Shown here: positions 1 to 29,248 of the stretch, piece by piece | How positions within the stretch are numbered: position 1 is the first letter of the stretch | Layout: the number at the start of each line of letters is the position of its first letter | Notes under the pieces: generated by a model | Seen by the model: only the letters and a program-made list of their open reading frames with translations | Told to the model about the DNA's origin: nothing | Database searches by the model: none | Made by a program: the position numbers and the translations under genes | From: Deltaproteobacteria bacterium | Lineage (GTDB): Bacteria > Myxococcota > Myxococcia > Myxococcales > 40CM-4-68-19 | Assembly: GCA_018266095.1 (NCBI GenBank) | Contig: JAFEBC010000100.1 | Coordinates: forward strand, 1-29,248 | Reading direction: 5' to 3' | DNA: 29,248 nucleotides

Positions 1-2
1 CG

Positions 3-254
3 GGCGCGTCGACGAGCATCTACAATCGCAGCCTGTATCAGGAGCAGGCAGCCCCGGCGCCGCTGGGGGCGACGACGACACCGAGCGCGCCTGCGCCGAC
101 GCCGAGCCCGTCACGTGGGGCGCCGCAGCCGGCACCCGCGGCGGCGAGCGGGGCCGGGAAGGCAGCGCCCGCGAGCGCGCCGCAGGGGAAGCCGGCGCCG
201 GGAGGGAAGAAGGAAGAGCCGAAGGACAGGTTCAATTTGATCGAGCTGGAGTGA
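3..254 (+). CDS. 3' end of a gene entering from the left: Pro/Ala-rich tail ending ...KKEEPKDRFNLIELE*; product unknown
   Basis: Frame 3 is open from base 3 to TGA at 252-254 with GC-rich third positions: GASTSIYNRSLYQEQAAPAPLG...RFNLIELE. Not in the ORF track because it has no start in the window. Confidence 0.6.
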   Translation, partial: GASTSIYNRSLYQEQAAPAPLGATTTPSAPAPTPSPSRGAPQPAPAAASGAGKAAPASAPQGKPAPGGKKEEPKDRFNLIELE

Positions 255-318
255 TTCGGCGCGAGCCGACGCGTTGCCGCTCGAGCCGGCGGTGACTCAA
301 CTCGCGCCGCTCGCGCCC

Positions 319-1110
319 TCACTCCTTCGCGGGGCGCGGGTAGCGAAGGTTGACCAAGAGCATCGGATAGGTCACGCGCATGCGGTCGCCGACGTGTGCG
401 CCCGCGAAGGGTGCCTGCGTGCCCTTCAGCCTGTCCGCGAGACAGGCGCTGTAGGGCCCGGGCTCGAGGGACAGCGAGAGGTCGTCCTTCCCCGCGTCGT
501 CCGAGAACTCGAAGACGGTCTTCAAGACGCGCGCGTCGCTGACCACGACCCGTCCCCGCTGACCCGTCAGTCGCAGCTCGAGCGTGACCTCGACGCTGGC
601 CCGATCGGCGACATCGGCCGCCTCGGGCGCCGCCTCGGAGCCGTCCTCACAGGCGGACCCATCGTCAGGAGGCATGACCGTGGCCTTGGGCACCGCCTCC
701 TTCCGGGTCGGCGGCACGAAGAGCTTCTGGCACGGCTTGATCCAGTCGTGCTTGTTCAGGTCGCGAATGAACGCGTGTTGGTCCGGCTTCGCGTCGGGAG
801 CGAGCAGCGCCGAGAGTTCGCGGAGCGGCACCGCGTCCCAGTCGGGCGCGGGAGGTGTCGTGAGCGCGGCCCCCTGGCAGTACCCGCCGTCGCTGCAGCA
901 TGATGTGGAGCGCTGGCAGGCCGTGTTGCTCGCCGAGCTGCGCACGCAGCGTCCGCCCTGGCAGATGGAGCAGACCGTGTTCTTCCGCTGACGGGGCCGA
1001 GGCGCGTCGGGCGGGGCTGGCGTGGGTTGAGAGAGAGCAGCGGAGGACGCCACGAGGCAGAGCGCGAGGAGGCAGTTGCGCGCGGAGGCGCGGAAGCGAG
1101 CTATGGACAT
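319..1110 (-). CDS. Secreted Cys-rich hypothetical protein (263 aa) with a possible TonB-C/AgmX-PglI-like C-terminal domain
   Basis: Signal peptide (LLALCLVASSAALS), Cys cluster CSICQGGRC...CQRSTSCCSDGGYC, C-terminal ACLADRLKG...GDRMRVTYP pattern; G-rich SD upstream; last gene of the minus-strand run. Confidence 0.7.
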   Translation of the reverse strand: MSIARFRASARNCLLALCLVASSAALSQPTPAPPDAPRPRQRKNTVCSICQGGRCVRSSASNTACQRSTSCCSDGGYCQGAALTTPPAPDWDAVPLRELSALLAPDAKPDQHAFIRDLNKHDWIKPCQKLFVPPTRKEAVPKATVMPPDDGSACEDGSEAAPEAADVADRASVEVTLELRLTGQRGRVVVSDARVLKTVFEFSDDAGKDDLSLSLEPGPYSACLADRLKGTQAPFAGAHVGDRMRVTYPMLLVNLRYPRPAKE

Positions 1111-1136
1111 GGAATGGCACCCCCCCAGGTGCCGGG

Positions 1137-4100
1137 CTACGGACAGTTCGTGTACGAGCTGTTCCCCGAGTTGCAGTTGTCGAAGCCCACGCGCGGCCAG
1201 TTGGCGGCGCTGGGCGCGACGGTGCCGCCCGCGTCGGTCATGATGGCGTAGACGCGACCGTTGTCGGCGGCGAAGTAGAGCGTGCCGTCGCTGCCGATCG
1301 TCGGCTCGGTGCCCACGCCCGTGAACCCGACATTCGTCCCGCCGAGCACGCTCGTCAGCTTGAGCTTCGCGGACCAGCCGGTGGCGAGAGAGGCCGTCGA
1401 GCCGGAGGGCTTCCCGATGGCCACGAGCTCGCCGTTGCCGGTGGTGAAGTAGTAGGTCGGCGTGGATTCCTTGCCGATGGCGACGGCGGAGATCGTGGAC
1501 GTCGCCGCATACGAGAACACCTGGGCGCCGCCCGTTGCCCCTGCGGAAGCGTCGAAGGCGCGAAGGGATCCGTCACTGCTACCGGCGACTCCGAAGACCA
1601 AGCCTCCGTGCACTACCGGGGATGCGGTGATCGTGTCGAGCATTGCGCCCGCCGCGGTGCCTTGTGTGGCCCATTGATTCGTTCCGAAATCAAGGGAGAA
1701 CGCTTGGTATTGGAAGTTGCGATTGAGTGCCACGTAGGCGCTCGAGCTCACGGGAACCAGAGGCCCAAGCGGGCTGTAGTTGGTGCCCAAGTCAACCGTG
1801 GTCGGGCTGCCGAACGAGCCAGAATAGGATACCTTGGCGAGGCCTCGGTTCTGGTACGTCAAGTAAACGGTGCTCCCGTCGGTGGCTGGCGGACCAAGCG
1901 TCCCGCCACCGATGGACACTGGATTGGGACTATTCGTCCCACAGCTAGCAGTGGTCGCTTTGAGGGCGTACAGGTTGTGATTTCCGGTCGCCGCGTCGCT
2001 CGCCAGGACTCGCTCAGTCGCTGCAGAATTTCCGACGATAGCCAATCCACTGGCCAGGATGGTTCCGTTGCCAGCCAGGTCGCACGTGGACACGCTCGTG
2101 AGGCCACCTGCTGCAACGGTGAACGACTGCACGTGGTCCCCGCTCGTGATCGCGTAAACGATGTTTGTCGTCGGACTGTACGCGAGGTTGTTCGTAACGG
2201 TCACGCCAGAACTCGCGTTCTTGCCTGCTGTACCGACCACAGCGCCGGTCAAACTCAGCTGCGCAATCGGGTCAGTATTCGTGCCTGCGTTTCCAGCAAC
2301 CAGGACGTACTGACTTCCCGAAATCGGCGGCGTCAGCACAGGTGCGCCCTTGATGTTGTTGAACAAAGCGCTGACGCTCCGCGCCCACTTCAACCGCGTG
2401 ATGTTCATCGTGCTCGTCGCCGCCGTCGACACGTTGCCGACGAGGTCCTTCGTCGTCACGCTGACCACCACGCTGCCCTCACCATTGGCGTCGCTCGAGA
2501 ACGTCGCCTGGCTCGGGTTGACCGTGAACGTGTACGTGTTGCCCGACGTGTACGTGGCCGTGCACGTCCCCTGCCCAGGAACGGTGCAGGTGCCGCTTCC
2601 TGCGGCCGTCGCGATCCCGCTGCCGCCCGTGCCGTCGTCGGCCGTGAACGTCAGGCTCGAGCCGTCGTCGCCCAGGCGCCAGAAGCGGTTGCCGTCGTGG
2701 CCGCAGGTGATGGTGCCGCTCGTGTCGCAGCCGCCGCTCGGGTACTGCCCCGCGATGCTGAACGACGCCGTGGGCGCCTTCCCGTCGATTCCGAGCGTTC
2801 CGCTGCCGACCGCCTGCTGCGCGTGCCCGAGGGTGTCCTTGGCCTGGATGGTGAACGCGATCGTCCCTTGCTGGCCCGCGGGGATCTTCGCGTTCACGCG
2901 AGGAATCGCGAAGTGCCACTTGTTCGCCACGCTGCCGTCGAGGGTTCCCGTGGCCAGCGTCGTCGTGCCTGCCGCGAGCAGCACATCGCTCGCGGAGACG
3001 CCGCTGCCGTTGTCCACGATGGTCGCCGTCACGTCGAGGTCAGCGCCGGTCTGCGAGAACCACGGCACGGTGCTGATGACGACGCCACCGGTGACAGCCA
3101 CGTTGCTGATCGCGGGGCCGAGGTCGTCGATCTTGAACCTGGCGCTCGAGGGCGTCGAAGACGAGGAGTTGCCCACGCCGTCGGCGGCCGTGACCGAGAA
3201 CACGACATCGCCCTCCTGGCCGGCCGTGGCCAAGGTCGGGTCGATGTTGAACGAGAAGGTCTTGGCCGTTCCCGAGCCGGTGGGCCCCGTGCCGTAGATG
3301 GTGTTGCCGCCGAGAGCCAGCGTCGAGGTCGCAGCGCCAGACCCACCCGTTCCATCGTCGACCACGACCGTGACTGGCACCGGCGTTCCTGCGTTGCGGG
3401 CATAGAAGCCGTTCGAGCCGGACGCTCCGTTGGCGGTGGCCGTCACGGCGCCGATCACGGGCGAGAGTCGATCCACCTTCACCGCTGTCGGCGTGGAGGT
3501 CGCTTGGTTCAGCACGTTGTCCTGCGCCACCACCACGAGGGACACGGCGCCTTGCACGCCGGCCGCCTGGATGTCGCCTCCCACCAGTGAGAACGTCCGC
3601 GTCGGGCCGCTCGTGCTCGACGGGCTGAACACGGCGGACCCGTTCTGCACCTTGAGCTTCACGCTCGCAGCATCGAGACCGGCGCCGTTGGCGACATCGT
3701 CGACATCGATCTTGAAGGACACCCCGCCGTCCACGCCCACGAAGTTCGTCGTGTCGGCCACGATGTTCTGGAACGAGGGCGGGTTGTTGTCGTACGCGAT
3801 CGAGCCGCCGTCGAACGACGCCTGGTTCCCGAGCGTGTCCGCGCTGCCCACGACGTACGCGACCTTGCCCTGCGTGTTCGCGCTCGCCCCGAGATCTGCC
3901 ACGGGGACCACGAACGTGTACGTGCCGCTGCTCGCCGTCGCGGGGTAGTTGTGCGTGCCGAGGAACAAGCGCGTCTGCGACTGGTCGACGCCAGCTGCGC
4001 CCACGTCGGTGACTTGCACCGACACGTTCGCGTTCGCCGGGGCTCCGCTCGCGGTCGTCGAGTAGAACGGGTGGTCCGTCGTGGGGCCGCTGATGGCGGG

Positions 4101-4757
4101 TGCGCTCTCGTCCAGGGTGACGGAGACGGGGGCGGAGTCCTTGTTGCGCTCGGTCGTGTCCTGCATCCAGAAGACCTTCGCGTACATCGTGGCTGCGCCT
4201 GTGGTGAGGCCGTGGCCGGTGAGAGTCAATTGGCCGGTGAACACGTCGTTCGTGCCTTGCGTCACGGTGAGGGTGCTCGACGTCGCGCCCTGCTCGATGC
4301 GGAACTCGACCTTGGTCGCGCCGCCGGGTCCGGAGGCGTTGGCGCTCACGTTGACCGTCGAACCGCCGATGGGGACGGTGCCGTCGGGGAGGGTCAGCGT
4401 GACGACGCCGTCCGGCGGGTCCACGCAGTGCGGGTGCTTCGGGTCGTCGAGGTTGCAGATCTGGAGGCCCTGGCAAGCCGGGAGGCAGCTCTTGGCCACG
4501 CAGGTGTCGGCGGTGCAGTCCTCATTGTCCGCGCACTTCACCGTGTGATGAACACACTCGGGCACGCAGACGGCCAAGTCCTTGATGGATGTGTTGTCGC
4601 AGACCTCGTGGGTCGGGCAACCTCCGGCGCACTGGCCCTTGGAGTCCTGAGTCACGTCGGCACAGCCAACCAGGGAGGCGCTCAGAGAGAGGGCGACCGC
4701 GAACAGAGAGATGGTGCGAGACATCGTGCGTCCAGTCTGGAAGTGAATCTTGTTCAT
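1137..4757 (-). CDS. Giant lipoprotein B (~1206 aa): Cys-rich N-terminus, multiple bacterial Ig-like repeats, C-terminal PQQ-like beta-propeller
   Basis: ATG 4757 is 7 nt after AGGAG (alternative ATG 4724); lipobox LSASLVG-C; repeated D-x-x-A/P-P-x-I and V-x-A-x-D-x-x-G-N Ig-type motifs; propeller-like blades (EPTIGSDGTLYFAADNGRVYAI). Thr/Ser/Gly-rich. Confidence 0.85.
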   Translation of the reverse strand: MNKIHFQTGRTMSRTISLFAVALSLSASLVGCADVTQDSKGQCAGGCPTHEVCDNTSIKDLAVCVPECVHHTVKCADNEDCTADTCVAKSCLPACQGLQICNLDDPKHPHCVDPPDGVVTLTLPDGTVPIGGSTVNVSANASGPGGATKVEFRIEQGATSSTLTVTQGTNDVFTGQLTLTGHGLTTGAATMYAKVFWMQDTTERNKDSAPVSVTLDESAPAISGPTTDHPFYSTTASGAPANANVSVQVTDVGAAGVDQSQTRLFLGTHNYPATASSGTYTFVVPVADLGASANTQGKVAYVVGSADTLGNQASFDGGSIAYDNNPPSFQNIVADTTNFVGVDGGVSFKIDVDDVANGAGLDAASVKLKVQNGSAVFSPSSTSGPTRTFSLVGGDIQAAGVQGAVSLVVVAQDNVLNQATSTPTAVKVDRLSPVIGAVTATANGASGSNGFYARNAGTPVPVTVVVDDGTGGSGAATSTLALGGNTIYGTGPTGSGTAKTFSFNIDPTLATAGQEGDVVFSVTAADGVGNSSSSTPSSARFKIDDLGPAISNVAVTGGVVISTVPWFSQTGADLDVTATIVDNGSGVSASDVLLAAGTTTLATGTLDGSVANKWHFAIPRVNAKIPAGQQGTIAFTIQAKDTLGHAQQAVGSGTLGIDGKAPTASFSIAGQYPSGGCDTSGTITCGHDGNRFWRLGDDGSSLTFTADDGTGGSGIATAAGSGTCTVPGQGTCTATYTSGNTYTFTVNPSQATFSSDANGEGSVVVSVTTKDLVGNVSTAATSTMNITRLKWARSVSALFNNIKGAPVLTPPISGSQYVLVAGNAGTNTDPIAQLSLTGAVVGTAGKNASSGVTVTNNLAYSPTTNIVYAITSGDHVQSFTVAAGGLTSVSTCDLAGNGTILASGLAIVGNSAATERVLASDAATGNHNLYALKATTASCGTNSPNPVSIGGGTLGPPATDGSTVYLTYQNRGLAKVSYSGSFGSPTTVDLGTNYSPLGPLVPVSSSAYVALNRNFQYQAFSLDFGTNQWATQGTAAGAMLDTITASPVVHGGLVFGVAGSSDGSLRAFDASAGATGGAQVFSYAATSTISAVAIGKESTPTYYFTTGNGELVAIGKPSGSTASLATGWSAKLKLTSVLGGTNVGFTGVGTEPTIGSDGTLYFAADNGRVYAIMTDAGGTVAPSAANWPRVGFDNCNSGNSSYTNCP

Positions 4758-4767
4758 GAGTCGGCTC

Positions 4768-6117
4768 CTAGAACGCGAAGGCGATGACGCCGCCGACCAC
4801 AATCAGGCCGACACCGATTCCAAGGGCGACCTTGCTGACGCCTTGGGCAGACTTCGCGGAGTTGATCTGGTCGACCTGCGCGGGCAGGTAGTAGCCGCCA
4901 TTCTTGTCGTAGGCATCGTTCGCGTCGCTCACGAGTCCCTTGGCGTGCATGTACTCGTACCCACCGACGCCCGCCGCGACGACGCCGAGTCCGGCCAGGA
5001 CGAACCCGACCGGCTTGTTCCACCTCACGCCCGCCTGCGCCAACTTGGGCCGCACGCTCGGGGGCACCTTCCGCTTCCCGTCCTTGTCCAGCGGCAAATC
5101 CTTCGGCGCCAAGAGCGCCAGCCCGCCCTTGTCGAACTGCCGCCCGTACAGCGCCACGCCCGCCTGCGGGTCGCGCAGGATGGCCAGCGGGCGCTCGAGG
5201 CTCGTGCTCTGGCCGATGGTGAAGCGCACCTTGTGCACGCCGACCGGCAAGCGGATCTTCTCGGCGGCCTTGCCGTCACCCGTCCGCTTCAAGGGCGACT
5301 GGTCCACGATGAGCTGCATCTCCGGCAGGTCCAGGTCGATGAGCGCCTCGCCCATGCAGCCCTCGCGCACGAGCAGCTTGCAGGCGAGCGACTCGGCCCA
5401 GGCGCGGATCTCGACGGGGTCCGTCGACGCGACGATCTGCTCCGCGGAGCTCAGGCGCTTCTGGTGCTGCACGTCGATCACGCGCACGCGCACCGCGAGG
5501 CCGTTCTCGGCCTTGAGCAGCGCGCCGACCATGACCTCGTCGATCTGCTGCAGGCTGCCGAGGAGCGCGAAGCAGGCGTCGTCCTCGAGGTCGCAGGACT
5601 TGGGCGTCTTCATCGGCACCACGGAGCGGATGGCGGGCGCGACCTGCGCCACGGCCGTCAGGCTCTTCTCGATGTCGTCGAAGACCGGGTCGTCGGGCTG
5701 GCCCGGGTGCACGAGCTTGTAGATGCCGAGCTGGTAGGTGGGCTTGGCGTTCTCGGAGAGCAGGTCGGGCAGCTCCATGCCGCCGCTCGCGAGCGGTGTG
5801 CCGGAGAGCGTGGGCAGGTCCTTGCCCGAGAGCGCGCCCTTGGTGGCCGGATCGGCCTGGATGGGCTTGCCGTCGGGGCCGGTGGCAGGAGCGGCCGCAG
5901 GCGCGGCGGCCTTGGCGTCCTTGGCGGGGGCGGCTTTGCTCGCCTTGGGATCGGCAGGCTTCGCGTCGGCGGGCTTGGCCTTGGAGTCCTTCTTCTTCGG
6001 CGCGGGCTTGGACAGGTCGAAGTCGCCGAGATCCGCCTTCTTGGCGTCTCCCTGCGCGAACGCCGCGTTGCTCAGCGCTGCCAGGAGCGCCACCACCACC
6101 ACTCGCATCAAACGCAT
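4768..6117 (-). CDS. Exported protein (~449 aa): Ala/Lys/Pro-rich linker, TolB-N/CsgG-like domain, PEGA-like domain, C-terminal Gly-rich membrane anchor ending in Phe
   Basis: ATG 6117 after GGGGAG; signal peptide MRLMRVVVVALLAALSNAAFA; CDLEDDAC...VMVGALLK...VRVRVID segment; IRLPVGVHKVRF PEGA-like strand; two hydrophobic Gly-rich helices, ending ...GGVIAFAF. Domain names are by-eye resemblance. Confidence 0.8.
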   Translation of the reverse strand: MRLMRVVVVALLAALSNAAFAQGDAKKADLGDFDLSKPAPKKKDSKAKPADAKPADPKASKAAPAKDAKAAAPAAAPATGPDGKPIQADPATKGALSGKDLPTLSGTPLASGGMELPDLLSENAKPTYQLGIYKLVHPGQPDDPVFDDIEKSLTAVAQVAPAIRSVVPMKTPKSCDLEDDACFALLGSLQQIDEVMVGALLKAENGLAVRVRVIDVQHQKRLSSAEQIVASTDPVEIRAWAESLACKLLVREGCMGEALIDLDLPEMQLIVDQSPLKRTGDGKAAEKIRLPVGVHKVRFTIGQSTSLERPLAILRDPQAGVALYGRQFDKGGLALLAPKDLPLDKDGKRKVPPSVRPKLAQAGVRWNKPVGFVLAGLGVVAAGVGGYEYMHAKGLVSDANDAYDKNGGYYLPAQVDQINSAKSAQGVSKVALGIGVGLIVVGGVIAFAF

Positions 6118-6229
6118 GATGTCTCCCCGACCCTTGCCCGATGGTTCGTTTTGGGCGCCGCAAGAATGCCCCGTGCAGATGGGTCGGGGCAACTTCTGCG
6201 CCGCGGTTCTTCGCTCGTGTTCATGTCGA

Positions 6230-6802
6230 TCAGTTCCAGCCCGGCACATCCGCCCAGCGTCCGTCCTGAATGTGCGCTTCGATTGAGGCGCACGCCGGCC
6301 CATACCACTTGTGTGGCGCGTCGCGCGTGGTGGAGACCCACTGCTGCTGGTTTGCGCTGAAGTAGTCCCAGTACGAGCCGCCGTTGTAGCCTTGGTAGAT
6401 CTCGGTCGCCCGCGGCGACGTTCTCCTTCCAGTTCCAGATCTGCCCCTGCGTCGGGTCCGGCGTGTCGAGCTGCATGATTCCGAAGCCACCCTTGCGCGG
6501 CCGCTTGGGGTGGGCCCCGGGTCCATGTCGACGACGCCGCGGAACGCCTCCACGAGATCGTCAGGCGTGTGGTCCAAGCTGAGCGTCTGGTCGTCGCCCG
6601 ACTGCTCGTGCTGGAGAAGCGCCAGAGGCGCCGAGGTCATCTTGCCCGGGTCGTAGAAGATCGGCACGCGCGGCAGGCGGGGCTCGGTCGTGATCCACAC
6701 GGTGCCTTGGTGATGGACGTCGGGGTCGTTCAGCTTGCCAAACGCCTCCAGGAGCTCGTCGGGAGGCGCGAGCACGTTCTCCGCGTGGAAGACGCGCGCC
6801 AT
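6230..6802 (-). pseudogene. Degenerate lysozyme-like/lytic transglycosylase (SLT-type) gene with two compensating frameshifts
   Basis: Frame A reads MARVFHAENV...VVDMDPG. The GC3-rich sense then moves to another frame (KGGFGIMQLDTPDPTQGQIWNWKENVAAG, ~6408-6494) and back to frame A (EIYQGYNGGSYWDYF...DVPGWN*). GxxQL, NxxxG and YNxG are SLT hallmark motifs. Confidence 0.6.
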
Positions 6803-7164
6803 CAGTTGGACCCGCTCCCAGTCTCGGGGGAACCTCCGCCGTCGCCGGTGGTGCCACTGCCATCCGAAGAGCACGTGAGGTGGATGACGCGGGACAATTG
6901 GACGGTGCAGGTGAAGACGCCGGCGACGCCATCGACCGGAGCGTAGGTGGGCGGACCCGCGTCGTAGACGGGTTCGGCCTCGAGGGGGCTTGCGTCTCGG
7001 AGCTTGAGAGTCTGTTCGAGCTGGTCCGGCGCCAGACCGGCCGAGTGCGCGCCGTGGAGCGCGAAGGGCGACCACAGGCCGTCCGCCGTGCTCGCCTGCG
7101 CCGGAGCGGGGCCGGTGCGAGCAATCTCGACGACGGCGAGCGCAATCAGAGTGAACGCGGACAA
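6802..7164 (-). CDS. Small exported hypothetical protein (120 aa), or the N-terminal fragment of the downstream decayed gene
   Basis: TTG start after GAGG, signal-like N-terminus ending AQA, GC3-rich codons, Gly/Ser/Thr linker-like end; its TGA overlaps the next ATG (TGATG at 6804-6800). Confidence 0.5.
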   Translation of the reverse strand: MSAFTLIALAVVEIARTGPAPAQASTADGLWSPFALHGAHSAGLAPDQLEQTLKLRDASPLEAEPVYDAGPPTYAPVDGVAGVFTCTVQLSRVIHLTCSSDGSGTTGDGGGSPETGSGSN

Positions 7165-7171
7165 GGTCGCC

Positions 7172-8092
7172 TCAGAAGACGAAGGTCAGCAAGGCACCCG
7201 ACACCAGGCAAACGCCGGCGCCTATCACTGACACGGTCGCCAGCGTCCCCTTCGAGTTCGCGTCGTCGCGCAGCGAGGCGTCGGACGGCTTGAGCGTGCC
7301 GCTCTGGTACTTGCTGTTGAACTCGTCGGCCGACGATTGCGCGCCGCTGTGGAACACGAAGGCCATCGCGCCCGCGACCACGCCGGCGCCCAGCAGCGTG
7401 TACCCGGCGATGCGCGTGCCCTTGGACTTCACGCCTGGCGCGGCCTTGGCGCTGACGGCCTCGGGCGGCGCGCTGTCCTCCTCTTCAGAGCGCGGGGCCT
7501 CGACCGCGTTCGGGTCCGGAGGAGGAGGTGGCGGCGGCGGCGCAGCCTTGGCGCCTGGCTTGCCCTGCGTGGAGGCGACCTTGGCGCCCTTCCCGTCCTT
7601 CGCGTTCGGGTTGGCCGCGGGGCCGTCGACCGAGCTCTCGAGGTGATCCTCGGGATATCGCGGCGCGTTCGGCCGGGCCGCCTCTGCCTGCGCGCGCATC
7701 TTCTCGGCCTCCTCGTCGGCCTCGATCTTCTTCTTCAGCGTGGCCATGAAGGTCTCGACCTCGGCGCGGTTGGGCGCGTCGGGCCGCTGCGACAGGTACT
7801 GCGAGTAGTAGAAGTACCCCTGCTTGTAGTTGCCGATCTGGCGCATGGCCTGCGCCAGGTTGAAGAGGATGGCGGGCGCCTTCGAGAGCCGGTACGCCTC
7901 GCGGAACTCCTGCACCGCCTCGGTGAACTCGCCGAGCGCGTAGTGCGTCTGGCCGGCCTGGAAGTGCTGCTTGGCCTCGGCCATCGAATCCGCGGCCTGC
8001 GCGCGCGGCGCGGCGAGCGAGAGGACGAGCGCCAGCGCGAACGAGCGGGCGACCCTCGACAGCAGCGGAGCGTGCTGGGTGTGCGTGGTCAT
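7172..8092 (-). CDS. Exported tetratricopeptide-repeat protein (~306 aa) with a Pro-rich linker and C-terminal Gly-rich membrane anchor ending in Phe
   Basis: ATG 8092 after AGGAG; signal peptide ending AQA; TPR helices EAKQHFQAGQTHYALGEFTEAVQEFREAY...LFNLAQAMRQIGNYKQG...YL; poly-Pro; ends ...SGALLTFVF. Confidence 0.85.
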   Translation of the reverse strand: MTTHTQHAPLLSRVARSFALALVLSLAAPRAQAADSMAEAKQHFQAGQTHYALGEFTEAVQEFREAYRLSKAPAILFNLAQAMRQIGNYKQGYFYYSQYLSQRPDAPNRAEVETFMATLKKKIEADEEAEKMRAQAEAARPNAPRYPEDHLESSVDGPAANPNAKDGKGAKVASTQGKPGAKAAPPPPPPPPDPNAVEAPRSEEEDSAPPEAVSAKAAPGVKSKGTRIAGYTLLGAGVVAGAMAFVFHSGAQSSADEFNSKYQSGTLKPSDASLRDDANSKGTLATVSVIGAGVCLVSGALLTFVF

Positions 8093-8100
8093 GGTCGCTC

Positions 8101-11100
8101 CTAGAACGGGCACGAGAATTCGAGGTTGTTGGAGCGGCAGGCGTCGCGGCCCGGCATGGCCCAGCCGTTGTTCGCGTTGCCGAGGCCGGCGCTGTCGGTC
8201 TGGATGGCGTAGAGGTTGCCCGCGTGCAGCACGTAGAGCACACCGTTCTTGTCCATCAGCATGTCGAGCGTGGTGCCGCTGTCGAGCGCGGGCAAGCTAG
8301 GACCGCTGGTGATCTGGCTGGCGCCGAGCTGCACGCTGGTCAGGCTCGTGGTCGGTCCGGGCTGCGCGCCATAGACGATGGGCGGCGAACTCGAATCGAT
8401 CAGTAACGGCGCGCGCCCGCTCGCGTAGGTGACCCCGGCGACGTTGCTGCCGTTGTTGGCATCAACTGCTTGGTACGCTTGGCCCCCACCCGTGCTGGAG
8501 AAGAGGAAGTAGCCGAAGGCCTGCACATTGAGTGCTGGGAACGCGCTGCTGACCGCGGAGGTCCAGCGGGACACGAAGGTCGAGCCGCTGAAGCCGACGC
8601 GCGAAGCGGACGAGTTGGCCGTGGTGCCGCCGCAGATGAGCTCATCGGCACCGCTCGCGTCCGCGACCACGGCGAGGTTGCCGCTGCAGAGGTTGGCCGC
8701 CGTGTCCGAGCCCGACAGTGTGGGCGTGCCGGAGGAAACGTTCCACACACGCCAGCGGTCGACCCCAGAGCCACTCGCGCTGACGGCATAGATCCTGCCA
8801 CCTCGACCAAGGAATGGCTGGCCTATGCCACCGGCGGATTGGCTCAAGGCCGTCTGCGTTGGCAGAGGACAACTCGGCGAGGCTGTATCGACGACGATCC
8901 ACTCTTTCCCGCGGGTGCTGCACCCAAGTTGTTGATCGCAGGGGCCGCTGCCGTAGTCTCCCGCAAATGAGGCGATTCCGCCGGAGGTGGTGAGGGCGAC
9001 CCAGGATAGCGCCGTGTCGACCGCGGGGTCGTACGGGTTCACTACACACGACAAACCTGTCGCGGATCCGGACATGCTGAAGGCTTGATACCCGATCGGG
9101 TTGGCCGCCACGATGGTGGGCGTCGACGCGGTGCCTCCGATGGCGATCTGGGTCAGGGCTGGCGAGCTAACGTTGAAGCGCTGCCCACCGATGGTGCTCA
9201 AGTTCGCGCGGTCCACGTTCCAGCCCATGAGGCCGACCGACGGCGCGAAACCGACGAGGGTGGTCCCGAGCGCGAGCTGTGTCACGTTGGGCGCGGCGGC
9301 CTTCCATATCTTGTGCGTGTAGTTAAGCAACGTCGGGAAGGTCGCGCAGTTCTTGTTTGCCAACGAGCCGTCTGGCTTCTTGGCGCTGTCGCATACGGTG
9401 GTAGTCAGCGTCAACGGCCCGTCGTTCGCCGCGGCGAACTTGGTGATGCTAGCGAAGTTCACGGTGGCCACCAGGCTGTAGTCGCAACCACCCGCCTGCG
9501 TGACCGCCCACGAAGTGCTGGGTCCACCCGTGATGAACGAACTTATCCCTGCTTGGCTCACTCCGGTGCAGTCGGTGGCGGTGAAGGTAAACGCGGTTCC
9601 GTTGTCCCAGGGCGTAAAGTGTGCGCCGTCGTGTCCCCACGCGAGGGGGCCAGAGGAAGTGGGGTAGGCAACGTTCCCGTTCGAAGTGTGTGGCGGTGCG
9701 TCGTCGATGGTCCGCGTGACGTTGACGCTCTCGCTCAGGCCTACGTTGCTCGTGAAGGCGATGGTGAAGCCGTACGCGCCCTCGGCGCCGACCGGGCCAC
9801 AGAGCGTGGGCAGGTTGAAGGTGAAGGATGTCGTTGATGACGACGCCGGGGCCTGCGTCGCGCTACACCCGCTCGGCGGCGACGGGTTGTTGAGCACGAC
9901 CGACGCGAGGCCGGTCGTGGGCAAGCTGGCGATGCTGGCGGTGACGGGCAAGGAGTACCCGTCCGCGGCAGAACCGCGCGCGTAGACTGTCGAATCGACA
10001 GACGCGCTAGTCGAGATCTGCGTGCTGCTCGCCATGGTGTCATCGAAATGCAGCGTGTACGACAAGTTACTGGCTGAGGTGTTGCCAGCTTGATCATACG
10101 CCTTGAACGACAGCGCATAGTTGGCGTTGGTCCCGCTGGGGCGCGCTGCGTCGTAGTGACAGCTCCAGACGCCGCTCGACGGGCCGGTGCAGTTGGCCGA
10201 GGCGTCAATGCTGAGTACGCCTGCGGCCCCGGGCGCGGTGACCTCGAACTTGGAGAGGTACCGCTCAGTGATCGAGAAGTTCACGCGCACGGCAGGCGCC
10301 GCGCCTGGCGCGAAGTGCGATGCTCCTTTGAACCAAGCAGTGCTGTTCGAATCGATCCCGTCCGGCACGCTCCCGAGCGTGGCGGCCCCGCTGAAGACCG
10401 GGGCCTTGTTGTCGAGCTGCACCGCAACTGTCGTCGTGGTGGCGTTGCCTACACCGTCGACGACGTAAATGGTCAGCGGGTAAGCATTGTCCTCGATGGC
10501 GGCCGTCGAAGGCAGCGTGACGTTTGTAAACGCCCAGAGACCCGAGTTCCGTGTGCCACTCAACCGGTTGCCCGACGTGTTCGCGGGTGAGCAACCGGCG
10601 CAGGCAATCGCCGCACTCGCGACACCAGAGCCGGTATCGACAATGTTAGCAGTAGGTGTGCGCGTGAGGTTCCCGAGGCCCTCGCCGTGCCAAGTGGTGA
10701 AATACGGGTTGTTGGCGTCAGCGGCAGCCGATGGCGCCGAATTGTCCATGAAGATCTCTGTTCGCGAGTCGGTGCCGAGGTTGCCCCGGCCGTCCCTTGC
10801 GCCAAGGGTGCACGGGTAGAGCCCATCACCGTCATCTGGCGTAAGCGTAGCTGTATAAGGAGATCCCGCGCCAGTAATCTGAGCGGCAGTGGCCCCAGAG
10901 CACCCGAACGAGACATCGGCTGGCGCAACAGGGGTACCCTGCAACGGGTCAACGGCGAGAGTGAAGGCGAGCGGCGGGAAACCCTTGAAGTAAGAGATCC
11001 CGCCAGAGGAGTAGTTGGGAACATTCTGCAATGTCCAGGAAACATCAGGAGGTTTGTTGTCGACCAGGACCGTGCTGGTGGTGACGGTACCGTTACCGAC

Positions 11101-12450
11101 GTAGTCGTGGCCCGACACGGTGAAGGCTACCGGCCCCTCGTAGTTCGGCGCAGCTAAATCGGCGGCCGGGAATGTGACCGAATCGCCCGTAAACGAGTAG
11201 GAATGACCGGCCATCACGAGCGAGAGCGTTGACGTGCTCGCTCCAGCGCCCGAGCCATCATCGATCGTCGCCTGGACGGTGGCGTCCGCCACGAAGTCGG
11301 AGGGGCCCAGCACGACGATCACCGGCGGCTGCGCGTCCACGAACAGGTCCCACCCGCCGTTGTGCGCGGGCGTCGCCACGTTGCCGGCCTTGTCGGTCGC
11401 GGTGACGTCGAAGGGCACCGGACCCAGCTCACCGTCCGCGAGCACGAGCGTGGAGTCGATGTCGAAGTGCACGCCGCCGTCCGTGGCGTCGTTGGGCACC
11501 GGGGTGGTGCCGCCGTCGAAGTTGCGCACGAGCAGCGAGACAGAGGCGAGGCCGCTGACGCTGTCGCTGGCGGTGCCGTCGATGGCGATGGTGGCGCCGC
11601 GCGGATACCAGGGCCCGCCGCCCCAGGTGACGTCGAGCTGCGGCGGGGTCTCGTCGACCGTGAGGTTGTGCAGGTCCAGCGCGGCCGTCGCGCCGCCCAC
11701 GATCAGCGAGACCTGGAGCTGCGCAGCGCCGTCGAACTGCGGGCCCGAGAGCGTGAGCGTGCCCGCGTAGCCGAGGGCGCCCGCGTTGGGTGCGTCGACC
11801 TCCGTGGTGCCGAGGACGGTGGTGTCGACCGCGTTGATGAGCGTCACCACGACCTTGTCGGGGAGCGTGGCGGACGACGCCGAGATGACGAACGGGATCT
11901 GCTTGCCGACGACCGCCCCCGCGGCCGGCGATTGGATGATGACGGAGGCGGTGCACCCGGCGCCCACGCAGCCGCCCGCGTCGGGGCCCGCGTCGACACC
12001 TGCGTCCGCGCCCGCGTCTGCCCCTGCGTCGCTGCCGGCGTCCGTCCCGGCGTCGCTGCCCGCGTCCGTTCCCGCGTCGCTGCCCGCGTCGCTTCCGGCA
12101 TCGCTGCCTGCGTCCGTTCCGGCGTCGCTGCCCGCGTCGGTCCCCGCGTCGTGCGTGCCCGCGTCTGTCCCAGCGTCGGAGCCCGCGTCGGTCCCAGCGT
12201 CGGAGCCCGCGTCGGTCCCAGCGTCGGAGCCCGCGTCAGTCCCGGCGTCGGAGCCCGCGTCGGCCCCGGCGCCCGCGTCGAAGCCTGGCAGGTTCGAGTT
12301 CTTGATGCACAGGCCCTCCGCGCACGTCTCGTCCGCCTTGCACTCGCTGTTCGAGCTGCAGGTGGACCCGGCGACGAACGTGGGACTGCAAGCAGAGACG
12401 ACGACGGCGCACGCGAACGCGCCAAGCCAACACGACGAGCGGACGATCAT
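8101..12450 (-). CDS. Giant lipoprotein A (~1449 aa): Cys-rich N-terminus, DAG(S/T) repeat linker, Ig-like repeats, C-terminal beta-propeller-like region
   Basis: Lipobox AVVVSA-C; CSSNSECKADETCAEGLC; ~25 DAG units; VDETPP, VDAQPP, VDNKPP, MDNSAP, LDNKAP and IDDAPP Ig-domain starts; C-terminal tail homologous to lipoprotein B. Confidence 0.85.
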   Translation of the reverse strand: MIVRSSCWLGAFACAVVVSACSPTFVAGSTCSSNSECKADETCAEGLCIKNSNLPGFDAGAGADAGSDAGTDAGSDAGTDAGSDAGTDAGSDAGTDAGTHDAGTDAGSDAGTDAGSDAGSDAGSDAGTDAGSDAGTDAGSDAGADAGADAGVDAGPDAGGCVGAGCTASVIIQSPAAGAVVGKQIPFVISASSATLPDKVVVTLINAVDTTVLGTTEVDAPNAGALGYAGTLTLSGPQFDGAAQLQVSLIVGGATAALDLHNLTVDETPPQLDVTWGGGPWYPRGATIAIDGTASDSVSGLASVSLLVRNFDGGTTPVPNDATDGGVHFDIDSTLVLADGELGPVPFDVTATDKAGNVATPAHNGGWDLFVDAQPPVIVVLGPSDFVADATVQATIDDGSGAGASTSTLSLVMAGHSYSFTGDSVTFPAADLAAPNYEGPVAFTVSGHDYVGNGTVTTSTVLVDNKPPDVSWTLQNVPNYSSGGISYFKGFPPLAFTLAVDPLQGTPVAPADVSFGCSGATAAQITGAGSPYTATLTPDDGDGLYPCTLGARDGRGNLGTDSRTEIFMDNSAPSAAADANNPYFTTWHGEGLGNLTRTPTANIVDTGSGVASAAIACAGCSPANTSGNRLSGTRNSGLWAFTNVTLPSTAAIEDNAYPLTIYVVDGVGNATTTTVAVQLDNKAPVFSGAATLGSVPDGIDSNSTAWFKGASHFAPGAAPAVRVNFSITERYLSKFEVTAPGAAGVLSIDASANCTGPSSGVWSCHYDAARPSGTNANYALSFKAYDQAGNTSASNLSYTLHFDDTMASSTQISTSASVDSTVYARGSAADGYSLPVTASIASLPTTGLASVVLNNPSPPSGCSATQAPASSSTTSFTFNLPTLCGPVGAEGAYGFTIAFTSNVGLSESVNVTRTIDDAPPHTSNGNVAYPTSSGPLAWGHDGAHFTPWDNGTAFTFTATDCTGVSQAGISSFITGGPSTSWAVTQAGGCDYSLVATVNFASITKFAAANDGPLTLTTTVCDSAKKPDGSLANKNCATFPTLLNYTHKIWKAAAPNVTQLALGTTLVGFAPSVGLMGWNVDRANLSTIGGQRFNVSSPALTQIAIGGTASTPTIVAANPIGYQAFSMSGSATGLSCVVNPYDPAVDTALSWVALTTSGGIASFAGDYGSGPCDQQLGCSTRGKEWIVVDTASPSCPLPTQTALSQSAGGIGQPFLGRGGRIYAVSASGSGVDRWRVWNVSSGTPTLSGSDTAANLCSGNLAVVADASGADELICGGTTANSSASRVGFSGSTFVSRWTSAVSSAFPALNVQAFGYFLFSSTGGGQAYQAVDANNGSNVAGVTYASGRAPLLIDSSSPPIVYGAQPGPTTSLTSVQLGASQITSGPSLPALDSGTTLDMLMDKNGVLYVLHAGNLYAIQTDSAGLGNANNGWAMPGRDACRSNNLEFSCPF
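11974..12280 (-). repeat. Coding 12-nt/24-nt tandem repeat encoding ~25 DAG(S/T/A) units
   Basis: Four near-identical 24-nt copies CCCAGCGTCGGAGCCCGCGTCGGT at 12169-12264 plus more divergent 12-nt units. Confidence 0.95.
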
Positions 12451-12488
12451 GCGCGAAACCCCCGACCCCGGAACCAAGGAACCTCAAG

Positions 12489-12539
12489 CAACCACAAATG
12501 ACAGGTTTGAACCTATCTCGCGTGGTTGTCGAAATTCTA
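12489..12539 (-). promoter_or_regulatory. Putative promoter (-10 TAGAAT) with an adjacent nested dyad (operator or 5' hairpin) for the lipoprotein operon
   Basis: Minus-strand TAGAAT at 12539-12534 in an AT-enriched patch; CAACCAC(12489-95)/GTGGTTG(12522-28) and AGGTT(12503-07)/AACCT(12510-14) share one centre. No clear -35. Confidence 0.45.
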
Positions 12540-12664
12540 GATGCACACAAGCCCACATGCGCGCCGAATCGCGTACGTGAACCCCGGTTCCAGCCGCGTC
12601 GCCCTTTGCTTGCGCGACGCCCGCGCTGAAGGTCGGCCTGACGCGAGCGAGACTCACGAACGTT

Positions 12665-12695
12665 CGAAGCGGCCACAGGCATCGTGGCCGCTTCG
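12665..12695. terminator. 12-bp perfect stem-loop downstream of the S41 protease gene (terminator or mRNA stabiliser)
   Basis: CGAAGCGGCCAC-AGGCATC-GTGGCCGCTTCG, 50 nt after the stop; no U-tract, so not a classical intrinsic terminator. Confidence 0.4.
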
Positions 12696-12744
12696 GAGAC
12701 TGCCCCTTCGTCGGATGCGCGGGTGTGCGCCCGCGAATCGTTGG

Positions 12745-15700
12745 CTACCGGCTCGCGCTCTTGGCCGCCAGCGCCGGCACCTTGCGGTGGATGACGACCG
12801 TGCGCTGCGCCTGCAGGTCGTCGTCCTCGCGCGCGATGAGGAACACCGTGTTGTTGCCCGGCTTCAGGGGCAGCTCCGCGGTGAAGTCGATCTGCTGCGG
12901 CCCCTGCACGCTCTGCAGCTCGCCGCGGCCGGTGGCCGTCTTGAAGAACACCTTGCGGTACTCGTTCTCGTGCTGCACGAAGATCTGCAGGTCGCGCATG
13001 CCGCTCGGATCGCCGGCGATGCCCGAGAGCGTGAACTTGTCGGTGTCCACCGCGGGCCCGCCCTTGGAGAGGTCGAGCGAGGTCAGCTTCACGAACGGCG
13101 GCTCGCGCTGCGTCTGCCACGCGACGCCCTTGAAGGCCGCGCTGGGACGCGACTTGCCGGCGTCGACGCTCGCGGTGGTGGGGAGGAAGCCCAAGCGGCC
13201 CTTGGCCCACTCGACCTTGGTGAACTCGCCGTAGCGGCCCTTCGCCGCCAGCACGGTGCCCTTCTTGACCGACGCCAGCTTGCCGCCGCCCGCGTCGGGG
13301 ATGGCCAGCACGAGCGTGTCGGTCGTGACCTTCACCGCGGAGGCCGAGGGCGCAGACACCGGCGCCGTGGGCGAGACCGGCAGCAGGATCTTCTCCTTGG
13401 TGCCCTCCCACAGCTCGCGGTCGCCGATCTCCAGCCGCACCGGCAGGGGCGTGTCGCCGCCCACGTCGGTCTTCTTCATCTCGATGAGGAACGTCGCCGT
13501 CTTGGTCTCGCCCGGCTTGATGGGCCCGAGCTTGGTGCGGCCCTTCTTCACGTTCAGGCGGTCCTCGGCCAGGTTCTTGAGGCTCACGTAGGCGTCATAG
13601 GCCTGGCCTGCGCCGGTGTTCTTCACGTCCACCGTGAGCTCGGTGAGCTCGCCCTTGCGCAGCATGCCGTCACCCTGCCCGCCCTGCTGCAGCGCCTGCA
13701 CGCTCCACGCGAACGCCGGCCGCGGCAGCTCGGCGATGTCGGTCTCGCCGTGCGTGTCGTCGAAGGCGCTGCCCGAATCGTCCTCCCACTTGACCGTGAT
13801 GTCGTCGCGGCGCGAGGGCGTGTACTTGGGGATCTTCACCGGCACCGTCCAGGTGCGCTTCTCGCCGGGCGCCAGCTTGCCGAAGACGAACTCGCGGCGG
13901 TCGAGCGCGGTGTTCACGTCGTTCTTGTCGCCCTTGGTGTAGCCGCGCAGACGGTACAGCGTGGTGGAGCCCGTGTTCTGCGCCGTCACCGAGAGCTGCA
14001 TCGTGTCGCCCGCGGTGGCGCGCGCGGCCTTGACCTCCGCGGACAGCTTGGCCTTGCCTCCAGCCGCCGACGCCTGCGCATCGGCCGGCGCCGCCGACCA
14101 ATCGAGGCCCATCGCCTCCAGCGCCTTCTTCACCTTCTCGGCCTCGGCGGCGCGCTTCTCGGCGACGTAGGGCCGCATCTGCTGGAGCTGCTCGAGGCGG
14201 TCGGTCGAGGTGGCGCGCCCGAGCAGGTCGCGGGCGAACTCGATCTGGTAATCCACGGTCACGCCGTCGTCGTCGTTGAGCTCGTCGTCGAGGTCGTCGT
14301 CCGGCTGCTGGCCGTTCTCGATGGCCTCGCGGTTCTTCTTCTCCTTGGCCGTCTCCTCGCGCAGGAAGCGCAGCGTCTCCGCGGGCTTCGAGATGGCCCG
14401 CGCGCGCGACTCCTTGGCCGCCTCTTCGTCGCGTACGAAGGCGTTGAAGAAGTGCTTCTCGTAGTCCGCCTCGCGGAACGTCTTGGGCGGCGCGAACAGG
14501 TCGATGCGGTCCTTGATGATGCGCGCGGGCACGAGCTCGATGTCGGGCGTGATGCCGACCTCCTGGATGCTCATGTCGCCCGGCGTGAGGTACTGCGCGA
14601 TGGTCAGCTTGAGCGCGGCCTCCTCGCCCGTGTCCTTGTCCTTGAAGTTGTCGTAGAGGAGCTGCACCGAGCCCTTGCCGAAGCTCTGGCGGCCGATGAT
14701 GAGGGCGCGGTTCCTGTTCTTGAGCGCGCCCGCGACGATCTCGCTGGCCGACGCCGAGTCGCTGCTGATGAGCACCGCCAGCGGGAAGTCCTTCTCACCG
14801 CCGTCGTTGCGCGCGAGCTTCTCCTCGCGGACGGTGTTGTTCATGCCGACCGTGGTGACGATCGTGCCGTCTTCCAAGAACGTGTCGCTCACCTGGATGG
14901 CCTGCTCGAGGAGGCCGCCCGGGTTGCCGCGCAGGTCCATCACGAGGCCCTTGAGCTGACCGCCCGGCGCCGCCGCCTTCATGGCGCGGATGGCCGCTTG
15001 CATGTCGCGCGTGGTGGTGCCCGAGAAGCTCGCGAGCCGCACGTAGCCGATGCCGTTGTCGAGGAGCTTGCTCGTCACCGTCTCGTACGTGACCAGCTTG
15101 CGCACGAGGTCGAGCTTCTTCATCTCCGAGCCCTTGTGCGTGACGTAGATGGTGACCTTGGTGTCCGGCTTGCCGCGCATGCGGTCCACGGCCTCCTGCA
15201 GGTCCATCGAGACGGTGCTGTCGTTGTCAATCTGCGTGATCACGTCGCCGCGCTTCACGCCCGCCCGCGCGGCCGGCGTGTTCTTGAGCACCTTCATCAC
15301 CGTGAGGCGATCCTCGCGCATCGAGATGACGAACCCGAGGCCGCCGAACTCGCCGCGCGTCTGGACCTTCATCTCCTTGTACTGGTCGGGCTTGAGCAGC
15401 CACGAGTGCGGGTCGAGCGTCGAGAGCATGCCGTTCACGGCCGCGAACTCGATGTCGCGCTGGTCCTGCTGCGTGACCAGGTTGTCGCGCACGAAGGTGA
15501 AGACCTCGCGCATCTTGAGCGGGATCTGCCAGATGGAGTCGATGTCGGAGTAGTCGAACTCCTTCTGCGCGCCGCCCACGGTCACGAGCACCTTGCCGTC
15601 GGCGATCTTCGCGGGGGCGCGGCCTGCGCAGGCGGCCGGATTGGCGGCGGCGGTGCCGGGCTCCTTGGCCTTCGGATCCTCACAGGGCGGGTTGCCGGCC

Positions 15701-15981
15701 TCGACCATCACCTCGGCGACCTGCTTCTCGACGGCCTCGAGCGAGGCGACGAACATCTCCTTCGGGTTGATGCGCGCCGGGTCGACGTAGTTGTCCTTGA
15801 TGTGGACGATGGCGCGCCGGAAGTTCTCCAGCGAGGCGAGGTCGTAGGTCGACTTCTTCTCGTCCTTCGCGGGCTCGACGGCCGCCTGTGCGTCGCGGGC
15901 CAGCCGCAGATCGCCACCGAGCGGAATCAAGAGCGAGAGAAGAAGTCCGAGAGGCAACGACAGACGGCGGTGCGCGCGCAT
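12745..15981 (-). CDS. S41-family C-terminal processing (tail-specific) protease with a PDZ domain and a long C-terminal Ig-like/SH3-like extension (resembles the myxobacterial MXAN_5808 family)
   Basis: GEFGGLGFVI PDZ start, DLRGNPGGLL, SASASEIVAGAL (catalytic Ser), GRQSFGKGSVQ (catalytic Lys), LKLTIAQYLTP; hydrophobic N-terminus after ATG 15981; ~1078 aa. Confidence 0.92.
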   Translation of the reverse strand: MRAHRRLSLPLGLLLSLLIPLGGDLRLARDAQAAVEPAKDEKKSTYDLASLENFRRAIVHIKDNYVDPARINPKEMFVASLEAVEKQVAEVMVEAGNPPCEDPKAKEPGTAAANPAACAGRAPAKIADGKVLVTVGGAQKEFDYSDIDSIWQIPLKMREVFTFVRDNLVTQQDQRDIEFAAVNGMLSTLDPHSWLLKPDQYKEMKVQTRGEFGGLGFVISMREDRLTVMKVLKNTPAARAGVKRGDVITQIDNDSTVSMDLQEAVDRMRGKPDTKVTIYVTHKGSEMKKLDLVRKLVTYETVTSKLLDNGIGYVRLASFSGTTTRDMQAAIRAMKAAAPGGQLKGLVMDLRGNPGGLLEQAIQVSDTFLEDGTIVTTVGMNNTVREEKLARNDGGEKDFPLAVLISSDSASASEIVAGALKNRNRALIIGRQSFGKGSVQLLYDNFKDKDTGEEAALKLTIAQYLTPGDMSIQEVGITPDIELVPARIIKDRIDLFAPPKTFREADYEKHFFNAFVRDEEAAKESRARAISKPAETLRFLREETAKEKKNREAIENGQQPDDDLDDELNDDDGVTVDYQIEFARDLLGRATSTDRLEQLQQMRPYVAEKRAAEAEKVKKALEAMGLDWSAAPADAQASAAGGKAKLSAEVKAARATAGDTMQLSVTAQNTGSTTLYRLRGYTKGDKNDVNTALDRREFVFGKLAPGEKRTWTVPVKIPKYTPSRRDDITVKWEDDSGSAFDDTHGETDIAELPRPAFAWSVQALQQGGQGDGMLRKGELTELTVDVKNTGAGQAYDAYVSLKNLAEDRLNVKKGRTKLGPIKPGETKTATFLIEMKKTDVGGDTPLPVRLEIGDRELWEGTKEKILLPVSPTAPVSAPSASAVKVTTDTLVLAIPDAGGGKLASVKKGTVLAAKGRYGEFTKVEWAKGRLGFLPTTASVDAGKSRPSAAFKGVAWQTQREPPFVKLTSLDLSKGGPAVDTDKFTLSGIAGDPSGMRDLQIFVQHENEYRKVFFKTATGRGELQSVQGPQQIDFTAELPLKPGNNTVFLIAREDDDLQAQRTVVIHRKVPALAAKSASR

Positions 15982-16150
15982 GCGGGCTCGTTTCAGAAGG
16001 GTTGCCTCGTGCCAACAGCGCTCGAAGCGAAGGACTTCCCGAGTGTAGCGAGTGGGGGGTGTGGCGCCAAGGAGCAATGCTTCGGGGCGCCAGGAGCGGC
16101 GGAGGGTCCCTTGAACGCCAATTGTTTCAATGGCTTGGATGCCGAGGTGG

Positions 16151-16463
16151 CTAGAAGCGCGCCCTCAGGAACAGGCGCAGGGACAGGGGGACCGCGGCGG
16201 CGTCGCCGTACGCCCCACCAAGCTCGGCCCCCGCGGTGCGAGGTGACCCCGACATCGACCGCCCCGCCGCCTGCCGCACCGAGGGAGTACGAGCGGTCGC
16301 CGCCGCAGAAGTAGCAAGTGCCGTGCGCGCCGGTGAGCTGCAGGGTCACGTCGACCGCGCCGGCAGGGAGCGTGAGCGGGCGTGTGACGGGCGAGACCGG
16401 TTCCTAGGCGTGAGCGGCGCTCGCCGCGAGAGCGAACAAGAACAGCAGTTTCGCGAGGTTCAT
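16151..16463 (-). pseudogene. Remnant of an outer-membrane beta-barrel gene (nonsense codon, frameshift, large internal deletion)
   Basis: ATG 16463 gives MNLAKLLFLFALAASAAHA, then an in-frame TAG (16406-16404), then EPVSPVTRPLTLPAGAVDVTLQLTG..CYFC..VDVGVT. A +1 frame continues GAELGGAYGDAAAVPLSLRLFLRARF* (TAG 16153-16151), an amphipathic last strand ending in Phe. Confidence 0.7.
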
Positions 16464-16649
16464 GTGGCGAAGCCCCCCAAGGCCGTCCGCTGTCCACTAT
16501 TCCCTCACAGCGAGCCGGCACCAAGCTGGCGCCCGAAGGCAAGGGTTTGGCGCCTCGGGTCAACGCAGGCGCGCGACCGGATCGGCATCGTGACGGTATG
16601 CTCGCGGCCCTCCGTCGTCGGATCTGCTTCACCCACGAGGTGCTGTCTG

Positions 16650-17102
16650 ATGTCTGTTGGACGCGCGCGATCGCTGTGGACCTCGCTCGCGCTGGTGCTG
16701 GCCTCGGCGATGTCGTGCTCGAGCGGCGACTCCTCGGCGGATCCGGGCCTGTGCGAGGGTGTGGTCTGCGCGGCGCAGGACGCCTGCCACGCCGCGGGCG
16801 TCTGCGATGGCTCGACGGGCGAGTGCACGAACCCCGTGGTCCGCGACGGCACGGCCTGCGACGACGGCAGCGCGTGCACCCGCGACGACACCTGCCAGGC
16901 GGGCGTGTGCACGGGCGGGGACCCGGTGGTGTGCACGGCGCAGGATCAGTGCCACGGCGTCGGCGTGTGCGATCGCGACACGGGCGCGTGCTCGGACCCG
17001 GCGCTCGACGACGGTTCAGCCTGCGACGACGGGGATCCCTGCACGCAGGGAGACACGTGCCAGGCGGGCGTCTGCACAGGGGGAAGTCGCGTCTGCCCCT
17101 GA
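16650..17102 (+). CDS. Small Cys-rich repeat lipoprotein (150 aa; two ~55-aa repeats, CDDG..CT..D.CQAGVCTGG type)
   Basis: ATG 16650 after GAGG; lipobox-like LASAMS-C; repeats VVC.AQD.CH..GVCD..TG.C..P...DG.ACDDG..CT..DTCQAGVCTGG. Confidence 0.75.
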   Translation: MSVGRARSLWTSLALVLASAMSCSSGDSSADPGLCEGVVCAAQDACHAAGVCDGSTGECTNPVVRDGTACDDGSACTRDDTCQAGVCTGGDPVVCTAQDQCHGVGVCDRDTGACSDPALDDGSACDDGDPCTQGDTCQAGVCTGGSRVCP

Positions 17103-17130
17103 GGGCGGCAGAGGGCCTGGAACCGCGTCC

Positions 17131-18339
17131 CTACCAGCGCCGCGTGACCGTGTAGCCCTTGGCCGTCAACGCCTGCGTCAGCTCTTGCACGTGGGCCATG
17201 CCGCGCGTCTCCAGCGTCAGGTCCAGCTCGGTGTCGCCCAGGCGGGTGACGGCGCGGTTGTGGTGCACCTCCAGCACGTTGGCGCGGCTGTCGGCGACGG
17301 TGCCCAAGACGGCCGCGAGCGCGCCGGGGCGATCGTTGATCTTGAGCGTCAGCATCACGCGGCGGCCCTCCTTGATCAGGCCCTGCTCGATGATGCGGGC
17401 GACCAGGTTCACGTCGATGTTGCCGCCGGAGATGACGCAGACGACGTTGGTGTTGGGCGTGAGGCCCGGGACGCGCTTCTGGATGAGGGCCGCGGCGGAC
17501 GCTGCGCCGGCGCCCTCGGCCACGGTCTTCTCGCGCTCGATGAGCAAGAGGATGGCGTTGGCGACCTCCTCGTCGTCGACGGCGACGATGTCGTCCACGT
17601 ACTTCTCGAAGAGCGGCAGCGTGCGCTCACCCGCGCGCTTGACCGCGATGCCGTCGGCGATGGTGGTGGCGGGCGCGAGCGTGACCAGCTTGCCGGCGTC
17701 GCGGGCGGCCTTCATCTTGGGCAGCGCCGCGCTCTCGACGCCGACGATGCGCACCGAGGGCTTGAGCGACTTGAGCGCCACGGCCATGCCGCCGAGCCAG
17801 CCGCCGCCGCCGATGCTGCCCACGACCACGTCCACGTCGGGGACCTGCTCGAGGATCTCCAGGCCGCACGTGCCCTGCCCTGCAATCACGGCGTCGTCGT
17901 CGAAGGCGTGGATGAAGACGTAGCCCTTCTCGGCCTCCAGGCGGCGCGCCTCCGCGAAGGCGTCCTCGACCGATTGGCCGTGCAGGATGACCTCGGCGCC
18001 GAAGCTCTTGGTCGACTGGACCTTGATGAGCGGCGTGGCCGTGGGCATGACGATGGTGGCCTTGATGCCCAGGCGCTGCGCGTTCACGGCCACGCCTTGC
18101 GCGTGGTTTCCGGCGCTGGCGGCCACCACGCCGCGGGCCTTCTCGGCCTCGGTGAGCAGCATCATGCGGTTGGCCGCGCCGCGCTCCTTGAAGCTGCCGG
18201 TGCGCTGGAGGTTCTCGAGCTTGAAGTAGATGCGCGCGCCGCAGAGCTCGCTGAAGGGCTCCGAGAGCGGGCACGGGGTGATCTGGATCTTGGACTGGAT
18301 GCGCGCGCGGGCGGCGCGGATGTCGTCGAGCGTGACCAT
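17131..18339 (-). CDS. ilvA: Threonine ammonia-lyase (PLP-dependent, single C-terminal ACT domain; IlvA/TdcB family)
   Basis: LENLQRTGSFKERGA (PLP Lys), ASAGNHAQGVA, IGGGGWLGG, VEGAGAA-type EKTVAEGAGAAS, VISGGNID, ACT DRPGAL; 402 aa. Confidence 0.93.
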   Translation of the reverse strand: MVTLDDIRAARARIQSKIQITPCPLSEPFSELCGARIYFKLENLQRTGSFKERGAANRMMLLTEAEKARGVVAASAGNHAQGVAVNAQRLGIKATIVMPTATPLIKVQSTKSFGAEVILHGQSVEDAFAEARRLEAEKGYVFIHAFDDDAVIAGQGTCGLEILEQVPDVDVVVGSIGGGGWLGGMAVALKSLKPSVRIVGVESAALPKMKAARDAGKLVTLAPATTIADGIAVKRAGERTLPLFEKYVDDIVAVDDEEVANAILLLIEREKTVAEGAGAASAAALIQKRVPGLTPNTNVVCVISGGNIDVNLVARIIEQGLIKEGRRVMLTLKINDRPGALAAVLGTVADSRANVLEVHHNRAVTRLGDTELDLTLETRGMAHVQELTQALTAKGYTVTRRW

Positions 18340-18403
18340 GAGGCGGCACGGTGGCGCTGCCAGGCGCGTGGGGTCAAGACCCGGTGTGCCAAGACGGCGG
18401 CGC

Positions 18404-18412
18404 GGGGGGGGG
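18404..18412. repeat. G9 homopolymer in the divergent ilvA/diguanylate-cyclase intergenic region
   Basis: CGC-GGGGGGGGG-CC read directly. Confidence 0.9.
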
Positions 18413-18464
18413 CCGGTGTGCGTTCTGGCCCGAGTCGCGCGCGCTCGTGCGCTATGGTGTCTGG

Positions 18465-20036
18465 ATGCCCTTGGGCTGGAAACGCACCGCCTCCGGAGCG
18501 GCGCTGGCGAGCCTGCTCGTCGGGGGCGTGCTCGTCCTCTGGGTGCTGCTGGCGCAGCGGGCGCGCGACGACGAGCGCTGGGTGTCGCACTCGCTGCAGG
18601 TCAGGCTGTCGGCGAGCGAGCTCATCCTGCACTTGAAGGACGCGGAGTCGAACTACCGCGGCTATCTGCTCATCGGCACGCCGGACCTCGCGCAGCGCTA
18701 CTTCGAGACCGAGGTGGACACGCGCAAGGCGATGGCCGGGCTGCAGGAGCTGATGGGCCGCGGCGAGCCGGTGGACCCCGCCCGGCTCAAGAAGCTCGAC
18801 GAGGGCGTGACGGCGGAGCTGGCGCTGATGCACGCGGCGGTGATGCAGAAGCAGCAGAACGAGTTCGAAGCGCTGATGAAGGAGCTGCAGGCGGGGACGG
18901 CGCGGCAGAAGATGGCCCTGGTGCGCGAGGTGATGGGCGAGCTCGACGGCGCGCAGCAGGCCCTCATGGCGCAGCGCGAGGAGCGGGCGCGCAGGAGCGT
19001 CGAGCGGGTGACCGTGTTGACGCTCCTCGGCCTCTTCCTGGCGGCGGGCGCGGCCATCTTCTCGGCGACGGTGGCGTGGCAGAACCGGCAGGCGCGCGAG
19101 CAGGTCACCGAGGAGCTGCGGCAGAAGACGGAGCTGCTCTCCAGCGTGCTCGACGGCATGGGTGATGGCTGCATGGTGATGGACGCGCAGCGCAAGCTCA
19201 TCCTCATGAACCCGGCGGCGCGGCGCATCTTCGGTGAGGCGCTGGGGAGCGAGCTGCCCGCCGATTGGCCGACGCAGTTGCGCGCGTACAAGCCCGACAA
19301 GACGACGCTCTACGCGCCCGAGGAGGGCCCGCTCACGCGCGCGACGCAGGGGCATCCGGCCGACGGCGCGGTGATGTTCCTGCGCACGCCGCACAAGCCC
19401 GAGGGCGTGTGGATCAGCGTCACCGCGCGGCCGCTGCGCGACAAGAAGGGCGCGGTGATCGCGGGCGTGTCCGTGCTGCGCGACGTGACCGCGGAGAAGC
19501 GGGCCGAGGAGCAGCTCACCGCGCAGGCCGACCGGCTGCGGGCCATCGCGCAGGTGGATGAGCTCACGGGCCTGTGCAACCGGCGGGGGTTCCTCACGCT
19601 CGCCTCGCAGCGGCTGGAGCTGGCGCGGCGGCAGAAGACGCCGGTGGCGGTGCTGTTCGCGGACCTGGATGGGCTCAAGCAGATCAACGACACGCTCGGC
19701 CACGAGGCGGGCGACGCGGCCTTGAAGGACATCGCGCAGGTGCTCAAGAAGTCGCTGCGCGAGGGCGACGTGCTGGCGCGGCTGGGCGGAGACGAGTTCG
19801 CGGCGCTGGTGACGCAGGCCACGGCCGAGGAGCTGCCGTTCATCGAGCGGCGCCTCGTGCAGACGGCGGAGAACCTCGATGGCAAGGATGGCCGCAAGTA
19901 CAAGCTGCGCGCGAGCGTGGGGTTTGCGGCGTGGGACCCGCGCGTGGAGCTGGAGCGGCCGGACATCGAGGCGATGATCGCGATGGCGGATGAGCGGATG
20001 TACGCGCAGAAAAAGGGGAAGAAGGCGGCGGGGTAG
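18465..20036 (+). CDS. Membrane diguanylate cyclase, CHASE3-PAS-GGDEF (~523 aa)
   Basis: Two TM helices flank a CHASE3-like segment (WVSHSLQV...LKDAESNYRGYLL); PAS (VLDGMGDG...MNPAARRIFG); DELTGLCNRR, DLDGLKQINDTLGHEAGD, I-site REGD five residues before GGDEF. Confidence 0.93.
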   Translation: MPLGWKRTASGAALASLLVGGVLVLWVLLAQRARDDERWVSHSLQVRLSASELILHLKDAESNYRGYLLIGTPDLAQRYFETEVDTRKAMAGLQELMGRGEPVDPARLKKLDEGVTAELALMHAAVMQKQQNEFEALMKELQAGTARQKMALVREVMGELDGAQQALMAQREERARRSVERVTVLTLLGLFLAAGAAIFSATVAWQNRQAREQVTEELRQKTELLSSVLDGMGDGCMVMDAQRKLILMNPAARRIFGEALGSELPADWPTQLRAYKPDKTTLYAPEEGPLTRATQGHPADGAVMFLRTPHKPEGVWISVTARPLRDKKGAVIAGVSVLRDVTAEKRAEEQLTAQADRLRAIAQVDELTGLCNRRGFLTLASQRLELARRQKTPVAVLFADLDGLKQINDTLGHEAGDAALKDIAQVLKKSLREGDVLARLGGDEFAALVTQATAEELPFIERRLVQTAENLDGKDGRKYKLRASVGFAAWDPRVELERPDIEAMIAMADERMYAQKKGKKAAG

Positions 20037-20050
20037 CAGCAACGACAACT

Positions 20051-20187
20051 GCTTCACAGGAAGGAAAGAAGGAAGGGGTTCCGGCCTTGGAGCAGCGACG
20101 GACGCCCTGTGAAAAGCGACGACGGGGAGATGGATCTCTTGAAGGATTCCTAGGGCGACACCCTTCCTTCTTTCCTTCCTGTGAAGC
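20051..20187. mobile_element. 137-bp MITE/REP-like element with perfect 27-bp terminal inverted repeats
   Basis: GCTTCACAGGAAGGAAAGAAGGAAGGG (20051-20077) is the exact reverse complement of CCCTTCCTTCTTTCCTTCCTGTGAAGC (20161-20187); 83-nt spacer; lies between convergent genes. Mobility is inferred, and no target-site duplication was seen. Confidence 0.65.
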
Positions 20188-20201
20188 TCTTGCTGTTTTC
20201 T

Positions 20202-23200
20202 CTAACGAACGCTCGCGACCTTCTCGCCGAAGAGCCGGTCCACCGCGGCCAAGAGATCATCATCGGGCGCGACCTTGAACGCCTTGAGCGCGAGCTTCGT
20301 CTCCGCCACGCCCGGCTGCACGAGGATGAGCTGCGCTGAGCACAGGCCCGGGTGCTTCACGAAGAGCCCCTTGAGCTCGCCCAGCTTCTCCGGCGTGGCC
20401 GCGTCCGCGTTCACGCGCAGCTCGACCTTGCTGGCCTTGGCGGCGCGCACGTCTGCGAGCTTCTGCACCTCGTCGACCTTGATCTCCGGCTCGGGATCGC
20501 TCGCGGCCTCCTGGTTCGCGTCCGCGCCGAACTTCTCGGCCAGGCGCACCATGCCCTTCACCAGCACCGGGTCGTCGCCCTTGAGCAGCGTCTCGAACTT
20601 CTGCACCACGTCGTCGTACATGACGAGGTTGCGCGCGCCCGTGAGGTCCTCGAGCACCGCGAAGGCGATCTTCTTGCCCGTCTTGGTGAGCCGCTCGCGC
20701 CAGCCGGTGACGATGCCGCACACGCCCACCTTCTCGAAGCCCTTGGCCACCGCCAGGGACGCGCAGGTGTGCGTCGCGTAGCGCTTCACGTCGGCCTCGT
20801 AGCGCGCGAGCGGGTGGCCGGTGATGTAGAAGCCGATCGCCTCCTTCTCCTTCGCGAGCCGGTCGCGCTCGGGCCACTCTTCCTTGCCGAACACGCGCTC
20901 TTCCGGAGGCGGCGGCGCGGCGCTTAAGCTGGACTTCTTCACCGGCGCGCCGAAGAGGCCGAACTGGCCCGAGTCGCGATCCTTCTGCGCCGACGAGCCG
21001 GCGGCCAGCGCGGGCTCGATCGCGTCCCACAGGGCCTTGCGCGGCTTGCCCATGAAGTCGAACGCGCCCGCGGCCACCAGCGCTTCCACCGTCTTGCGGT
21101 TGAGCTTCTTCGAATCGATTCGGCTACAGAAATCGAACAGCCCTCGGAACGGCGCCTTGGGAAGCTGCGCGCCCGCCTTGTCCTTGGGCTCGCGCACCAC
21201 CAGGATGGCGTCGATCGAGTTCTCGCCCACGCCCTTGATGGCCCCGAGGCCGAAGCGAATCAGGTTCGCGGCCTGCTTGGTGCCGCGCTTGGCGTTCGGG
21301 TTGTACGCCGGGTTCGGCGCGACGCCGAAGGCCAGGTCCGAGTCGTTCACGTCGGGCTGCAGCACCACGATGCCGTCCGCGCGCGCCTCGGCGATGTGCG
21401 CGACCACCTTGTCGGTGTTGTCCTTCTCGCTCGTGAGCAGCGCGGCCATGAACTCGACCGGGAAGTGCGCCTTGAGCCACGCGGTTTGATAAGTAATCAA
21501 GCCGTATGCGGCCGAGTGCGACTTGTTGAAGCCGTACTCCGCGAACTTCTCCATCAAGTCGAAGATGTCGTTGGCGACCTTGGGATCGACGCCGCCCTTC
21601 TCGCAGCCCTCGAGGAAGCCCGAGCGTTCCTTGGCCATGACCTCGGCCTTCTTCTTGCCCATCGCGCGGCGCAAGAGGTCTGCGCGGCCGAGCGAGTAGC
21701 CGCCCAAGACCTGCGCGATCTGCATGACCTGCTCTTGGTAGACGATGACGCCGTACGTGTCCTTGAGGATGCCCTCGAGCCTCGGGTGCGGATACGTCAC
21801 GCGCTCGCGGCCGTGCTTGCGGTTGATGAACACGTCGACCATGCCCGAGTCGAGCGGGCCCGGGCGGTAGAGCGCGCCGGCGGCGATGATGTCCTCGAAC
21901 ACGCTGGGCTTGAGCTTCTTCACCATCTCGGTGAAGCCCGACGACTCCATCTGGAACACGCCGGCCGTGTCGCCGCGCGAGATGAGCTCGTAGACCTTCT
22001 TGTCGTCGAGCGGCAAGAGCGTGATGTCGATCTGCTGATCGGCCGCGCGGCCGCGGTTGGCGAGCTTGACCGCGTCGCTGATGACGGTGAGCGTCTTGAG
22101 GCCGAGGAAGTCGAACTTGATGAGGCCCGCGAGCTCGACCTCGTCCTTTGCGAATTGCGTGACCAACTCGCCGTTCTGTCCACGGCAGAGCGGCACGTAC
22201 TCCCACAGCGGCTTCTCGCCGATGACCACGCCGGCCGCGTGCATGCCGGTCGAGCGCGTCAGGCCCTCGAGCGCGCGCGCGAAGTCGATGATGGTCTTGA
22301 AGATCGGCTTCGACTCCTGGATGGCCGTGAGCTTGGGCTCGGCCGCGAGCGCGCCGTCGATGGTGGGCGGGTGGCCGTCGATGAGCGCGGGGATGTTGCG
22401 CGTGAGCTCGTTCACCTCGGCGAAGGGCAGGCCCATGACGCGGGCCACGTCCTTGATGGCGCTCTTGGCCGAGAGCGCGCCGTAGGTCACGATCTGCGCG
22501 ACGTTGTCCTTTCCGTACTTATTGGTAACGTATTCGATCACCTCGCCGCGGCGGTCCTGGCAGAAGTCGACGTCGAAGTCCGGCATCGAGACGCGCTCGG
22601 GATTCAAGAAGCGCTCGAAGAGCAGGTTGTACGGCAGCGGGTCGATGTCGGTGATGCGCAGCGAGTACGCGACGAGCGATCCTGCGCCCGAGCCGCGGCC
22701 CGGCCCGACGGGGATGCCGTGCTTCTTGGCCCAGTTGATGAAGTCGGCCACGATGAGGAAGTAGCCCGAGAACTGCATCTTCATGATCACGCCGAGCTCG
22801 AGCTCGAGGCGCTCGCGGTACTCGTCGGGCTTGATCTTGTCGAGGTACTTGAGCTCCTTGAAGCGCTGATCGAGGCCCTTGCGCGCGCTCTGCGCCATGA
22901 AGGTGTCGAGCGACTCTCCTTCGGGCACCTGGTATTTCGGTAGGAATTTCGACTTGAGGTCGATCTCGACGTTGCAGCGCTGCGCGATGAGCCAGGAGTT
23001 GTGCACGGCCTCGCGCCACTCGCCGCCCACGCCGGTCACGCCCTCGACCACGTTGACCATCTCGTCGGGGCTCTTGATGTAGAGCTCCTCCGTCTCGTGG
23101 CGCAGGCGCTTCGGGTCGTCGAAGGTGCGGCCCGAGGCGATGGCCATCAGCACCTCGTGCGCCTTCGCGTCCGACTTGCCGACGTAGTGGCTGTCGGCGG

Positions 23201-23804
23201 TGGCGACGAGCGGGATCCCTTCGTCGCGCGAGATCTCGCAGAGGCCGTGGTTGACCGGCAGTTGCTCCTTGAGCGCGTTCGACTGGATCTCGAGGTAGAG
23301 CCGGTCGCCGAAGATCTGCTTGAGCTCGCGCGTCTCGCGGCGGGCCTCGTCCATGTCGCCGCGGCGGATGGCCTTGGGCACCGCGCCGGCCATGCAGGCG
23401 GTCAGCGCGATGATGCCCTCGTTGTGCGAGTTGAGCAGCTCCTTGTCGATGCGCGGGTCGTAGTAGAAGCCCTCGGTGAAGGCCTTGGTAGACAAATAGC
23501 GCAGGTTTTTGTAGCCGATGTCGTTCTGCGCCAGCAGCACCAGGTGGTTGCCGATGCGCTGCGACTTGTCCGCGCGCCCCTTGTCGCCCGCGACGTAGGC
23601 CTCGAAGCCGATGATGGGCTTGATGCCGTTCTTCTTGGCCTCTTGGTAGAAGTTGACCACGCCGAACATGTTGCCGTGATCGGTGACGGCGACGGACTTC
23701 ATGCCGGTGGCGGCGCACGTCTTCATGAGATCGGGCAGGCGGATGGCGCCGTCGAGGAGCGAGTAGAGCGTGTGCAGATGGAGATGCGTGAAGTCGGCAG
23801 GCAT
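20202..23804 (-). CDS. dnaE: DNA polymerase III alpha subunit (~1200 aa)
   Basis: MPADFTHLHLHTLYSLLDGA, TDHGNMFG (PHP domain), GPGRGSGAGS, FERFLNPERVSMPDFDVDF, HAAGVVI, KFDFLGLKTL, YGFNKSHSAAY, OB-fold end. No intein motifs seen. Confidence 0.98.
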   Translation of the reverse strand: MPADFTHLHLHTLYSLLDGAIRLPDLMKTCAATGMKSVAVTDHGNMFGVVNFYQEAKKNGIKPIIGFEAYVAGDKGRADKSQRIGNHLVLLAQNDIGYKNLRYLSTKAFTEGFYYDPRIDKELLNSHNEGIIALTACMAGAVPKAIRRGDMDEARRETRELKQIFGDRLYLEIQSNALKEQLPVNHGLCEISRDEGIPLVATADSHYVGKSDAKAHEVLMAIASGRTFDDPKRLRHETEELYIKSPDEMVNVVEGVTGVGGEWREAVHNSWLIAQRCNVEIDLKSKFLPKYQVPEGESLDTFMAQSARKGLDQRFKELKYLDKIKPDEYRERLELELGVIMKMQFSGYFLIVADFINWAKKHGIPVGPGRGSGAGSLVAYSLRITDIDPLPYNLLFERFLNPERVSMPDFDVDFCQDRRGEVIEYVTNKYGKDNVAQIVTYGALSAKSAIKDVARVMGLPFAEVNELTRNIPALIDGHPPTIDGALAAEPKLTAIQESKPIFKTIIDFARALEGLTRSTGMHAAGVVIGEKPLWEYVPLCRGQNGELVTQFAKDEVELAGLIKFDFLGLKTLTVISDAVKLANRGRAADQQIDITLLPLDDKKVYELISRGDTAGVFQMESSGFTEMVKKLKPSVFEDIIAAGALYRPGPLDSGMVDVFINRKHGRERVTYPHPRLEGILKDTYGVIVYQEQVMQIAQVLGGYSLGRADLLRRAMGKKKAEVMAKERSGFLEGCEKGGVDPKVANDIFDLMEKFAEYGFNKSHSAAYGLITYQTAWLKAHFPVEFMAALLTSEKDNTDKVVAHIAEARADGIVVLQPDVNDSDLAFGVAPNPAYNPNAKRGTKQAANLIRFGLGAIKGVGENSIDAILVVREPKDKAGAQLPKAPFRGLFDFCSRIDSKKLNRKTVEALVAAGAFDFMGKPRKALWDAIEPALAAGSSAQKDRDSGQFGLFGAPVKKSSLSAAPPPPEERVFGKEEWPERDRLAKEKEAIGFYITGHPLARYEADVKRYATHTCASLAVAKGFEKVGVCGIVTGWRERLTKTGKKIAFAVLEDLTGARNLVMYDDVVQKFETLLKGDDPVLVKGMVRLAEKFGADANQEAASDPEPEIKVDEVQKLADVRAAKASKVELRVNADAATPEKLGELKGLFVKHPGLCSAQLILVQPGVAETKLALKAFKVAPDDDLLAAVDRLFGEKVASVR

Positions 23805-24172
23805 GGCGGGTGTTGTGCTTCGCGCGGGCGCGCAGATCAAGCCTTGACTTGTGGCTGCGCGGTCGCGTGGGGCTTCGATTGGGACTCCGCGGTCCCGAGG
23901 CGTGGGGAGGGTTGCGCCCTCCGGGAGGCCTGCGGCTTGGGCCGGCACCTCGCGTCCGCGAGGTGCTGGAGCTCCGGACTACGCCTTGATGTGCCGCGCC
24001 TCAGTCGGGCGCAATCCCTCCCCACGCCCCGGGACCGCTCTTGGATCCATTGGAAAGGGCGACGCGGGCGCACGTGCAACGGCCGGCTCGCTCTGCGCTC
24101 TTGCGACGCGTACGGGGAGAACGACGGGGCCTGCCGACTTCACGCATCTCCACCTGCCCACGGCCCTCGACG
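23769..24172. repeat. Long imperfect palindrome (inverted duplication) including the 5' end of dnaE
   Basis: Central GCACCTCGCG-TC-CGCGAGGTGC (23945-23966); arms 23889-23919/24007-24038 differ by 1 substitution and 1 indel; arms 23769-23801/24130-24162 are 31/33 identical. Confidence 0.9.
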
Positions 24173-24222
24173 CCGAGTCCGCTGAGGGAGGCCGGTGGAA
24201 AGGCGCAGTGTCCGCTTGCGGC

Positions 24223-25128
24223 TCAGCCCAACAGCTCTCGCAGCGCTCCTTCCACTTCCGGGAACTTGAACGCGAACCCCGCCGCTTGCAGCTTCTCCGG
24301 GATCACCCGCTGGCTCGCCAGCACCGCGTCCGCGAACTCCCCGACAGCCAGTCGCACGGCGAGCGCAGGCACCCGGGCGATGCTGGGGCGATGCAGCACC
24401 TTGCCGAGCGCCTTCGCGAACTCATTCATGTTCACGATGCCGGGCGCGGCGGCGTTCACGGGGCCCGCGAGCGTCGCGTGGTCCAGGAGGAAGAGACACA
24501 GCGCGATCTCGTCGGCGAGGTGGATCCAGGGGAACCACTGCTTGCCGTCGCCCAGCGGGCCGCCGACGAAGGCCTTGAAGGGCGGGAGCATCTTGGCGAG
24601 CGCGCCGCCCTCGGGGGCGAGGACGACGCCGGTGCGCAGTTGGATGGTGCGGACGCCGAGGGCCGCGGCGGGCCCGGCGGCGGCCTCCCATTGCTGGCAG
24701 ACGGTGGCGAGGAAGTCCTTGCCGGGCGCGCCGGATTCGTCGAGGCGGGTGTCGCCCTGCGAGCCGTAGTAGCCGACGGCGCTCGCGGAGAGGAAGACGC
24801 GCGGGCGCTTGGTGGCGGCGCGGAGGGCTTCGACGCAGGCGCCGGTGCTGTCGAGGCGGCTCGCGAGGATGCGGCGCTTGAACTCGGGGTCCCAGCGCTG
24901 GTCGCCCACGTTGAGGCCGGCCATGTTGACGAGGGCATCGGCGCCGTCGACTTCGCGGGACCAGTCGCCCTGCGTCTTGCCGTCCCAGAGCACGAGGCGC
25001 GCGCCGCGGGTCCACTCGGCCTGCGCGGGCTTGCGGGCGAGGGCGACGACCTCGTCTCCGCGGGCGACGAGCGCCTGAACCAGTTCCTTGCCGACGAGGC
25101 CGTTGGCGCCACCGATGACGACTTTCAT
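24223..25128 (-). CDS. TIGR01777-family NAD(P)-binding epimerase/oxidoreductase (YfcH-like), ~301 aa
   Basis: MKVVIGGANGLVGKEL Rossmann motif, LVNMAG, SASAVGYYG, LRTGVVL, GPLGDGKQWFPWIH, GPVNAAAP, SQRVIPEKL..AGFAFKFP. Confidence 0.92.
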   Translation of the reverse strand: MKVVIGGANGLVGKELVQALVARGDEVVALARKPAQAEWTRGARLVLWDGKTQGDWSREVDGADALVNMAGLNVGDQRWDPEFKRRILASRLDSTGACVEALRAATKRPRVFLSASAVGYYGSQGDTRLDESGAPGKDFLATVCQQWEAAAGPAAALGVRTIQLRTGVVLAPEGGALAKMLPPFKAFVGGPLGDGKQWFPWIHLADEIALCLFLLDHATLAGPVNAAAPGIVNMNEFAKALGKVLHRPSIARVPALAVRLAVGEFADAVLASQRVIPEKLQAAGFAFKFPEVEGALRELLG

Positions 25129-25219
25129 GCGCCGTGCGTAACAGATGAGCGCCCGACGCGCGACCGGTGCGACGCAAAGCCCTCCCCGCGGCCCGCGGCG
25201 CGCGTGTATGTTCCGCGGC

Positions 25220-25582
25220 ATGAACGAGCTGTGTTGGATTTCCCTTCAAGTTCAGGACGTGGAGCAGTCGCGGTATTTCTGGCGCGATGTGGTCGGCCTG
25301 CCCGAGAAGGCCGCGGCCACGGACTTCGTCGAGCTCGAGCTGCGGCCGGGCCTGCACCTGCAGTTGCACCCGGTGTTCCACTCGCCCGCGATGGAGCGCT
25401 CCGGCTACGATCGCGGCGGGCCGATGCTCGGCATCCGCGTGATGGACCTCGAGCAGATGACGAGCCTGCTCTCGCGGCACGGCGCGCGTCCGCTGGGCGA
25501 CGTGCAGCACATCCCGGGCGGGCGCTCGCGCGACATGGAGGACCCGGACGGGTACGTGTTCGAGCTGGTGGAGAAGCGCTAG
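25220..25582 (+). CDS. VOC (glyoxalase/bleomycin-resistance) family protein, 120 aa
   Basis: ISLQVQDVEQSRYFWRDVVGL...MEDPDGYVFELVE; ATG 25220 follows a TATGTT hexamer. Confidence 0.88.
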   Translation: MNELCWISLQVQDVEQSRYFWRDVVGLPEKAAATDFVELELRPGLHLQLHPVFHSPAMERSGYDRGGPMLGIRVMDLEQMTSLLSRHGARPLGDVQHIPGGRSRDMEDPDGYVFELVEKR

Positions 25583-25612
25583 CGATCTGCTCTCGAGGGA
25601 GGCGACGAGCCG

Positions 25613-26551
25613 ATGCCTGAGCTGCCCGACATCACCGTCTATCTGGACTCGCTGGCGGCGAAGGTGAAGGGCCGCCCGCTCGTGCAGGTGCGCCTCGCGA
25701 GCCCGTTCGTGTTGCGCACGTTCGATCCGCCGCTGTCGTCGGTGCAGGGGCTCGTGGTCGAGGAGCTGCTGCGTGTGGGCAAGCGGCTGGCGCTGCGGCT
25801 GGGGAAGGCCACGGGCGAGGACGGGCTCTGGCTCGTCATCCATCTGATGATCGCGGGCCGGCTCAAATGGGTGGCGGCGGGCGCGAAGGTGCCGGGCAAG
25901 GTGGGCTTGGCGGCCTTCGACTTCGAGGGCGGCACCGCGATTCTCACCGAGGCGTCGAGCAAGAAGCGCGCGTCGATCAAGCTGCTCAAGGGCGAGACGG
26001 CGCTGCACGCGGAGGATCGCGGCGGGGTGGAGCCGCTCGAGATCGATCTCGCGGCCTTCCGCGCGGCGCTGGTGAAGGAGAGCCACACGCTCAAGCGCAC
26101 GCTCACGGATCCGCGGCTGTTCTCGGGGATCGGCAACGCATACTCGGACGAGATCCTGCATCGGGCGCAGTTGTCGCCGGCGGCGCTCTCGACCAAGCTC
26201 ACGGACGAGGCGAGCGAGCGGCTGTTCGCGGCCACGCGCGAGGTGCTCATCGACTTCACCGCGCGGCTCAAGAAGGAAGCGGACGAGAACAAGGGCTGGC
26301 CCGAGAAGGTGACCGCGTTCCGCGAGGACTTCGCCGTGCACGGGAAGTACAAGCAGCCCTGCCCGGCCTGCGGGACCGCCGTGCAGCGCATCGCCTACGC
26401 CGACGACACCGAGACGAACTACTGTCCGCGCTGTCAGACCGGCGGCAAGCTGCTCAGCGATCGCGGGCTCGCGCGGCTGCTCAAGAGCGACTGGCCGAAG
26501 ACGATCGAAGAGCTCGAGGAGCGCATGCCGCAGCGCGCGCCCAAGGCCTGA
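25613..26551 (+). CDS. Fpg/Nei-family DNA glycosylase/AP lyase (PELPD subtype)
   Basis: N-terminal MPELPD (catalytic Pro2/Glu3), HLMIAG, H2TH LFSGIGNAYSDEILH, zinc finger CPACG...CPRCQ; GGAGG SD. Confidence 0.92.
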   Translation: MPELPDITVYLDSLAAKVKGRPLVQVRLASPFVLRTFDPPLSSVQGLVVEELLRVGKRLALRLGKATGEDGLWLVIHLMIAGRLKWVAAGAKVPGKVGLAAFDFEGGTAILTEASSKKRASIKLLKGETALHAEDRGGVEPLEIDLAAFRAALVKESHTLKRTLTDPRLFSGIGNAYSDEILHRAQLSPAALSTKLTDEASERLFAATREVLIDFTARLKKEADENKGWPEKVTAFREDFAVHGKYKQPCPACGTAVQRIAYADDTETNYCPRCQTGGKLLSDRGLARLLKSDWPKTIEELEERMPQRAPKA

Positions 26552-26597
26552 AGGCGGCGCACAGCCCAACGGCTTGGATCGATCGCGAACGATTCCA

Positions 26598-26624
26598 TTG
26601 ACATTTTTGCTCTCATGATAATCT
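26598..26624 (+). promoter_or_regulatory. Sigma70-type promoter (TTGACA plus extended -10 TGaTAATCT)
   Basis: TTGACA 26598-26603; TG 26616-17; TAATCT 26619-26624; ATG at 26633. The 15-nt spacer is short. Confidence 0.55.
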
Positions 26625-26632
26625 CTCGCGCC

Positions 26633-27937
26633 ATGCGATTGACCACTCTGCCGGCGCTCTGCGCCCTGTCCTCCGCTGCGCTGTTGATTGCACTGCCTGC
26701 CCGGGCCGACGACAACAAGCCGCCCGTGATCAGCGACGTGAAGTCTTCGTCGAGGGGTGGCTCGGTCTCGTTCGAGGCCAAGATCACCGACGAGACGGGC
26801 GTCCTGCAGGCCACGCTCTTCTATCGGAAGGGCGGCGGCAAGTGGACCGAACAGCCGATGACGAAGAATGACTTCGACGACGTGTTCAAGGCCACCGTGC
26901 CGGCGCCGGAGGAGTACTACATCCAGGCGACCGACCTGCTCGGCAACGGCCCCGCGCAGTACGGCACGTCGGCCAAGCCGATGGCGCTGGGCGGTGGCAA
27001 GGGCAAGACGGCCGTCGCGCAGGCCGAGCCGCCGCCTCCGCCGCCGCCGAGCGAGCCGCCGCCGGAGCCCAAGCCCAGGCGCCACCACGAGGAGGCCCCG
27101 CAGGGCGAGCCGCCGCCTCCGCCGCCCGAGCACCACAAGAAGACCGCGGCCGCCGCCAAGCCCGCGCCGCCCGTGATCGAGCACCGCCACATCAACGCGC
27201 AGCCGCCGGAGGGCAACGCGTTCACGCTGCGCATCCGCATCCACTCGGAGGCCGGCATCAAGACGGCCGCCATCTACGTGCGTCAGGCCGGCTCGCCGAG
27301 CTGGAAGGCCTCCATCCCGCTGGTCAACAACGACGGCGACTCGTGGTCGGTGGAGCTGCCGCCCGCGGTCACGCACGGCGAGATCGAGTACCTCATCGCG
27401 GCGAAGGACAACGCCGACCAGCAGGTCAACTTCGGCGACGGCAGCCCGTCGACGCCGTTCAAGCTCACCTTCAAGAGCGCGGGCGGCGCCGCGGAGGGCG
27501 CCCGGCCGGCGCAGGTGTTCACCATCTCGCACGCCTCGCCGTTCCGCGTGGAGCCGCGCCGTCCGATCGTGCTGCGCGCCCAGATCTCGCCGGGCAACAT
27601 CGAATCGCTCACCGAGGACAAGGCCGCCGACGCCGAGGCCAAGGTGGCGAGCGCCAAGGTGCAGATCCTCTATCGCGGCCAGGACGCCAACGATCAGGTG
27701 ATCGACATGACGCCCGACGCGAACGGCGGCTTGGGCGGCTTCATCGTCGAGCTCCCGGCGCAGTTCGAGGGCGAGGTGCTCTACTACCAGGTGGTCGCGT
27801 GCGCGGACACGGAGTGCGCCATCGACACCGGCTCCAAGAAGAAGTGGAACGCGGTGCTGATCTCGTCGTCTCCCGGCCAGGCTCCGGCCGCGATCGACGC
27901 GGTCAGCTCGAAGGCGCCGGCGGGGCTGCCAGAGTAA
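26633..27937 (+). CDS. Secreted hypothetical protein (~434 aa) with three Ig-like beta-sandwich domains and a Pro-rich linker
   Basis: Signal peptide ending PARA; repeated domain starts PPVISD and PPVIEH, with YYIQATD / YLIAAKD / YYQVVAC strands; EPPPPPPP linker. Confidence 0.8.
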   Translation: MRLTTLPALCALSSAALLIALPARADDNKPPVISDVKSSSRGGSVSFEAKITDETGVLQATLFYRKGGGKWTEQPMTKNDFDDVFKATVPAPEEYYIQATDLLGNGPAQYGTSAKPMALGGGKGKTAVAQAEPPPPPPPSEPPPEPKPRRHHEEAPQGEPPPPPPEHHKKTAAAAKPAPPVIEHRHINAQPPEGNAFTLRIRIHSEAGIKTAAIYVRQAGSPSWKASIPLVNNDGDSWSVELPPAVTHGEIEYLIAAKDNADQQVNFGDGSPSTPFKLTFKSAGGAAEGARPAQVFTISHASPFRVEPRRPIVLRAQISPGNIESLTEDKAADAEAKVASAKVQILYRGQDANDQVIDMTPDANGGLGGFIVELPAQFEGEVLYYQVVACADTECAIDTGSKKKWNAVLISSSPGQAPAAIDAVSSKAPAGLPE

Positions 27938-27960
27938 CGGCGCCCGCAGCCGCAGCCTGT

Positions 27961-28036
27961 TGGGGGTCCAGGGGGAGCGGCAGCTCACCCCTGGTGGAGG
28001 TTTCCCGAAGGGAGACTGGATCGTGGAGCGCCCCAG
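27961..28036. repeat. REP-like multi-hairpin intergenic element
   Basis: CCAGGGG-GAGC-GGCA-GCTC-A-CCCCTGG (27968-27994) and GTTTCCC-GAA-GGGAGAC (28000-28016), loosely closed by TGGGG.../...CCCCA. Confidence 0.4.
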
Positions 28037-28114
28037 AGATGTGTTCGGACGTCCGGCTTTTCGAAGTTCAACGATGGATGTAGGCCCGTGTTCGCCCCCT
28101 TGCTCGCAGATGTG

Positions 28115-29248
28115 ATGTCGTCGCCCCTGGCCGGGCCGCTGGTGTTCGTCGCGCTCGCGTTCGTGGGCGCGACGGTCGTGGTGCGGCTCAAGAAGAAGCC
28201 GTCGCTGCCGCCCGCGAAGCCGGTCGAGAAGCCGGTCACCATCGAGCTGCCGCAGCCGGCGCCGAAGGTGGCCGTCGTCGACACCACGCTCTCGGAGGCC
28301 GAGCAGAAGGCGGCGGCCGAGCGGCACGCGCGCGAGCAGAAGGCGCGCGAGGAGCAGGCGCAGGCGGAGGCCAAGGCCGCAGCGGCGAAGCAGGCGCTCG
28401 AGTCCGCCACCGACGAGAAGTCCCGGGCGGCCGCGCAGGCCGAGGTGGACCGCCTCGCGCGTGAGGCGGACGAGAAGAAGCGCAAGGCCGACTACGAGGC
28501 GCGCAAGGCCGCCGAGGCCGACGAGAAGAAGCAGAAGGCGCTCGACGCGGAGGCGCGCGCGACCGCTGAAGCGCAGGCCAAGCTGGACGCAGAAGCGAAG
28601 GCGCGCGAGGAGAAGGCGCGCGAGCAGGCGGCGCGGCAGAAGCTGGTCGAGCAGGAGTCGGGCCGGACGCTCTCGGAGGGCCTGGCGAAGACGCGCGGCG
28701 GCTTCATGGCGCGGCTCAACGCGCTCTTGGGCACCGGCAAGGCGCTCGACGAGGCCGCGCTGGGGGAGCTCGAGGAGATCCTCTTCTCGGCCGACGTGGG
28801 CGTGAAGACGGCCACCACGCTGCTCGAGAGCGTGCGCGAGCGGCTCAAGCGCAAGGAGCTCGCGGACCTCTCGAAGGTGAAGGCGGCGCTGCGCGAGGAG
28901 ATCGAGCGCATCCTGGGCCTGGGCGCCGCGCCGGGTGCCGCGGGACACGGCGGGTTGCCAGCGCTGGCCGCGGGCGTGGCCGGGCCGCAGGTGGTGATGA
29001 TCGTGGGCGTGAACGGCGTGGGCAAGACGACCACCATCGGCAAGCTCGCGAGCAAGCTGACCGCCTCGGGCAAGAAGGTCCTGCTCGGCGCCGGCGACAC
29101 CTTCCGCGCCGCGGCGGGCGAGCAGCTCGACGTGTGGGCCGATCGCGCGGGCGTGGCCATCGTGCGCGGCAAGGACGGCGGCGATCCGGGCGCGGTCCTC
29201 TTCGACTCGGTGAGCAAGGGCAAGAACGAGGGCTTCGACATCGTCCTC
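28115..29248 (+). CDS. ftsY: Signal recognition particle receptor FtsY (runs off the window end), with an N-terminal TM helix and an Ala/Glu/Lys-rich coiled coil
   Basis: Open frame from ATG 28115 (or GTG 28088) to the end: LEEILFSADVGVKTA, IVGVNGVGKTTTIGKLA, GAGDTFRAAAGEQL, DPGAVLFD. Absent from the ORF track because it has no stop in the window. Confidence 0.95.
   Translation, partial: MSSPLAGPLVFVALAFVGATVVVRLKKKPSLPPAKPVEKPVTIELPQPAPKVAVVDTTLSEAEQKAAAERHAREQKAREEQAQAEAKAAAAKQALESATDEKSRAAAQAEVDRLAREADEKKRKADYEARKAAEADEKKQKALDAEARATAEAQAKLDAEAKAREEKAREQAARQKLVEQESGRTLSEGLAKTRGGFMARLNALLGTGKALDEAALGELEEILFSADVGVKTATTLLESVRERLKRKELADLSKVKAALREEIERILGLGAAPGAAGHGGLPALAAGVAGPQVVMIVGVNGVGKTTTIGKLASKLTASGKKVLLGAGDTFRAAAGEQLDVWADRAGVAIVRGKDGGDPGAVLFDSVSKGKNEGFDIVL

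Follow-up and report, generated by a model that had tools for sequence, protein, structure and literature searches.

Bacterial genomes harbour several families of MITEs and other structured intergenic repeats, among them Correia/NEMIS (in Neisseria), ERIC/IRU, RUP and REPIN. The repeat described here, which lies upstream of a dnaE gene, resembles these families in being short, non-coding and hairpin-forming, with terminal inverted repeats and tens of dispersed intergenic copies; its presence or absence likewise differs between related genomes, and its copies adjoin gene ends and are probably co-transcribed with them. It is unlike them in that neither a target-site duplication nor a parent transposase has been identified, and in that many of its copies are accompanied by private, host-derived mirror arms that lie outside the element and have a fixed polarity. 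We know of no such fixed-polarity, host-derived mirror arms in Correia/NEMIS, ERIC/IRU, RUP or REPIN, and a search of the literature on bacterial MITEs with inverted flank duplications returned nothing relevant.

Long-range pairing within an mRNA can mask a translation start, and repeat hairpins in Neisseria mRNAs are processed by RNase III. The dnaE locus recalls the start-masking examples in that its distal arm would pair with the first dnaE codons, as a 34-bp duplex, on a read-through transcript; it departs from them in showing neither conservation nor covariation, and in having its predicted promoter downstream of the distal arm.

Inverted copies of flanking DNA are also familiar from the tandem inversion duplications of Salmonella, which are snap-back inverted duplications. 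In these, as in the fold-back inversions of yeast (PMC7467729), a hairpin allows self-priming of a 3′ end and so generates an inverted adjacent copy, much as may have happened here; snap-back events span kilobases, are unstable and come from laboratory selection, whereas the copies at our repeats measure tens of bases and have become fixed in a natural genome. A further likeness is to quasi-palindrome template switching under the Ripley model (PMC5941160, PMC13100816), in which one arm is rewritten as the complement of the other and the arms are perfected and lengthened in a replication-linked process. The described cases mostly affect stretches from a few bases up to some tens within short repeats, whereas here the nucleus is a 156-bp mobile hairpin and the copied patches, of 20–34 nt or more, lie 17–87 nt outside it, recur at many of its copies and follow a single polarity.

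The dnaE start and its inverted copy

The window (the whole stretch of DNA analysed, 29,248 nucleotides) encodes the alpha subunit of DNA polymerase III on its minus strand, where the list of open reading frames places dnaE at 20202..23804 (1200 codons, ATG at 23804..23802). The N-terminal 200 residues of the product form a PHP domain (E 1e-56), and with no second dnaE found in the assembly this is the sole copy that we have located. Upstream of dnaE, and co-oriented with it, is a TIGR01777-family epimerase-like gene (24223..25128, minus strand; Epimerase and DUF1731 matches), which probably begins at the Met at 25128 and not at 25221; its Atlas record begins at residue 32. A TIGR01777-like gene directly precedes dnaE in most relatives as well, and the spacer between the two genes is 418 bp in the window.

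The inverted-repeat listing pairs a native arm (23769..23802, minus strand), which comprises nucleotides 3–36 of dnaE, that is the last base of the ATG and codons 2–12, with a distal arm (24129..24162, plus strand) that is an inverted copy of the same nucleotides at 32 of 34 positions. These outer arms are thus 34 nt long and 94% complementary, and the sequence of the native arm is conserved as a dnaE start among relatives. The initial annotation had drawn attention to this copy and described it accurately: over 24130-24162 the match is 31/33, its first 23 nucleotides are exact, and a GGG at 24127-24129 occupies the position of the ATG. The match is the only one across the 6.1-Mb assembly (blastn-short E ~1e-7 genome-wide and 2e-11 locally).

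The resemblance falls away quickly outside the arm. A possible continuation of the copy at 24165..24175 (plus strand), which in the inverted-repeat listing matches dnaE codons 17–20 at 10 of 11 positions after a 9-nt gap, is not significant taken alone, and over dnaE codons 13–23 as a whole the mirror similarity is at chance. On the inner side, 24081..24128 (plus strand) is a weak mirror image of the dnaE promoter region at 23805-23848, with 29 of 50 aligned columns identical, a marginal result that 16 of 3000 shuffled sequences and 87 of 3000 randomly drawn genome segments also reach. The weaker similarity that had been described between the conserved blocks is accordingly marginal. Identity is 94% inside the 34-nt arm against ~50–58% in the stretches on either side, and no microhomology is visible in the sequence at the inner edge of the arm. 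As had been stated, two of the three arm mismatches would be compatible with U:G pairing on a minus-strand RNA, the third being A:G; one of the two wobbles, at 23898, is a private change in this copy of a dispersed repeat whose family consensus has G.

Immediately upstream of the dnaE ATG, at 23805..23848 on the minus strand, is what we take from its layout to be the native promoter region, with a −35-like TTGATC (23840..23835), 17 nt, a weak −10-like CACAAC (23817..23812) and 7 nt before the ATG. The relatives have the same arrangement, in which a TTGAC-type −35 is followed after ~17 nt by a −10 that ends before the ATG; across 70 distinct upstream sequences the best −10 ends 4–10 nt (mode 7) 5′ of the ATG in 64. 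The CACAAC of this genome is a weaker −10 than that of its relatives. The conserved layout is consistent with promoter activity at this position, and the motif suggests a leaderless dnaE mRNA; with transcription starting at the ATG or close to it, as the motif implies, the main transcript of dnaE would begin downstream of the distal arm. A scan for consensus promoters and terminators found nothing, and an Rfam scan of 23600-24400 returned no family and only chance-level miRNA matches.

A dispersed hairpin repeat in the spacer

When the spacer was used as a query against its own genome, dozens of matches were recovered, all of them confined to its middle. A second arm pair and a central hairpin had previously been read as parts of a single fold-back spanning the entire intergenic region, and both structures are present, the arms at 23889-23911 and 24016-24038 with 96% complementarity and the perfect 10-bp hairpin at 23945-23954 and 23957-23966. 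Because the own-genome matches fall precisely on this middle part, however, these features are the terminal repeats and the core of a dispersed element; all of the components of the supposed fold-back exist, but its inner 156 bp belong to a repeat.

The repeat core (23886..24041, plus strand) is a MITE-like sequence of 156 bp with 31-nt terminal inverted repeats, the 96% complementary segments above extending to ~31 nt with a 1-nt offset, and with the 10-bp hairpin at its centre. To its left, 23849..23885 comprises a short conserved extension and, at 23849-23870, a degenerate extra copy of the element end that was detected as a direct repeat; the family consensus likewise has an additional end copy, ~36 nt outside the core. 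To its right, the family alignment shows a conserved extension followed by a degenerate end-like stretch (24042..24080), which has weak mirror similarity to 23849-23885. The same MAG contains at least 67 copies of at least 130 nt, in both orientations and with 75–96% identity; the copy in the window is ~6% from the family consensus as estimated by eye, and by the same estimate its identity to the consensus is roughly that of the outer arms (94%). Many copies adjoin extra tandem copies of the element ends, the tandem end units being spaced by 34–38 and 57–58 nt. The repeat is probably a cause of assembly breaks, since 22 contigs have a repeat end within 200 nt of one of their own ends; the MAG, at 88% completeness, is interrupted at repeats.

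The element is a species-specific MITE-like hairpin repeat. It was absent from 33 genomes of the same family, was not seen at the dnaE locus of the relatives searched or beside the acyl-CoA dehydrogenase gene in five relatives, and its central hairpin has no exact match in a collection of genome contigs that may omit the window's own genome. It is short and non-coding, has terminal inverted repeats, and occurs in many dispersed copies that vary in presence and absence, as a MITE does. With REP/REPIN sequences it shares orientation bias (p = 0.007–0.012, with GC skew serving only as a proxy for replication direction) and clusters of units; the repeat-flanked Y1-transposase gene of REP/REPIN-RAYT systems is lacking, since the genome has five Y1_Tnp matches and the repeat does not occur within 2.5 kb of any of them. 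No transposase could be linked to the element, and in this 88% complete, fragmented MAG no pair of element ends 0.4–4 kb apart was found that would indicate an autonomous relative, except for neighbouring small copies. Direct repeats of the flanks indicative of target-site duplication did not rise above background, though the extra end copies blur the element ends enough to hide or mimic a duplication of 2–4 bp.

Comparison with relatives indicates that the structure upstream of dnaE is derived. In most of ~55 metagenomic loci the spacer is only 29–100 nt, typically 49–64 nt, and is thus too short to hold such a structure, and in several related genomes the coordinates of the matches point to a spacer of comparable length. 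No inverted copy of the dnaE start was present upstream of dnaE in 11 related genomes that were scanned directly, so that the relatives provide neither the distal copy nor the covariation that a regulatory function had led one to expect. The acyl-CoA dehydrogenase gene, which in this genome has a mirror copy of its 3′ end beyond an adjacent repeat, gives a parallel picture: five relatives have no mirror copy 3′ of the gene and nothing beside it resembling the repeat-bearing intergenic DNA of this genome. Beyond the dnaE start, the spacer in the window has no homology to the relatives' spacers, and insertion of the mirror copy is for that reason indistinguishable from overwriting of native DNA.

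Mirror copies and polarity across the repeat family

For each full copy of the repeat (n=51) the two 160-nt flanks were compared with each other after masking of repeat-like sequence. Private inverted matches between the flanks scoring at least 16 are present at 12 of the 51 copies; at the same threshold there are 2 among 1500 swapped flank pairs, none among the 51 copies in direct orientation, and 2 among 2000 random loci. When the alignment is constrained to a symmetric register, 21 of the 51 copies exceed the 95th percentile of the controls and 14 exceed the 99th (Mann-Whitney p = 3e-8). Private mirror copies in register are thus found at 12–21 of 51 copies, as against ~0.1–5% in the controls. 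The best patches are 20–34 nt, near perfect and unique to each locus, and the two arms lie at nearly equal distances from the respective core ends (83/87, 53/56, 77/69, 39/40, 17/21 and 43/38 nt).

One of the two arms is usually inside a real gene. Native arms occupy the 5′ ends of dnaE, uvrC, tsaD, a DUF2259 gene and a hydrolase gene, and the 3′ ends of genes for acyl-CoA dehydrogenase, a MopE-repeat protein and a DUF4842 protein and of two further ORFs, so that mirror copies are as frequent at gene 3′ ends as at 5′ ends. The Cys-rich MopE-type repeats would be in keeping with a member of the Myxococcota. Among the many cases dnaE is the strongest, and the copies show no specific preference for start codons.

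The mirror copies also have a direction. In each of the ten copies that have an arm in a gene, as judged from crude gene calls, the native arm is found at one and the same element end (the one at 23886 in the window). All ten native arms are also 5′ on the G-rich strand relative to the element, one of the contigs having a skew near zero. The plus strand of the window is itself G-rich almost throughout. In the family at large, element orientation is associated with the sign of the contig's GC skew (18/6 versus 7/15, Fisher p = 0.007), and the association holds when one copy is taken per contig (p = 0.012). Contig skew is unrelated to coding-strand balance (rho = −0.06) and therefore plausibly reports the direction of replication, which in this fragmented MAG is read from GC skew as a proxy. 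The leading strand is usually G-rich; under this rule the first flank to be replicated would act as template, and the copy would be placed in the one replicated after the hairpin. A bias in gene proximity according to element orientation was considered as a cause of the polarity and was not seen (13 versus 11, with a crude coding mask). Mirror copies are not significantly enriched among the skew-concordant copies (12:2 versus 18:12).

Origin and consequences of the mirror copies

We think it likely, with a good deal of room for doubt, that template switching at a mobile hairpin repeat produced a mirror image of the dnaE flank, such that the 418-bp spacer consists of the native dnaE promoter, an inserted copy of the species-specific repeat, and a mirror copy beyond the far end of the repeat. 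A nascent strand that has just copied the hairpin element would fold back or cross the fork, copy the already replicated flank in register with the axis of the hairpin, and then return to its original template. The same process would act at many copies of the repeat, with a direction that follows chromosomal strand asymmetry. As such switching would produce, the new arm is in register with the hairpin, has the reverse-complement sequence of DNA close by and is derived relative to the outgroups. Template switching is known to homogenise and lengthen the arms of inverted repeats (PMC5941160, PMC13100816), and fold-back inverted duplications arise on a larger scale (PMC7467729).

A relic fold-back duplication, one of the alternatives offered in the initial annotation, comes close to this reading, but the element is not a simple relic. 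Neutral decay after one contiguous fold-back duplication would not by itself explain why the arm has 94% identity and the sequences on either side ~50–58%. Given this unevenness, patchy or repeated in-register templating has to be assumed, or conversion checked by selection on the coding arm.

If template switching is the correct explanation, these loci provide natural, genome-wide evidence that a mobile hairpin can seed template switches that mirror the ends of neighbouring genes with a polarity that follows strand asymmetry. The pattern would tie together MITE-like repeats, quasi-palindrome mutagenesis and replication direction, which are usually studied apart, and would offer a one-step route to long, gene-specific RNA hairpins that could become terminators, RNase III sites or start-site masks. 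A stronger version, which we put forward tentatively and regard as rather unlikely, is that the repeat represents an undescribed class of hairpin element that grows host-derived arms, with a fixed end copied across and a direction set by the replication fork, and so keeps generating long hairpins, each specific to its locus, across the starts and ends of genes. Were this true, dnaE, uvrC and tsaD would carry ready-made antisense clamps open to recruitment by selection.

Whether such a clamp already operates on dnaE bears on the proposal, made when the copy was first noticed, that it provides cis-antisense control of the replicative polymerase. In its fullest form the distal arm, on a read-through RNA or in the 3′ UTR of the TIGR01777 gene, would pair in cis or in trans with dnaE codons 2–12, block initiation or create an RNase III site, and be kept by selection in order to tune or insulate DnaE synthesis. 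The proposed folding check bears out a strong structure, the minus-strand RNA from 24225 to 23740 being predicted to fold at −280 kcal/mol, far better than shuffled sequences (z = −9.6). On the read-through RNA a duplex of −94 kcal/mol is predicted between the distal arm and dnaE positions +3 to +36, and the predicted pairing probability of +1 to +37 rises from 0.59 without the distal arm to 0.89 with it. The pairing of the first codons stands as a prediction; the AUG itself remains mostly unpaired in the predicted read-through fold, a point against the proposal. The far better preservation of the 34-nt arm than of its surroundings could also be read as a sign of selection, and with a −10 weaker than those of the relatives upstream transcription might matter more here than elsewhere.

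Against this, the core of the structure is mobile, the copy was found in none of the relatives checked, structures built in the same way are found at gene 3′ ends and beside unrelated genes, and the lineage-wide promoter-like motif close to the ATG predicts a leaderless transcript that does not include the distal arm. Among the sequencing runs listed as containing this stretch, none is recorded as RNA. We therefore consider evolved antisense control of dnaE improbable. The lack of conservation, the recurrence at unrelated gene ends and the proximal promoter together argue that the mirror copy is a by-product, and that it appears to have no selected regulatory role; the dnaE antisense copy is probably an accident of repeat biology rather than a regulator. 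Masking of dnaE codons 2–12 on a read-through RNA is possible as a side effect, and the duplex would then silence, or expose to cleavage, only those transcripts that come from upstream.

We give a similarly low probability to the idea that the mirror copy is a footprint of the insertion chemistry of the element, as would be left, for example, if a freed 3′ end folded on the terminal repeats and was extended along the opposite flank. This would account well for a polarity tied to element orientation in all ten cases, and the extra tandem copies of element ends beside many of the repeats could be products of such chemistry. It fits less well with the occurrence of mirror copies at only about a quarter to 40% of the repeats and with arms that do not abut the core but stand 17–87 nt from it; in addition, the relation to GC skew explains the polarity equally well, and no transposase is tied to the element.

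Far less probable still is that the dnaE start was already part of a palindrome into whose centre the repeat inserted. Symmetry of the arms about the element would fit, and insertion sequences that target hairpins do exist. No such palindrome is present, however, at the dnaE locus in the 11 genomes scanned or 3′ of the acyl-CoA dehydrogenase gene in five relatives, the ancestral spacer is too short to have held one, and a separate mechanism would still be needed to generate dozens of palindromes overlapping coding ends. An insertion that duplicates its hairpin target predicts direct repeats, and these are absent (0 of 51 copies, maximum score 10).

Equally remote is the possibility that the locus is an invertible promoter segment undergoing phase variation, with the 34-nt arms as recombination sites, or that it is an assembly fold-back. 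Inverted repeats do bracket a 326-bp segment that bears the promoter; inversion would nevertheless cost the only dnaE found its ATG, with GGG taking that position, which makes recombinase-type repeats an unlikely alternative, and no strand-changing joint at the arms was present in the contigs of four sequencing runs. In favour of an artefact, the MAG is fragmented at this repeat; for annotators, palindromes of this kind are a caution, as they break up assemblies and may be mistaken for designed regulatory structures. Artefactual fold-backs are exact and open-ended, however, whereas the mirror here is an imperfect patch of 34 nt followed by the expected syntenic gene; as the join restores the synteny of the relatives and the mirror is short and imperfect, such an artefact is very unlikely. 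No contig or read spans the whole repeat in independent data, but its two sides are represented separately: a 183-nt contig from soil run X2 covers 23748-23930, and a 1580-nt Logan contig from sludge run X1 covers 24012-24700 at 97.7% identity and thereby links the repeat end, the distal arm and the upstream gene independently of the MAG.

The dnaE promoter region and its neighbourhood

A promoter-like motif ends 4–10 nt upstream of the dnaE ATG and is conserved throughout the lineage (window 23805–23845 and the related loci L027–L093), and this position so close to the start codon suggests that dnaE mRNAs are leaderless. The −10 hexamer of the window genome, CACAAC, is weaker than those of its nearest relatives (CAGATT, GAGATT or CACATT).

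The longest open reading frame of the co-oriented upstream TIGR01777-like gene reaches further than its probable start (window 25128–25221), which is the methionine that forms residue 32 of this frame, at position 25128; both the Atlas record and the alignments of relatives begin there. The distance between this gene and dnaE is about 2.1 kb at locus L010 of the same-genus genome G002 (contig C477), rather than about 50 nt. A second palindromic element follows the dnaE stop codon directly (window 20051–20187), so that dnaE sits between two distinct hairpin elements, the other being the repeat upstream.

Strain variation and arrays of element ends

The outer left end of the upstream element appears to differ between strains, as judged from Logan contigs of two sequencing runs (X1, from sludge, and X3) that match dnaE with ∼98% identity, lose their match at window 23851–23852, and beyond this point carry 21–25 further letters unlike the window.

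Elsewhere in the window's own genome, copies of the repeat are often adjoined, before or after, by tandem extra element ends with a short spacer, at periods of 34–38 and 57–58 nt (C540:3600–3700, C969:1320–1390 and C838:5480–5550, among others). These small arrays recall REP clusters.

Mirrored gene ends and repeat orientation

Housekeeping genes other than dnaE also have their ends mirrored across copies of the same repeat in this genome, including the starts of uvrC (C927:1649–1666) and tsaD (C264:9750–9853) and the 3′ end of an acyl-CoA dehydrogenase gene (C760:4339–4365).

The orientation of a repeat copy goes with the sign of the GC skew of its contig (46 copies on contigs of at least 4 kb, p about 0.01), and the skew is itself unrelated to gene strand balance. 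The orientation bias resembles that reported for single-strand transposons.
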